The notes under the pieces: model-generated
Database searches by the model: none
Told to the model about the DNA's origin: nothing
What the model saw: the letters and a program-made list of their open reading frames with translations, nothing else
Source of the DNA: Eubacteriales bacterium
GTDB taxonomy: Bacteria > Bacillota > Clostridia > Oscillospirales > CAG-272
Assembly (NCBI GenBank): GCA_045597145.1
Contig: JAZODU010000023.1
Coordinates: 2,987 to 66,986, forward strand
DNA: 64,000 nucleotides
Direction: 5' to 3'
Position numbers and translations under genes: made by a program
In this document: piece by piece, positions 1-64,000 of the stretch
How positions within the stretch are numbered: the stretch's first letter is position 1
Layout of the letters: every line of letters starts with the position of its first letter

Positions 1-1028
1 GCGATCTCGGGCAGCAAGAGAATGACGCCCTTGTCGCGCGCCAGCAGTCGGTCGATCAACGCCGTCATAACGACGGTCTTGCCGCTTCCCGTCACGCCGT
101 GCAGAAGTGCCGCACGGGGCTCGCCCGAAAAAGCAAGCTCCGAAAGCGTTTCCACCGCCTCCTGCTGCTCCCCGTTGAGAGACAGCGGTGTCGCGCCCAC
201 AAAGGGGGCTGCGCCGTACGGGTTGCGCTCGGTGCGCTTTTCCTCCACCGCAAGGATCCCTTTTTCCAGCATGGTCTTCAGGGGAGACGCCGTCACGCCC
301 GTTGCGTCGCGCAATTCGCTCGCCGTCATGGGCACGTCGCTCTCCAGCAGTGCCGTGAGCACCTGCCTCTGCTTGTCCGAGGTGAGCTTTTTTCCGTCGC
401 ACGTGCCGCCGTCGATCAACGCGTACGCGTCCGCGCGCGAAAGACAGACGCGATAGGTGCGCTCGGTCTTTCCCTCGGATGCGTCCTGCAAGATCACGCG
501 CTTTTGCACGTGCCCCATGCGGCAGAGTCTGCGCAGATGCGGCTCAACGCTCACGCCGAAGCGATGGCGCAAGCGGTCGTAGCGCACCTCGCCGTTTTCC
601 CTGATGAAGTCATATACGAACAAATCCGACGATGGAATGTCGTCGGAGGCGGTCGGTATAGGATCCGCAGGCAGGCTGTAAAGCTTGACCAGACGGGACA
701 GTGCCGACGCCGGGATCATGGTCCTGACCGCGTCCCCCGTCGTGCACAGCGTGCGCAGCTTCATAAAGTTGCAAAGCCCCAGCATCTCCTCGCTAAGGGA
801 GAGATGCTCGGGGCACACAGCCACGATCGCCTTGGTTTCGGCGTATTCGGATGTATCCTTAAGCTCTCGGACAAGCGCCAGACGTCGGTGATTTGCCGTT
901 CCGAACGGAACCGTGACAAACGCACCGACGCCGACATCCTCGCGCAGCTCGGTCGGTATTCTGTAATCGTATACGCCGTCAATGGAAAACGGCGCGTCCA
1001 GAAGACTCACTCCCGCGAAATTGCTCAA
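1..1028 (-). CDS. priA: primosomal protein N' (PriA helicase), N-terminal part; gene runs off the left edge of the window
   Basis: Minus-strand frame is open to the window edge. Translation from TTG at 1028 (GGAGGA upstream) gives LSNFAGVSLLDAPFSIDGVYDYRIP...VTVPFG. Near nt 60-130 it reads LLHGVTGSGKT...LLLPEIA (PriA Walker A region). It lies downstream of rpoZ, as in Firmicutes. It is absent from the ORF track because it is truncated. Confidence 0.85.
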   Translation of the reverse strand, partial: MSNFAGVSLLDAPFSIDGVYDYRIPTELREDVGVGAFVTVPFGTANHRRLALVRELKDTSEYAETKAIVAVCPEHLSLSEEMLGLCNFMKLRTLCTTGDAVRTMIPASALSRLVKLYSLPADPIPTASDDIPSSDLFVYDFIRENGEVRYDRLRHRFGVSVEPHLRRLCRMGHVQKRVILQDASEGKTERTYRVCLSRADAYALIDGGTCDGKKLTSDKQRQVLTALLESDVPMTASELRDATGVTASPLKTMLEKGILAVEEKRTERNPYGAAPFVGATPLSLNGEQQEAVETLSELAFSGEPRAALLHGVTGSGKTVVMTALIDRLLARDKGVILLLPEI

Positions 1029-1042
1029 GGTGTCCTCCGCTT

Positions 1043-1351
1043 TTATTCTTCAACAGGTTCCGCGTCAGCCTCTTCCGCCTCGCGCTCGCCTGCGTGTACG
1101 TCGATCTCGTATTCGCCCGCGTTGATGCGGTTGACCGCAACGTGTACCGCCTTTTCGTCGCGCAGCTCGCGGTCGATCATGGTGTTGATCGGTCTGTCGG
1201 TCTCCTTGTTGCCGGTCTGCGACTTTTCCGCCAGGTCGTGCTGACGCACGTACTCGTCGGTGATCAGGCGCGCGCACTTGGCGGTTGCCAGTGCCAGCTC
1301 GTAACGGTTGTATTGACCCTTGGTCAACTCTTCAATGGTAGGGTGCAGCAT
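1043..1351 (-). CDS. rpoZ: DNA-directed RNA polymerase subunit omega
   Basis: ORF 1043..1375. The internal ATG at 1351 is preceded by AAGGAG. MLHPTIEELTKGQYNRYELALATAKCAR is a typical omega N-terminus, and the gene follows gmk. Confidence 0.9.
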   Translation of the reverse strand: MLHPTIEELTKGQYNRYELALATAKCARLITDEYVRQHDLAEKSQTGNKETDRPINTMIDRELRDEKAVHVAVNRINAGEYEIDVHAGEREAEEADAEPVEE

Positions 1352-1386
1352 AATGTTTTCTCCTTGTGTATGCAAAGTTTTATGTA

Positions 1387-2001
1387 TTAGCTTTCAAAGT
1401 ACTTGACGTGCGCGTCGGGATGTCTTCTGACCGCACACTTTTCACAGCGGACCACCGCCATGATCTCGTCGGCACATTCGTCGATCGCGCCGTCCTCGTT
1501 GTAAACCAAGTAGTCGTATCGGGGCAGGTAGGTCATCTCCTCGCGCGTGCGTGCAAGTCTGCCCTGAATGACCTCCTCGCTCTCGGTTCCGCGTCCGCGC
1601 AACCGCTTTTCCTGCTCGGAAAAGGAGGGGGGCATGAGCATGATCAAAACCGCGTCGGGATAGAGCCGCTTGACGTTCATCGCGCCCTCGACCTCGATCT
1701 CAAGCAAGAGATCCTCGCCCGCATCGATCACGCGCATCGCCTCGTGCAGGGGCGTGCCGTAGTAGTTCCCGTTATACAGGGTGTATTCCAGCATCTCACC
1801 CGATGCGATCCGCCTCTCAAATTCCTCCCACGAGATGAAATGGTAGTGAACGCCGTCCACCTCGCCCTCGCGCGGTGCTCGCGTGGTTGCAGATACCGAA
1901 AACGCAAAGCGTCCCTTCTGCATCAAGCGCTCTCTCACGGTTCCCTTGCCGCTGCCCGAGGGTCCCGACAGTACGGTCAACAATCCTTTTTCCACGGTCA
2001 T
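1387..2001 (-). CDS. gmk: guanylate kinase
   Basis: [12 protein letters not shown]-loop, [19 protein letters not shown] and YYGT motifs. The length (204 aa) fits. Confidence 0.95.
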
Positions 2002-2273
2002 ACCTCTCCTTCCTCGTCTGCTACGTCATCCTCGCCCGCGGTGTTATCCAAGCGGTTTGCGATCGTTTCGGTCTGGATCGCGGAGAGGATCACATGCTCG
2101 GAATCGGTAATGATGACTGCGCGCGTGCGTCTGCCGCAGGTCACGTCGATCGCACGTCCGTCATCCTTGGAGTCCTGAATCAATCTCTTGATCGGCGCGG
2201 AGTCGGGGTTGGCAATTGCCACCACGCGGTCCGCGGCCACCATGTTTCCAAAGCCCACGTTGATAAATTTCAT
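1998..2273 (-). CDS. remA: RemA/DUF370 family regulatory protein
   Basis: [33 protein letters not shown]... is typical RemA. Its stop overlaps the gmk start (ATGA-type coupling), and the order yicC-remA-gmk is conserved. Confidence 0.9.
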
Positions 2274-2284
2274 AGCACTCCTCC

Positions 2285-3172
2285 TTACTCCAGATTCTGG
2301 ATCTGCTCGCGGATCTTCTCAAGCTCGCACTTGACGTCCACCACGTGCCGCGCGATGGCGGCATCGGAGCATTTTGATCCGGTCGTGTTGATCTCGCGGT
2401 TCATCTCCTGCATCAAAAAATCCAGCTTGCGCCCCACGGGCTCGCCGCAGGAAAGGATCTCCTCGAAGGAATCGAAATGCGTGCGCAGGCGCACCGTCTC
2501 CTCGTCCACGGCGACCTTGTCGGCGTGGATGGCACACTCGGTCAGAAGCCGCGACTCGTCAAGCGTGATATGATTGTCCTCCAGTGCCTCGCGGATGCGC
2601 TGTGCCAGACGCTCGCGGTAGGTGGAGATATCCTTTTCGGAGAGCTTTTCGATCTCTGTCACGTGCTCCTTGACAGCTTCCATCTTGGCGCGCAGATCGA
2701 CAGCAAGGCTCTCGCCCTCGCGCTCGCGCACCGCAAGGAATGCGTCGGTCGCCTTTTGCAGCACCGAGAGCACCCGCGCCCAATCGCGCTCCACGTCCTC
2801 CTCGGGCTTTTGCACGAGAAAAAGGCTTTGGTTGCGCGCCACGCTCATAACCGTTATGTCGTCGCGCAGACCGTACGCGTCGCGCATACGGTAGAGCGCG
2901 TCAAGATACCCTTGCAGATAGCCCTCGTCCAGCGCGATCTGCACGCTGCCCGAGTCCATGACCTCCACACCGATCCACACGTCCACCTTTCCGCGGGACA
3001 CTCCGCGCCCCATCAGGTAAGGCTTGACGCGCTCCTCAAGATAGCCGTACGCGCGGCTGATCTTGGTCGTGCAATCCAAAAAGCGGCTGTTGACCGATTT
3101 GATCTCCACGGTGATGTCCAGCCCGTCCACGGTTTCGCGGCAACGACCGAACCCCGTCATGCTTCGAATCAT
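2285..3172 (-). CDS. YicC/YloC family stress-induced endoribonuclease-like protein
   Basis: ORF 2285..3220. The start was moved to the ATG at 3172 (GGAGGAG upstream), giving [10 protein letters not shown], the hallmark YicC N-terminus. Confidence 0.85.
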
Positions 3173-3281
3173 GCGCTCTCTCCTCCCCAAAAATAGCGAT
3201 ATATAATTATTGTACCGCATTTTATTATAAAAGTCAATATATATTCAACATTTTTTCGGCGCAAAATTTTCACACCGCCGC

Positions 3282-3310
3282 TTGCTTTTTGCCGCGCGGC
3301 GTGCTATAAT
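3282..3310 (+). promoter_or_regulatory. sigma-A type promoter: TTGCTT, 17-nt spacer, TGcTATAAT
   Basis: -35 TTGCTT at 3282-3287 and extended -10 TGCTATAAT at 3302-3310, with a 17-nt spacer. It lies about 40 nt upstream of the mini-ORF and activase. Confidence 0.55.
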
Positions 3311-3349
3311 GGCATGGAAAAGCACTTGCAGGAGCAAGGAGGTGCGCGC

Positions 3350-3469
3350 ATGAACGAGCAGGCGCGATGGATGCGATCCGATCGTGCGCGCGGGCGGCTA
3401 TTCCGAGTATTTCACAAGCTCGCGCCCGACATTCGGGATGCCGTTATCGCACGCACGTTATTTGAATAA
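3350..3469 (+). pseudogene. remnant of a glycyl radical enzyme C-terminus, split over two reading frames (39-codon ORF MNEQARW...LAPDIRDAVIARTLFE)
   Basis: One frame reads DPIVRAGGYSEYF (3375-3413; compare the RVxGY glycine-radical motif). The ATG frame reads KLAPDIRDAVIARTLFE-stop (compare the ..L...Q.DVI.RT.. tail of PflB-like enzymes). AAGGAGG precedes the ATG at 3350. Confidence 0.5.
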
Positions 3470-3478
3470 GGAGCTTTT

Positions 3479-4393
3479 ATGGAACTTACGGGACGTATAT
3501 TGAATATTCAGCATTTTTGCGTGGACGACGGCCCCGGAATCCGCACCACGGTCTTTTTCAAGGGCTGCCCCTTGCGCTGTGCGTGGTGCCACAATCCCGA
3601 GTCGCAGGAGGCGCACGCCGAGCTGATCCTGCGCGCCGACCGTTGCGCGCGCTGCGGTGCGTGCGTATCGGCGTGTCCCGCGGGCGCGCACGCGCTCACA
3701 AGCGAGGGGCACGTGCTTGACCGTGACAAATGCGTGCGCTGTATGCTCTGTGTGAGCGTCTGCCGCTACGACGCGCTTGAAACGGCGGGCAAGGACATGA
3801 CGGTTTCCGAGGTGCTGGCAGACGTTTTGAACGACCGCATTTTTTACAACACCTCGCACGGCGGTATCACGCTGTCGGGCGGCGAGCCGACCGCACAGCC
3901 GTGCTTTGCCGAGGCACTCCTTGCCGCCGCACACGAGGCGAGGATCGAGACCGCCATGGAGACCTGCGCCTTTTGCCCCACCGACACGCTCCTGCGTCTT
4001 GCCTCGCACACCGATCTTTTTCTGATCGACTGGAAGCTCGGGAACGATGACCTCCACCGTCAATTCACGGGGAGTTCCAACGCGCTCATCCGCGAAAACC
4101 TCGCACGTCTGTGCGAAATCGGCGCGCGCGTCGTCCTACGCTGCCCCCTGATCCCCGACGTGAATCTGACCGAGGAGCACTACGACAGCATCGTCGCGCT
4201 GGCAAACGCGCACGGAAATATCGAGCAGATCGATCTGGAAGGCTATCACCCGATGGGCGTGAGCAAATCGGAGGTGCTCGGAAAGACCGCCGCCTACCGA
4301 AACGGTGCGTTTCTTGAGCGGCACGCGGTCGGAGCCGTACAGCAATCCATCGCCGCGCGCGTCCGCATCCCCGTCATGATCTCGGGCGGATGA
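3479..4393 (+). CDS. glycyl-radical enzyme activating protein (radical SAM with two extra 4Fe-4S ferredoxin motifs)
   Basis: Contains CPLRCAWCHNPES (CxxxCxxC) after VDDGPGIRTTVFFKGC, then CARCGACVSACP and CVRCMLCVSVC, and GGITLSGGEP. Confidence 0.9.
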   Translation: MELTGRILNIQHFCVDDGPGIRTTVFFKGCPLRCAWCHNPESQEAHAELILRADRCARCGACVSACPAGAHALTSEGHVLDRDKCVRCMLCVSVCRYDALETAGKDMTVSEVLADVLNDRIFYNTSHGGITLSGGEPTAQPCFAEALLAAAHEARIETAMETCAFCPTDTLLRLASHTDLFLIDWKLGNDDLHRQFTGSSNALIRENLARLCEIGARVVLRCPLIPDVNLTEEHYDSIVALANAHGNIEQIDLEGYHPMGVSKSEVLGKTAAYRNGAFLERHAVGAVQQSIAARVRIPVMISGG

Positions 4394-4407
4394 GCGTCAT
4401 AACACAG

Positions 4408-4438
4408 CAAAAAACGCCGTCAAAGACGGCGTTTTTTC
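4408..4438. terminator. bidirectional intrinsic terminator between the activase gene and hpt
   Basis: AAAAAACGCCGTC-aaa-GACGGCGTTTTTT: a 9-bp GC stem flanked by an A-run and a T-run, between convergent genes. Confidence 0.75.
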
Positions 4439-4455
4439 AATGCTGTCGCAGAGGC

Positions 4456-5025
4456 TCAGTCGGCATCCTCCGCGGACTCGCTGTACTCGGCTATGTAAGG
4501 CAGGTTGCGGTAATACTCGCCGCAATCAAGGCCGTAACCGATCACGAAATGATCGGGTATGGTAAAAAGGGAGAAATCTGCCTTGAAATCCACGAGGCGG
4601 CGTGAGGGCTTGTCCAGAAGTGTCACGACGTGAAGCGAGATCGGGTTGCGCCCCTTGAGGAGCTTTACGATATCGTTCAGCGTCCTGCCCGTGTCGATGA
4701 TATCCTCCACGATCACGACGTGGTAGTTGCTGATGTCCTGATCCAGATCCATGGTGATCTGCACCACGCCCGAGGAAACCGTGTCTGCGTAGTAGCTTTT
4801 TGCGCACATAAAGCCGATCTCGCAGGGGACGCTGACCGCGCGGCAGAGATCCGCCATAAACACGAACGCGCCCTTGAGAATGCTGACGAGCAAAACGGGA
4901 CGCCCGTCGTAGAGCTTGTCGATCTCGCGGCCCGCCTTGGCGATCGCCTCCTTGATCTGCTCCTCGGTGATCAGAATGCTTTTAATGCGCTTTTCAAAGT
5001 CTTGAATGGAATGAATTTTTTTCAT
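4456..5025 (-). CDS. hpt: hypoxanthine phosphoribosyltransferase
   Basis: ORF 4456..5106. The start was set to the ATG at 5025 (GAGGTG upstream), giving MKKIHSIQDFEKRIK. VVIVEDIIDTGRTL is the PRPP-binding motif. Confidence 0.9.
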   Translation of the reverse strand: MKKIHSIQDFEKRIKSILITEEQIKEAIAKAGREIDKLYDGRPVLLVSILKGAFVFMADLCRAVSVPCEIGFMCAKSYYADTVSSGVVQITMDLDQDISNYHVVIVEDIIDTGRTLNDIVKLLKGRNPISLHVVTLLDKPSRRLVDFKADFSLFTIPDHFVIGYGLDCGEYYRNLPYIAEYSESAEDAD

Positions 5026-5121
5026 ACACACCTCACTGCTTGTCGTTGGAAATATGCGATACCTTATTGTACCACTTTTTCTCGTATTTTTCAACAACTT
5101 TGTCACATTTTGATCAACAAT

Positions 5122-5331
5122 TTAATTCCTTCCGCGCTCACACCCGTCAAGCAGGGCGGCGTATTCCTCCCATCTCTCCGCGCGGATCGGCATAACGGGA
5201 TGCCGCACGTCGTCAAAGCACAAAACCAGCGCGGGCGAGATCCCACGGTAGTCGTCCGTAAAATAGTAGCCTGTCAGCTTCCCCTCGCCGATCAATCGCT
5301 TGGCGGTTGCGTGATAATTAAAATATGCCAT
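5122..5331 (-). CDS. small conserved hypothetical protein (69 aa)
   Basis: Clean ORF with non-repetitive composition (MAYFNYHATAKRLIGEGKLTGYYF...). I do not recognise a function. Confidence 0.5.
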   Translation of the reverse strand: MAYFNYHATAKRLIGEGKLTGYYFTDDYRGISPALVLCFDDVRHPVMPIRAERWEEYAALLDGCERGRN

Positions 5332-5420
5332 ACTGTTCTCCTGTCAAGTTCAGTATTGCCTTATAAACGCGCAAAAAAACGGCAATACTTCATATATCAA
5401 ATAAAAAAGGAGAATGTACT

Positions 5421-5855
5421 ATGATTGAACAGGATACGATCCGCCTGCTGCGCGAATGTGACGCAGGCGTACAAATGGGCGTTTCCTCCATCGGAGAGGT
5501 GCTGGACTACGTCAAATCGGGAGATCTGAAAAAGAAGCTTTCCGCGTGCCGCGACGAGCACGAAACGCTCAAGCGCGAAATTCTGGAGCAGCTTGACCGC
5601 TTCCACGACGAGGGCAAGAACCCCAATCCCATTGCCAAGGGTATGTCGTGGATCAAGACCAACGTCAAGCTGGCGTTTTCCGAGTCAGACAAAACCATCG
5701 CCGCTCTGATCACGGACGGCTGCAACATGGGCGTCAAGTCCCTCAACCAATACCTGAATCAGTACGAGGCGGCAGACGAGGTCTCCAAGGACATCACCAA
5801 GCGGCTGATCAACCTCGAGGAGCAGCTCGCCATCGACATCCGCGCCTATCTTTGA
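5421..5855 (+). CDS. hypothetical helical protein (144 aa)
   Basis: AAGGAG lies 7 nt upstream of the ATG. The sequence is helical and charged. I do not confidently recognise the family. Confidence 0.6.
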   Translation: MIEQDTIRLLRECDAGVQMGVSSIGEVLDYVKSGDLKKKLSACRDEHETLKREILEQLDRFHDEGKNPNPIAKGMSWIKTNVKLAFSESDKTIAALITDGCNMGVKSLNQYLNQYEAADEVSKDITKRLINLEEQLAIDIRAYL

Positions 5856-5870
5856 TTGCGGGGGGACACA

Positions 5871-5906
5871 TTGTGGGGGAACCTTTTTCAAAAGGTTCCC
5901 CCACAA
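5871..5906. repeat. family A palindrome (TTGTGGGGGAACCTTTT-TC-AAAAGGTTCCCCCACAA)
   Basis: Perfect 17-bp arms, 16 nt after the stop of 5421..5855. It belongs to the family seen at 11 sites in this window. Confidence 0.8.
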
Positions 5907-6023
5907 CCCTTTCAAAGCCTTCACCGCATGGGTACCCACGAAGTGAGAGCCTAATATAGCCTCTCACTTTGGGAGATGGTGTCATATGCCACAAGTGGCA
6001 AGCAACGGAGAGGGCAAGGTTTG
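5907..6023 (+). repeat. composite intergenic repeat: family B (CCCTTTCAAA..TTCACCGCATGGG) followed by family C
   Basis: The B part recurs at 27373-27411 and 63729-63763. The C part (..AGCCTCTCAC..GGTGTCATATGCC..GGCAA..ACGGAGAGGGC) recurs at 19623-19699 (inverted), 27851-27884 (partial, inverted) and 63806-63885. Confidence 0.75.
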
Positions 6024-6174
6024 CGCCACCGCCCCTTAAAATCAAGGGGCGGCTTCCCCAATCGCAAAAAGGCACCGCTTGGTTTGCGGTGCCTTTTGGG
6101 GTCTATAAAGTCTGTTTTGTGAAACGCTTTTCGAGAAACGCGCGGCGTGTCGCTTGAAAAGCCCCCGTGCCGCC

Positions 6175-7026
6175 TTACAGAACGACCGTTTCGCCGGCTT
6201 TTACGCAATAGAGCTTGCCTTTGCGCGTAAACCAGAGGTCGATGGCGGTGGGATTATAGACCTTGTCCATATTCATAGAGAAGATCAGACGGTGCCAAGC
6301 ATCAATATAATCGTAGATCTCGATGTTGGTCGCATACCAAATATCGTTACGCTTTCCGATATCGGCGGCAAAATTCTCGATAATCTCCCAGTTGTTGTCG
6401 CACTCAAACTCGTAGGAGTGCCCCCAGACGTAGAAAAGCATGGGCGCATCGCCTGCATGCGGATTTGCCTCGGCAAAGCTCTTGGTCAGCTCGCCCAGGC
6501 GCGCATTGGCGTGGTGGCAGGTTGCGGGCATACGCAGCCAATCGGTGGGAATGTCAAATTTTTCGGTGGACTTGGTCGTGCGGCAGTAAACGATCCCCGC
6601 GTTGCGCAGTGCCTCCACGGTTTCGTCGTTGTACGTGCCGTAGGGATATGCGCCGCCGCGCACGATCACGCCGAACTCTTCCTCCAGCGTTGCGCGGTCG
6701 CGCAGGATCTCATACGCCGCCTGCGGTGCGGGCATACTTTCCAGGTGAGGGTGGGTGTAGGAGTGGATCGCAACCTCCATGCCCGATTCGCTGTAGAGCT
6801 TGATTGCCTCGGCGCGCGACATGCGGCAATGCCGCCACTCGCCCGTCGGACGCTCGTATCCTTCGGCATTATAGGAGCCGCTGTTGACGTTGAACGTACC
6901 TTTGAGCCCGCCCTCCTTCATGATGGAGATCAGACGCTCGTCCTCGATCACCGCGTCGTCGTAGCTGAGTGTCAGTGCCTTTGCAAGCCCTTTCGGGAAG
7001 CGCATTTGCATCGTATGGTTTGCCAT
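6175..7026 (-). CDS. polysaccharide deacetylase family protein (CE4-like)
   Basis: ORF 6175..7155. The start was set to the ATG at 7026 (AAGGAGG upstream). LTLSYDDAV, AIHSYTHPHL and WGHSYEF motifs are typical of this family. Confidence 0.8.
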   Translation of the reverse strand: MANHTMQMRFPKGLAKALTLSYDDAVIEDERLISIMKEGGLKGTFNVNSGSYNAEGYERPTGEWRHCRMSRAEAIKLYSESGMEVAIHSYTHPHLESMPAPQAAYEILRDRATLEEEFGVIVRGGAYPYGTYNDETVEALRNAGIVYCRTTKSTEKFDIPTDWLRMPATCHHANARLGELTKSFAEANPHAGDAPMLFYVWGHSYEFECDNNWEIIENFAADIGKRNDIWYATNIEIYDYIDAWHRLIFSMNMDKVYNPTAIDLWFTRKGKLYCVKAGETVVL

Positions 7027-7253
7027 AATTGCCTCCTTGCTTTGTACATTATCTTTATTATAGCACCGCCTGCGGCAAATGTCAACCGCCGGTGCATTTT
7101 TTCTTTTTATCACAGTTCTGTCGGTTTTATGCAGCAAAACGAATATTTTCTGCATATTTATTCACTTTGCGAATATATTCTGCCCAAAAAGCGGCACAAA
7201 AGAAGGAAGGCGTTGTGCAAAATATAAAATATAAATAATTTTGCGAAAAGGGG

Positions 7254-7282
7254 TTGACAATTTTCACGCCGTGTTGTATAAT
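7254..7282 (+). promoter_or_regulatory. sigma-A promoter of the arg cluster: TTGACA, 17-nt spacer, TATAAT
   Basis: TTGACA at 7254-7259 and TATAAT at 7277-7282, about 50 nt upstream of the argG start. Confidence 0.6.
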
Positions 7283-7330
7283 TATGCACATCAAATTCAA
7301 AATTGCAGAAATGCTTCGGAGGAAATCAAA

Positions 7331-8560
7331 ATGAGTAACAAATCTGTAAAAAAAGTCGTTCTGGCTTATTCGGGCGGTCTGGACACGTCCATTATCATTC
7401 CGTGGCTCAAGGAGAACTACGGCAACCCCGAAATCATCGCCGTTTCCGGTAACGTCGGACAGGCAGACGAATTGGAGGGTCTGGAGGAAAAGGCACTCAA
7501 GACGGGCGCATCCAAGCTCTACATCGAGGACCTGACCGAGGAGTTCGTTGAGGAGATGATCATTCCCTCGGTTCAGGCGGGAGCTAAGTACGAGGAGTAT
7601 CTGATGGGTACGGCTCTGGCGCGCCCCGTCATCGGCAAGCGTCTGGCGGAGATCGCCATTGCAGAGGGCGCAGACGCCATCTGTCACGGCTGCACGGGTA
7701 AGGGCAACGATCAGGTGCGCTTCGAGCTCGCCATCAAGGCGTTCGCTCCCGGCATGAAAATCATCGCCCCCTGGCGCGAGTGGGACATCAAGTCCCGCGA
7801 GGAGGAGATCGAGTACGCAGAAGCACACAACGTGCCGCTCAAGATCAACCGCGAAACCAACTATTCCAAGGATAAGAATATGTGGCACCTCTCCCACGAG
7901 GGCATGGATCTGGAGGACGCAGGCAACGAGCCGCTTTACGAAAAGCCCGGATTCCTGGAAATGAGCGTATCCCCCATGCAGGCACCCGACGCGCCCACCT
8001 ACCTCACGCTTGAGTTCGAGGCAGGCCGCCCCGTCGCGCTTGACGGCGTAAAGATGAGCGCCAAGGAGATCATCCTCAAGCTCAATGAGCTCGGCGGCGC
8101 AAACGGCATTGGTCTTCTCGACATCGTCGAAAATCGCTTGGTCGGCATGAAGTGCCGCGGCGTGTACGAAACGCCCGGCGGCGCGATCCTCTATTTCGCA
8201 CACAACTACCTTGAAACCCTGTGCCTTGACAAAATGACCATGCACAAGAAGCAGGAGCTCTCCGTCACCTTTGGCGAGCTGCTCTACAACGGTCAGTGGT
8301 ACACCCCCCTGCGCGAGGCACTCTCCGCGTTCGTTACCAAAACGCAGGAGCACGTCACGGGTAAAGTCAAGATCAAGCTCTACAAGGGCAACATGATCAA
8401 GGCGGGCGCATGGAGCGACTGGTCGCTCTACTCCGAGGAGATCGCAACCTTTGGCGAGGATCACGTTTACGACCAAACCGACAGCAAGGGCTTCATCAAC
8501 CTCTGGGGTCTTCCCATCTCGGTTCAGGCGCAGGTTGCGGCAAAGAACAAGAACAAGTAA
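7331..8560 (+). CDS. argG: argininosuccinate synthase
   Basis: ORF 7241..8560. The start is at ATG 7331 (GGAGGA upstream). [20 protein letters not shown] plus [14 protein letters not shown]. Confidence 0.95.
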
Positions 8561-8587
8561 TTTTCAAACACCAAAGGAAACAGAAAC

Positions 8588-9964
8588 ATGGCAAAAATGT
8601 GGGCAGGAAGAACCGACGGCGCGCTCTCGCGCGAGGCGGACGACTTCAACTCATCGATTCATTTCGACTCCCGTATGTACCGTCAGGACATCAAGGGCTC
8701 CATGCAGCACGCGGCAATGCTGTCGGCTTGCGGTATTTTATCCAAGGACGACACCGACCGCATCATCGACGGGCTCGGAACCATTCTTGACGACATGGAA
8801 AGCGGCGCGCTTGCGATCGACCCCGAGGCCGAGGACATTCATATGTTCGTGGAGGCGGAGCTGACCGCGCGCATCGGCGACGTCGGCAAAAGGCTGCACA
8901 CCTCGCGCAGCAGAAACGACCAGGTGGCGCTTGACATTCGCCTGTATCTGCGCGACGAGATCGACACGATCCGCGCGCAGGTCAGGGAGCTGATCGACGC
9001 GATCCTCGCACAAGTAAAGGCGAACACCGACGCGATCATGCCGGGATACACGCATCTACAGCGCGCACAGCCCATCACGTTCGCACAGCATCTGCTGGCA
9101 TACGCGATGATGCTCGAGCGCGACGACGGCAGACTCCGCGACACCGCCGCGCGCATGAATTATTCGCCGCTCGGCTCTTGCGCTCTTGCGGGCACGACCT
9201 ACCCCATCGACCGTTCCATGGTTGCCGCCTCTCTCGGCTTTTCGGGCATCACCGAAAACAGCCTTGACGGCGTTTCCGACAGAGATTTCTGCGTGGAGCT
9301 GCTCTCGGCACTCTCGCTGATCATGACGCACCTCTCACGCTTCTCCGAGGAGATCATTCTCTGGTCGAGCTGGGAGTTCCGCTTCGTCGAGCTTGACGAT
9401 GCCTACACCACGGGCTCGTCCATCATGCCGCAGAAGAAGAACTCCGACATGGCAGAATTGGTGCGCGGCAAGACCGGTCGCGTTTACGGCGACCTGATGG
9501 CACTCCTGACCGTTCTCAAGGGTCTTCCCCTCGCCTACAACAAGGATATGCAGGAGGACAAGGAGAGCGTGTTCGATGCGGTGGACACCGTGAAAAAGTG
9601 CCTCTCCGTGTTCGCACCCATGGTGCGCACGATGAAAACCAAGAAGGACAATATGTACGCCGCCGCGCAAAAGGGCTTCTTAAACGCGACGGATCTGGCG
9701 GATTACCTGACCAAAAAGGGGATGCCTTTCCGCTCGGCGTACAAGCTGGTCGGCTCCCTCGTGGCAGATTGCATCGCCAAGGGAAAGACTCTGGAAACCG
9801 TAACGCTTGAGGAATACCGCGCGCTGTCCGACCTGTTTGAGGCGGACGTTTACACCGAGATCTCGCTGGAGACCTGCGTGGCAAAGCGCATCTCGGCAGG
9901 CAGCACGGGGTCCGAATCGGTAGCGGCACAGATCCGCTCGGTGGAGGAGTTTTTGAAGAAATGA
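8588..9964 (+). CDS. argH: argininosuccinate lyase
   Basis: 458 aa. Contains [20 protein letters not shown] and the [10 protein letters not shown] signature. Confidence 0.95.
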
Positions 9965-10893
9965 AAAAGATATTTATCGACGGCAGCGCGGGAACGACGG
10001 GATTGCGTATCCGTGAACGCCTCGCGGCAAGAACAGACATCGAGCTGCTCACGCTCCCCGAGGAAAAGAGAAAAGACCCCGCCGCAAGACGCGAAATGCT
10101 CAATTCGGCAGACGCAGTTTTTCTGTGTCTGCCCGACGATGCCGCCCGCGAGGCGGTGGCAATGATCGAAAACCCCGACGTGGTGGTGCTTGACACCTCT
10201 ACGGCGCACCGCACCTGCGAGGGCTGGTGCTACGGCTTTCCCGAGCTCTCCCCCGCGCGCGCCGAGGCGGTCAAAAACGCCAAGCGCATCGCCGTCCCCG
10301 GCTGTCACGCCAGCGGCTTTATCGCGCTGATCTATCCCCTGATCCGGGAGGGGCTCCTCCCTGCCGACGCGCTTTTGACCTGCACCTCTCTTACGGGCTA
10401 CAGCGGCGGCGGCAAGAAGATGATCGCACAGTATGAGGAGGACGGGCACGACGCGCTCCTGGGCGCTCCCCGTCAGTACGGACTGACCCAACAGCACAAG
10501 CATCTCAAGGAGATGCAGGCGATCACGGGGCTTCGCAACGCCCCTGCATTCCTGCCCATCGTCGCGGATTTCTACAGCGGCATGGAGGTTACGGTTCCGC
10601 TCTTTGCTTCGCAGCTTTGCGACGGCAAAACGATCGAGGACATCAAGGCGACCTACGCCAAGTATTACAGCACGCCCCTGCTCTCCTACTGCGAGAGTGC
10701 CGACGAGGAGGGCTTCCTCTCTGCGGCGGCTCTGTCGGGCTTGGATTCGATGCAGGTCACGGTCGCAGGCAACGCCGAGCGCATCCTGCTTGTCGCACGC
10801 TACGACAACCTCGGCAAGGGCGCGTCGGGCGCGGCGATCGAGTGCCTCAATACGGTGCTGGGTGCTGATCCCTACCTCGGGCTGGAGCTGTAA
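9961..10893 (+). CDS. argC: N-acetyl-gamma-glutamyl-phosphate reductase (short form)
   Basis: 310 aa. [17 protein letters not shown] and the PGCHASG active-site Cys. The start overlaps the argH stop. Confidence 0.9.
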
Positions 10894-11093
10894 AGCAAGC
10901 CGCCTTTGTAGTGCAAAGGAGTGTGTCAGAACCTTGCTCGCACGCAATATCCCTCTGTGTGTCATCACTGAGTAGGCAACAGGTTATTTAGTCGCGAACA
11001 TATCAAAAGGAACCACACACTGTAAAAATACACTTCTCCGAGCTGATGCCAACCGTCAGCTCCATCTTCCATTTTGAAAGGATTTTTTAGGCT

Positions 11094-12308
11094 ATGAAAC
11101 TGATCCACGGCGGCGTTTGTGCCGCACAAGGCTTTTTGGCAAACGGCATTCATTGCGGCATCCGTAAGAACAAGAGCAAGCGCGATCTTGCCCTGATCTA
11201 CAGCCAAACGCGCGCGACGGCGGCGGCGGTCTACACCAAGAACCTCGTCAAGGGCGCACCCTTGGCAGTCACCAAAAGACACCTGATGGACGGATACGCG
11301 CAGGCGGTCATCTGCAACAGCGGAAACGCCAACACCTGCAACGCAAACGGCATTGAGATCGCCGAGCAGATGAGCACGCTCCTTGCCAAGGAGATGAATC
11401 TTTCCGCCGAGGATGTCGTGGTCGCATCCACGGGCGTGATCGGTCAGCCGCTCAACATCACGCCGATCAAGGACGGTATCCCCGCCCTCGTCGCGGGTCT
11501 TGGCAACGACAAGAGCCACGAGGCGGCAGAGGGCATCATGACCACCGACACGCGCCTGAAGGAGGTCGCGGTCAGCTTTGAGGTGGGCGGCGTGACCTGC
11601 AAGCTCGGCGGCATCGCCAAGGGCTCGGGCATGATTCACCCCAACATGGCAACCATGCTCGTCTTTATCACCACCGACTGCGCCATCTCCTCCGAGATGC
11701 TCGGAAAGGCACTCTCCACCGACGTGCAGAGCACCTTTAACATGGTCAGCGTGGACGGCGACACCTCCACCAACGACATGGTCACGATTCTTGCCAACGG
11801 CATGGCGGGCAACGCCGAGATCACGGCCGAGGGCGAGGCGTTTGACGCGTTTATGAAGGCACTTAACACCGTAACGGTGGCGCTCTGCCGCCGCATTGCG
11901 GGGGACGGCGAGGGTGCTACGAAGCTGCTCGAATGCCGCGTTACGGGAGCGAAGGACGAGGCGACCGCAAAGGTCGTTGCCAAGTCGGTCATCTGCTCCT
12001 CGCTGACTAAGGCGGCAATGTTCGGTGCGGATGCCAACTGGGGGCGCATGCTCTGCGCCATCGGCTACAGCGGTGCGGACGTGGACGTAAACCGCGTGGA
12101 TGTATCCTTCGTGTCCGCCAAGGGCGAGATCCTTGTCTGCCGCGACGGCGCGGGCGTGGATTTCTCCGAGGAAAAGGCAAAGGAGATTTTGCTTGAGAGC
12201 GAGATCGAGATCCGCATCACCCTGGGTGACGGCAACGACGCGGCGTGCGCTTGGGGCTGTGACCTGACCTACGACTACGTCAAGATCAACGGCGATTACC
12301 GCACGTAA
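11094..12308 (+). CDS. argJ: bifunctional ornithine acetyltransferase / N-acetylglutamate synthase
   Basis: 404 aa. GSGMIHPNMATMLVFITTD contains the autoproteolytic A-TML site, and the C-terminus is INGDYRT. Confidence 0.95.
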   Translation: MKLIHGGVCAAQGFLANGIHCGIRKNKSKRDLALIYSQTRATAAAVYTKNLVKGAPLAVTKRHLMDGYAQAVICNSGNANTCNANGIEIAEQMSTLLAKEMNLSAEDVVVASTGVIGQPLNITPIKDGIPALVAGLGNDKSHEAAEGIMTTDTRLKEVAVSFEVGGVTCKLGGIAKGSGMIHPNMATMLVFITTDCAISSEMLGKALSTDVQSTFNMVSVDGDTSTNDMVTILANGMAGNAEITAEGEAFDAFMKALNTVTVALCRRIAGDGEGATKLLECRVTGAKDEATAKVVAKSVICSSLTKAAMFGADANWGRMLCAIGYSGADVDVNRVDVSFVSAKGEILVCRDGAGVDFSEEKAKEILLESEIEIRITLGDGNDAACAWGCDLTYDYVKINGDYRT

Positions 12309-12329
12309 TAAATAAAAAGGAATCACATC

Positions 12330-13205
12330 ATGAACATTTCCAACGCAGATCGCGCGCGGATTCTGGTCCACGCACTTCCCTACATTCAAAAATACACGGG
12401 CAAGATCCTCGTCGTCAAGTACGGCGGCAACGCCATGACCAACGAAAAGCTCAAAAACTCGGTCATGCGCGACATTATCCTGCTCTCGCTCACGGGCGTC
12501 AAGGTCGTGCTGGTGCACGGCGGCGGTCCCGAGATCACCGAAATGCTCTCCCGCGTCGGCAAGGAAACGCAGTTCGTTGACGGTCTGCGCGTGACCGACA
12601 AGGAGACCGTTGAGATCGCACAGATGGTCCTCTCGGGCAAGATCAACAAGAGCCTGGTCAACCTCATTCAGAACATGGGCGGCAAGTCCTTGGGGCTGTC
12701 GGGCGTGGACGGTCACATGATCGAGGCGACGGTCAAGGACGAGCGTCTCGGATACGTCGGCAAGATCACGAACGTCAACGTCGAGCCGATTCTGGACGTG
12801 CTTGAAAAGGGCTACATTCCCGTCGTGTCCACCATCGGGTGCGACCGCGAGGGCAACATCTACAACATCAACGCCGACACCGCCGCGGCAAAGATCGCGG
12901 GCGAATTGCACGCCGAGGCACTGATCTCCATGACCGACATCAGCGGTATTCTGCGCGACAAGGACGACCCCTCCACGCTCATTCCGTGGATCACTGTCGA
13001 GGAAGCCCCCAAGCTCATCGAGGAGGGTGTCATCAACGGCGGCATGATCCCGAAGGTCGAATGCTGCGTCAACGCCATCAAGTGGGGCGTCAACCGCGTG
13101 TTTATCATCGACGGTCGCGTGAGCCATTCGATCCTGATCGAAATGCTGACCAACGAGGGTATCGGCACCTGCTTTTTGCGCGAGGCAGACAAGGAAACGG
13201 AGTAA
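12330..13205 (+). CDS. argB: acetylglutamate kinase
   Basis: 291 aa. VVKYGGNAM, VLVHGGGPEI and NINADTAA motifs. Confidence 0.95.
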   Translation: MNISNADRARILVHALPYIQKYTGKILVVKYGGNAMTNEKLKNSVMRDIILLSLTGVKVVLVHGGGPEITEMLSRVGKETQFVDGLRVTDKETVEIAQMVLSGKINKSLVNLIQNMGGKSLGLSGVDGHMIEATVKDERLGYVGKITNVNVEPILDVLEKGYIPVVSTIGCDREGNIYNINADTAAAKIAGELHAEALISMTDISGILRDKDDPSTLIPWITVEEAPKLIEEGVINGGMIPKVECCVNAIKWGVNRVFIIDGRVSHSILIEMLTNEGIGTCFLREADKETE

Positions 13206-13208
13206 CGC

Positions 13209-14372
13209 ATGAATACTTTTGAAAGAGACGCGGCGTTTATTGCGCCTACGTATGCGCGTTTTCCCGTGGAGATCGTGTCCGGCAAGGGCGCGGTCGTGAC
13301 CGATGCCGACGGCAAGGAATACATTGATCTTGGCACGGGAATTGCCGTGAACACCTTCGGCATGTGTGACGAGGAATGGGTGGCGGCTGTCACCGAGCAG
13401 CTGCATCAATTCCAGCACACGTCCAATCTGTACTACTCCTCTCCCTGCGCGCGTCTGGCAGAAGCCATTTGCGCACGCACGGGCATGAAAAAGGTCTTTT
13501 TCAGCAACTCGGGCGCGGAAGCAAACGAGTGCGCCATCAAGGCGGCGCGCAAGTACGGAACCGATCGCAAGGGAGCTGACGCTTACACGATCCTCACGCT
13601 TGAAAACAGCTTCCACGGGCGCACGATCACCACGCTCTCGGCAACGGGACAGTACGTGTTCCACAAGCTGTTCACCCCCATGACCCCCGGCTTCGTCCAC
13701 GCCCCCGCAAACGATCTTGACGCGGTGAAAAAAATCGCGGACGAGATGCCTCTGGCGGCGATCATGTTCGAGGTCGTGCAGGGCGAGGGCGGCGTCAATC
13801 CTCTGACGCGTGAATTTATGGACGGGCTTGTGGCACTGGCGCGCGAGAAAGACATTCTTCTCATCGCCGACGAGGTGCAATGCGGCAACGGCCGCACGGG
13901 CAAGCTCTACGGCTACATGAACTACGGCATGACCCCCGACATCTTCACCACGGCGAAGGGTCTGGGCGGCGGCCTCCCTATCGGCGCGACGGTGCTTGGT
14001 GAGCGGGTGCAGGACATTTTTGCGGCGGGCGACAACGGCTCGACCTTTGGCGGCAACCCCGTTTCCTGCGCAGGCGCTCTCAACATTCTCTCGCGTTTGG
14101 ACGAAAAAACGCTTGACGGTGTGCAAAAGCGCTCCAAAATGATCCTTGACGCGCTGACGGGTGCCCCCGGCGTCAAGAGTGTCACGGGCATGGGGTTGAT
14201 GCTTGGCGTGGAGACCGAAAAGCCTGCGGGCGACGTGATCGCGGCGTGCCGCGAGAGTGGCGTTCTGGTGATCAAGGCAAAGAACAAGGTTCGCCTGCTC
14301 CCGCCCCTCAATATTCCCGAGGAGCAGCTCGCTCGCGCACTGGACGTTTTGCGCGCGGCGTGTCGCGCTTGA
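13209..14372 (+). CDS. argD: acetylornithine aminotransferase
   Basis: 387 aa class III aminotransferase. Contains [24 protein letters not shown] and TTAKGLGGG (PLP lysine). Confidence 0.9.
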
Positions 14373-14480
14373 TTCGCTTTGTTCGCGCAAACGCTTACAG
14401 AAAAGCTTGTTGTGCGGAGAGTGGCGCACTTATTCCTTGTACACGAAAACTCGTCAGCCGCTTTTCTCTTTGGCGGCAAA

Positions 14481-14595
14481 GGGCGCAAAGAGAAAAGCAA
14501 GAGAAACGCCGAAGAAACATTTCGCGCTCTGCGGCGCGCGAGGAGGGCTTCGCGCCCTCCACCCGCGCAAGCTTTTGAAAAAGCTTGACCAAAAC
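14481..14595 (+). repeat. family E intergenic repeat (about 115 bp)
   Basis: GGCGCAAAGAGAAAAG..TTTCGCGCTCTGCGGCGCGCGAGGAG..CCGCGCAAGCTTTTGAAAAAGCTTGACCAAAAC. A second copy lies at 38770-38889 in the same orientation. Confidence 0.75.
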
Positions 14596-14634
14596 TTTTA
14601 TATTGGGCTGCGCGAGCCCTCGGAAAGGAACCGT

Positions 14635-15618
14635 ATGAATCTCAAAGGCAAACATTTTCTCAAGCTGCTGGACTTCACCCCCCAAGAGATCGAGGAGCTG
14701 ATCGACCTTGCAGCCGACCTCAAGGCAAAGAAAAAGGCGGGCATCCCGCACAAAATACACGAGGGCAAAAACATCGCGCTGATCTTTGAAAAGACCAGCA
14801 CGCGCACGCGCTGTGCGTTCGAGGTGGCGGCGCGCGACCTCGGCATGGGCGTGACCTATCTCGATCCCACGGGCTCGCAGTTCGGCAAAAAGGAAAGCAT
14901 CGCAGACACCGCGCGCGTGCTTGGCAGAATGTACGACGGCATCGAATACCGCGGATTTGGTCAGGAAATCGTCGAGGAGCTGGCACGCTATGCGGGCGTT
15001 CCCGTGTGGAATGGGCTGACCAACGAGTTCCACCCCACGCAGATCCTTGCTGACTTTTTGACCATTCGTGAAAAATTCGGGACGCTCGCGGGCATCAAAT
15101 TCGTCTACATGGGCGACGCGCGCTACAATATGGGCAACTCTCTCATGGTCGGTTGCGCGAAGATGGGAATGGATTTCGTAGCGTGCGCGCCGAAGAAGTA
15201 CTTCCCCGACGCGGCGCTGATCGCGCAGTGCGAGGCGGTTGCCAAGGAAACCGGCGCAACGCTCCGCTTTGAAGAGGATCCGATGGCAGCCGTTAAGGAC
15301 GCCGACGTGATCTACACCGACGTTTGGGTTTCGATGGGCGAGCCGATCGAGGTCTGGGAGGAGCGCATCAACGAGCTCTCGCCCTATCAGGTCAACACCG
15401 CGCTGATGAACGCCGCCGGCAAGCGCGCAGTCTTTATGCACTGTCTGCCCGCGTTCCATGACCTGAAAACCGCGGTCGGACGCGAAATGGGCGAAAAATT
15501 CGAACGCGACGCGATGGAGGTCACCGACGAGGTCTTTGAATCCGCGCGCTCCATCGTCTTTGACGAAGCCGAAAACCGTATGCACACCATCAAAGCCGTT
15601 ATGGCAGCTACGCTGTGA
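14635..15618 (+). CDS. argF: ornithine carbamoyltransferase
   Basis: ORF 14407..15618, whose 5' part reads through repeat E. The real start is ATG 14635 ([19 protein letters not shown]). FEKTSTRTR and HCLPA motifs. Confidence 0.95.
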
Positions 15619-15639
15619 TTGGATTTTAGGGGGAAGATT

Positions 15640-15676
15640 GCGGGGAGAGGACTTTTTGAAAAAGTCCTCTCCCCGC
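15640..15676. repeat. family A palindrome
   Basis: GCGGGGAGAGGACTTTTTGAAAAAGTCCTCTCCCCGC, 22 nt after the argF stop. Confidence 0.8.
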
Positions 15677-15750
15677 GCGGCACACAAAAAGGACGCGCGG
15701 TATTGCGCGTCCCGATAGAGGGTGACTGATACCCATGTTCTTGAAAGATG

Positions 15751-15787
15751 TGTGGGGGAAACTTCTTGAAAAGAAGTTTCCCCCACA
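15751..15787. repeat. family A palindrome
   Basis: TGTGGGGGAAACTTCTTGAAAAGAAGTTTCCCCCACA, 10 nt downstream of the stop of the minus-strand gene 15797..16288. Confidence 0.8.
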
Positions 15788-15796
15788 TCGCGTCCC

Positions 15797-16288
15797 TTAC
15801 TCCTCAGACTCCTTCAGATCAGCCGCCTCGACGATGCAAGCGAACTTTTCGCCGCATGCGGGGCAGAGCAGGTTTTCGGGGTCGAGCTCGCTGTCGAAGC
15901 AAACGGTCTCACCGCAGGAGGGGCAAACGATCTCGCAGTAGTCCTCGTCGTCGCAGTCGCAACCGTCGCAGGAAGCGCAATCGCCGTCGCACCACTCGTC
16001 CTCCTCAGCCTCATCCTCATCAAGGTCGTCCTCGTCAAAATCGATCTCCTCGTCCAGGAAATCCTCAACCGCCTGCAGGTCGTCGTCGATCTCCTCGATA
16101 TACTCGTCCAGATAGTCCAGATCCTCGTCGATCTCCTCGATGTCCTGATTGATGGACTCGATCTCTGCAGCCATCTCGCTCACCAGATCCAGAAGAGCCT
16201 CGATGATCTTGCCCTCCTTGGTGGTCTTATCGTAATCAAGACCATCTGCCAGCCCCTTGAGGTATGCGGATTTTTCGGTCAAATTCAT
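15797..16288 (-). CDS. highly acidic protein with C-terminal zinc ribbon (163 aa)
   Basis: Helical N-terminus, then a long D/E tract, then CPSCGETVCF...CPACGEKF. It sits directly downstream of efp. Confidence 0.65.
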   Translation of the reverse strand: MNLTEKSAYLKGLADGLDYDKTTKEGKIIEALLDLVSEMAAEIESINQDIEEIDEDLDYLDEYIEEIDDDLQAVEDFLDEEIDFDEDDLDEDEAEEDEWCDGDCASCDGCDCDDEDYCEIVCPSCGETVCFDSELDPENLLCPACGEKFACIVEAADLKESEE

Positions 16289-16321
16289 GGTATATTACCG
16301 TCCTTTCGTATTTGTAAAAAT

Positions 16322-16352
16322 GGGGAAAACCTTGGTTTTCAAAGTCTTCCCC
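16322..16352. repeat. degenerate family A-like hairpin between efp and the acidic-protein gene
   Basis: GGGGAAAACCTTGGTTTTCAAAGTCTTCCCC; the arms are imperfect. Confidence 0.5.
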
Positions 16353-16368
16353 TTTTGGTTGTAAAAGA

Positions 16369-16929
16369 TTATGCGCGAGAGAGATACTCGCCCGTGCGGG
16401 TGTCGATCTTGAGCACGTCACCAATGTTGATGAAGAGCGGAACCTTGATCTGGGCACCGGTTTCAAGCGTTGCGGGCTTGAGGGTGTTGGTTGCGGTGTT
16501 GCCTGCAAAGCCGGGATCGGTGTCGGTAACCTCAAGCTCAACGAACGTGGGAGGCTCGATGCCGAACACGTTGCACTTTTAGAAAATGATCTTGCACATC
16601 ATCTCTTCCTTCACGAAGCGGAAGTTGTCCTCCACCATGTCGTGGGAGATGAGAGTCTCTTCCCAGGTTTCGGTGTCCATAAAGTGATAAAGAGCACCGT
16701 CGTCGTAGGAATACTGCATATCGCGTCTTTCGATATACGCGTTCTCGAACTTGTCGGTGGGGTTAAAGGTTTTTTCAATAACCGCGCCGGAAATGACGTT
16801 CTTCAGCTTCGTGCGAACGAACGCCGCACCCTTACCGGGCTTTACGTGCTGGAACTCGATGACCTGCAGGACGTTGCCCTGACCGTCGTCAAAAGTAATG
16901 CCGTTTTTAAAATCGCCTGCTACTACCAT
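16369..16929 (-). pseudogene. efp: elongation factor P interrupted by one in-frame TAA (complement of 16579-16581)
   Basis: ORF 16579..16941 is EF-P domains I-II (VVAGDFKNG..., [14 protein letters not shown]). ORF 16369..16569 is domain III ([19 protein letters not shown]...TGEYLSRA). Both are in the same frame: ..[19 protein letters not shown]. The start is ATG 16929, after GGAGGT. Confidence 0.85.
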
Positions 16930-17097
16930 ATTTACCTCCAAAAAGCGAAAGTCAAATTTACGTCAGCCCGTGGGCTGTTACATAGTTGCTTTTATTATAC
17001 ACCACTTTTTGCCGTTTTGCAATAGTTTTTTCGCTTTTTTCTTGATTTTTCTTTCGTTCGGGCATTTTTTTGTGCTGAAAATGTGCGAGAATTGACC

Positions 17098-17126
17098 TTG
17101 ACATTCGCGCGCGAACGCGTTATAAT
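17098..17126 (+). promoter_or_regulatory. sigma-A promoter: TTGACA, 17-nt spacer, TATAAT
   Basis: TTGACA at 17098-17103 and TATAAT at 17121-17126, about 125 nt upstream of the GH5-like gene. Confidence 0.55.
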
Positions 17127-17252
17127 ACAATCAAAGAGGTACGGTGCGACGCGAAAAGTAAAATTTTATAAAAAATCCGTTGTTTTTTCGGTAGAAATCC
17201 GCGCCGTCGGATCTATAATAGGACTATCTTCAACGCAAAGGAGCATACGACA

Positions 17253-18356
17253 ATGAGTGGACAATGGTCAAAGGAAAGGGCTTGGGCATGGTACAACGCG
17301 CGCCCGTGGATCCGCGGCTGCAACTTTATGCCCTCGGATTGCGCAAACCGCATCGATATGTGGCAGGAGTACAAATTTGAGGAGCATTTTGCAACCGCCG
17401 AGCGCGAGATCGCGCTGGCAGAATCCATCGGCTTCAACTCCGTGCGCATCATTCTCGAATACGAGGTGTGGGAACATCAGCACGACGGCTTCATGGAGCG
17501 TCTTGACAAGTACCTTACCATGTTTTATAAGCACGGCATCACCGCGATGATGGTGCTGGCAAACGACTGCTCGGTGCCCAAGGCTTTCTGGAAGCCCGCG
17601 CGCTTTGGCGAGCAGACCTACGACATCGGCTACCACGGCGGCAGAAGAGTGTCCCCTCACGGCGGTCACGGTGAGCTCAGCTATCATCTGCTTGACGACC
17701 CCGCAACCGCCGAGCGTTACTACGAGTTTGTCCGTGAGATCATCACGGTCTACGCACACGACGAGCGCGTGCTGATCTGGAACCTGTTCAACGAGCCGGG
17801 CAACAACCGCGCCGACCTGAGCCTATCTCACATGGAGAAGTTCTTTGAGATCGCACGAGAGATCAACCCCGACCAGCCCCTTTGCGCCGACTGCCTTGGC
17901 GACTACTGCAAGGAAGGCTCGATCATCGGCGATCGCGCGCTGGAGCTGTCCGACATCATCAGCTACCACAACTACAACAGCTTTGAAAACAACATCGAGT
18001 GGGCGGAAAAGCTCCGTCTGCTCGGCAGACCCGCGCTTGACACCGAGTGGCTGCACCGCATCTACAGCAACACGGTCGAGGAGATCTATCCCCTTCTCTA
18101 CTTTGAGAAGATCGGCGCGTACAACTGGGGATTCGTGCAGGGCAAGTACCAGACGCACGAGCCCTGGAACGGCATCTGGGAGAGAATGGAGCGCGGCGAG
18201 GCTGACTTCGACGTCACCAAGTGGCAGCACGACCTCTTCCGCCCCTCGGGTCGCCCCTACGACCCGCGCGAGATCAAGCTCATCGCCTTCTACAACAAAA
18301 AGGCAGACGAACGCTTCGCAAAGGGCTTGGATGCGAAACTGTTTGGCGTGAAGTGA
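17253..18356 (+). CDS. glycoside hydrolase, cellulase/GH5-like TIM barrel
   Basis: 367 aa. GFNSVRI and WNLFNEPGN (the NEP acid/base motif of clan GH-A). AAGGAG lies upstream. Confidence 0.7.
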   Translation: MSGQWSKERAWAWYNARPWIRGCNFMPSDCANRIDMWQEYKFEEHFATAEREIALAESIGFNSVRIILEYEVWEHQHDGFMERLDKYLTMFYKHGITAMMVLANDCSVPKAFWKPARFGEQTYDIGYHGGRRVSPHGGHGELSYHLLDDPATAERYYEFVREIITVYAHDERVLIWNLFNEPGNNRADLSLSHMEKFFEIAREINPDQPLCADCLGDYCKEGSIIGDRALELSDIISYHNYNSFENNIEWAEKLRLLGRPALDTEWLHRIYSNTVEEIYPLLYFEKIGAYNWGFVQGKYQTHEPWNGIWERMERGEADFDVTKWQHDLFRPSGRPYDPREIKLIAFYNKKADERFAKGLDAKLFGVK

Positions 18357-18392
18357 ATTTTGTGGGGAGAGACAGATTCTTTGCATGGAAAA

Positions 18393-18432
18393 GCCGCCGC
18401 GGGATTGCAAACAATCCCGCGGCGGCTTTTTG
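18393..18432. terminator. bidirectional terminator
   Basis: GCCGCCGCGGGATTG-caaa-CAATCCCGCGGCGGC (15-bp stem) followed by TTTTTG and preceded by AAAA. Confidence 0.75.
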
Positions 18433-18439
18433 TTTGGAT

Positions 18440-18690
18440 TCAGCACTTGTCGAGCGCGTTTTTGATGGAGAGGCAATCGTTGGTCAGGATCGTGTCGATG
18501 CCCATGGCGCGATAGGCGCGCGCCTCGTCGGGTCGTGCGACTTGACGATTTCGCAAGCCTTGGAGCCGTTGCAGACACGGTCGAGACAAGGATCGTGAAT
18601 GCTGACAAGCACGCCGAGAAGCGTTTCAAAATTCTTCGCCATATCCTTATAGTCGTAGGAGTATGGCGGTCGGATCACACAAACCTTCAT
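18440..18690 (-). pseudogene. short frameshifted remnant ending in a glycerophosphodiester-phosphodiesterase-like C-terminus
   Basis: From ATG 18690 the frame reads MKVCVIRPPYSYDYKDMAKNF...ACEIVKSHDP. Near 18524-18535 the frame changes, and the other frame gives DEARAYRAMGIDTILTNDCLSIKNALDKC-stop. One extra G in CCGAC would restore a single 84-aa frame. Confidence 0.35.
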
Positions 18691-18706
18691 GTCAGTCGTT
18701 TCTTTC

Positions 18707-19417
18707 TTACTGCAACAAAAGCGAGAGTGCATAGATCAGGACAAGATGCACGGGATAGAAAATATAGAACAGATATTTGAGCTTGTACTTCCCGCGCTTG
18801 CCGTTATAAAAAGCGAGCGGCAGGAGCGCGGCAAAGGAGAACCACTTATAGGGCGGCGTGCCCCAGACGATGGGCAGGATCAGGAGTGCTGCGGCGGCAA
18901 GCTTTGTCGGCTTGTTGGGCATGAAGTAGACCGCCACGGGTACGAGCACGCCGAAAATTCCGTAGTCGACGTCAAAGCCGCGGTCGGTGAGCATCACGGG
19001 CAGCGGTACGCAAACAAAAATCACGAACGCAAGGACGCCGAGCGCGATGAGCGCGCGCAGTGCCGTGCGTTTTTTGACGAACGCGTCGACCGAAAAGATG
19101 ATGGCGACCGACATGGAAAAGGTGAGGAGAATGTTTTGGTAAAGGTCGCCCAGTGCCACGAAATAAACGAGCTGGCAGACCGCGCCAAGGCCGAAGAGCA
19201 GCGCGAGATATCGCACACGCGAGCGCGTATACCGACAGCCCTCCGCGATCATGTAGGCAAAAATCGGGAACGCCAACCGACCGAGGATCTGCAAAATAAG
19301 CACCTCGGGGCAGATCTGTTTGCCGAAATGGTCGAGAAACATTGCCACCATGGCAAGAATTTTAAGCTGATTGTTGCTCAATCCTATCCGCGACCATACA
19401 GAACCCTGCTCGGACAT
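18707..19417 (-). CDS. TraX family membrane protein
   Basis: ORF 18707..19477. The start is at ATG 19417 (AAGGAGG upstream). LKILAMVAMFLDHFG...GRLAFPIFAYMIAEG is the TraX signature, and the protein is multi-TM. Confidence 0.8.
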   Translation of the reverse strand: MSEQGSVWSRIGLSNNQLKILAMVAMFLDHFGKQICPEVLILQILGRLAFPIFAYMIAEGCRYTRSRVRYLALLFGLGAVCQLVYFVALGDLYQNILLTFSMSVAIIFSVDAFVKKRTALRALIALGVLAFVIFVCVPLPVMLTDRGFDVDYGIFGVLVPVAVYFMPNKPTKLAAAALLILPIVWGTPPYKWFSFAALLPLAFYNGKRGKYKLKYLFYIFYPVHLVLIYALSLLLQ

Positions 19418-19622
19418 TGCCACACCTCCTTTTTTTACTGCTGCCACCAGTATAGCACATTCGGCAGAAAAATGCAAGCGGATCGAGGAAAACGGTGGGA
19501 ATTTAAGGAGTGGACTATTGGAAGCGCCTCTGCCGCGGCACTTCCTCAGGCTCGCAGAGAAAATTGTTTTCGCCGTTTGCTCACACCGCTCTATGGGTTG
19601 AAGTTTAGCAATCCGCCTCTGT

Positions 19623-19699
19623 CAAACAGCCCTCTCCGTCATTTGCCCCTTGCGGCATATGACACCATCCCCCAGAGTGAGAGGCTGACGTTCTGTCGC
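19623..19699 (-). repeat. family C repeat (inverted relative to the 5940-6023 copy)
   Basis: The reverse complement reads GCGACAGAACGTCAGCCTCTCACTCTGGGGGATGGTGTCATATGCCGCAAGGGGCAAATGACGGAGAGGGCTGTTTG. Confidence 0.75.
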
Positions 19700-19814
19700 T
19701 TCGCTCCTATGGCGAGAGGGGTGTGCGTCAGGGGCAGACAAAGAGCTTTTTGCCATGCTCCCCTGCAAAAAGGCTCCGGTTTCCGTGCAAAAACGAGAAT
19801 TTTGCGCGATAGCA

Positions 19815-19844
19815 TTGACAAACGGGGGTAAAATGTTATATAAT
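19815..19844 (+). promoter_or_regulatory. sigma-A promoter: TTGACA, 18-nt spacer, TATAAT
   Basis: TTGACA at 19815-19820 and TATAAT at 19839-19844, about 60 nt upstream of the glutamine synthetase start. Confidence 0.55.
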
Positions 19845-19906
19845 ATTCAAATAGTAAGAAAATCGCAAAATCAACGAACCCTGCGTTCGGAAAGGATCAA
19901 AAAAGA

Positions 19907-22006
<2,100 letters not shown>

Positions 22007-22014
22007 ATGAATAT

Positions 22015-22067
22015 GGATATTTGTGGGGCGAGGACTTTTTGAAAAAGTCCTCGCCCCACAAATATCC
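22015..22067. repeat. family A palindrome (longest copy, 26-bp arms)
   Basis: GGATATTTGTGGGGCGAGGACTTTTT-G-AAAAAGTCCTCGCCCCACAAATATCC, between convergent stops (22006 and 22084). Confidence 0.85.
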
Positions 22068-22083
22068 CCGAAGCCGCGTCCCC

Positions 22084-22899
22084 TCACCCGCAGTGCTCAA
22101 AGATCGCGCACTCGCCCTTTTGGTGGGCTGCGGCGAGGTCGTCGTCGGAGCGGACGGTCCAGACGAAGCGGGGCGCGCGGTAGAGGCGCGTCACAATTTT
22201 GACGGGGAGTGCCGTGCGATAATTCTGATTATAGGCGATGAAATCGGGGCACGCCAAAAAGTTGAACATCATTGCCGTCAGCGCCATGTTCAGCGCGGAG
22301 CGGCTCTTTTTTTCGCGGCAGACGTTGGTGTAAAGCAGACCGCAGACCGCCTTTGGCATCTGCTTTTTCATCTGCCGCACCAGAAGCGGATTGAAGGATT
22401 CCAGGCAGTACGCCCCCGCATAATCGGCAAGCAGCGCGGCAACCTTTGCGCAGAGCGCGGTGCTGAAATCCTCACCCTTGAGCTCGATCAGAAGCGGCAC
22501 TCTGCCGTCGACAAGCCGCAGGACATCCTCAAAGGTCGGGATGGTCTGATCCGTCCCCGCAAGAGCGAGTGCTTGCAGCTCCGCCGCATCCAGCTCGCAC
22601 AGCTTCTTTTCACAGCCCGTCATGCGCACAAGCGTGTAGTCGTGAAAGACCATCACCACGCCGTCGCGCGAGAGCTGCACGTCCAATTCGATCCCGCCCC
22701 CCTTAAGGCACGCAAGCTCGAACGCCGCGCGGGAGTTTTCCGGCACGCCGTTCCCGTGAAGCCCACGGTGCGCGTAGTCGCACAGCAGCGCGCCGTCCAC
22801 CTTGTTGCGCCGACGCGGACGCAGGAGAACGAACAGATAAGCCAGCCCGACCACCAACAGGAGTGCCGCGATCACGGACACAATAATAACAAATACCAT
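22084..22899 (-). CDS. membrane-anchored glycerophosphodiester phosphodiesterase family protein
   Basis: ORF 22084..23019. The start is at ATG 22899, adjacent to the upstream stop (TGATATG). N-terminal TM helix, then HRGLHGNGVPENS and IELDVQLSRDGVVMVFHD. Confidence 0.8.
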   Translation of the reverse strand: MVFVIIVSVIAALLLVVGLAYLFVLLRPRRRNKVDGALLCDYAHRGLHGNGVPENSRAAFELACLKGGGIELDVQLSRDGVVMVFHDYTLVRMTGCEKKLCELDAAELQALALAGTDQTIPTFEDVLRLVDGRVPLLIELKGEDFSTALCAKVAALLADYAGAYCLESFNPLLVRQMKKQMPKAVCGLLYTNVCREKKSRSALNMALTAMMFNFLACPDFIAYNQNYRTALPVKIVTRLYRAPRFVWTVRSDDDLAAAHQKGECAIFEHCG

Positions 22900-22900
22900 A

Positions 22901-24307
22901 TCAATCCTCTGCGCCCAGATTTTCAAGCACGCTTCCCTTTGCAATCGGCTTGGCATCACCGTGGCGCACGAAGAGCATCGTGACGAACGAGCCGAGCACG
23001 AACACCGTACCAAAGGCAAAGAACACGTAGCGCATGCCGATCAGGTCGTACAGGAAGCCCGAGAGAATGGGCGCGACGATCTGCGCCGACATGGACGCGG
23101 TGTAATAGTAGCCCGTGTACTTGCCCACGTCACCGCCGCGCGCCAGCTCCACCACCATGGGGAAGGAGTTGACGTTGATGGATGCCCAGCCGATGCCCGC
23201 GAGGATAAAGACGGGGCACATGACAAGCTCGGGTGTTTTGGGCGTGATAAAGTTGCCGATGAAGAACGCCGACGCCAGGATCAGAACGCCTGCCAGAATG
23301 GTCTTGCGGCGACCGACGCGCGAGGCGATCAGACCCACGGGAATGTAGGAAACGATCGCCGCCGCCTGCGCGATGATGAGCGTCAGGTTAAAATCAAAGC
23401 CGAGGACGTTGGTGGCGTAGACCGAATATTTACTGGTGATTGAGTTATAGCCGATATACCACAGTGCCACCGATGCCAGAATCAAGAGGAGCGAGCGCAG
23501 CTCGGGGCGCGAGAGCCTGCGCTTCTCGCCGTTCTCCTCAACCGCTTCTTCCCCAAGACCCAATCGCACCGTTTCCGCTTCCATTTCATCCGCCCATTTT
23601 TTCTCCTTGACGGAGAGCAGGAAAATGAGCAGACCCGTGAGCATGATCGCGGTCACGGCGAACACGTAGCCCGTGTACTGCATATAGTGGTTTTTCGAGG
23701 TTGCAAACACGATGCCCAGTGCCAGCACGAGGATACCGCCTGCCGTACCCGTGAGGTTGATGATCGCATTCGCCTTGGAGCGCAAAGGCTTGACGGTGAT
23801 GTCGGGCATGAGCGCGACGGCGGGCGAGCGGAAGGTCGCCATGGCAACCAGCACCACGAGCAGCGTTGCGATAAAGCCGATGAGGGGCAAGGGGTTGGCG
23901 AGCGTCAGCTCCACGGTCGTTTTGCGCACAAGCTCGGAGAACGCCTCGTCGCTCATGCTTCCCTGCTGCATCTCGGGAACGCCCTCTGCGATGACGCGCG
24001 CGAGCTGATAGTTATCGATCAGCGTCAGCGCGATAAAGGATACGATCGCGGCGATCGCGCCGAAAAAGATAAAGGGCGTGCGCTTGCCGAAGCGCGTGTT
24101 GACACGGTCGGAGAGGGCTCCGAACACGGGGAGCATAAAGACCGCGAGGACGTTGTCGATGGACATGACCGCGCCCGAGGCGGTCTGCGGCAGTCCGAAG
24201 TGGTTGGTGAGTATCAGCGGAATGATCGCGTCGTACGCCTGCCAGAAAGCAGAGATCAGAAAGAACGCCATACCGACCAGCAGCGTGCGCTTATAGTTGA
24301 GCTTCAT
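22901..24307 (-). CDS. MFS transporter (12-TM, glycoside/sugar-type)
   Basis: 468 aa, hydrophobic throughout. GALSDRVNTRFGKRTPF is an MFS loop 2-3 motif. Confidence 0.8.
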   Translation of the reverse strand: MKLNYKRTLLVGMAFFLISAFWQAYDAIIPLILTNHFGLPQTASGAVMSIDNVLAVFMLPVFGALSDRVNTRFGKRTPFIFFGAIAAIVSFIALTLIDNYQLARVIAEGVPEMQQGSMSDEAFSELVRKTTVELTLANPLPLIGFIATLLVVLVAMATFRSPAVALMPDITVKPLRSKANAIINLTGTAGGILVLALGIVFATSKNHYMQYTGYVFAVTAIMLTGLLIFLLSVKEKKWADEMEAETVRLGLGEEAVEENGEKRRLSRPELRSLLLILASVALWYIGYNSITSKYSVYATNVLGFDFNLTLIIAQAAAIVSYIPVGLIASRVGRRKTILAGVLILASAFFIGNFITPKTPELVMCPVFILAGIGWASINVNSFPMVVELARGGDVGKYTGYYYTASMSAQIVAPILSGFLYDLIGMRYVFFAFGTVFVLGSFVTMLFVRHGDAKPIAKGSVLENLGAED

Positions 24308-24442
24308 AGGTTTGTTCCTTTCAAATTGATTTTGGAAGTCGCTGTGTTTAGTTTACCATACTTTTGTGGAAAAAACAATACGAATTACAAATATTATGCC
24401 GACGTATTGTGATTCTCCGTCCTTTTTTGCGTAAAATCGCTC

Positions 24443-24471
24443 TTGCAAAGCCACACTAACTGTGTTATAAT
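24443..24471 (+). promoter_or_regulatory. sigma-A promoter: TTGCAA, 17-nt spacer, TGtTATAAT
   Basis: TTGCAA at 24443-24448 and TATAAT at 24466-24471, with TG at -15/-14. Confidence 0.55.
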
Positions 24472-24519
24472 ATAGACAAGCGATCTGTGGGTCGCATAAC
24501 GGCAACCAAGGAGGCTTTT

Positions 24520-26310
24520 ATGTTTATTTCAAACGACATCAAATATATCGGCGTCAACGATCACAAGATCGATCTGTTCGAGGGTCAGTACGTCGTCCCG
24601 AACGGCATGGCGTACAATTCCTACGTCATTTTCGATGAAAAAATCGCGGTGATGGACACCGTGGATGCGGGATTTACGCACGAGTGGCTCGACAATCTGC
24701 AAAACGCGCTTGACGGTCGCTCGCCCGACTACCTCGTCGTACAGCACATGGAGCCCGACCACTCCGCCAACATCGCCAATTTCGCAAAGGCGTATCCGAA
24801 CGCAACGCTCGTTGCGTCCGCCAAGGCGTTTGCGATGATGAAAAACTTTTTCGGCATGGACTACGCCGACCGCCGCATCGTGGTCGGTGAGGGCGACACC
24901 CTCGTGCTCGGCAGACACACCTTGACCTTCGTCACCGCGCCCATGGTGCACTGGCCCGAGGTCATCGTGACCTACGATTCCTATGACAAGGTGCTCTTCT
25001 CTGCCGACGGATTCGGCAAATTCGGAGCTCTTGACGTCGACGAGGACTGGGCGTGCGAGGCGCGCCGCTACTATATCGGCATCGTCGGAAAATACGGCGC
25101 GCAGGTGCAGGTCCTGCTCAAAAAGGCGGCAGGGCTGGATATCCGGACCATCTGCCCTCTGCACGGCCCCGTGCTCACCGAAAACCTCGGCTACTATATC
25201 GGTCTTTACAACACCTGGTCAAGCTACCAGCCCGAGGAGGAGGGCATCGTGATCGCCTACACCTCGGTCTACGGCAACACACGCCGCGCCGTGATGCAGC
25301 TTGCTGAGCAGCTCCGCGCCAAGGGCTGTCCCAAGGTGATCGTCAACGATCTGGCGCGCTGTGACATGGCAGAGGCAGTCGAGGACGCGTTCCGCTACAG
25401 CAAGCTCGTGCTTGCCACCACCACCTACAACGCCGACATCTTCCCTTTTATGCGCACCTTTATCGATCACCTGACCGAGCGCAACTACAGCAACCGCACG
25501 GTGGCACTCATCGAAAACGGAAGCTGGGCACCCATGGCGGCAAAGATCATGCGCGGCATGCTGGAAAAGTCCAAAAACATCACCTACACCGACACGTCCG
25601 TGAAGATCATGTCCGCGCTGAACGCAGACTCCTCCGCACAGCTTGAGGCTCTGTCCGACGAGCTCTGCCGCGAGTATCTGGCACAACAGGACAGCACCGC
25701 GAACAAAAACGACATGAGCGCGCTGTTCAAGATCGGCTACGGCTTGTACGTGGTCACCTCGAACGACGGCAAAAAGGACAATGGGCTCATCGTCAACGCC
25801 GTGTCGCAGGTTACCAACGTTCCCAACCGTGTGGCGGTCACTATCAATAAGGAAAACTATTCGCACCACGTTATAAAGCAGACCGGCAAGATGAACCTCA
25901 ACTGCCTGACCGAGGACGCGCCCTTCAAGGTATTTGAAGCGTTCGGCTTCAGAAGCGGCAGAAACGTGGACAAGTTTGCCAATTGCGAGCCGCTCCGCTC
26001 GGACAATGGGCTGGTGTTCCTGCCCCGCTATATCAATTCCTTCCTGTCTCTCAAGGTCGAGCAGTACGTGGATCTCGACACGCACGGCATGTTCATCTGC
26101 TCGGTGACCGAGGCGCGCGTGCTCTCCGACCGCGAGACCATGACCTACACCTACTATCTTGAAAACGTCAAGCCCCGCCCCGAAGCCGACAGCAAAAAGG
26201 GCTACGTTTGTAAGGTCTGCGGCTACGTCTTTGAGGGCGAGGTGCTTCCCGATGATTTCATTTGTCCGCTTTGCAAGCACGGCGCGGCGGACTTTGAAAA
26301 AATTCAATAA
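24520..26310 (+). CDS. multidomain flavodiiron protein: metallo-beta-lactamase-like domain, flavodoxin, flavin-reductase-like domain, then C-terminal rubredoxin
   Basis: ORF 24487..26310. The start is ATG 24520 (AAGGAGG upstream). HMEPDHSAN diiron motif, a flavodoxin-like middle part and a flavin-reductase-like segment (YGLYVVTSNDGKKDNGLIVNAVSQV). The C-terminus is CKVCGYVF...CPLCKH. Confidence 0.85.
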   Translation: MFISNDIKYIGVNDHKIDLFEGQYVVPNGMAYNSYVIFDEKIAVMDTVDAGFTHEWLDNLQNALDGRSPDYLVVQHMEPDHSANIANFAKAYPNATLVASAKAFAMMKNFFGMDYADRRIVVGEGDTLVLGRHTLTFVTAPMVHWPEVIVTYDSYDKVLFSADGFGKFGALDVDEDWACEARRYYIGIVGKYGAQVQVLLKKAAGLDIRTICPLHGPVLTENLGYYIGLYNTWSSYQPEEEGIVIAYTSVYGNTRRAVMQLAEQLRAKGCPKVIVNDLARCDMAEAVEDAFRYSKLVLATTTYNADIFPFMRTFIDHLTERNYSNRTVALIENGSWAPMAAKIMRGMLEKSKNITYTDTSVKIMSALNADSSAQLEALSDELCREYLAQQDSTANKNDMSALFKIGYGLYVVTSNDGKKDNGLIVNAVSQVTNVPNRVAVTINKENYSHHVIKQTGKMNLNCLTEDAPFKVFEAFGFRSGRNVDKFANCEPLRSDNGLVFLPRYINSFLSLKVEQYVDLDTHGMFICSVTEARVLSDRETMTYTYYLENVKPRPEADSKKGYVCKVCGYVFEGEVLPDDFICPLCKHGAADFEKIQ

Positions 26311-26328
26311 TTTCAAGGAGAAACGACT

Positions 26329-26490
26329 ATGAAAAAGTATGTATGTGACGCATGCGGCTGGGTTTACGACGAGGCTCTCGGCGACCCCGACAACGGAATC
26401 GCGCCCGGCACGAAATTCGAGGATCTGCCCGAGAATTTTGCCTGCCCGCTCTGCGGCGTTGGCAAGGACATGTTCAGCGAAGAAGCCTGA
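26329..26490 (+). CDS. rubredoxin (53 aa; below the ORF-track size cutoff)
   Basis: AAGGAG, 8 nt, then ATG. Hand translation: [53 protein letters not shown], with both CxxC pairs. Confidence 0.9.
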
Positions 26491-26543
26491 TCCGCACGCC
26501 CCCACGCGCGTATGTCGTGGGGGCTTTTTCAAAAGGAGGTACT

Positions 26544-27296
26544 ATGGATCTCGTATTATTGACCGCGCTCGGCGTGGGCGGCGCTACCGTCATCGGCGCC
26601 GTGATCGGCTTTCTGTTCAAAAAGATATCCCACCGCTTCTCCGACATCGTCCTCTCCTTTGCCGCAGGCGTGATGCTCTCGGCAGCGGTGCTCGGGCTGA
26701 TTTTGCCGTCGGTCGAGGCGGGCGGCAAGTGGGGGGTGCTTGTGACCGTGGCAGGCATTTTCGTCGGTGCCCTCTCGCTCAACCTCATTGACAAGCTCGT
26801 GCCCCACCTGCACCGTCTGGCGGGGACGGATGCCGAGGTACATCACAACAAGAATCTTGGCCGCGTGCTCCTGTTCGTCACCGCCATCGCCATTCACAAC
26901 CTGCCCGAGGGCATTGCCGCAGGCGTGGGCTTTGGTGCGGGTGACACCGCAGGGGCTCTGATCATCGCAGGCGGTATCGCCCTGCAAAATATCCCCGAGG
27001 GCATGGTCATCATCGGTCCGATGCTCGCCGCAGGCGTGCCCGCGCGCCGCACCTTTCTGCTCGCGGCACTGACGGGAGCGGTCGAGGTGGTCGGCACGTT
27101 CATCGGCTACTTCGCCGTGTCGCTCTCGGCGGCGATCCTTCCCTTCGCGCTCGCCTTCGCGGGCGGCACGATGCTCTACGTCATCAGCGACGAAATGATC
27201 CCCGAAACTCACGCGCACGGCTCCGAGCGCGGCGCAACCTACGCCCTGCTCGTCGGCTTTTGCCTGATGCTCTGCGCCGACGTGCTGCTGGGTTGA
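26544..27296 (+). CDS. ZIP family metal (zinc) transporter
   Basis: ORF 26352..27296. The start is ATG 26544 (AAGGAGG upstream). HNLPEGIA and QNIPEGM motifs; multi-TM. Confidence 0.85.
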   Translation: MDLVLLTALGVGGATVIGAVIGFLFKKISHRFSDIVLSFAAGVMLSAAVLGLILPSVEAGGKWGVLVTVAGIFVGALSLNLIDKLVPHLHRLAGTDAEVHHNKNLGRVLLFVTAIAIHNLPEGIAAGVGFGAGDTAGALIIAGGIALQNIPEGMVIIGPMLAAGVPARRTFLLAALTGAVEVVGTFIGYFAVSLSAAILPFALAFAGGTMLYVISDEMIPETHAHGSERGATYALLVGFCLMLCADVLLG

Positions 27297-27336
27297 GAGC
27301 CGTATTTTTTGCACGGGAACGTGGTGGGAGACGCGA

Positions 27337-27370
27337 CGCGAGAGGGGCTTTCCCCAAAGTCCCTCTCGCG
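27337..27370. repeat. family A-like palindrome
   Basis: CGCGAGAGGGGCTTTCCCCAAAGTCCCTCTCGCG, about 40 nt after the ZIP gene stop. Confidence 0.6.
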
Positions 27371-27372
27371 CT

Positions 27373-27411
27373 CCCCTCAAAACGTTCACCGCATGGGGAT
27401 CGGACATCCAC
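27373..27411 (+). repeat. family B repeat
   Basis: CCCCTCAAAACGTTCACCGCATGGGGATCGGACATCCAC; compare 5907-5939 and 63729-63763. Confidence 0.7.
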
Positions 27412-27441
27412 AAAAGGCACTGCAAACAAATGGGTGATGTT

Positions 27442-27784
27442 CTTAACGGAGAATTTAAAAACCCCACTAAGTGCGAGCATCGCATTTGACCGGTCAAACG
27501 CATTATGGGCTAAGCCCAAACCCTTATAACGACAGAAAGAGAGAACAAATCGGTTTAATAGCCGAAATGTCCTCTCTTTTTCTGCTTTGCGATATATTCG
27601 CTGTGCGAATGCGATATAACCTCGTTTCACTCGGTTGCGATATGCCTCGCTATGCTCGGTGTGATATGATATAAATCCCCTCACGCCCCGCAGGGCATAT
27701 CGCTTGCTGTAGGCAAATATCGCTCCCGAAGGGAATATCGCAAATCCCGCAAGGGATTTATATCGCTGCGTGTTCTCCGTTAAG
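27442..27784. mobile_element. MITE-like non-coding element (about 343 bp) with 12-bp perfect terminal inverted repeats and an internal dyad array of GCGATAT heptamers
   Basis: CTTAACGGAGAA at 27442-27453 and TTCTCCGTTAAG at 27773-27784. GCGATAT or GTGATAT starts at 27589, 27611, 27637 and 27661. ATATCGC starts at 27697, 27717, 27735 and 27760. No credible ORF. Confidence 0.5.
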
Positions 27785-27850
27785 GATAACACGCTAAGCA
27801 GCGCCTTCTTTTATTTACACACGGTGAAAGTCGTTCGTGCAGTACTCCGA

Positions 27851-27884
27851 CCTCCCACTCTGTGAGAGGCTAACGTTCTGTCGC
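27851..27884 (-). repeat. partial family C repeat
   Basis: CCTCCCACTCTGTGAGAGGCTAACGTTCTGTCGC matches the end of the 19623-19699 copy. Confidence 0.6.
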
Positions 27885-28840
27885 TTATTTTTCGTTCCGC
27901 TTTTTCTCGATCTCGATCGCGATCCCCTCACGGACAGTCTTGAAATCCGCCTGCGAGAACCCTGTGGCGGCAAGAACACGCGAGGCGTCGATGTCACGGT
28001 TGAAGGCGCGGTCGTATTTCCGGATGTAGGTGTCGGGCTTGATCCTCGGGAGTGCACGGTAAAATTCGTCCAAATCGTCGGTCCAGCGCACCTTCAGCCC
28101 CGTCAGCGCGGCATACTGCTCGGCAACCTCGCCCCAGGTCATTCCGTGACCCGAATAGATCGTGTAGGTCTGTCCGAAGGTGTGCTCCTTGAAGAGCAGA
28201 TTGGCGATCAGCTTGCCCGAATTCCCCGCCCAATCGATGCCTGCGGTGAAATCCTTGACCATGGCGGGCAAAATCATCTCCTCGCCGCGCGCGGCGTACT
28301 CAAGCACCTCGCTGCCCGAGTAGAGGAGCAGATCCAGGGGAGTGACGAGAAGGAGATGACGGGGCGCACGATGGTCCATGCCTCTCCCGCATGCTCCCGT
28401 CTCAAAAAGTCCTCGCACTTGGATTTCGGAACGGCGTAATCCTCGTTGGCAAGAAAATCGAGGTCGTCCTTGACCACATCGTACAGACGCGGCGCATCCT
28501 CGGTGACGGGGTGCTGCGCGTTGGCATAGACGCGGTAGGACGAGAGGAAGATGAGGTGGTCGGTGTACTCCATCAGGAAGGAATGCACGCGGAAATATTC
28601 CTTTTCATCGGGGTAATGAATAAAATTCACGATGCCGTCGTAACGGTGCTGCACGAAGATCTCCTGCAAAAACGCATCGGTGGCAAGGCCGCGGTAAAAA
28701 CAGAGATTTTCGTGGTGCGACACCTTTTCCTCGGGACAGATCACGTCCACGAGTGCCCCCCGGCGCAAAAGCTCCTGTGCCGTGTACGTGCCGAGCGTTC
28801 CGCCGCCCGCGATCAACAGTACTCTTTTGTTTTGATACAT
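27885..28840 (-). pseudogene. NAD-dependent epimerase/dehydratase (SDR) family gene split by a frameshift near 28340-28370
   Basis: ORF 28274..28840 (MYQNKRVLLIAGGGTLGTY... Rossmann motif, ...WTIVRPVISFS) continues in another frame as ORF 27885..28418 (..LDLLLYSGSEVLEYAARGEEMILP...). The junction lies at a CCCC run. Confidence 0.7.
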
Positions 28841-28985
28841 TGTGTATTCCTCCTGTACGTTGTTACCTTTATCATATCACATTCCGCTCAAAATAAAAAC
28901 ACGCGATTCTCCAAGAAATGGGGCCAAATACTGCACTTTCTTAGCTTTCACGGGATCGCGCCATCCTCGTTTCCGCGCAAAAAGC

Positions 28986-29015
28986 TTGACACGTCCGCGC
29001 TTTTTGTGCTATAAT
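28986..29015 (+). promoter_or_regulatory. sigma-A promoter: TTGACA, 18-nt spacer, TGcTATAAT
   Basis: TTGACA at 28986-28991 and TATAAT at 29010-29015. Confidence 0.5.
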
Positions 29016-29046
29016 GAGTTGACCGATCACGAAAGAGGTGGACGCT

Positions 29047-29592
29047 ATGAAAAGCTGCGAATTATGGTATACGCGCGAGCCGCCGTTCGGCATGGAGAAC
29101 CGCGCGCTTTATACGGCAGAATGTGACGTGCCCGACAACGGCTGGGAAAAATGGTCGCTTCCCATCGGCAACGGCTACATGGGCATCAACGTGTTCGGCA
29201 GATGCGCCACCGAGTGCCTGCAGATCACCGAAAACAGCCTCTACAACCCGCCCGTTTGGGACTATGCCGACCGTTGCAACGCAGGACTGAACAATTTTTG
29301 CGAGCTGTACCTTGATTTCGGTCACGAATTTTCAAAAGTGTCCGACTACCGATGCAGTCTGTCTCTCAACACGGCGTTCGCAAAGACCGAATATACCTGT
29401 GGCGGCGTTCGCTACACCCGTGAATATTTTACCTCCTATCCCGATCGTGTACTGGTAGTCAGGCTCACGTCCGACCGCGCGGACGCACCGCTCAAGCTCT
29501 TCCTTGGCGCGGACTGCACCGCCGACGGCGTGCGTGACAGCTACCTCACGCGCGGGATGCGCACAGGCGAGGTGCTGACACTTCGCTTTTGA
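29047..29592 (+). pseudogene. N-terminal fragment (about 180 aa) of a GH95-type alpha-L-fucosidase
   Basis: MKSCELWYTREPP...WEKWSLPIGNGYMGINVFG...ECLQITENSLY resembles the GH95 N-terminal domain. Full-length enzymes are about 750-800 aa. This ORF stops just before a family A palindrome. Confidence 0.55.
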
Positions 29593-29610
29593 GGGGGTAA
29601 GGATTTATTT

Positions 29611-29655
29611 TTGAGGGGGAGGAGCCTTTTTTTCAAAAAGGCTCCTCCCCCTCAA
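29611..29655. repeat. family A palindrome
   Basis: TTGAGGGGGAGGAGCCTTTTT-TTC-AAAAAGGCTCCTCCCCCTCAA, between convergent stops (29592 and 29661). Confidence 0.8.
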
Positions 29656-29660
29656 CATCA

Positions 29661-30326
29661 TCACGCAAAAAACAGCCTCCCGTCTGCCGAATGGCGGCGC
29701 ACGGAAAAGACGCGGTCGGCAACCGCCATTGCCGCCGACAGGTCGTGCATCACCGACAGCACCGTTTTGCCGCCGTCCGCCAGCGCACGTGCCATGCCGA
29801 GGAATTTGCGCTCGTAATCCCGATCCATAAAGGCGGTCGCCTCGTCCAGGAGCACCACGGGCGTATTCTGCGCCAGCATCGCGCCGAAATAGGCGCGGCG
29901 CGCCTCACCGCCCGAAATGCGGTCAACGTAGCAGTTCTCCGGTGCCGACAGATCCGCGTCCGCGATCTCACGCGTCACCGCCTCACGATCCGCGTCGCTC
30001 TCGCGCCCGAGCATCGCACGGTGCGGGTTTCTTCCAAAGCCCACAAGCTCCCGCACAGTGACGTGGGGGCTGCCAAGCTCCTGCAAAAGCACCGACAAAT
30101 ACCGCGCGCGCGTGCGCACGTCTTGTGCGCACAGCTCCACGCCGTTCGCCGTGACCGTGCCGTCAAAGGGCATGAGCGACGCCACGCAGGACACGAGCGT
30201 GGATTTTCCGCTTCCGTTCCGCCCGATCACCGTCACAAGGCTTCCGTCGGGCGCGCAAAACGCAACATCCGCCAGCACCGTCCGCTTTTGATAGCGCGCC
30301 ACGCAAATCTTAACGTCCAAGCTCAT
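29661..30326 (-). CDS. ABC transporter ATP-binding protein (FecE/iron-siderophore type)
   Basis: ORF 29661..30347. The start is ATG 30326 (GGGGGAGG upstream; ATGA overlap with the upstream ORF). GRNGSGKST Walker A, the LSGGE-like ISGGEARR and [10 protein letters not shown]. Confidence 0.8.
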
Positions 30327-30745
30327 CGCAACCTCCCCCTTTTCCAAAACAGCAGTACGAGGAAGAAGGGCGCGCCGACCAGTGCCATCATGATCCCCAC
30401 GGGGATCTCGGTGGGGGCAAGCAGCACGCGCCCCAAAAGGTCGGCAAGCACCGTTACCGTGCCGCCGGTTTCCAAGCCGTACTGTGCCAAAAACGCGCGC
30501 AGGGGCTCAATATTTTCGTAAGGGACCGTCTGAATTTCAAAGGTCATGCGCGAGGTAAGTGCTACCTTGCCGCTTCCAAAGCGGCGGGACGCCTGTGCGA
30601 CCGCCTCCATGACCTCTGCCGACACGCGACCGTTGACGGTCAGCACGCGCGCGTTGAAGCAGTTGGGCGTGGTCTTGTCACGCAAAAAGCCCAAGCCCTT
30701 GACACGCGCGATATCCTCGGGCGTGGGGACGTAAGAATTGCTCAT
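30323..30745 (-). pseudogene. chimeric ORF: nitrite/sulfite-reductase-ferredoxin-like N-terminal fragment fused to the last ~40 aa of a FecCD-type ABC permease
   Basis: From ATG 30745 (GGAGG upstream): [24 protein letters not shown]...[14 protein letters not shown]...[10 protein letters not shown]. It then reads [42 protein letters not shown], the FecCD C-terminal signature. Confidence 0.5.
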
Positions 30746-30924
30746 AATATGCCTCCGATCGTATAAAACAGTATCAATAAAATTGAATGCTTCGGCAGGG
30801 ACATTATAGCACGAAAACGCAATTTTTTCACCCCGCGCGTGCATATATTTTGCAAAAAGCGGGAAATATAGCACCGAGCGGACAAAAAAGGCAGAAAAAA
30901 ACGGAAAAATTTTGCAAAAAGATA

Positions 30925-30953
30925 TTGACAAACCAAATCGAATCTGCTATAAT
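30925..30953 (+). promoter_or_regulatory. consensus sigma-A promoter for tRNA-Gln: TTGACA, 17-nt spacer, TGcTATAAT
   Basis: TTGACA at 30925-30930 and TATAAT at 30948-30953, with TG at -15/-14. The tRNA starts about 19 nt downstream. Confidence 0.7.
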
Positions 30954-30971
30954 ATGCGTTGTGAATTGAAT

Positions 30972-31047
30972 TGCGGCGTCGCCAAGCGGTAAGGCAACGG
31001 ACTCTGACTCCGTCATTACCTAGGTTCGAATCCTAGCGCCGCAGCCA
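30972..31047 (+). tRNA. tRNA-Gln (anticodon CTG), CCA encoded
   Basis: Acceptor TGCGGCG/CGCCGCA. The D-arm GCCAAGCGGTAAGGC is typical of tRNA-Gln. Anticodon stem ACGGA/TCCGT with loop CT-CTG-AC. T-arm CTAGG-TTCGAAT-CCTAG. Ends G-CCA. Confidence 0.85.
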
Positions 31048-31082
31048 CCTTTTCTGACCTTAATAGATGCAGGTCGGATAAA

Positions 31083-31114
31083 CCCAGATTCCATAAGGAG
31101 TCTGGGCTTTTTTT
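31083..31114 (+). terminator. intrinsic terminator after tRNA-Gln
   Basis: CCCAGATTCC-ataa-GGAGTCTGGG followed by CTTTTTTT. Confidence 0.65.
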
Positions 31115-31164
31115 ATCGAAAAATTCAGGTTGAAAACAAATAGATGCCAATGGGTGCTTTCGAG

Positions 31165-31196
31165 GGTTGTCAGGGATTCGAACCCCTGCACTCAAA
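31165..31196 (-). other. possible tRNA 3'-half fragment (T-arm-like GGTTCGAATCC) on the minus strand
   Basis: The reverse complement reads GAGTGCAGGGGTTCGAATCCCTGACAACCCTC. It is T-arm-like but has no complete cloverleaf. Confidence 0.3.
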
Positions 31197-31330
31197 AAAA
31201 GCAGTCAATAAAACAAGTATTATTCTAACATATCACAATTTTTCTTCAAAACCATAAATGATGTTGATTTATTTACATTTTTATGATATAATTATAGCAG
31301 ATTAATAAGATGCAACAGATAGAGGTATAT

Positions 31331-32410
31331 ATGATTACTGTTAATGAATACATCGTCGATAATCGTTTTTCGGCGCCTTGCTTTGTTCGCGGTGATGCAT
31401 TGAAAGTTCTGGAATATTTGCCGGACGAATGTATTGATTGCGTTGTAACCAGTCCCCCTTATTATATGAAAAGGCAATATTTGGGTGGTGGCATTGGATT
31501 GGAATCAACATATCAAGAATATATTGATAATCTCCTTGCCATTGTTAAAGAGGTTTACCGTGTGCTTAAACCATCGGGTTCTTTTTGGCTAAATATAGGA
31601 GATAGCTATAAAAATAAGCAGTTGTTAAACATACCTCATCGTGTTGCAATCAGAATGCAAGATGAACAGAATTGGATATTACGTAATACAGTTGTTTGGG
31701 ATAAAATGAAAGGTGCGATGTCTCAATCCAAGGATAGTTTAGGTTGCGAGTATGAGCCGATATTTCATTTTGTCAAAAGGAAAAACGGATATTATTACAA
31801 TTCTGATGCAGTAAGAAAGAAGCCTCGTAGTGCGCGTGTTGAAAATGGCGCGGTAGTAAGTGCCACGGGAGTAAGTGGTGTTAGATATCGCAGAAAAATT
31901 GAACTAAGCACAGAACTCACCGAAGAACAAAGAGCCAATGCATATAAGGCACTTGATGATGTATTAGAGCGAATCAAAAAAGGCGAGTTGTCGGACTTTA
32001 GAATGGTCATTAAAGGCGCAAATCAGCGTGTAACAAATGGGGATACTACCAATCTAAGTGGTAGAGCTAAAGAATTGCAGGAGAAAGGATTCTATTTTCT
32101 TTTCTATAATCCTAACGGCAGTATGATTTCTGACGTGTGGCAAATTATCCCCGAAGATACTCAGGGAAGAAAATTGCATTTTGCGCCGTTTCCAGAAGAC
32201 TTAGTTAAAACACCGATTATTCTTACTTGCCCTCCGGATGGAATAGTATTAGATCCGTTTGTTGGAACAGGGACAACCAGTTATGTAGCTGCACAACTTA
32301 ATCGCAGATCAATCGGCATTGATATGGCACAGGAATACCTGGAACTTGCAGAGACCAGATGCTCTGAATATGGATGCTTAAATAATGGGGAATTGGAGAC
32401 TTTGATATGA
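31331..32410 (+). CDS. type II DNA methyltransferase (beta-class amino-MTase; SPPY motif, N4-C or N6-A)
   Basis: ORF 31310..32410. The start is ATG 31331 (GAGGT upstream). DCVVTSPPYY (motif IV) lies near the N-terminus and LDPFVGTGTT (motif I) near the C-terminus. The region is AT-rich. Confidence 0.85.
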   Translation: MITVNEYIVDNRFSAPCFVRGDALKVLEYLPDECIDCVVTSPPYYMKRQYLGGGIGLESTYQEYIDNLLAIVKEVYRVLKPSGSFWLNIGDSYKNKQLLNIPHRVAIRMQDEQNWILRNTVVWDKMKGAMSQSKDSLGCEYEPIFHFVKRKNGYYYNSDAVRKKPRSARVENGAVVSATGVSGVRYRRKIELSTELTEEQRANAYKALDDVLERIKKGELSDFRMVIKGANQRVTNGDTTNLSGRAKELQEKGFYFLFYNPNGSMISDVWQIIPEDTQGRKLHFAPFPEDLVKTPIILTCPPDGIVLDPFVGTGTTSYVAAQLNRRSIGIDMAQEYLELAETRCSEYGCLNNGELETLI

Positions 32411-32453
32411 GTAAAATAAGTGAATTTTTTGGATTATACTGTAAAACCCATCA

Positions 32454-33254
32454 TTGGATTTCAAACAAGCAATGACCACACAAATCTGTCCTTATACTCA
32501 ACGGATTTGCACCAAAACGAGAAAATCCGATCCAGAGATTAAAATCGGAACTTGTTCTGTGAAGTATCAGAATCAAGATGTTATCATTTGTCCTTTTCGT
32601 TTGTTAGAACATAATCAAATCTTTATTGATTGTTTGCATTTACTGACGATGCATGAACCAGGTAATGAACTTTATCTTGTTCCGGAGGTACAGATTCCCG
32701 GAGGACATGTTGACTACTTCTTGGTTTCTGCCAAAGATAAAAAAGTGAAAGATTTTATTGGTATCGAGTTGCAGACTATGGATACAACCGGAACTGTATG
32801 GCCTGAACGTCAACGCTTCTTGGACGAACAAGGTATTGAAGTCAGCGCCGACGATTTGAACAATAAAAAACCTTTTGGAATGAATTGGAAGATGACGTTA
32901 AAAACCATTCTTGTCCAGATGCATCACAAGAGCGAAACATTTGAGCACTTGAATAAGCACTTGGTTTTGATTATTCAAAAGCCACTATTTGAACATATGA
33001 AGAGTGACTTCAATTTTGAAGGGATTGAAGGTGTAAGACTTGGCGATCCAGTACATATTCATTCGTACAATTTTGAAGAAAAGGAAAACCGCTTAAATCT
33101 TTCTCTCCACAGTCGTGTTAGTACAGATTCTGTGGGTATTGCGAACTGCCTTGGTTTGAACGCAGAAAGCAAAGTTGAATTACAGGATTTGATTCGAATC
33201 TTGGAGCCGAAACTGATTGAAGCTAACAGACTGAAAATTGGAATAAACAGATGA
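32454..33254 (+). CDS. NotI-family-like type II restriction endonuclease (5' end uncertain or frameshifted)
   Basis: Cys4-type N-terminus ICPYTQRIC...GTCSV...ICPFRL and IGIELQTMDTTG resemble what I recall of the NotI family. An ATG at 32407 overlaps the MTase stop (ATGA) but lies in another frame and terminates at 32475. Confidence 0.6.
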   Translation: MDFKQAMTTQICPYTQRICTKTRKSDPEIKIGTCSVKYQNQDVIICPFRLLEHNQIFIDCLHLLTMHEPGNELYLVPEVQIPGGHVDYFLVSAKDKKVKDFIGIELQTMDTTGTVWPERQRFLDEQGIEVSADDLNNKKPFGMNWKMTLKTILVQMHHKSETFEHLNKHLVLIIQKPLFEHMKSDFNFEGIEGVRLGDPVHIHSYNFEEKENRLNLSLHSRVSTDSVGIANCLGLNAESKVELQDLIRILEPKLIEANRLKIGINR

Positions 33255-33297
33255 AAGAAAGTGTGTTGTCAAATAAACATCTATTAAGTCCATAAAG

Positions 33298-33340
33298 GCC
33301 AACAAGAAAAGCCACCCGTTGGGTGGCTTTTCTTGTTGGC
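33298..33340 (+). terminator. long hairpin after the nuclease gene
   Basis: GCCAACAAGAAAAGCCACCC-gtt-GGGTGGCTTTTCTTGTTGGC: a perfect 20-bp stem. Confidence 0.6.
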
Positions 33341-33412
33341 TGCGGCGCTAACGCTTTGAAACATTGCTACGCAACGCGAAGCGTTGTGGAGCTAGGTTCG
33401 GTTTCGCCGCTC
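33311..33412 (+). repeat. 102-bp direct repeat, copy 1
   Basis: GCCACCCGTTGGGTGGCTTTTCTTGTTGGCTGCGGCGCTAACGCTTTGAAACATTGCTACGCAACGCGAAGCGTTGTGGAGCTAGGTTCGGTTTCGCCGCTC. Confidence 0.85.
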
Positions 33413-33497
33413 GGAGATCGGGTAGCTTGCTCACCAGGCGGAGAGCGTACGAATTCTTGCCCGCAGGGCGAGTATCCTAGCACTTTTCCATCTTCTC

Positions 33498-33599
33498 GCC
33501 ACCCGTTGGGTGGCTTTTCTTGTTGGCTGCGGTGCTAACGCTTCGAAACGTTGCTACGCAACGCGAAGCGTTGTGGAGTTAGGTTCGGTTTCGCCGCTC
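33498..33599 (+). repeat. 102-bp direct repeat, copy 2 (4 mismatches to copy 1; 187-bp period)
   Basis: Same sequence as 33311-33412 apart from 4 substitutions by hand alignment. It ends 17 nt from the GH29 stop codon. Confidence 0.85.
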
Positions 33600-33615
33600 T
33601 TTCTATGCTCTGTTG

Positions 33616-34851
33616 TCAGATCTCTATTTTTGCGACCTTGACGACCAGATTTTCTCCGTACTTTTGCGAGTCGTAGCGAACCGTGACGCGGTCGCCGTCC
33701 TGCACGAAATCCAGCGTCTTGTCGGAATCGATCCACTTGACCGACTTGATCCGCTCGGAAAGGCGGAATTTGTCGGTATAGTCGGTGCTCTCAACCCCCT
33801 CCGTAACGTTGACGTCGCCGCTCATCGGAATGTTGTGCACGAACAGATAGTAGCAATCCTCACCGCGCAGCAAGAAATCCTTTTCCTTGCCCTCAATCTC
33901 GATCCCCGCAGGGCGCGGCAGATACAGTGCCTCGCGGTGCAATTTTGCCCACTCTCCGAGCGTGAGAAGCATTGCCTTATCCAAGGGACGGAGCAGACCG
34001 TTGCCCATAGGGCCGACGTTCAAAAGGAAATTGGAGCCGTAGCGGCGGCAGATGCAAAAGTCGCAGATGATCTCCTCGAGCGACTTGAAATGGAAATCAC
34101 GTGCGGCATATCCCCAGTGATCCGCGAAGATCTGGCACATCTCGCTCGCCACATACTTGGGCGAATCGGCAAGATTGATCTGTCCGGGTCTGCCTCGCTC
34201 AAAGGTCACGGAATCCAATTCAATATGCCCCAACGCTCCGCGCGCGCCAAGCCCCGTGTTGTTAATGATCATCGCCTCGGGCTGGTGGGAGCGAATCATG
34301 GAATAGAGCGCGTCCTCCTCCCAATCGTCGTTCGGGCGGTCCCACATTCCGTCAAACCAAATGCCGCCGATCGGTCCGTAATTGGTGCAAAGAAGCTCTA
34401 CGCTACGGCGCAAATATTGAAGATATGCAGGGAAATCGGTTTTGTAGATCGGCTCGTGCCAATCCAAGAGGGTGTGGTAAAAGAACGGTATGATCCCCAC
34501 CTCGCGGCAAGCGTCCACGAACTCGCGCACCAGATCCCGCCCTGCAGCCCCGTGCGGCGCGTCATAGGTGTTGAGTCCGCAGGTGTCGTAGAGCGAAAAA
34601 CCGTCGTGGTGGCGCGTGGTGAGCGTGATGTACTTGCAGCCTGCGGCTTTCGCAGTCGCCACAAGATCGGTCGCCCATGCGGGGTCGGGATTGAACACGT
34701 CGAACAGTGCTTCGTACTCCTCAACTGACACGTCCGTGGAATGAAGTGCCCACTCCCCCTTGGCGTATTCGCTGTAAAGCCCGAGATGCACGAACATTCC
34801 AAAGCCCAGCCGCTCAAACCGCTTGATGTATTCCTTAACGATCATAACCAT
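33616..34851 (-). CDS. alpha-L-fucosidase (GH29)
   Basis: 411 aa. FGMFVHLGLYS, YITLTTRHHDGFSLYD and FYHTLLDWH are typical GH29 motifs. Confidence 0.9.
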   Translation of the reverse strand: MVMIVKEYIKRFERLGFGMFVHLGLYSEYAKGEWALHSTDVSVEEYEALFDVFNPDPAWATDLVATAKAAGCKYITLTTRHHDGFSLYDTCGLNTYDAPHGAAGRDLVREFVDACREVGIIPFFYHTLLDWHEPIYKTDFPAYLQYLRRSVELLCTNYGPIGGIWFDGMWDRPNDDWEEDALYSMIRSHQPEAMIINNTGLGARGALGHIELDSVTFERGRPGQINLADSPKYVASEMCQIFADHWGYAARDFHFKSLEEIICDFCICRRYGSNFLLNVGPMGNGLLRPLDKAMLLTLGEWAKLHREALYLPRPAGIEIEGKEKDFLLRGEDCYYLFVHNIPMSGDVNVTEGVESTDYTDKFRLSERIKSVKWIDSDKTLDFVQDGDRVTVRYDSQKYGENLVVKVAKIEI

Positions 34852-35319
34852 ACTCCTTTTCGATGCTTTTTATACCTTTATCATACCATAAACACAGGCA
34901 TAAAAACATGGATTTTTTGACTGATTTTATGGATTTTTGCATATTCCCTCAGATCCCGCCAAAGGCCGCGGGAAACATTTTCACAGCATTTTTGTACAGG
35001 ATGTTTTCCTACCCATCAAGTACTCGAACTTATAAGCCCTACGGCGCGCAATTTCCGCGTCTTACGCCGTAGCTCGCCTTGAAAAGTCCGCACTTTCCTG
35101 CGGCTCGCTTCGCCGAAATCCATCAAGAATTGCATCGCCGGAGGGTGCGTGCGGTTTTGAGAGCGCAAACGGTTGGGAGAAACAAGGAAAAAAGGTGAAG
35201 CAATATAAAAATATTGCGAGACTTTTATCCACCTTTTGCGTTGCATTTTTTACTTGACGGCATCACCTTTTTGTGCTATACTGTTGTTGAAAAATCCCAC
35301 GAAACAAAGAGGAAGCAAT

Positions 35320-35895
35320 ATGTTTTACATCATCACGATTTCGGTGGCTTCGCTGCTGATCACGCTCGGAAACTTTTTGGCGGACGGAAACTACTCGTTC
35401 GCGTCCTTTGGTATTCTGCTTCTGATCACGGTCGCAGGCGTGGCGGCGGTGATCCTTGTCGACGGGCTGTTCGCGTTCATCGCTCGCCGCCTGCCCGAGC
35501 GTTGGTTCGCGCCCGAGGCAAAGGCATTCTCCGTTCCCAAGTGGGAAAAGGACCTCTATCGCCGCACAAAAATCAACACGTGGAAAAAGCACGTACCCGA
35601 ATGGGGCTGCTTTACGGGCTTTCATAAGGATCGTATGCGCGACCCCAACGACAGTGCCTACATCGGTCGCTTTCTGCTCGAATCCAACTATGGGGTGCTG
35701 GGGCACGTCCTCGGCTCCTGCTTCGGATTTCTGATCATGCTCCTGCCCTTCCTGCGCCCCCTCTCCATCGCGCTCCCCGTTGCCATCGTCAATTTCATTC
35801 TCAATATGCTCCCCACGATGATCCTGCGCTTCAACACCCCCGCCCTGCGCCGCCTCTACCGCCGAAACCTCGCACGCGAGCAGGCGGAAGCATGA
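35320..35895 (+). CDS. hypothetical membrane protein (possibly CrtO-like acyltransferase family)
   Basis: ORF 35236..35895. The start is ATG 35320 (AGAGGAAG upstream). Several TM helices. The WEKDLYRRTKINTWKKHVPEWG segment resembles that family, but recognition is weak. Confidence 0.55.
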   Translation: MFYIITISVASLLITLGNFLADGNYSFASFGILLLITVAGVAAVILVDGLFAFIARRLPERWFAPEAKAFSVPKWEKDLYRRTKINTWKKHVPEWGCFTGFHKDRMRDPNDSAYIGRFLLESNYGVLGHVLGSCFGFLIMLLPFLRPLSIALPVAIVNFILNMLPTMILRFNTPALRRLYRRNLAREQAEA

Positions 35896-36129
35896 GAGAA
35901 CGCGCTTTCTCGCTACATCCCTCTTTCAAAAACCTTCACCAAAGGAATAGACCACCCTCAAAGGGCACTGCCTTCACAGCAGTGCCCTCTTTTGTTTGTG
36001 CACCCTTTGTAGCGCCACACGAACGGCTCCCCCCGCGCAGGCGCGAAAAAAGGCACTGCTTTGCTTGCAGTGCCTTTTGAGGGCAGCTATAACTTTTTTG
36101 GAGGTGCGTCCTTTTGAGGGCTTATACGA

Positions 36130-36837
36130 TCAAAGCCCTCGAATAAAGCAGAGCAGCTCGTCAAATCCGCCGTGCGGATAAACCGAAATATCCTTGTTTT
36201 CCTTGTTGATGAGGCAGTCGGTCAAAAGAAAGACGCTCATGCCGAGCCGCTCGGCGATCATGTCCTCGCCCACGTCGTTGCCCACCATCACGCACTCCTC
36301 GGCACGCAAGCCGAGTGCTGCCAGAACGTCGCGGTAGTAGTCAAGATTCGGCTTGCAGTGGCGGGAATTTTCATAGGTGGTAAAGCATTCAAAGTCCGAC
36401 GGCGCAAGCCCTGCCCACGCGATGCGGCACTCGGTCGCCACCGACGGAAAGAGCGGATTGGTGGCAAGGGCTGTGCGCAGTCCCTTTTCCTTGACCGCTT
36501 CAATGACCGCCTTGGCGCGCGCGTCAAAGCCGCAAAAGGCTTGCACCTTGGGGAAATCCTCGGCGTAAAACGCCTCGAACACGGGATACTCCGCGCGGAT
36601 CTCCTCGCCGAAAATGTCAACGAAGCAATCCCAAAAGACCTCCTCGTTGGTTCTCTCCCCCGTGTTCATGACCATTGCCTTCGTGCCCGCCCAGATCGCG
36701 TCCACGATCCTCTGCGGCTCGTAGCCGCGCGGTGCCAATTTTTTGGTCAGCCCGCCGAAATACGCCTTGATGAACACGTCCTGATCCATGGGAAGCAGCG
36801 TTCCGTCCAGATCAAACAATACAGCCTTGATGCTCAT
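36130..36837 (-). CDS. HAD family hydrolase
   Basis: MSIKAVLFDLDGTLL (DxDGT motif I), and GNDVGEDM near the C-terminus. Confidence 0.85.
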   Translation of the reverse strand: MSIKAVLFDLDGTLLPMDQDVFIKAYFGGLTKKLAPRGYEPQRIVDAIWAGTKAMVMNTGERTNEEVFWDCFVDIFGEEIRAEYPVFEAFYAEDFPKVQAFCGFDARAKAVIEAVKEKGLRTALATNPLFPSVATECRIAWAGLAPSDFECFTTYENSRHCKPNLDYYRDVLAALGLRAEECVMVGNDVGEDMIAERLGMSVFLLTDCLINKENKDISVYPHGGFDELLCFIRGL

Positions 36838-36946
36838 ACGTTACCTCGCTTTGAAAATTCATGCAGGATCATTATACCATACGTTGGTGTTTTTTGTCAA
36901 CACCGCCGGCGGTTTTCATGCCAAAAAGGGCACCCGTAGGTACCCC

Positions 36947-37168
36947 TCAACCGTGAAGCTTGCGCGGCTGGTCGATCAGCCCCGCAAGATAGTCGATAGA
37001 TATATTATAGTATTGCGCGAGGATCATGTATTTGTCGATTCCCATCCTCTGAACTCCGCGCTCGTAGCGGCTGTATTGCGTTTGCTGAATGTAGAGCACC
37101 GCCGCGATCTCCTCTTGACTTTTGTCGGCATCCTCGCGCACATCCCGCAGCCTCTGATAATACTTCAT
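36947..37168 (-). CDS. XRE family helix-turn-helix transcriptional regulator
   Basis: ORF 36947..37195. The start is ATG 37168. MKYYQRLRDVREDADKSQEEIAAVLYIQQTQYSRYERG is a classic Cro/C1 HTH. Confidence 0.85.
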   Translation of the reverse strand: MKYYQRLRDVREDADKSQEEIAAVLYIQQTQYSRYERGVQRMGIDKYMILAQYYNISIDYLAGLIDQPRKLHG

Positions 37169-37234
37169 AATACCCCCAAAGCAATGAGCTTTCACCCTTA
37201 TTGTGGCAGTATAACAAAATTTTATGAAAACCTC

Positions 37235-37263
37235 TTGATAATAGAACTAAAAAGTTCTATAAT
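37235..37263 (+). promoter_or_regulatory. promoter TTGATA, 17-nt spacer, TATAAT, with an embedded palindromic operator ATAGAAC-N6-GTTCTAT
   Basis: TTGATA at 37235-37240 and TATAAT at 37258-37263. The inverted repeat at 37241-37247 / 37254-37260 fills the spacer. It sits between the divergent XRE and membrane-protein genes. Confidence 0.55.
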
Positions 37264-37308
37264 ATAAGAGAGTACTAAAAAGCACTAACAAAGAGAGGAG
37301 AAAAAAGA

Positions 37309-38277
37309 ATGAAAACAAAAGGAACAAAAATTTTGATGCACTGCTCGTATATCCTACTGACTGTTTTAATCCTGTCAAGTATGTTGTTTTCGGGATATTC
37401 GTTGCTGCGCAGCACAACAGAAAAGCTTTCCCTTATGTCGAAGCTTATTCTGCCCGCAGGAAACAGCTACGAGGATAACGGATATGACTTAAACATCAAA
37501 ATTCTAAAGCAGGAAAAATGGGACGACCTAAACGTCTTAACGCTTCCGCAAGCGTTGTTTAAAACCTCCGAGGTATGTGCATATTATGAGGAAAACAACG
37601 GTTATATTGCAGTAGCTATCGCCAATTCCAGAGGAACAGCCTTTGAAGCGGGCAAGCCGATGGATGCTGATCTCATCACGGATGAATTGAAAATATGCGA
37701 GCTGCTTTTCAAAAGCGCAAAGGGTCTATGCTACGTAGCAGGTGTAGCAATATACGCCGCATTTGGATTAGGGTGCTTCCTTATTTTGAAGCACCTAATC
37801 CAAATGTTAATTGCCTTGTTCGACAAAGGAACCGAGGAAAAAGCCTTCCGCTTTTCATGGGGACTTGGTCTCTTCGGCGTATTCGGATTGTTCTGGGGCG
37901 GGTTGCTGTTTGCACAATGGGCAGTATGCGATGCGTTCAACCGTCTGTACAAGGTGTGCGCTGTTGCGGAGCGTGTGCAGCTGGCACTTACAGGCAGCAT
38001 TCATCCTGTACTTTGGCTCGTGGGGATCATCCTTTACTTGACCGTTATGATGCTTTTGATCAGACGTAGCGGATTAGTTACATCCATGGCGGGCGAAAAA
38101 AGCTTTAAAATGCTGGTTTCCCCCCCAAGGTCGCAGAGCAGCAGGAACAAGAATAAAAGGAAAAACGCCTCGGCTCGACCGAGGCGTTTTTCCTTTTATC
38201 AAAGGCTGTATTCCATATACGTGCTGCCGTCGTCCAGCGACTTCCACGCAAGTGCTCCGTTCTCCAGCGTCATGTAG
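37309..38277 (+). CDS. hypothetical membrane protein (322-codon ORF; 3' end suspicious)
   Basis: GAGAGGAG RBS. N-terminal TM, a soluble segment, then 4-5 TM helices. The gene is AT-rich. The last ~70 codons are low-complexity, read through the terminator hairpin at 38159-38193 and overlap the convergent gene. Confidence 0.5.
   Translation: MKTKGTKILMHCSYILLTVLILSSMLFSGYSLLRSTTEKLSLMSKLILPAGNSYEDNGYDLNIKILKQEKWDDLNVLTLPQALFKTSEVCAYYEENNGYIAVAIANSRGTAFEAGKPMDADLITDELKICELLFKSAKGLCYVAGVAIYAAFGLGCFLILKHLIQMLIALFDKGTEEKAFRFSWGLGLFGVFGLFWGGLLFAQWAVCDAFNRLYKVCAVAERVQLALTGSIHPVLWLVGIILYLTVMMLLIRRSGLVTSMAGEKSFKMLVSPPRSQSSRNKNKRKNASARPRRFSFYQRLYSIYVLPSSSDFHASAPFSSVM
38159..38193. terminator. bidirectional intrinsic terminator
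   Basis: GGAAAAACGCCTCGG-ctcga-CCGAGGCGTTTTTCC. Confidence 0.7.
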
Positions 38278-38744
38278 CTGTGGGGGGAGTTCTCCTTCGG
38301 GATCGAGACCGAGCCGGGGTTGAGGTAAAGGTAGTCCTCGTGCTCGGTGCATTTGGGCACGTGCGTGTGTCCGTGGAGCAGGATGTCGCCCTTTTGCAGA
38401 GGCGGAAGCTTTCCTTCATTATAAACGTGACCGTGCGTGGCGTAGATCATGCGCGCGCCCGCAAAAAGGATGGCGTAATCGGCAAGCACGGGGAAATTCA
38501 GCACCATCTGATCCACCTCGGTGTCGCAGTTGCCGCGCACGCAAAGCAGATCGCTTTTGATGCTGTTGAGCATTTCGATCACGCGCTTGGGCGCGTAGTC
38601 GCGGGGCAGGTCGTTGCGCGGGCCGTGGTAGAGGACGTCGCCCAAGAGGACGAGCTTGTCAGCACCTTCTTGGCGGTACGCCTCGAGGAGCTTTTCGCAA
38701 TAGTACGCCGAGCCGTGGATATCCGATGCGATCAGAAGCTTCAT
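38199..38744 (-). CDS. YfcE/MJ0936 family metallophosphoesterase
   Basis: ORF 38199..38846. The start is ATG 38744. MKLLIASDIHGS, LGDVLYHGPRN, VRGNCD and GHTHV motifs. Confidence 0.85.
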   Translation of the reverse strand: MKLLIASDIHGSAYYCEKLLEAYRQEGADKLVLLGDVLYHGPRNDLPRDYAPKRVIEMLNSIKSDLLCVRGNCDTEVDQMVLNFPVLADYAILFAGARMIYATHGHVYNEGKLPPLQKGDILLHGHTHVPKCTEHEDYLYLNPGSVSIPKENSPHSYMTLENGALAWKSLDDGSTYMEYSL

Positions 38745-38769
38745 ATTTGTGGTTCCTTTCTTGAAAGTA

Positions 38770-38889
38770 GGCGCAAAAGAAAAAACGAACAAAAGAAAAG
38801 TGCCGTTCGGAGAGTTTCGCGCTCTGCGGAGCGCGAGGAGAGGCACCGCCTCTCCACTCCGCGCGCTTTTGAAAAAGCTCGACCAAAGC
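38770..38889 (+). repeat. family E intergenic repeat, second copy
   Basis: GGCGCAAAAGAAAAAACG..TTTCGCGCTCTGCGGAGCGCGAGGAG..CCGCGCGCTTTTGAAAAAGCTCGACCAAAGC; compare 14481-14595. Confidence 0.75.
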
Positions 38890-38933
38890 TTACCCGCCGC
38901 CTGACGAGCGCCGTTGCGGCGTGCGCTGTTCGG

Positions 38934-40292
38934 TCAGTTCTTTAAGCTATGAATCGGCGCGGGGATACGTCCGCCGCGGCGAATGAATTTTGCGGGAGAA
39001 TAGGTGTTGAGGTTCATGATGGGAGCCGTGCCGAGAAGGCCTCCGAACTCCACGCTCTCGCCTGCCTTCTTGCCGTATGCGGGGATCAGGCGCACCGCCG
39101 TGGTCTTGGTGTTGACCACGCCGATCGCGATCTCGTCCGCGATGATGCCGTCGATGACCTCCTCGGGCGTGTCCCCGGGAACGGCGATCATATCCAGTCC
39201 CACCGAGCAAACTGCGGTCATTGCCTCCAGCTTTTCAAGCGTCAGCGCACCGCGCTCTACCGCGGCGATCATGCCCGCGTCCTCGGAAACGGGAATGAAC
39301 GCGCCCGAAAGTCCGCCTACGTGCGAGGATGCCATCACGCCACCCTTTTTGACGGCGTCGTTGAGCATCGCCAGTGCCGCGGTCGTGCCGTGCGCGCCGC
39401 AGGACTCCAGCCCCATGCCCTCCAGAATATACGCCACCGAGTCGCCCACGGCAGGCGTAGGTGCGAGCGAGAGGTCAACGATGCCAAAGGGCGTGTCAAG
39501 GCGGCGTGCCGCCTCGTTTGCCACGAGCTGACCGACGCGCGTGATCTTGAACGCGGTCTTTTTGATCACGTCCGCCAGCTCCGACAGGTTGCAATCCCCC
39601 GCGCGGCGGATCGCAGATGCCACCACACCGGGGCCCGAAACGCCGACGTTGATCGCGGTCTCGGGCTCACCGATCCCGCAGAACGCGCCAGCCATAAAGG
39701 GGTTGTCCTCGGGTACGTTTGCAAACACCACGAGCTTTGCGCACGCGATGGAATTGTCGTCCTTGGTCAAAAACGCCGCACGCTTGATGGCAGAGCCCAT
39801 CATGGCGATCGCATCCATGTTGATGCCCGCCTTGGTGGACGCCACGTTGACCGACGAGCAGACGTTGCGCGTTTCGGCAAGTGCCTCGGGGATCGCCGAG
39901 ATCATGTTTCGCGCGCCCTCGGTCATGCCCTTTTGTACGAGTGCCGAAAAGCCGCCGATAAAGTTGATGCCGAGCTCGTCCGCCGCGCGCTGCAGGGTGT
40001 GTGCGATCTTGATGTACCCCTCGGGAGAGGTCGCGCCGCCGATGAGAGAGATGGGCGTGACCGACACGCGCTTGTTGACGATCGGAATGCCGTACATCTT
40101 TTCGATCTCCGCGCCCGTCGCTACAAGCTTTTCTGCTTTTTTGGTGATTTTATCGTAGATCCGCGTGCAAAGGCGGTCGGTGTCCTCGCTCACGCAATCC
40201 CAAAGAGAGATCCCCATGGTGATCGTGCGGATATCGAGATTCTCCTCGCGGATCATGTTGATGGTTTCTAAAATATCCTGCGTATTGATCAT
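38934..40292 (-). CDS. UPF0210/DUF711 (PFL-like) family protein
   Basis: 452 aa. [30 protein letters not shown] is the typical family N-terminus. It is paired with an upstream ACT-domain gene, as usual. Confidence 0.85.
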
Positions 40293-40302
40293 TGCAGTGC
40301 CC

Positions 40303-40572
40303 TCAGATGTGATGCATCGTGTTGAAAATGTCCTCGTGCATGGTGTGGATCACCAGCCCCTTGCCCTGACCCAGCTTTTCCAGGACATCCACGAAATCCG
40401 CAAAGCCGACGTTGAGGTTGTCAATGTCAGCCAGCATGATCATGGCGAAATACTCGGACAGCACGCTTTGCGTGATGTCAATGATGTTTGCGTGATGCTT
40501 GGCACATACCTGCGCCACGTCTGCGATGATACCAACGGTATCCTTACCCGTTACGGTGATAACTGCTTTCAT
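40303..40572 (-). CDS. ACT domain-containing protein (UPF0237)
   Basis: 89 aa. [19 protein letters not shown]... Confidence 0.85.
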
Positions 40573-40613
40573 AGCTGTAAACCTTTCTGTTAATAATTGA
40601 ACGTACTGCTATT

Positions 40614-40642
40614 ATTATAAAAGATTTGCGTCCAAATGTCAA
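40614..40642 (-). promoter_or_regulatory. consensus sigma-A promoter (minus strand): TTGACA, 17-nt spacer, TATAAT
   Basis: On the plus strand, TGTCAA lies at 40637-40642 and ATTATA at 40614-40619, upstream of the ACT/UPF0210 operon. Confidence 0.6.
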
Positions 40643-40678
40643 GAGGGTGTATAATTTTCGGCAAAACGCGAAAGAAGA

Positions 40679-40708
40679 TTGACATAGCCGCGCATCATGT
40701 GCTATAAT
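40679..40708 (+). promoter_or_regulatory. sigma-A promoter: TTGACA, 18-nt spacer, TGcTATAAT
   Basis: TTGACA at 40679-40684 and TATAAT at 40703-40708. Confidence 0.55.
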
Positions 40709-40738
40709 ATAGCCAACGAATTGATCACGGAGGCATTT

Positions 40739-41290
40739 ATGGATTCCAATTCAGGCTTTGGCGCAAACGGCTCGCCTTACGAATACGCGGTCGCGGAGGC
40801 AAAAAGCAAGACACTGACACTGAAAAAGACCGCCCTGATCGTGGCGTACGTGCTCTGGGCACTGCTCTTTTTCCTCGTGGGAAGCATGACCCGTCTGCTC
40901 GTTCCCTTCCTCGCACTCATTCCGCTCACGGTATGGATCTTCGTATTTCTCACGTGGAAACACACGCAGGTCGAATATGAATATTCCTTTTTCTCGGGCA
41001 AGCTCACCGTCAACAAGATCCTTGGCGGTCGCACGCGCAAAAAGCTGCTTGAGGTGATGATCCGCGATATCAGCGCGATCTTCCCCTACGAGGACGTCCA
41101 CGTTTCCAAGGCGGAAAAATGGAACGCAAAGGTCGCGGTCTACGCAGCCTCCTCGCTCTCTGCTCCCTCGCTCTACCTCGCTCTTTGGGAGAACGAGGAG
41201 TCCGGCAAGCGTTACCTGCTCTGCTTTGAGCCCGATGAAAAGGCACTTAAAATTATGAAATATTACAATATGTCCGCATTCGCGAAGTGA
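40739..41290 (+). CDS. hypothetical two-TM membrane protein
   Basis: ORF 40697..41290. The start is ATG 40739 (GGAGG upstream). Two adjacent TM helices followed by a soluble domain. I cannot confidently name the family. Confidence 0.6.
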   Translation: MDSNSGFGANGSPYEYAVAEAKSKTLTLKKTALIVAYVLWALLFFLVGSMTRLLVPFLALIPLTVWIFVFLTWKHTQVEYEYSFFSGKLTVNKILGGRTRKKLLEVMIRDISAIFPYEDVHVSKAEKWNAKVAVYAASSLSAPSLYLALWENEESGKRYLLCFEPDEKALKIMKYYNMSAFAK

Positions 41291-41330
41291 TGACGCGTGC
41301 GCGGAAGGCTACCCATCACTCTCTATAAGG

Positions 41331-41377
41331 ACGCGATACGGGGGGACTTTTTGAAAAAAGTCCCCCCCGTATCGCGT
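41331..41377. repeat. family A palindrome
   Basis: ACGCGATACGGGGGGACTTTTTGAAAAAAGTCCCCCCCGTATCGCGT (one-base asymmetry), about 40 nt after the stop at 41290. Confidence 0.75.
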
Positions 41378-41503
41378 TCCCCGACGCATCTCCTTACACC
41401 CCTAACGCCTCGCGGATGTAAAGATTGCGCACGTATGCGTCGGTCATGTGCCCAAGATGCGCCGTGCAATCTGTTGAAAAGATGTTCCCAAGCACCGGGA
41501 TCT

Positions 41504-42901
41504 TCATATACGCAACCCCTTTGGATAGTAATTTTTCAGCCGACCGCCCACGGCTTTTCCTCCGCCCAACGTCAACAACTCGTCCCCCAGCGACAAAAGC
41601 ACCGCCGTGTAACCCTTCAGATCCGCGGGCACGTCGATCTCCTCGCCCGCAAGGTATTTGCGCACACGTGCGTCGTCGGGGGAGAGCACCACGCGCGAGC
41701 GGCACTCCTTGCCGAAGGACATGAAGAAATGATGGTGCGGAACGATCCGCCCCTTTCGCTCCTCGCCCAAGGGCACGCCAACCGCAACCGTTTGCGCGGG
41801 CAACGGGAACGCCGTTTGCGCGACCGCGGGAAACGCCGAAAGCATACCGTGACGCAACAAAAGCGGCGAGAGCGTGCGCCCGAGCGCTTCGGTCAAAAAT
41901 TCATCCGCCGTTCGGGAAAGCGACTTCGGCAGCGCGGGCAGCTCTATGCGCCGCACCGCTTCCCGCTCGCCGTCTGCGCGCTTGAGAAGCGCCACAAACT
42001 GCCCCTCGCCCGCCGACACGTGCGGATAAAAGCGGCGACAGAGCGAAAGATCCTCGCCGCGCGCGTCAAAGTCCGTCAAGCCGCTCGCGGTGTGCGCGAC
42101 GACCGCCGCATCACACGAAGCAATCGAAAAATCCGCATACGTGCGCAAAAGCCACGCCACGATCTCCTCGTTTTCCTCGGTGGAATAGGTGCAGGTCGAA
42201 TACAACAGATAGCCGCCGGGCGACACACATCTGACGGCACTCTCCAGAATCTCGCGCTGGCGCGCAGCACACATGAAAACGTTTTCCTCGCTCCACTCCG
42301 AGATCGCCAGATCGTTCTTGCGGTACATTCCCTCGCCCGAGCAGGGCGCGTCCACCGCCACCAGATCAAACACGTCGGGATACTGCGCGGCAATGTGCGA
42401 GGCATCGGTGTTGGTCACGCAGACGTTCGAAAGCCCCAGACGCTCGACGTTGCTCGCCAGAATACGGCTGCGCGCCGACACGTATTCGTTCGCCAGCACC
42501 ACACCGCCGCCACGCTCACACAGAGCCGCCATTTGCGTGGTCTTGCCGCCCGGCGCGGCACAAAGATCCAGCACGCGCAAGCCGCGCGTCTCCCAGAAGC
42601 CGCGCGGGACTGCCGCCACGGCGGACATCGCCCCGGGATCCTGCATATAGTACGCCCCTGCCTGATGGTAGGGGTGCTTTCCCGCTTGCGCGTCCTCGGC
42701 GACGATAAAGCCGCCCGTGACGTACGGGATCGGCGTCAATTCAAAGGGTGCGTGCGCGACAAACGCCTCCACCGACACCTTGTGCGTGTTGACGCGCAGC
42801 CCCTTGACCGCGCGCTCGGTGTTGAGCGCGTCGAAAAACGCATCGTATTCACTTCCCAGCAAGCGCTTCATGCGCTCGGCAAAAGCGATCGGCAGATCCA
42901 T
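41504..42901 (-). CDS. RsmB/RsmF-family rRNA (cytosine-C5) methyltransferase
   Basis: 465 aa. YYMQDPGAM, LDLCAAPGGKTT (SAM motif), DAPCSGEGM and YSTCT catalytic Cys motifs. Confidence 0.85.
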   Translation of the reverse strand: MDLPIAFAERMKRLLGSEYDAFFDALNTERAVKGLRVNTHKVSVEAFVAHAPFELTPIPYVTGGFIVAEDAQAGKHPYHQAGAYYMQDPGAMSAVAAVPRGFWETRGLRVLDLCAAPGGKTTQMAALCERGGGVVLANEYVSARSRILASNVERLGLSNVCVTNTDASHIAAQYPDVFDLVAVDAPCSGEGMYRKNDLAISEWSEENVFMCAARQREILESAVRCVSPGGYLLYSTCTYSTEENEEIVAWLLRTYADFSIASCDAAVVAHTASGLTDFDARGEDLSLCRRFYPHVSAGEGQFVALLKRADGEREAVRRIELPALPKSLSRTADEFLTEALGRTLSPLLLRHGMLSAFPAVAQTAFPLPAQTVAVGVPLGEERKGRIVPHHHFFMSFGKECRSRVVLSPDDARVRKYLAGEEIDVPADLKGYTAVLLSLGDELLTLGGGKAVGGRLKNYYPKGLRI

Positions 42902-42963
42902 CGGACACCTCTCAAAATCAGTTTCTCATTCACGCAACGCAAGGTTGCCATTCATTGCCGTAA

Positions 42964-43133
42964 TGTACGGGAAGTAAGAAGTAAAAGTGAACAGTGAATA
43001 AGTTCGGTTGATTTTCGCCACGGGCGAAAATCTTCATTACCTCTTCACTTTTCACTCTTACCTTTTACCTGCTGATACGATAAAATCTTTTATCGTATCA
43101 GCATCGCATCGCCGATGTGTACGGGATGTAAGA
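42964..43133. repeat. about 154-bp structured insert bounded by 16-bp direct repeats TGTACGGGA(A/T)GTAAGA
   Basis: The direct repeats lie at 42964-42979 and 43118-43133 (15/16 identical). Inside are an inverted repeat GTAAGAAGTAAAAGTGAA.. / ..TTCACTTTTCACTCTTAC, the hairpin GATTTTCGCC-acg-GGCGAAAATC and the palindrome GCTGATACGATAAAA-TC-TTTTATCGTATCAGC. Confidence 0.55.
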
Positions 43134-43170
43134 TTGGTAATTTTACATAACCAATCGGTAATTTTTAATG
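43119..43170. repeat. left flank repeat of the toxin cassette
   Basis: GTACGGGATGTAAGATTGGTAATTTTACATAACCAATCGGTAATTTTTAATG. It is related (about two-thirds identical by hand alignment) to the reverse complement of 44053-44103. Confidence 0.5.
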
Positions 43171-43212
43171 CTTAAATCCAAAAATTCAGCAGGGCAAAAA
43201 CGCCCTGCTTTA

Positions 43213-43446
43213 TCAATGGCTTGAAGGACAAAATTCCACTTTTAACTGCATTCCCATTCCTTCGGCAAGTCTGATCAACGTCCGTAAGGACGGATTTGCA
43301 TTTCCTTTTTCCAGCTTACTGATGTCGCCTTGGGCAATTCCCGTAAGCTCGGACAATTCCTTCTGCGTCATTCCCGACGCACGTCTTGCCTCAATCAATG
43401 CCTGTATAATTTCGTCCGCTTCGATTGTATGGGTTGCATTACTCAT
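43213..43446 (-). CDS. XRE-family HTH protein (HigA-like antitoxin/regulator)
   Basis: ORF 43213..43506. The start is ATG 43446, which overlaps the upstream stop. GMTQKELSELTGIAQGDISKLEKGNANPSLRTL is an HTH. Confidence 0.8.
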   Translation of the reverse strand: MSNATHTIEADEIIQALIEARRASGMTQKELSELTGIAQGDISKLEKGNANPSLRTLIRLAEGMGMQLKVEFCPSSH

Positions 43447-43657
43447 CGGTTCCAATGCTCTCCCAATCAATTTCATCCGCATCAACGTAACCGCTGTTTT
43501 CCGCATCTTCTATTCTCTTTGCTTCCTCGGCAGTAACCTTGGTAAAATCGGGATCCCAAGCAAGAACCAACTTTTTGATAAACTCGTAAGCAAACGCCTT
43601 GTCTGCTTCAGGCAGAGCATCCATTAAGCGTGCAGCTTCAATTGCAATACTTGACAT
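43439..43657 (-). CDS. small acidic protein (72 aa), putative antitoxin or adaptor
   Basis: ORF 43439..43705. The start is ATG 43657 (AAGGAGG upstream). The C-terminus is acidic (DAENSGYVDADEIDWESIGTDE). It lies between the toxin and HTH genes. Confidence 0.65.
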   Translation of the reverse strand: MSSIAIEAARLMDALPEADKAFAYEFIKKLVLAWDPDFTKVTAEEAKRIEDAENSGYVDADEIDWESIGTDE

Positions 43658-43670
43658 AAAAGATACCTCC

Positions 43671-43940
43671 TTATTTGTATACATCTCCGCGATTGCCAAT
43701 ATCAATCACGAAGATGATCTCAACCGTTTCTTCGTTTTCGTGTCGGTAGATAATTCTCCACGAGCCAACACGGAGTCGTTTACGTCCGTCGTTGTAGCCC
43801 TGCATTGTTTTTATATCCCCGACAGGTGGATTATAGGTCAGCCCCGCAATAGCATCACGGATTCTGCCAACCGATTTTTTATCCAATTTTGATAAAAATT
43901 TCAGTGCGTCCTTTGAATACCTGATTTTAATCTCATTCAT
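43671..43940 (-). CDS. type II toxin, RelE/ParE superfamily
   Basis: 89 aa. GDIKTMQGYNDGRKRLRVGSWRIIYRHENEETVEIIFVIDIGNRGDVYK fits the RelE/ParE (HigB-like, toxin-first) pattern. Confidence 0.8.
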   Translation of the reverse strand: MNEIKIRYSKDALKFLSKLDKKSVGRIRDAIAGLTYNPPVGDIKTMQGYNDGRKRLRVGSWRIIYRHENEETVEIIFVIDIGNRGDVYK

Positions 43941-43983
43941 TGATTATTCTCCGTAAAAATGGAATGTTTTATCCTACACCTTT

Positions 43984-44012
43984 ATTATATAGGATTTATC
44001 CTATTTTGTCAA
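43984..44012 (-). promoter_or_regulatory. consensus promoter of the toxin operon (TTGACA, 17-nt spacer, TATAAT) with the palindrome AGGATAAATCCT in the spacer
   Basis: On the plus strand, TGTCAA lies at 44007-44012 and ATTATA at 43984-43989. The spacer contains TAGGATAAATCCTA, and a related GTAGGATAAAAC follows the -10. Confidence 0.6.
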
Positions 44013-44052
44013 TAGATTTTGGAAAGATTTTTGGATTTATTTCTATTGCCGA

Positions 44053-44103
44053 CAAAACATTTACCGATTGGCTATCCAGTTTTACCAATTGGTAATATCG
44101 TAC
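44053..44103. repeat. right flank repeat of the toxin cassette
   Basis: CAAAACATTTACCGATTGGCTATCCAGTTTTACCAATTGGTAATATCGTAC. It shares the ATTGGTAA and CCAATCGGTAA blocks with 43119-43170 in inverted orientation. Confidence 0.5.
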
Positions 44104-44135
44104 AATTTATATATGATATATCCAATTAAAATTAG

Positions 44136-45215
44136 TTAAAATATATAACAGGCATCTCCGAAGCTGAAAAATCTGTATTTTTCCTCTACGGCAGTGCGGT
44201 ACGCCGCCATGACCTTCTCCTTGTCATAAAATGCCGACACGAGCATGAGCAGGGTGCTTTCGGGCAGGTGGAAATTCGTGATCAGCGCGTCCACCGCCTT
44301 GAAACGGTAGCCGGGGTAAATGAAGATCCCCGTGTCGCCGCTCATCGCGGGAATATGCCCGTTCTCGTCCGCCACGCTCTCGATCGTGCGGCAGGACGTC
44401 GTGCCCACGCAGATCAGCCGTCCGCCCGCCGCGCGCCGCTCGTTGATGATGCGCGCGCTCTCCTCGGGCACCGAGAAAAACTCGGTGTGCATGACGTGGT
44501 CGGTGATCTTGTCCTCCTTGACGGGGCGGAACGTGCCCAGTCCCACGTGGAGCATCACGGGCGCGATCGCCACGCCCATGTCGCGGATCTTCTGCAAGAG
44601 CTCGGGCGTGAAATGCAGACCCGCCGTGGGCGCCGCCGCCGATCCCTCCTCGCGTGCGTAGACCGTCTGGTAGCGGTCGCGGTCGGCAAGCCGCTCGGTG
44701 ATGTAGGGCGGCAGGGGCATCATGCCGATCTGCTGCAAAATGTCATAAATGTTCGCGAATTTTTCGCGGTCGTAGGTAAAGCGGATCAGGCGGTTGCCCT
44801 CCTCCACGATGTCAACGACCTCCGCGTGCAAAAGCCCGTCGCCAAAGACCAGCTTCATGCCCACGCGTGCGCGCTTACCGGGCTTGACAAGCGTTTCCCA
44901 CGTGTCAAGCTCACGCTGACGCAGCAAAAGCAGCTCGATCATAGCTTCCTCCCTGCCCTCCACGTGCCCGTACAGGCGCGCGGGAATGACCTTGGAATCG
45001 TTGATGACCAGCACGTCGTTCGGCTTCAGGTAATCGAGTATATCGTAAAAATGCTTGTGCTCCAGCGTCCCCGCGGAGCGATCCAGCACCATCATGCGCG
45101 AGTGGTCGCGCATCTCCATGGGGTGCTGCGCGATTCTCTCCTCGGGCAGGTCGTAATAAAAATCCGAGGTGCAGAGCGAGGTTTCGGGGAGTTGGTTGAC
45201 AATGGCTTCTTTCAT
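44136..45215 (-). CDS. queA: S-adenosylmethionine:tRNA ribosyltransferase-isomerase
   Basis: 359 aa. [25 protein letters not shown] and FFSFGDA motifs. Confidence 0.95.
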
Positions 45216-45385
45216 GCTTTTCTATCCTTTTCGATGGGCGCAAAACGCGCATTTTTACACGCACCGCATATACTGGAATACGGCTCGTGCCAATTCATCC
45301 TTTATTATACATCACTTTGCGTCCGATTGCAACCTTTTTTTCAAAGCGTTGCCGTTTTTGAGCGCACGGAAAGGAGCTTTTCAAT

Positions 45386-46267
45386 ATGAGTCTTTGTAAG
45401 CCTACAGTTTTTACGGGCGTTGCCACTGCGCTCATTACGCCCTTTCGGGGCGGGGAGATCGACTACGACGCCCTTTCGGTCATCATTGAGCAGCAGATCA
45501 CCGCAGGCATCTCCGCCCTGCTCGTTGCGGGCACGACGGGCGAGGGCTCGACCCTTTCGGCTGATGAATACCGCGATCTGGTCGCCTTTTCAAAGGAGCA
45601 GATCGCAGGACGCGTGCCGCTTTTGGCGGGGTGCGGCGCCAACTCGACCGCACGCGCGCTGGAATTGACGCAGGCGGTCTGCGAGGGGGGTGCCGACGCG
45701 CTTTTGGCGGTCACGCCCTACTACAACCGCACCAACGACCGCGGCATCATCGCCCACTACCACGCGCTCGCCGATGCCGCCACGCGTCCGCTGATGCTCT
45801 ACAACGTACCCTCGCGCACGGGATTTACGCTGACGGCGGAGCACTACCGCGCGCTCGCCGATCATCCGAATATCGTAGCGGTCAAGGAGGCGTCGGTCGA
45901 TCTGTGTCTGCTGGAGCAGGTGGTGGCGGAATGCGGCGACCGTCTGGACGTTTACACGGGTAACGACAATCAGACCGTGGCGGCGATGCGCCTCGGTGCG
46001 CGCGGGGTGATCTCGGTCTATTCCAATCTCGATCCGCGCGCAATGGTCGAGCTTTGCCGCCTGTGCGCCTCGGGCGACCAAAAGCGCGCCTCCGCGCGCT
46101 TGCGCGCGCTCCTGCCCCGCATGAACGCACTCTTCCGCGAGGTCAACCCAATTCCCGTCAAGTACCTCGCCGCCGAAAAAGGGCTCTGCGCCCTCGAATA
46201 CCGCCTGCCTCTCGCACCGCCCTCCGCCGACACCGCCCGTTTCCTGAAGGGTGTGTTTGGAGGGTAA
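45386..46267 (+). CDS. dapA: 4-hydroxy-tetrahydrodipicolinate synthase
   Basis: 293 aa. GVATALITPF, GTTGEGSTLS, YNVPSRTG and VAVKEAS (active-site Lys). Confidence 0.95.
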   Translation: MSLCKPTVFTGVATALITPFRGGEIDYDALSVIIEQQITAGISALLVAGTTGEGSTLSADEYRDLVAFSKEQIAGRVPLLAGCGANSTARALELTQAVCEGGADALLAVTPYYNRTNDRGIIAHYHALADAATRPLMLYNVPSRTGFTLTAEHYRALADHPNIVAVKEASVDLCLLEQVVAECGDRLDVYTGNDNQTVAAMRLGARGVISVYSNLDPRAMVELCRLCASGDQKRASARLRALLPRMNALFREVNPIPVKYLAAEKGLCALEYRLPLAPPSADTARFLKGVFGG

Positions 46268-46274
46268 GAGAAAA

Positions 46275-46320
46275 GCTTTGTGGGGAGAAAACTTTTCAAA
46301 AAGTTTTCTCCCCACAAAGC
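46275..46320. repeat. family A palindrome
   Basis: GCTTTGTGGGGAGAAAACTTTT-C-AAAAAGTTTTCTCCCCACAAAGC, between convergent stops (46267 and 46333). Confidence 0.8.
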
Positions 46321-46332
46321 GTCTCAATTCTC

Positions 46333-47058
46333 TCACACCTCAATAATATCCGCGCCCAGAAGGAACGCCTCGCGCACGTCCTCGGGGCAGCAGATGTTGC
46401 CGATGCCGAGCGTGGCATATTTTTTAACACGTGCGCAGGCGGCGGGGCTTGCCTTATCGCGGTCAACGAGCCACGCGAAATTGGGCTTGTCAAGATAGAG
46501 CCAGACCGTCAGCCGCTCGGGGCGCACGAGCGCGATGATCTCGGCAAGTGCCTCGTCGGTGGTGACACCGTCGTAATCGATATACGCATCGGGGAAACGC
46601 GCCTGAATCCGCTTGATGCGCTCCACGTCAGCCGTGGAAAACTCCACCTTGACGTTATAGCGCGCCACGAGATCAAGCAGCGGATCAAGCTCGTCGGTGG
46701 TGATCTTTTTGTCAAGATCCAAAATTACGTCCGAGCCGTCGAGCAGCTCCAAAAGCTCCTCAAGGCGCGGCACGCGCGTACCACGAAATTTCTCGCTGTG
46801 CGACACCCCCGCATCAAGCTCCATCAGCTCCGCGTAGGTCAGATCGCGCACTCGCGTTTCGCGCTCGATGCGCGAGCCGTCGGCATTGCGGCAGGTGCGG
46901 TTGACCATTCCGTCGTGCATCAGCACGACCACGCCGTCACGCGTGTACTGCGGATCGGTTTCAATGTATTCAAAGCCTGCTTCAAACGCCGCGCGGAATG
47001 CGGGCATCGTGTTTTCGGGCGTGTAATAGTTGCCGCCCCTGTGCGAACGGAATTTCAT
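46333..47058 (-). CDS. glycerophosphodiester phosphodiesterase family protein
   Basis: ORF 46333..47064. The likely start is ATG 47058. HRGGNYYTPENTMPAF and YIETDPQYTRDGVVVLMHD. Confidence 0.8.
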   Translation of the reverse strand: MKFRSHRGGNYYTPENTMPAFRAAFEAGFEYIETDPQYTRDGVVVLMHDGMVNRTCRNADGSRIERETRVRDLTYAELMELDAGVSHSEKFRGTRVPRLEELLELLDGSDVILDLDKKITTDELDPLLDLVARYNVKVEFSTADVERIKRIQARFPDAYIDYDGVTTDEALAEIIALVRPERLTVWLYLDKPNFAWLVDRDKASPAACARVKKYATLGIGNICCPEDVREAFLLGADIIEV

Positions 47059-47250
47059 AGTCATTCTCCTTTGTTCTTTTTTACTCGATTATAATATATC
47101 GCTTCGCGGTTGTCAAGTGTATCGCCCAAAAACGAAAACTGCGCAATGCGCCGCCGAAGCTTTTTCAGCAATGTGCACCGCGCCCCCACGGCGAGAACTG
47201 CGACAGACTTGCACCGTGAGCTTTTTTCAAAAAGGTTGTGCCCGAAACCG

Positions 47251-47279
47251 TTGACAACGCCGAAAAAATATGGTAGAAT
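47251..47279 (+). promoter_or_regulatory. sigma-A promoter: TTGACA, 17-nt spacer, TGgTAGAAT
   Basis: TTGACA at 47251-47256 and TAGAAT at 47274-47279. The leader to the lysyl-tRNA synthetase ATG is only about 45 nt. Confidence 0.55.
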
Positions 47280-47325
47280 AATAATGTATGTAATTTTTTA
47301 ATCAAAAAAGTGAGGTTTTTGCATT

Positions 47326-49374
47326 ATGCATTGGTCAGAAGAGATCGCTCAAAGAATCATTGAGCGCAACCCGAACAAGGAAGAATACGTTTGCGCGGCG
47401 GGCATCAGCCCCTCCGGCTCGGTTCATATCGGCAATTTCCGCGACGTGGCAACGCCGCTGTTCGTGGTCAAGGCACTTCAGAAAATGGGCAAAAAGGCAA
47501 AGCTGCTCTTCTCCTGGGACGAGTACGACCGTTGCCGCAAGATCCCTGCAAACGTGCAGGCGGTCGTCGGCAACACCTATGACAAATATATCGGCTGCCC
47601 CTACGTGGACATTCCCGACCCTTGGGGCTGTCACGAAAACTACGCGGCGCACTTTGAGGAAGAATTTCTCAACTCCATCAAGCCCTTCGGCATTGAGCTG
47701 GACTGCCGCTATCAGGCACAGATGTACCGCTCGGGCAAGTACCAAAAGGACATTCTCGAGTCGCTCAAGAAGAGAGGCGAGATCTTTGAGATCCTCGACT
47801 CCTTCAAGACCAAGGACACCTCCAAGAGCGAGGCGGAGCTGAAGGCAGAGCACGACGCAGAGAAGGAAAAGTACTACCCCGTCAGCATCTTCTGCCCCGA
47901 GTGTCACACCGACTTTACCACCATCACAAGTCTCTCCGAGGACTGCACCGAGGCGGACTACGTCTGCCGTTGCGGTCACAGCGGTCACTTCAATTTCCTG
48001 ACCGACACCGACTGCAAGCTGGGCTGGAAGATCGACTGGCCCATGCGCTGGAGATACGAGGACGTCGACTTTGAGCCGGGCGGAAAGGATCACGCCGCGC
48101 CCACGGGCTCTTACAGCAACTCCAAGATCATCTCCAAGAAGATCTTCAACCACGACGCGCCCCTGTTCCAGGGCTACGAGTTCATCGGCATCAAGGGCAT
48201 GACGGGCAAGATGTCCTCGTCCTCGGGTCTGAACCTGACCCCCGAGACCCTGCTCAAGCTCTATCAGCCCGAGGTCATTCTCTGGCTCTACTCCAAGACC
48301 GATCCCACCAAGGCGTTCGACTTCTGCTTTGACGATGGGATCCTGCGTCAGTACTTTGAATTTGACAAGATGCTGACCGACGTGCGCGAGGGCAAGGCAA
48401 ACGATGCCGTCAAGGAGATCATGGAGGCGTGCCGCATTGAGGGGCGCGAGCTCGAAACCGTTCCCATGTCGCTCCTGGTTCAGCTCGGCTCGATCGTCAA
48501 CTTCAACGTGCCGATGCTGGAAACCGTGTTTGAAAAGATCGGAACGCCCTACACCGCCGCGCAGTTTGCCGACCGCCTGGATCGCGCAAGGTTCTGGCTG
48601 GAGCAGTGCGCGCCCGATCAGGTCAACCGTCTGCGCACGACGCGCAATTTCGAGGTCTGGAACGCTCTGGACGACAAGGAAAAGCAGGCAATCGAGCTCT
48701 TGCACGCCTACATTGCAAAGGGCGGCTACACGTTGGACGAGCTCAACGCTGAGCTTTACGCGATCCCCAAGACCGTTTGGGGCACCGAGATGAGCGACAA
48801 GGAGCTCAAGGGCATTCAGGGCGCGTTCTTCCGCAACGTTTACAAGCTTTTGATCGACAAAGAAAAGGGACCGCGTCTGTATCTGTTCCTCTACGCGATC
48901 GAGCCCGAAAAGTACGTTGGACTCCTTGACTTCTCCTACGCGCAGACCGCCAAGGAGATCGCCGCAGAGGCACCCGCCGAGGAATGCTGCCCCGCCGCAG
49001 AGGAAACGGTCGAGGTACGCGAGGCTGACCCCGTTGAGCCCATCAAGGAGCAGGTCACGATCGACGACTTCTCAAAGATGGACTTCCGCGTATGCAAGGT
49101 GCTCAAGGCAGAGGGCGTGCGCAAGTCGCACTCCTGCCTCAAGCTGACCCTCTTTGACGGACTTGGCGAGAGAGTGATCATGTCCTCGATCAAGGAGGAA
49201 TACACGCCCGAAATGCTCATTGGCAAAAAGATCATCGTCGTTGCGAACCTCAAGCCCAACCGCATCTGCAACGTGCCGAGTGAGGGCATGCTCCTCGCGG
49301 CAACCAACAATGCCTGCGGCTGTAAGGTCATCTTCGTCGACGATTCCGTCCCCGAAGGCACTGCGATTCATTGA
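47326..49374 (+). CDS. lysK: class I lysine--tRNA ligase fused to a C-terminal OB-fold tRNA-binding domain
   Basis: 682 aa. SPSGSVHIGNFRD (HIGH-type) and GKMSSSSG (KMSKS-type) are characteristic of class I LysRS. An acidic/Ala-Pro linker follows. The C-terminus (IDDFSKMDFRVCKVLKAE...VVANLKP...SEGMLLAA) resembles the MetRS C-terminal/CsaA-type tRNA-binding domain. Confidence 0.85.
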   Translation: MHWSEEIAQRIIERNPNKEEYVCAAGISPSGSVHIGNFRDVATPLFVVKALQKMGKKAKLLFSWDEYDRCRKIPANVQAVVGNTYDKYIGCPYVDIPDPWGCHENYAAHFEEEFLNSIKPFGIELDCRYQAQMYRSGKYQKDILESLKKRGEIFEILDSFKTKDTSKSEAELKAEHDAEKEKYYPVSIFCPECHTDFTTITSLSEDCTEADYVCRCGHSGHFNFLTDTDCKLGWKIDWPMRWRYEDVDFEPGGKDHAAPTGSYSNSKIISKKIFNHDAPLFQGYEFIGIKGMTGKMSSSSGLNLTPETLLKLYQPEVILWLYSKTDPTKAFDFCFDDGILRQYFEFDKMLTDVREGKANDAVKEIMEACRIEGRELETVPMSLLVQLGSIVNFNVPMLETVFEKIGTPYTAAQFADRLDRARFWLEQCAPDQVNRLRTTRNFEVWNALDDKEKQAIELLHAYIAKGGYTLDELNAELYAIPKTVWGTEMSDKELKGIQGAFFRNVYKLLIDKEKGPRLYLFLYAIEPEKYVGLLDFSYAQTAKEIAAEAPAEECCPAAEETVEVREADPVEPIKEQVTIDDFSKMDFRVCKVLKAEGVRKSHSCLKLTLFDGLGERVIMSSIKEEYTPEMLIGKKIIVVANLKPNRICNVPSEGMLLAATNNACGCKVIFVDDSVPEGTAIH

Positions 49375-49379
49375 CCGAT

Positions 49380-49409
49380 AAGGGGAAACTTTCACGAAAG
49401 TTTCCCCTT
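49380..49409. repeat. family A-like palindrome
   Basis: AAGGGGAAACTTTC-acg-AAAGTTTCCCCTT, 6 nt after the lysK stop. Confidence 0.7.
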
Positions 49410-49441
49410 TGCAATATCTTTTTATGTGACGGTACACGCCT

Positions 49442-49613
49442 GTCACGCCTCATCCACCAATCGACAAGCGATTGGTCCCCCTTCCCCCGCCGTGGAAGGC
49501 AAGAAGTTCGTTGCGTGCTGAAAAGCTGTGGTTTTTTCCATCGGCAAACTACTTTTCTCGCCTTCCCCGGTGGGGGAAGGTGGCACGCGACAGCGTGACG
49601 GATGAGGCGTGAC
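49442..49613. repeat. family D element (about 172 bp) with 14-bp terminal inverted repeats GTCACGCCTCATCC / GGATGAGGCGTGAC
   Basis: Its left end CGCCTCATCCACCAATCGACAAGCGATTGGT is shared with 58452-58500. It contains the internal hairpins CCTTCC..GGAAGG and CCTTCCCC-ggt-GGGGAAGG. Confidence 0.65.
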
Positions 49614-49646
49614 AAAAAAGCCACCTTTATATGAAAGGAAAACCAT

Positions 49647-50255
49647 ATGGATTCCGAAAACGAAATCATCGAGCCGCAGCCGGAAGAATCGGTTGAAAGC
49701 GAAACCGTTGCTCCCAAGATCGACGAGCCCGTGTTGTTTGCAAACGTACACGTGCGAGATGAGCAGACCTATCGCGAGCTTTACCGTCAGATCATGTTCG
49801 GCGGCGTGTTGAACGTTCTGGCACTCACCATCATCGCGATCGCCGCCGCGGCAATGTGTGCGCTCATTGGTGCTTCCATCGCAGCCGGGAATGAAGTACC
49901 CCTCTGGTATTGGTGCGCCGCGGCGTTTGCGCTGATCTACATTCCGCTCTTTAAGATCTACCCCTACCGCTACTACGTCAGGTTCGCCGTTGCGCGCGAC
50001 GCGGAAATGCTGGAGGGCGAGGAGGTCAGATTGACCGTTTCGGCCACCGAGCGCGCCATTATCATCGACGCGCCGCGCGGCGAGCACGTGGAGCTGAAAT
50101 ACGAAACGGTCAAGCGTGCGGATCAAACCAAGCACTATCTATTGCTCAAAACCCACGCAAAGGTGATCTACACCGTTTCAAAGGACGGCTTTACCAAAGG
50201 CTCATACGAAGACTTCTGCGCGTTTTTGCGCACGAAGGGCATCAAAATCCGCTGA
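49647..50255 (+). CDS. hypothetical membrane protein (YcxB-like)
   Basis: 202 aa. Acidic N-terminus, two TM helices and a soluble C-terminal domain. AAAGGAAAACC RBS-like sequence upstream. Confidence 0.6.
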   Translation: MDSENEIIEPQPEESVESETVAPKIDEPVLFANVHVRDEQTYRELYRQIMFGGVLNVLALTIIAIAAAAMCALIGASIAAGNEVPLWYWCAAAFALIYIPLFKIYPYRYYVRFAVARDAEMLEGEEVRLTVSATERAIIIDAPRGEHVELKYETVKRADQTKHYLLLKTHAKVIYTVSKDGFTKGSYEDFCAFLRTKGIKIR

Positions 50256-50270
50256 TTGGAGGATGTGAGT

Positions 50271-51248
50271 ATGATTTGGTCACTTTACGCAATGCTGGGA
50301 CAGAATATGTGGTTCGAAGAGCATCCGAGGCCGGACTTTGACGACGAAGCTTGGGATATTTTGCTCGAATCTGCCGTGGAGAACGGCATCAACCAGATCG
50401 TTCTGGATCTGGGCGAGGGGGTGCAGTACCAAAGCCACCCCGAGCTTTCGCGCGAGGGCGCGTGGAGCCCCGAGCGCGTGCGCGCCGAGGTCAGGAGATG
50501 CAAGAAGCTTGGCATCGAGCTGATCCCCAAGCTCAATTTTTCCGCAACGCATCACCTGTGGCTGGGCGAATATCGCCGCATGATGTCTACGTCAATCTAT
50601 TACAAGGTCTGCCGCGAGCTCATCGAGGAGGTCGCAGAGCTGTTCGACCGCCCCGCCTATATTCATCTCGGCATGGACGAGGAGGGCGACCCCCAATTCT
50701 TCAAGAACCTTGACATGGTGCACTACCGCCAAGGGGAGCTGATCTGGCACGACCTGCGCTATCTGTGCGACTGCGTGCTCACATGCGGCACCAAGCCCTG
50801 GATCTGGGCAGACATGTGCATGTACGAGCCCGAAGCGTTCCGCAAGCATATTCCCTACGAGGATGTCGTGCTCTCGCCGTGGATCTATTTTGCGATCCGA
50901 CGCGAGCATTGGACGCTCGTTGCCTCCAAGCAACGCTACATCGACTCCAACGAGGGCAAGCTGGGCGTGACCTACATGGAGGAGGCACCGATCTGGCAGA
51001 CAATGACGCACGAGGGCGTGAAGGCTACGAACGACGGCTACAAGACCGTTCCCTGCTGCTCGGTCTGGGGCGAGTGCGAATACTGCTCCGACGACGTAGT
51101 GGAGCACTTTGTGAACAACTGCACCCCCGACAATCTCCTTGGCTTCATGACCGCGCCCTGGGTGCGCACCAACATGAAAAGCATTGACACGATCAAAAGA
51201 TCCATGGAGATGCTCGCCGCGGCGAGAGCGAAATTTGTGAAGGCGTAA
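50271..51248 (+). CDS. hypothetical protein, glycosidase-like TIM barrel (function uncertain)
   Basis: ORF 50256..51248 (TTG). ATG 50271 follows GGAGGA. The HLGMDEEG segment and its placement in a carbohydrate cluster give only weak family recognition. Confidence 0.55.
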   Translation: MIWSLYAMLGQNMWFEEHPRPDFDDEAWDILLESAVENGINQIVLDLGEGVQYQSHPELSREGAWSPERVRAEVRRCKKLGIELIPKLNFSATHHLWLGEYRRMMSTSIYYKVCRELIEEVAELFDRPAYIHLGMDEEGDPQFFKNLDMVHYRQGELIWHDLRYLCDCVLTCGTKPWIWADMCMYEPEAFRKHIPYEDVVLSPWIYFAIRREHWTLVASKQRYIDSNEGKLGVTYMEEAPIWQTMTHEGVKATNDGYKTVPCCSVWGECEYCSDDVVEHFVNNCTPDNLLGFMTAPWVRTNMKSIDTIKRSMEMLAAARAKFVKA

Positions 51249-51267
51249 CGGGAAAGGAGAACACACA

Positions 51268-52197
51268 ATGCAATTCAAGATCAAAAACCCCATCAGTGAG
51301 GGCTGGTACGCCGATCCTGAGGCACGCTATTACGAAGGCAAGTACGTCATTTACGCAACCAAGTCCCTACCCTTTGACGAGCAGAAGAACCAGGTCTGCT
51401 TCACGTCGGAAAACCTGACCGATTGGGAGCTGCACGACGACGTCATCGATATGGCGGGATTCCCGTGGGCGACCCGCGCGATCTGGGCACCCACGATCAT
51501 CGAAAAGAACGGAAAATATTACTACGTGTTCGCCTCGGGCGACATCCACTCCACCGCCGAGAAGGGCGGGCTTGAGATCGCCGTGTCCGACTCCCCCACG
51601 GGCCCCTTCAAGGCACTCATGGATAAGCCCCTTGTCAACGAGTTCTACAACGGCGCACAGCCCATCGACGCGCATCTCTTTAAGGACGATGACGGCACGG
51701 TCTACCTCTTCTGGGGCGGCTGGCGCCACTGCAACCTCGCCGTTATGAGCGAGGATATGACCTCTCTCGTTCCCTTTGAGGACGGCTCGCTCTGCCGCGA
51801 GATCACCCCTCCCGACTACGTCGAGGGCCCCTGCATGTTCAAAAAGGACGGCAAATATCACTTCATGTGGTCGGCAGACAACTGGGAAACCGGCAGCTAC
51901 CGCGTCAACGCCGCGCTCGCCGACAGCCCGTTCGGCCCGTTTGAGGACTACGTCAACGTGCTCAACTCCGGCGACGGTAAGCTCGCCAACGGCCCCGGGC
52001 ACAACGGGTATTTCTACCTGCCCGAGGAGGATCTTTACATCTGCGTCTACCACCGCCACCGCCCCGAAAATCCCGACGGCAACGCGCGCTTTATGTGCCT
52101 TGACGTGATGCGATTCGGCGAGGACGGCAAGATCCTGCCCATTACCATGACCACCGAGTGGGAATACAAGAACGGCAAAGTGACCGTGATCAAGTGA
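51268..52197 (+). CDS. glycoside hydrolase family 43 protein
   Basis: 309 aa. GWYADPEARYYEGKYVIYAT, AIWAPTIIEKNGKYYYVF and YVEGPCMFKKDGKYHFMWS are typical GH43 beta-propeller blades. Confidence 0.85.
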   Translation: MQFKIKNPISEGWYADPEARYYEGKYVIYATKSLPFDEQKNQVCFTSENLTDWELHDDVIDMAGFPWATRAIWAPTIIEKNGKYYYVFASGDIHSTAEKGGLEIAVSDSPTGPFKALMDKPLVNEFYNGAQPIDAHLFKDDDGTVYLFWGGWRHCNLAVMSEDMTSLVPFEDGSLCREITPPDYVEGPCMFKKDGKYHFMWSADNWETGSYRVNAALADSPFGPFEDYVNVLNSGDGKLANGPGHNGYFYLPEEDLYICVYHRHRPENPDGNARFMCLDVMRFGEDGKILPITMTTEWEYKNGKVTVIK

Positions 52198-52205
52198 GGT
52201 GTACT

Positions 52206-52655
52206 ATGAAACTGAACGTAAAGCTGAAGCTCTCGCGCGGCATGACCGCGCCCGCATACGCAACCGACGGCTCGGCAGCGGTCGATCTGCGCGCAGCCCT
52301 TGAGGAGGATGAGGTCGTAACCCTCGCGCCCGGTGCGCGCGCGCTGATCCCCACGGGGCTCTCCATCTCCCCCGAATCGAGCGATTACGTGGCGATCGTT
52401 GCCGCGCGCTCGGGGTTGGGCATTAAAAAGGGCGTAGCCCTTTCCAACGGCATCGGCGTGATCGACAGCGACTACCGCGGCGAGATCTGCGTGGGTCTTT
52501 GCAACCACGGCGACGAGCCCTTTGAGGTGCGCCGCGGCGACAGGATCGCGCAGATGATGTTCATGCCCGTGGCATGTGCCAACTTTATCGTAACCGACAC
52601 CCTTGACGAAACCGTGCGCGGTGCGGGCGGATTTGGTCACACGGGTATCAAATAA
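52206..52655 (+). CDS. dut: dUTP diphosphatase
   Basis: ORF 52158..52655. The start is ATG 52206 (GAGGTG upstream). ARSGLGIKKGV, GVIDSDYRGEI and RGAGGFGHTG motifs. Confidence 0.9.
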   Translation: MKLNVKLKLSRGMTAPAYATDGSAAVDLRAALEEDEVVTLAPGARALIPTGLSISPESSDYVAIVAARSGLGIKKGVALSNGIGVIDSDYRGEICVGLCNHGDEPFEVRRGDRIAQMMFMPVACANFIVTDTLDETVRGAGGFGHTGIK

Positions 52656-52670
52656 AAGGAGAAAAAGACT

Positions 52671-53450
52671 ATGTTTGAAAAGCTTGGCTTGCAGATCTAC
52701 ACAGTCCGCGACTTTATTCACGACCCCGAATTTGCAGACCTGAGCTTCCGCACCCTGCGTGAGCTCGGCTACACCGAGGCGCAGACGGCAGGCTGCAATT
52801 TCGATCCGAAGCTCTTCGGCGAGCTTCTCGCGAAGAACGGCATCAAGGTCGTCGGCAACCACTGCTCGCTTGAGGACATTCTTCAGACCCCCGAGCGCAC
52901 GATGGAGATCCACCGCATGTGGGGCACGACCAACCTCGGTATCGGCGGCATTCCCCACGAGGCGCGCCAGGGCGGCGAGGCTCTGCGCAAATTCATCAAC
53001 GACTACAACAAAGCTGCCGAGCAGTTTGCAAAGGAAGGCTTCAAGCTGACCTTCCACAACCACAACTACGAGTTCGAGCAGATCGACGGCACAAAGACGC
53101 TGATGGATGTGTTCGCAGAGGAATTTGATCCCGAGAACATCTCCTTCGTCCTTGACACCTGCTGGGTGGCGGCAGGCGGCGGCGACGTCCGCTACTGGAT
53201 CGAAAAGCTCGCAGGTCGCATCGATATTCTGCACCTGAAGGACTTCTCCGTCAAGGTCGCACGCGCGACCACGCCCGAGATCTCTCTGCGCGAGGTCGGC
53301 TACGGCAACCTCTACTGGGACGGCATCATGGAGTCTGCCGAAAAGGCAGGCATCAAGCACTACGTCGTCGAGCAGGACTCGAACTGGACCGACACGCCCT
53401 TCAAGAGCCTTGAAATGAGCGCTGCATTTTTAAAGAAATATCAGAAGTGA
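52671..53450 (+). CDS. sugar phosphate isomerase/epimerase (xylose isomerase-like TIM barrel)
   Basis: 259 aa. FHNHNYEF, the LHLKD segment and a VVEQD-type C-terminus fit this family. Confidence 0.75.
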   Translation: MFEKLGLQIYTVRDFIHDPEFADLSFRTLRELGYTEAQTAGCNFDPKLFGELLAKNGIKVVGNHCSLEDILQTPERTMEIHRMWGTTNLGIGGIPHEARQGGEALRKFINDYNKAAEQFAKEGFKLTFHNHNYEFEQIDGTKTLMDVFAEEFDPENISFVLDTCWVAAGGGDVRYWIEKLAGRIDILHLKDFSVKVARATTPEISLREVGYGNLYWDGIMESAEKAGIKHYVVEQDSNWTDTPFKSLEMSAAFLKKYQK

Positions 53451-53457
53451 TGTGTTT

Positions 53458-53495
53458 TGTGGGGAAGAACCTTTTCAAAAAGGTTCTTCCCCACA
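53458..53495. repeat. family A palindrome
   Basis: TGTGGGGAAGAACCTTTT-C-AAAAAGGTTCTTCCCCACA, between convergent stops (53450 and 53499). Confidence 0.8.
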
Positions 53496-53498
53496 TTC

Positions 53499-55031
53499 TT
53501 ACCCCTCTACAAAACACTTCCGAATAAAGTAAGCCGCAGAGCAGCTCCAGGCGTGGCAGAAGGAGTGCATGAGCGGGTCGTCGTAGGGCGATATCTCGGG
53601 CTTGTTCGGCACAAACACCTCCCAGAAGGTATCCGCGCCCTCGCGCACCATCGCGCCCCAGTAGGACTTGATGTGCGCCAGTGCCTCGTCGTGTAGGTCA
53701 AGCGCAAGCATCGCTTCGACCAGATAGTGGTGCATGTAGGGCGTGACGGGCTTGATGCTGTCGGGCGCGGCAAGGCTGTCCAAAAGACACTTCTTGCCCG
53801 CCTCCCCGCCGATCATGCCGCCGAGCACCGCCCAGACCTGCGACTGCACCGAGTACTGCCCCTTGTCGTAGGCATTGATGAACGCACCTTTTTTCTCGTC
53901 GTAAAGGTGCTTTTTCGCCGCGGCGGTCGTTTTTTCAAGCACGTCCTGCCATTTTGCGGCGGTCGCGCCCTCGCCGAGCGCCTTGGCAAGCGGGATCACA
54001 CGCGCGAGCGCATAGAGGAACACGCCGTGCACGGCAGTAATGTGCTCCAAGCCCGCCGCCCAGTCAATAAACCCGGGCCAGCCTCCCTCGGGGAGCGTTG
54101 CGATACCGTTTTCGTCGAGCGTATCGATCGCAATGCCAACCTCGTTTTCGATCACGGGAAAGAGGTCGCGCACGGTTTCAAGGTCGCCCGTGTGCGCGTA
54201 ATAGTCCGCGATCGACGTGCAATAGAGCATCGAATAATCGGGGATCTCCATGCCGCCGTCAAAGGTAACCTCGGGGTACCGGTAAAGACAGCCCGGCAGG
54301 TATTTGTCGGGGCGCACGCAGGCGGCAAACAAATACAGACAACGGCGTGCGAGCATATCGTTTTCAAACAGCACCTGATCGGTCAGTGCCTGCAGGCGCA
54401 GATCCCCCGACCACAGTCTGCGGTCGCGCTTGGGGCCGTCCTCGTACGCCGACTGCATGCAATCGCGCAGAGTATCCGCCGCCACGCGGTCGATCTCCAC
54501 CAGCTCGGGGTCGGTGCCCGCGGGAAGGGGGGCAAGACGCGACACGTCCGCGCCGGTCTCGCAGCGCACCGCAAAATCGAACAGACGCGTCGGCCGCCAG
54601 GTCGCCACGACCGTGACCTCCAGATAGCGGAAGCTGTAGCGGCGCGGCAGCTCGGTTACACCGATCTGATCGATGTTGATGATCTCCTCGGCAAGCCAGG
54701 ACGCGCAGAGGCTGCCGTGAAAGCTTGCGTGATCGCGCCCTAACTCATAGGGCGTTTCGCCAAAACGCAGGCGCAGACGCACGGGGGCGTCGAGATAGCG
54801 ACCGTTGTCGGCAACGGTAAAGGACAGACGTCCGACGCAATGCCGACCGAAATCCAGCACGAAGGAGTCGCCCGTTTCCACCACGCGGGGGATCTCCCCG
54901 TCGGGGACGGCAGCAAAGCCGAGGTGCGCCGTTTTGCACGGCTCGATCCTGACCGTTTTGGTCGCCGTGACCGTTTCGTAAAACAGGGGCGGTGTGTTCT
55001 TCTCCGCCATTTCGATGTAATGCTGATTCAT
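53499..55031 (-). CDS. six-hairpin glycosidase, alpha-L-rhamnosidase (GH78)-like
   Basis: ORF 53499..55064. The start is ATG 55031 (GGAGG upstream). The C-terminal GADTFWEVF...HSFCHAWSCSAAYF pattern is typical of (alpha/alpha)6 rhamnosidase-like enzymes. Confidence 0.65.
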   Translation of the reverse strand: MNQHYIEMAEKNTPPLFYETVTATKTVRIEPCKTAHLGFAAVPDGEIPRVVETGDSFVLDFGRHCVGRLSFTVADNGRYLDAPVRLRLRFGETPYELGRDHASFHGSLCASWLAEEIINIDQIGVTELPRRYSFRYLEVTVVATWRPTRLFDFAVRCETGADVSRLAPLPAGTDPELVEIDRVAADTLRDCMQSAYEDGPKRDRRLWSGDLRLQALTDQVLFENDMLARRCLYLFAACVRPDKYLPGCLYRYPEVTFDGGMEIPDYSMLYCTSIADYYAHTGDLETVRDLFPVIENEVGIAIDTLDENGIATLPEGGWPGFIDWAAGLEHITAVHGVFLYALARVIPLAKALGEGATAAKWQDVLEKTTAAAKKHLYDEKKGAFINAYDKGQYSVQSQVWAVLGGMIGGEAGKKCLLDSLAAPDSIKPVTPYMHHYLVEAMLALDLHDEALAHIKSYWGAMVREGADTFWEVFVPNKPEISPYDDPLMHSFCHAWSCSAAYFIRKCFVEG

Positions 55032-55060
55032 AAAGCCTCCGCGGGAGTGTTCAGAATTGC

Positions 55061-56176
55061 TCAAATCTCGGGAATGGTGATCTCGACCTCTCTGCCCTCC
55101 TTATCCGAGCGGACGATGCCGTCGATGATCGCCTGATTGATGATGATCTGACCGGTGGGAACGGGTGCGGGCGTTCCGTTTTCGATCGCGTCGAGGAAGG
55201 AGCCGATCTTTCTCTGCCAGAGCGTTCCGTCCTTGGGATCGTCCTTGAGCAGCGGGATCGTTTCCTCAACAGGCTCGCCTGCCACCTGACGGTAGAGCGT
55301 CATGGGACCGCCCGTCGTGCCGTTCCAGCAATCGGTGGACGGAATGCGAAGTCCCGCCTTGGTACCGAGAATGATCGTGTCACCGGGGGTGTTGATGTTC
55401 ATCGCCCACGCGATGCGGAAGTCCAGATAAACGCCGCCCTCCAAGCGAATGAACGCACCTGCAAAGTCGTCCACGCCGAACTGCTCTGCCAGCGACTCGG
55501 CACAATCCTGACCGTAATAGGTCTTGGGATCCTTGCCGAAGAAATCGCTCTTAAAACCCGAAACGGTCAGAGGCTTCGGGTAGCCGATGGCGTTGAGGCA
55601 CATGTCAAGCGAATAGCAGCCGATGTCCGCCAATGCGCCGATGCCCGCCGTATCCTCGCGGATAAAGGAGGTCTTACCGCCCCTTACGGGAATACCGCGA
55701 CGGCGACCGCCGCCCGTCTGAATATAATAAACACGGCCCAGCTCGCCCGACTCGACGATGCGCTTGATCATCTGCATATTCTGGTCAAAGCGCGGCTGGA
55801 AGCCGACGGTCAGCACCTTGCCGCTCTTTTTCTCGGCACGCATCATGGCAACCGCCTCGTCCATGGTCACGCACATCGGCTTTTCCAGAAGGACGTTGAC
55901 ACCCTTCTCCAGCGCGTAGATCGTAGGTCCCGCGTGCTCGCGGTTGTAGGTGCAGATGCTGACGCCGTCCAGCACCTCGTTGTCAAGCAGAGATCTGTCG
56001 TCGTTATAAATACGCGCGTTTTCAAGGCCGAATTCCTCTGCAAACGCCGCCGCTTTTCCGGGAACGATGTCTGCCAGCGCCACGACCTCTACGTTCGGAA
56101 AGCTCTTATACGCATTCATATGCGCGTGCGCAATGCCGCCCGTTCCGATAATACCGATCTTAAATGTTTTTGCCAT
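55061..56176 (-). CDS. Gfo/Idh/MocA family oxidoreductase
   Basis: 371 aa. KIGIIGTGGIAHAH Rossmann motif and an EKP motif (LLEKPM). Confidence 0.85.
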   Translation of the reverse strand: MAKTFKIGIIGTGGIAHAHMNAYKSFPNVEVVALADIVPGKAAAFAEEFGLENARIYNDDRSLLDNEVLDGVSICTYNREHAGPTIYALEKGVNVLLEKPMCVTMDEAVAMMRAEKKSGKVLTVGFQPRFDQNMQMIKRIVESGELGRVYYIQTGGGRRRGIPVRGGKTSFIREDTAGIGALADIGCYSLDMCLNAIGYPKPLTVSGFKSDFFGKDPKTYYGQDCAESLAEQFGVDDFAGAFIRLEGGVYLDFRIAWAMNINTPGDTIILGTKAGLRIPSTDCWNGTTGGPMTLYRQVAGEPVEETIPLLKDDPKDGTLWQRKIGSFLDAIENGTPAPVPTGQIIINQAIIDGIVRSDKEGREVEITIPEI

Positions 56177-56267
56177 GATGGCTCTCCTTTGTCTGTTCCA
56201 AAAATATCTTCACGCGGAAGCAATTTCATTATACTGCACCCGCGCGTAATTGTCAATCACGGGGGGG

Positions 56268-56296
56268 TTGTATTTTTCTAAAAAATATGCTATAAT
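56268..56296 (+). promoter_or_regulatory. sigma-A promoter: TTGTAT, 17-nt spacer, TGcTATAAT
   Basis: TTGTAT at 56268-56273 and TATAAT at 56291-56296. Confidence 0.5.
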
Positions 56297-56325
56297 AATC
56301 TATATTTACGGAAGGAGATGATCCT

Positions 56326-57660
56326 TTGTTCAAACGCTTCTTCACCGCGTCGCGCGCGATCGCCGTCAGCTTCGCGCTCCTGATCCTTTGCGGCGCAGGG
56401 CTTCTGATGCTTCCCATATCGTCCATATCTCGCCGCTTCACCCCCTTTGTTGACGCACTCTTCACTGCCGCCAGTGCCTCCTGCGTCACGGGACTTTCGG
56501 TCTACGACACGCTTTCCTATTGGTCGGTGTTCGGCAAATGCGTGATCCTTGCCCTGATCCAAATCGGCGGCATCGGCTGCATGACCGTGGTCGCACTGAT
56601 CGTGCGCAAGATCAGCGGCAAATTCAGCATGCGCGAGGAAGGAATGCTGATGCAGGCGGTGGGCGTGATCAACCGCCGTGACGTGCTCTCGCTCCTTCAA
56701 AAGGTCGTTACATTTACCTTGGTCGCGGAATCGATCGGTGCGCTGGCACTCTGTATTCGATGGAGCTTTTCACTGGGATTTCCGCGTGCACTCGGGACGG
56801 CACTCTTCACCTCGATCTCGGCATTCTGCAATGCAGGCTTCGATCTGTTCGGAGATCTCGGAGGTGGATCGTTGACCTATTTCGGAGCCGACCCATGGAC
56901 GCTCGGCATCATCAGTGCGCTGATCATTACGGGTGGACTTGGCTTTCTCGTCTGGAACGACCTGATCCAATGTCGCGGCAGATGGAAAAAGCTGCAATTC
57001 CACACCAAGGCGGTTCTGCTCGTCACGCTCTCACTCCTGACCCTCGGAACGGCGTTTTTCTATATTTCGGAGCGCAACGGTGCGTTTAGCGGCATGAGCA
57101 CACCGCGCACGATCCTTTCGTCCTTTTTCCAATCGGTCACCACGCGCACCGCAGGCTTTTACGCCTTCGAACAATCCTCGCTTTCCGCTGCAGGTGTGGT
57201 CGGCTCGCTCCTGCTCATGTGCATCGGCGGCAGCCCCGGCTCGACCGCGGGCGGCTTGAAAACCACCACGCTTCTGGTGGTCCTGCTCTCCGAGCTTGCC
57301 ACGGCGCGCCGCAAACCCGAGATCACACTCTTCCGTCGCCGCATCGACGAGGACACCGTGCGGCAGGCAAACGCGCTGGTCGTCATCTATCTCTCCCTGA
57401 TCCTGCTTGCCACCGTACTGATCTGCACCGTGGACACCGCATTCTCCTTCGAAGCGATCGTCTTTGAGGTCACGTCTGCCGTGGCAACGGTCGGTCTTTC
57501 CCTCGGCATCACCGCCGAGCTGGCGGCAATCTCCAAGATCGTTCTGATCCTGCTGATGTATATCGGACGCATCGGAGGGCTTACCTTCGTTTATATGCTA
57601 TCGGAAAAGCATTATCACACCCCCATCTCGCGCCCCGTGGGCGAAATTCTCATCGGATAG
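56326..57660 (+). CDS. TrkH/KtrB family potassium uptake protein (TTG start)
   Basis: 444 aa, multi-TM. CVTGL, AFCNAGF, TRTAGF and ATVGLSLG selectivity-filter-like repeats. GGAGA RBS lies 7 nt before the TTG. Confidence 0.85.
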   Translation: MFKRFFTASRAIAVSFALLILCGAGLLMLPISSISRRFTPFVDALFTAASASCVTGLSVYDTLSYWSVFGKCVILALIQIGGIGCMTVVALIVRKISGKFSMREEGMLMQAVGVINRRDVLSLLQKVVTFTLVAESIGALALCIRWSFSLGFPRALGTALFTSISAFCNAGFDLFGDLGGGSLTYFGADPWTLGIISALIITGGLGFLVWNDLIQCRGRWKKLQFHTKAVLLVTLSLLTLGTAFFYISERNGAFSGMSTPRTILSSFFQSVTTRTAGFYAFEQSSLSAAGVVGSLLLMCIGGSPGSTAGGLKTTTLLVVLLSELATARRKPEITLFRRRIDEDTVRQANALVVIYLSLILLATVLICTVDTAFSFEAIVFEVTSAVATVGLSLGITAELAAISKIVLILLMYIGRIGGLTFVYMLSEKHYHTPISRPVGEILIG

Positions 57661-57669
57661 GAGTTCATC

Positions 57670-58320
57670 ATGAAAACTGTATTGATTATCGGAATGGGCA
57701 AAACCGGTCTGCACCTGGCAACACGCATGCAAAAGCTCGGCAATGACGTTTATATTGTTGACAAGAATGAGGCGCGCATCAAGAGCCTTGACCGTGATTT
57801 TGCCGACGTCAAGATCTGCGATTGCACCAACCGCCGTGTGGTGGAGGCGTTGCACGTCAAGGGCTTTGACCATTGCTTCGTGATGATCGGAAGCGATTTT
57901 CAATCCTCGCTCGTCATCACCTCGCTCCTGAAGAGCTGCGGTGCCAAGCACGTCGTTGCCAAGGCGCGCGATGACATTCAGTACGATCTGCTCAAAAGGA
58001 TCGGTGCGGACGAGGTCGTCAAGCCCGAGGAGGAGGTTGCCGACCGTTTGGCGGTCTGCTACAACTCCAACAAGATCTTTGACTATATCCCCGTCAGCGA
58101 GGGCTACGCCTTCTACGAGATCAAGGCGCGGCGCGCGTGGGCAGGTAAATCCTTGCGCGCGCTCGACATTCGCCGCAAGCACAAGATCAACATCGTTGCC
58201 ATCAAGCGCGGCGAGACCCTCTTCCCCTCCCCCGACGCCGAGTTCGTGTTCGGCGAGGAGGATCACATCATCGTGCTCTGCACACAGGCGGAGCTGAGCA
58301 CGATCGCCAGAGGACGTTGA
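57670..58320 (+). CDS. TrkA/KtrA family potassium uptake protein (RCK domain)
   Basis: 216 aa. VLIIGMGKTGLHLA Rossmann motif and a C-terminal RCK_C-like domain. Confidence 0.85.
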   Translation: MKTVLIIGMGKTGLHLATRMQKLGNDVYIVDKNEARIKSLDRDFADVKICDCTNRRVVEALHVKGFDHCFVMIGSDFQSSLVITSLLKSCGAKHVVAKARDDIQYDLLKRIGADEVVKPEEEVADRLAVCYNSNKIFDYIPVSEGYAFYEIKARRAWAGKSLRALDIRRKHKINIVAIKRGETLFPSPDAEFVFGEEDHIIVLCTQAELSTIARGR

Positions 58321-58451
58321 CGGTTATTTGAAATGAACAAACGGCGGGAGTCAAGCTCCCGCCGTTTGCATTGATTTGCGTGCGCGCTCAATTTGCACGC
58401 GACACAAACAAATTGATTGCCTACGGTTTGTTACATTCATATAATTCGTTT

Positions 58452-58500
58452 CTAACGCCTCATCCACCAATCGACAAGCGATTGGTGGATGAGGCGTTAG
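58452..58500. repeat. family D hairpin (22-bp perfect stem)
   Basis: CTAACGCCTCATCCACCAATCG-acaag-CGATTGGTGGATGAGGCGTTAG. It shares its left arm with 49446-49475. Confidence 0.8.
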
Positions 58501-58610
58501 AAGCGCATAGCACGGCACAAAAATAGTACTGTCCTCCAACAGGGAGCGAAGCGGCGAAACGTCACAATGCTCTTCTCAAGAAGCTCCCCCCACGTCGCGT
58601 CCCCTTGTTA

Positions 58611-59486
58611 TCAATCAAACTTGGTAACGACCTGAAAATCATTCAGGTTTTCCTGCGCGACCGAAATGTGGTCGGTCTGATCCTCGTCCAAAAGCAGGCG
58701 CATATCGTACTGCCCCAGATAGAAGTTGGCGTCGGTCAGGGGAGCGGCGGACGTGCGCATATCCAGCGCAAAAAAGTCGCACACCTCGCCCATCGCACCG
58801 ATCAGCTCCCACGCGTCGGCGCGCTGTGCCACCGCCAAGGGAACCGCCACCCCCAAGGGGCGCTTGCCCATGACAGCCTTGACCGCCTTTAGGTAGGAAA
58901 CGATCTCGTCGGCAGTCACCGCGTCAAACGGAATATCGCACAGCAGAACCTCGTGCCCGCCCGCCTGCACAAACTCGCGCAGGACCGCGCAATCCACGCC
59001 CGTTTTGGCATAGAGCAGATCTGCGTCGGTCGTGCCGAACGCCTGCGGATGATATACGCCGCTGACGTACGTTGCCGCCGTGAGCAGATCACTCATGCTG
59101 CCGTCAAACGGATCGTCGTCATGCAGCGGAATCCCGAAATAATCGATCACGTCGGACGTGTAAACCGATTTCCCGTCAGACGTGTTGAGCGTAAAGGATA
59201 CCGCAGGCAGCTCCAGCACGTCGTACAGCGAGTCACCGATCTCGTACGAGTAGGCGTGCACGTCGGGTGCCGTTGCCCGAAAGAGCGGCTCCTCCTGCTT
59301 TTGCGGCTTTCCGTCGCCCTCGCGCAGGCGGCGGTACGCCTCGTCGTCCAGCCAGAGCTTGAGGAGATTTCCGATGATCACGGTGATCAGGAGCGCGGCA
59401 CCCACACAGATCAGCAGGATCGCCCACAGCGGTATTTTTTTGTTTCCCGCACTGCGGGAGCGATATCTGCGTCGGAAGCGTCGCAT
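58611..59486 (-). CDS. hypothetical membrane-anchored protein
   Basis: 291 aa. Basic N-terminus, one TM helix (LWAILLICVGAALLITVIIG), then a soluble domain. I do not recognise the family. Confidence 0.6.
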   Translation of the reverse strand: MRRFRRRYRSRSAGNKKIPLWAILLICVGAALLITVIIGNLLKLWLDDEAYRRLREGDGKPQKQEEPLFRATAPDVHAYSYEIGDSLYDVLELPAVSFTLNTSDGKSVYTSDVIDYFGIPLHDDDPFDGSMSDLLTAATYVSGVYHPQAFGTTDADLLYAKTGVDCAVLREFVQAGGHEVLLCDIPFDAVTADEIVSYLKAVKAVMGKRPLGVAVPLAVAQRADAWELIGAMGEVCDFFALDMRTSAAPLTDANFYLGQYDMRLLLDEDQTDHISVAQENLNDFQVVTKFD

Positions 59487-59520
59487 ACCGTCCTCCTTTC
59501 CGTTACGTCACGAAAGCGCG

Positions 59521-60534
59521 TTACTTGATCTCCAACAGATCAATGCCCTTTCCGTATTTCGTCATTTCAATCTTCAGGGTCTTCTTGACCTCAACCACCT
59601 TTTCGGCAACCACGCCCCACTGGTAAACGGAGAGCAGATTGGTCAGATTCGCCGCCAGATCTCCCTCGGATTCGTCCATCAGCATCAGCACGTAGAAGTT
59701 TCCGCCCGCCTCGACCACGGGGCTGATGTCACCCACGTTCTCCAGTGCGATCGCCGCATCGACCAGCGCGTCGTCATAGGCATGACGCACGATGAAGTAG
59801 GGCGTGACGTTGGTCAGATCGTCGTTCATGTTGTTGATATACCACTCCATGTCGTGCAAGCCGTTTTTCAAGCCGTCGTATACGGATTGCGCCCAGTCGC
59901 GCTCGACCTCGGCGTCCTCACCCTCGCTCACCTCGCGCAAAACGTGCTGTACGTACGCGCAGTTGCCGTCGGTCAGCCACTCGTGGAAGGCATCCTCGTC
60001 GTCAATAAACTCGCCGGCACCCGACATAGCGCGATACAGTCGCACCTTCATCTCCTCAATGGCAAAATGGAAGCGGAACACGTCCTCGGTCATGTAGGAA
60101 TCGGCAAGTGCCTGCTCGTATTCAAGATAGGAATCGTAGGTCGCCTTGAGCGCGTCCATCTGCGCGTCCACCGCCTTTTTGATCTCCTTGCCGTCAAACA
60201 CGTCGCGTCCGATGCCGTATTCGGCGCACGCCATCAGCACCGCGTAGTTGTCGCTGATCAAATCCCACACCTTTTCTTCAAGCAGGGGCTTGTACTGTGC
60301 GGCAGTCTTGGGATCGTCCCAGATCGTGCCGTTTTCGTCGTTCTTGTCACCATAGGTGCGCTCCAGCTCGTCCTTGAAATTAAGCGTCACGAAGCGCAGG
60401 TATTCGTAATAGATATCGTACTCGCCGCAGGTCGCAACCACCTTTTTGTTTTGGCAGCTCGCACAGCTCATAAAGGGAAGCACAAACAAGCACACGGCAA
60501 GACAGATCGCCACGGCTCTGCTTTTTCTCGACAT
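59521..60534 (-). CDS. putative lipoprotein, SurA/PrsA-N-terminal-like chaperone domain
   Basis: ORF 59521..60576. The start is ATG 60534. The signal peptide has a lipobox-like LPFMSCAS. The rest is helical and acidic. Family assignment is weak. Confidence 0.55.
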   Translation of the reverse strand: MSRKSRAVAICLAVCLFVLPFMSCASCQNKKVVATCGEYDIYYEYLRFVTLNFKDELERTYGDKNDENGTIWDDPKTAAQYKPLLEEKVWDLISDNYAVLMACAEYGIGRDVFDGKEIKKAVDAQMDALKATYDSYLEYEQALADSYMTEDVFRFHFAIEEMKVRLYRAMSGAGEFIDDEDAFHEWLTDGNCAYVQHVLREVSEGEDAEVERDWAQSVYDGLKNGLHDMEWYINNMNDDLTNVTPYFIVRHAYDDALVDAAIALENVGDISPVVEAGGNFYVLMLMDESEGDLAANLTNLLSVYQWGVVAEKVVEVKKTLKIEMTKYGKGIDLLEIK

Positions 60535-60708
60535 AATTTTCCTATCCTCCAAGCGATTATTTCTTTCATTATACAAGATACTTATGTATTTTTTGTGAAT
60601 ATACGCGAAAAAGCGGACGAAATTTTGAAAAATGGGTTCCCTTTCTCAAAAAATTATGTTACAATAAATATAAATCTTACACACAGATCGAAAGGAGACG
60701 ACGCGCCC

Positions 60709-61647
60709 ATGAAACGGATCTACAAGGTGCCGCTTACGAAAATCGTTGAGGACTTCCATCTGGAGGTCATCGTCCGCCCCGATAATTTTGAGGAGATTCA
60801 GATCACCTCCCCCGAGGTCAACCGCCCGGGTCTGGCTCTGGCGGGCTTTTACGAGATCTTTGAAGCCGAGCGCATTCAGCTGATCGGTAAGGCGGAAACG
60901 CACTACCTGCAGTCGCTCGTGCCCAGCACCAAGCGCGTGATGCTCCAGAAATTCGTCGATGCGCGCCCCGTGGCGATCATCTATACGACGGATCTGCCCG
61001 TGGACGACGCGGTGATCGAGCGAGCAGGTGCCGTCGGCGTGCCGGTTCTGCGCACGGCGGTCAAAACCAGCCAGCTCATGGCAAGCCTGATCTCCTCGCT
61101 CAACATCTATTTAGCCCCCCGCATCACCCGTCACGGCGGTCTTGTCGAGGTCTACGGCGAGGGTATGCTGCTCCTTGGCGACAGCGGCGTCGGCAAAAGT
61201 GAAACCACGATCGAGCTGATCAAGCGCGGACACCGCCTGATCGCAGACGACGCGGTGGAGATCAAGCGCGTGTCCGACAAAACGCTGGTCGGCTCCGCTC
61301 CCGACCTGATCCGCCACTACGTGGAGCTGCGCGGCATCGGCATCGTGGACGTGCGCCGCCTGTTCGGTATGGGCGCGGTCAAGGAGACCGAAAAGATCGA
61401 CCTCGTCATTCAGCTGGAAAACTGGGTCGAGGGAAAGATGTACGACCGCCTTGGCATGGACGAGGAGAAGATCAACATTCTCGGCATCGACGTCCCCTCC
61501 ATCACCGTTCCCGTCCGCCCCGGACGAAACCTTGCGATCATTCTTGAGGTGGCGGCAATGAACTACCGCCAGAAGCGCATGGGCTACAACACCGCCGAGG
61601 AATTCAACAAACGCATGATGCGCCAGATGGGCGTTGACGAGCTCTGA
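60709..61647 (+). CDS. hprK: HPr(Ser) kinase/phosphorylase
   Basis: This is the 3' third of ORF 59359..61647. The start is ATG 60709 (AAAGGAGA upstream). GDSGVGKSETTIELIKRGHRLIADD (P-loop) and VELRGIGIVDV. Confidence 0.9.
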   Translation: MKRIYKVPLTKIVEDFHLEVIVRPDNFEEIQITSPEVNRPGLALAGFYEIFEAERIQLIGKAETHYLQSLVPSTKRVMLQKFVDARPVAIIYTTDLPVDDAVIERAGAVGVPVLRTAVKTSQLMASLISSLNIYLAPRITRHGGLVEVYGEGMLLLGDSGVGKSETTIELIKRGHRLIADDAVEIKRVSDKTLVGSAPDLIRHYVELRGIGIVDVRRLFGMGAVKETEKIDLVIQLENWVEGKMYDRLGMDEEKINILGIDVPSITVPVRPGRNLAIILEVAAMNYRQKRMGYNTAEEFNKRMMRQMGVDEL

Positions 61648-61673
61648 TCGGTTTCTTTACGAAAGGTTGCAAA

Positions 61674-63197
61674 ATGGAAGACAAGACCATCAAGGAAGAA
61701 CAGAATAAAGCGGTGGCAGACCCCGAGCTTTTGCGCCACAGCGAGATCCGAAACGGCAGATTTATCCGCTATTACGGCAAGAAATCCGAGATCGTGATCC
61801 CCGACGGGGTCAGCGCGATCGCGGAGGAGGCGTTTGCGGGAAATCCGCATCTGACGCGCGTGACCGTCGGCCCCCGCGTCACCGTGATCCACCCGCGCGC
61901 CTTCCGCGGCTGCGTCAATCTGCGCCAGATCAGCTTTTCGTCTGGTCTGCGCGAGATCGGCGAGGAGGCATTTGAGGGGTGCACGTCGCTCTCCTCCCTG
62001 CTCCTGCCCCGCACCGTGCTCTCGCTCGACGATGCCGCATTCCGCGGCTGTACGGCTCTGCACCACGTGGTGCTCTCCGCCAGCATCAACCACCTCGGTC
62101 GCTTCGTATTCAGCGATTGCGAGGCGCTTGTGGAGATCACGCTGCCCGACGCCATCACCGCCATTCATCGCGGCACGTTCTTTAACTGCCGCTCGCTCAA
62201 GCAGATCACCGTCCCCGACGGCGTGCGCGCGATCGGTCGCTACGCCTTTGCGCGCTGCTCCTCGCTGGAAACGGCAAATCTGCCCGCCAACACACAATAT
62301 ATCGGAATCGGTACGTTCAGCGAATGTACGCACCTGACCTCCATCTCTCTCCCCTCCGCCATCCGCTTCATCGGTGACTACACCTTTTCCTGCTGTGAAA
62401 GTCTGGAAGCACTGGAGCTGCCGAGCTTTCTGAACTACATCGGAAACGCGGCGTTCTGCGCCTGCAAAAGCCTGAAAAGCATTCAGCTCCCCGAGCGCAT
62501 CACGCGTATCGGTCACTCCGCTTTTCTGGGCTGTGCCTCTCTGGAATCGATCACGATCCCGCAGGACGTAGAGGACATCGCGGGGCGCGCGTTCGCCTAC
62601 TGCGCGGCACTGCGCCACGTGGAATACAAGGCGTCCCTGACCGAGATCGAGGACGCGATGTTCACGGGCTGCTTTGCGCTCGAGGAGATCCGTATTCCCC
62701 AAACCGTTGAAAAGATCGAGCGGAACGCCTTTGCGGACTGTCTGTCGCTCAGATCGGTCACCTTCTCGCAAAAGCTCTCGCTGATCGAGCATCGGGCGTT
62801 TGCGGGCTGTATCAAGTTGGAGGCGATCAGCCTCCCCTCCTCGCTCAAGCGGATCGAGCACGGGGCGTTTGCGCGTTGCACCGCGCTGGAAACCGTGATC
62901 CTGCCCGACGCGCGCGTCAAAATGGAAAAGGGCATCTTTGCGGATTGCGCCGCTCTGGAAACGCTTGTGATCTCCGAGGGGGAAACCTTCCTGCGCGCAC
63001 GCCGTGCGCATCTGGGCATTCCCGCCGACACGCAGATCGTCACGCACGCAGAGCTGTTGCGCGCGGCGCATCTTGCCGAGCTGGCAGATCCCGCGACCGA
63101 CGAGGAGCGAAAAGCCGAGCTGCGCGCGCTGCTGTGGCCGGATAAAGCAACACGTGTTGCAACGAAAGACGACGGCAAGGAAGAAAAAACGCAATGA
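61674..63197 (+). CDS. leucine-rich repeat protein (BspA-type, about 23-aa repeats), no signal peptide
   Basis: 507 aa with about 17 repeats of the form I.IP..V..IG..AF..C..L. The N-terminus has no hydrophobic leader. Confidence 0.8.
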
Positions 63198-63634
63198 AGC
63201 ACGTAGATATTTACACGGACGGTGCCTGCCGCGGCAACCCCGGGCACGGCGGCTGGGGCGCGGTGCTGGTCTACAATGGCATCGAACGCGAGCTGTCGGG
63301 CGGCGAAGAGACCACCACCAACAACCGCATGGAGCTGACCGCCGCCATCGCCGCACTCTCAGCACTCAAGGAGCCCTGTGAGGTCACGCTGACCTCGGAT
63401 TCCAAATATCTGGTCGACGCCATCACGCAAGGCTGGGCACTCTCCTGGCGCGCGCGCGGCTGGAAAAAGGCAGACCGCTCCCCCGCCCTGAACGTCGATC
63501 TCTGGGAGCAGCTCCTCGCGCTCCTGGAACGCCACCGCGTCACCTTCGTCTGGGTCAAGGGCCACGACGGACACCCCTACAACGAGCGTTGCGACAAGCT
63601 CGCAACTGCTTTTGCCGATGGGGTCGGGAATTAA
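63194..63634 (+). CDS. rnhA: ribonuclease HI
   Basis: 146 aa. [28 protein letters not shown] and [15 protein letters not shown] motifs. The start overlaps the upstream stop (ATGA). Confidence 0.9.
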
Positions 63635-63728
63635 AAGACTTTACGGTGGAGACGCTTTTTGAGCAAAGCATCGTGGCGTTCCGCCGCTGCGAGAGTTGTT
63701 GCAAGCGAAAAAGCTCCGTTTCCCCATA

Positions 63729-63763
63729 CCCCTTTCAAAAATTTTCACCGCATGGGTAGCCAC
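63729..63763 (+). repeat. family B repeat
   Basis: CCCCTTTCAAAAATTTTCACCGCATGGGTAGCCAC. Confidence 0.7.
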
Positions 63764-63805
63764 CAAAGGGCGCGCGATTGAGCGCGCCCTTTTTGCGTGC
63801 CGCGC

Positions 63806-63885
63806 GGGGGAGAGCCTAACGTAGCCTCCCACTCTGGGGGAGGTGGCATTTGACGCTTGCGGCAAATGACGGAGAGGGCTTGTTC
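63806..63885 (+). repeat. family C repeat
   Basis: GGGGGAGAGCCTAACGTAGCCTCCCACTCTGGGGGAGGTGGCATTTGACGCTTGCGGCAAATGACGGAGAGGGCTTGTTCG. Confidence 0.7.
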
Positions 63886-64000
63886 GGCAGATGCAAATTG
63901 CCCGTTCCCGTCGGTTTGTTTGCGCCGCGTATGCGCGGCACGGCATACTTCTTTGATGTTTTAGGCAACACACTTCCCTCCCTTCCCTCCCTTTTTCAAA

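Follow-up and report, generated by a model that had tools for sequence, protein, structure and literature searches.

The locus examined here raises the question of why a gene for elongation factor P (EF-P), efp, carries a stop codon inside an otherwise ordinary reading frame. The gene lies on the minus strand at positions 16369-16929 of the window, by which we mean the whole 64-kb stretch of DNA that was analysed. The stop may be real and bypassed, it may be real and destructive, or it may be an error in the sequence. Overall, the stop is most likely explained by an error in the local sequence or by a knockout of very recent date, and not by new biology.

Reading Frame and Expression Signals of efp

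The efp frame (minus strand, 16929..16369) comprises 186 codons and a terminal TAA. Its length of 561 nt is a multiple of three, and the frame is free of indels. When the EF-P proteins of E. coli and B. subtilis were used as tblastn queries, the whole frame was aligned (E = 3e-49 and 6e-52, respectively). Together with the Pfam matches and the identity to related EF-P, this upheld the gene call of the first-pass annotation, which was made from the DNA letters. A search for a second efp, which that annotation had proposed, was run on the 64-kb window with the same two queries, and none was found. The sole internal stop of the frame is a TAA at codon 117 (complement of 16579-16581), in the codon context ATC ATT TTC TAA AAG TGC AAC GTG. 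An uninterrupted frame of about 185 codons is therefore not present. In the ORF list, the gene appears as an N-terminal ORF (16579-16941, minus strand), whose real start is the ATG at 16929, and a C-terminal ORF of 66 aa that begins with a GTG (16369-16569, minus strand). The two had been described as collinear and in the same frame, and the 561-nt translation without an indel agrees with this description. The translation ends in EYLSRA*.

The expression signals of the gene are also in place. A sigma-70-like promoter (TTGCAA, a spacer of 17 nt, and TATAAT) is predicted by consensus match at 16994-17022 on the minus strand, and a Shine-Dalgarno motif, GGAGG (16935-16939, minus strand), stands 5 nt ahead of the ATG at 16929. 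The intact promoter and ribosome-binding site reported earlier are borne out by these motifs. An intrinsic-terminator-like hairpin of 13 pairs with a T run (16322-16352, minus strand) is found just past the efp stop.

TAA as a Stop Codon in the Window

TAA is a normal stop in the window. It ends argG, argC, argJ, argB, glnA, rnhA, and dut, and a dozen or more genes confirmed by Pfam terminate in this way. The terminator of efp itself is a TAA, and the C-terminus in front of it is the same as that of all relatives. The earlier statement that TAA is a genuine terminator, made for argG and rnhA, is confirmed. No other gene in the window is split by an in-frame stop, and the remaining adjacent ORF pairs in the same frame each represent two distinct genes that start independently. 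The only tRNA gene within the window is that of tRNA-Gln(CTG). Frameshifting by -1 or +1 is irrelevant here, since both parts of efp are in one frame; a -1 slip at UUU-UCU-AAA would lead to a stop after 15 codons.

Domains of the Interrupted Protein

All three EF-P domains were recovered by Pfam across the two fragments, well over the curated cut-offs. The N-terminal 116 codons (16582-16929, minus strand) encode the KOW-like domain I (PF08207, residues 4-61) and a truncated OB domain II (PF01132, residues 69-116, corresponding to profile positions 1-48 of 54). The rest of the frame (16369-16578, minus strand) encodes the last strand of domain II and the whole of domain III (PF09285, profile positions 1-56 of 56), and ends with the normal TAA terminator. 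In an intact relative, PF01132 extends to residue 121 and PF09285 begins at residue 130. The stop cuts OB domain II, so that its last six profile positions are lost, and it does not fall at a border between domains II and III, where the first-pass annotation had placed the split. In EF-P, the lysine that is modified in characterised bacteria sits in a conserved loop that forms the tip of domain I. The KPGKGAAF loop that had been noticed in the N-terminal part is present at residues 29-37 (as VKPGKGAAF), and it is invariant in the alignment of relatives.

Triple Substitution at the Internal Stop

The gene was compared with 99 related loci, which were obtained from a scan of GTDB species representatives (at least 80 loci) and from ENA, Logan, NCBI, and JGI. 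The GTDB loci belong to MAGs of uncultured gut Clostridia, Eubacteriales, and Oscillospiraceae from ruminants, other animals, and humans. Full-length efp was present in 97 of the 99 relatives, and the other two end at contig ends. An internal stop was found in the efp of none of them (0/99).

A codon comparison with 24 close relatives and with all 99 revealed three substitutions unique to the window, clustered at 16575-16583 on the minus strand. The first is C>T at gene nt 347 (window 16583, S116F), the second is C>A at gene nt 351 (window 16579, Y117*), and the third is G>T at gene nt 355 (window 16575, G119C). They fall within 9 nt and are spaced 4 nt apart, and the stop is one of the three. 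The window reads TTC TAA AAG TGC (F-*-K-C) vs. TCC TAY AAG GGY (S-Y-K-G) in all 99 relatives retrieved, and the nearest relatives (L006 and L087-L089) carry ATT TCC TAC AAG GGC at this site. Ser116, Tyr117, and Gly119 are invariant in the relatives (99/99), and all three are mutated in the window. All three changes are directed from G:C to A:T or T:A. A pair of indels at the cluster was rejected, because the best alignment consists of three mismatches without gaps.

The first-pass annotation had explained the stop by a single change from TAY to TAA at a conserved tyrosine. The tyrosine is indeed conserved (TAC or TAT in 99/99 relatives), and the stop is one base away from TAC; the single change is only part of the picture, as S116F and G119C are also present. 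The question whether the TAA is conserved in relatives, raised there as a check, is answered in the negative by the same count of Tyr codons.

Conservation of the Gene and Its Neighbourhood

The EF-P of the window shares 94-98% aa identity with intact 186-aa EF-P from related MAGs. Among the thousands of EF-P sequences that a protein search retrieved, the top-ranking ones were 186 aa long and, as cluster representatives, 90-94% identical, and all of these were intact. Among the GTDB matches listed, the nearest, a different species, has 94% nucleotide identity in efp and 87% in the flanks. Each related genome appears once among the best 80 GTDB matches listed, where a divergent paralogue would not show. 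The DNA flanking efp is 81-89.5% identical to that of close relatives. The nearest GH5 neighbour (96% aa identity) belongs to another species with flanks 89.5% identical, and the EF-P that is one residue off the "repaired" window protein belongs to another species with flanks 81% identical; efp is intact in both. The order of a GH5-like gene (divergent), efp, and a gene for a protein of 159-180 aa is the same in L001-L003 and L087-L099. The same gene order and the similar flanks in close relatives establish the orthology of efp.

The gene immediately 3' of efp in the window (15797-16288, minus strand) encodes a very acidic protein that carries paired, zinc-ribbon-like CxxC motifs and has no match in Pfam. 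An acidic CxxC protein of 159-180 aa lies beside efp in every retrieved relative whose contig runs past efp, including L001 (3079-3621), L087 (8565-9047), and L090 (10644-11123). Within this clade, efp has this uncharacterised gene as a conserved neighbour.

With codons 116-119 excluded, the comparison with L006 gave 25 synonymous and 4 non-synonymous changes (dN/dS 0.038), and that with L087 gave 24 and 3 (dN/dS 0.030). Because the differences outside the four codons are almost only synonymous (dN/dS 0.03-0.04), efp has been under strong purifying selection until essentially now. In codons 116-119, about 0.08 non-synonymous changes were expected (dN of about 0.009), and three were observed, all at invariant residues. 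Neither ordinary divergence nor an old pseudogene in slow decay can account for this excess, and the cluster must be either an artefact or a single event of very recent date.

Independent Support for the Allele

Among approximately 15 billion proteins, the 116-aa and 66-aa fragments of efp were each found on exactly one contig, the NCBI contig of 67,129 bp. The same set contained no record of the repaired protein or of any intermediate (FYKC, SYKC, FYKG, or IIS followed by the stop). Another nine window proteins are likewise confined to this NCBI contig. Look-ups of the exact products of the efp fragments, the 163-aa gene downstream of efp, the GH5 gene, and ArgF returned nothing beyond the window's own contig. 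The TAA allele had no match in JGI metagenomes, and the wild-type form had three, which were distant. The looked-up proteins of the window occur on one contig only, which indicates that the lineage has been sequenced once; the allele is therefore without independent support, and public assemblies neither confirm nor refute it.

ArgD, GlnA, ArgG, ArgC, and an ACT-domain protein were singletons at 90% identity among the approximately 15 billion proteins. Since several products of the arginine cluster are such singletons, the lineage is very sparsely sampled. The cluster itself is a complete arginine biosynthesis cluster on one strand (7331-15618, plus strand), in the order argG-argH-argC (short form)-argJ-argB-argD-argF.

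Template and Assembly Quality

No second copy of the mutated 21-mer was found in the window, even with three mismatches allowed. No convincing inverted or direct repeat was found at the cluster, where the local repeats are trivial. The 99 related loci contain a single copy of the mutated 14-mer TTTTCTAAAAGTGC, at 1012-1025 of L019, in a methionyl-tRNA formyltransferase-like gene (fmt) of another species. In addition, the 14-mer matches a hairpin repeat of the window, GGACTTTTTGAAAA, at 12 of 14 positions in three copies. When the repeat copies are counted as one, both the L019 and the repeat matches are in line with chance. A templated mutation, or gene conversion from the fmt gene of L019 or from the hairpin repeat, was rejected because neither match is compatible with a continuous conversion tract, and the matches were judged a coincidence. 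Perfect hairpins with the core GGACTTTTTGAAAAAGTCC are located at 15640-15672, 22023-22055, and 41335-41368 (also 15742-15790), and their outer stems differ but compensate mutually. They sit just past argF, glnA, and a DUF6106 gene. They appear to form a family of palindromes of terminator-like or REP-like type.

There was no sign of generally low assembly quality. For about 45 window genes, most Pfam matches span the full length; efp is the only gene that a stop divides, and no comparable cluster of substitutions was found in rpoZ, remA, the 163-aa gene, or the GH5 gene, the four ORFs compared with usefully close relatives. In gmk, seven residues unique to the window were flagged against ten relatives that are at most 66% identical, which is too distant to be informative. 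A truncation of argC was also considered and rejected, as the gene is the short form.

Other Loci in the Window

The gene of tRNA-Gln(CTG) (30972-31047) is followed by two genes of very low GC3 (0.32-0.37 vs. 0.7-0.8 in the rest of the window), which encode an N6/N4 DNA methylase (31310-32410) and a NotI-like restriction endonuclease (32454-33254). The segment 30972-33254 probably represents a type II restriction-modification island that was acquired by horizontal transfer and is located at a tRNA gene. An ORF of 184 aa (29038-29592, plus strand) contains a partial GH95-type N-terminal domain (PF14498, best stretch 90-152 of 234) and is followed by an ABC ATPase gene on the opposite strand. 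This ORF is probably what is left of a longer gene for a glycoside hydrolase. The gene at 47314-49374 (plus strand) encodes a lysyl-tRNA synthetase of class I (PF01921), whose C-terminal part is a tRNA-binding domain (PF01588). At 59359-61647 (plus strand), HPr kinase domains are confined to residues 457-753 of an open frame of 762 codons. The upstream 450 codons of this frame are overlapped by an antisense ORF of 374 codons (59521-60645, minus strand) with coding-like base composition and no Pfam match, and either strand may code.

Origin of the Internal Stop

We believe that a local error, or an unrepresentative read path, in the single MAG contig is the most probable origin of the stop, with a probability of roughly 0.55. 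Three wrong bases within nine would then constitute an erroneous or unrepresentative stretch of one metagenome-assembled contig. Such a cluster may arise during sequencing or assembly, from a low-quality or damaged template, from PCR duplicates, or from a minority path of the assembler. The living population would keep an ordinary intact efp (..CKIISYKGNVF..), as in the relatives. The error is favoured because the triple cluster is unique and falls at invariant residues, the rest of the gene is strongly constrained, its expression signals and downstream codons are intact, and the observation is single and uncorroborated. Errors tend to cluster in poor read segments, and three simultaneous real point mutations are rare. 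Several points count against an error. The rest of the window is clean, the error was judged from the assembled contig and not from reads, and the length of the contig (67 kb) implies reasonable coverage. Common metagenome assemblers drop k-mers seen once, so random single-read errors seldom survive. The three changes, from G:C to A:T or T:A, also run the way that real spontaneous mutations usually do. A base-call error and a recent nonsense mutation were both among the alternatives put forward by the first-pass annotation.

The second of these, a genuine allele, is quite possible, although on balance we think it somewhat improbable. A very recent complex (multi-nucleotide) mutation would have made efp null in the dominant strain of the sample. 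A single event, for example a short patch of error-prone repair or translesion synthesis, would have altered the three bases, and the cell, with a 116-residue product and an incomplete OB domain, would be effectively EF-P-null. The cell would survive because some bacteria can do without EF-P, whose absence is partly made up for by other factors. The deposited sequence does carry the triple change, and the rest of the window has no sign of poor quality. All three changes follow the common spontaneous direction (G:C>A:T or G:C>T:A), and the dN/dS of 0.03-0.04 elsewhere in the gene agrees with an event so recent that no further decay has followed. According to published reports, EF-P is not essential in several bacteria, B. 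subtilis among them, where YfmR/Uup and YebC2 partly back it up (PMC13602936; PMC10895253, PMC11990639). However, the gene is strongly constrained, with an intact copy in 99/99 relatives, and a null allele in a dominant strain would be unexpected. A triple simultaneous substitution is a rare type of mutation, and the window holds neither a templating donor sequence nor a second efp. Reports of the EfpL paralogue concern Gammaproteobacteria and a small number of other phyla, and the list does not include Firmicutes (PMC13602936). In addition, JGI metagenomes and the approximately 15 billion proteins yielded no independent observation of the allele.

A functional two-piece EF-P is very improbable. 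In such a factor, a fragment of domains I and II (IF5A-like) and a separately initiated domain III would act together or apart, and domain III would be produced from the GTG at 16569 by termination-reinitiation. Both pieces are undamaged and in frame, and the second contains a complete domain III. The GTG (16567-16569) is the sole restart candidate downstream of the TAA and lies 9 nt past it; however, a Shine-Dalgarno motif ahead of it is absent in TTCTAAAAGTGCAAC. The break also lies inside the OB domain, with the loss of six profile positions, the split was found in 0/99 relatives and on one contig only, and S116F and G119C strike invariant residues. The functional split EF-P listed among the earlier alternatives is unsupported by these data. 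Similarly, we give very little credence to the broader idea that the TAA is real and that EF-P activity is kept, whether through low-level readthrough, a reinitiated two-piece factor, or an IF5A-like two-domain fragment.

Least probable of all is the decoding of the TAA into full-length EF-P by programmed readthrough, a suppressor, or a reassigned codon, as the frame is kept across the stop but TAA terminates efp and seven other genes named above, no other gene in the window is split by an in-frame TAA, tRNA-Gln(CTG) is the sole tRNA within the window, and the site, unlike a programmed signal, is conserved in 0/99 relatives. The readthrough option of the first-pass annotation thus finds no support, and we know of no role of the TAA-A context in bacterial readthrough.

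Comparison with Known Systems

The efp of the window is an orthologue of the ordinary EF-P gene of Clostridia, with the same three Pfam domains, KPGKGAAF loop, length, and C-terminus. The synteny is also the same, consisting of a GH5-like gene, efp, and a Cys-rich acidic gene of 159-180 codons. The intact EF-P of the sister lineages P0241 and P0242 has 97% aa identity to that of the window, and three of the five differences in 186 residues are the cluster. The nearest solved structure is PDB 1YBY, which is matched by the intact relative P0241 at E = 2e-84. At positions 116-119, PDB 1YBY has S-H-K-G, whereas the window has F-*-K-C and the relatives have S-Y-K-G.

The interruption is also similar to the "internal stop" pseudogenes or assembly-error splits of draft genomes and MAGs, in that one stop in a conserved gene with intact signals forms a private allele. 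Compared with this class, efp of the window is unusual only in the two adjacent missense changes and the spacing of 4 nt. The efp interruption belongs to the familiar "internal stop" class of draft genomes and is not a new kind of feature. The +1 frameshift of prfB likewise involves a stop inside a translation-factor gene. However, prfB-type sites are conserved and need a frameshift, whereas the two parts of efp are in the same frame and the stop is found in no relative. The N-terminal product of the window would keep domain I and most of domain II, and in this it recalls a/eIF5A, the archaeal/eukaryotic homologue of EF-P without domain III. In contrast to a/eIF5A, the OB domain of the window is truncated (48 of 54 profile positions), and the sequence is that of a bacterial EF-P with no sign of adaptation to two domains.

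Implications of the Interrupted efp

The finding is ordinary, a probable artefact and otherwise a private null allele. If the cluster is an error, it serves as no more than a quality flag, and the deposited contig is unfit for claiming a loss of EF-P. A split or truncated EF-P that is still active, if true, would mean a natural bacterium running on such a factor. If the allele is genuine, it would represent a natural EF-P-null strain in an uncultured lineage of gut Clostridia. This would still involve no new mechanism, and it would be mildly interesting for the dispensability of EF-P outside laboratory strains.
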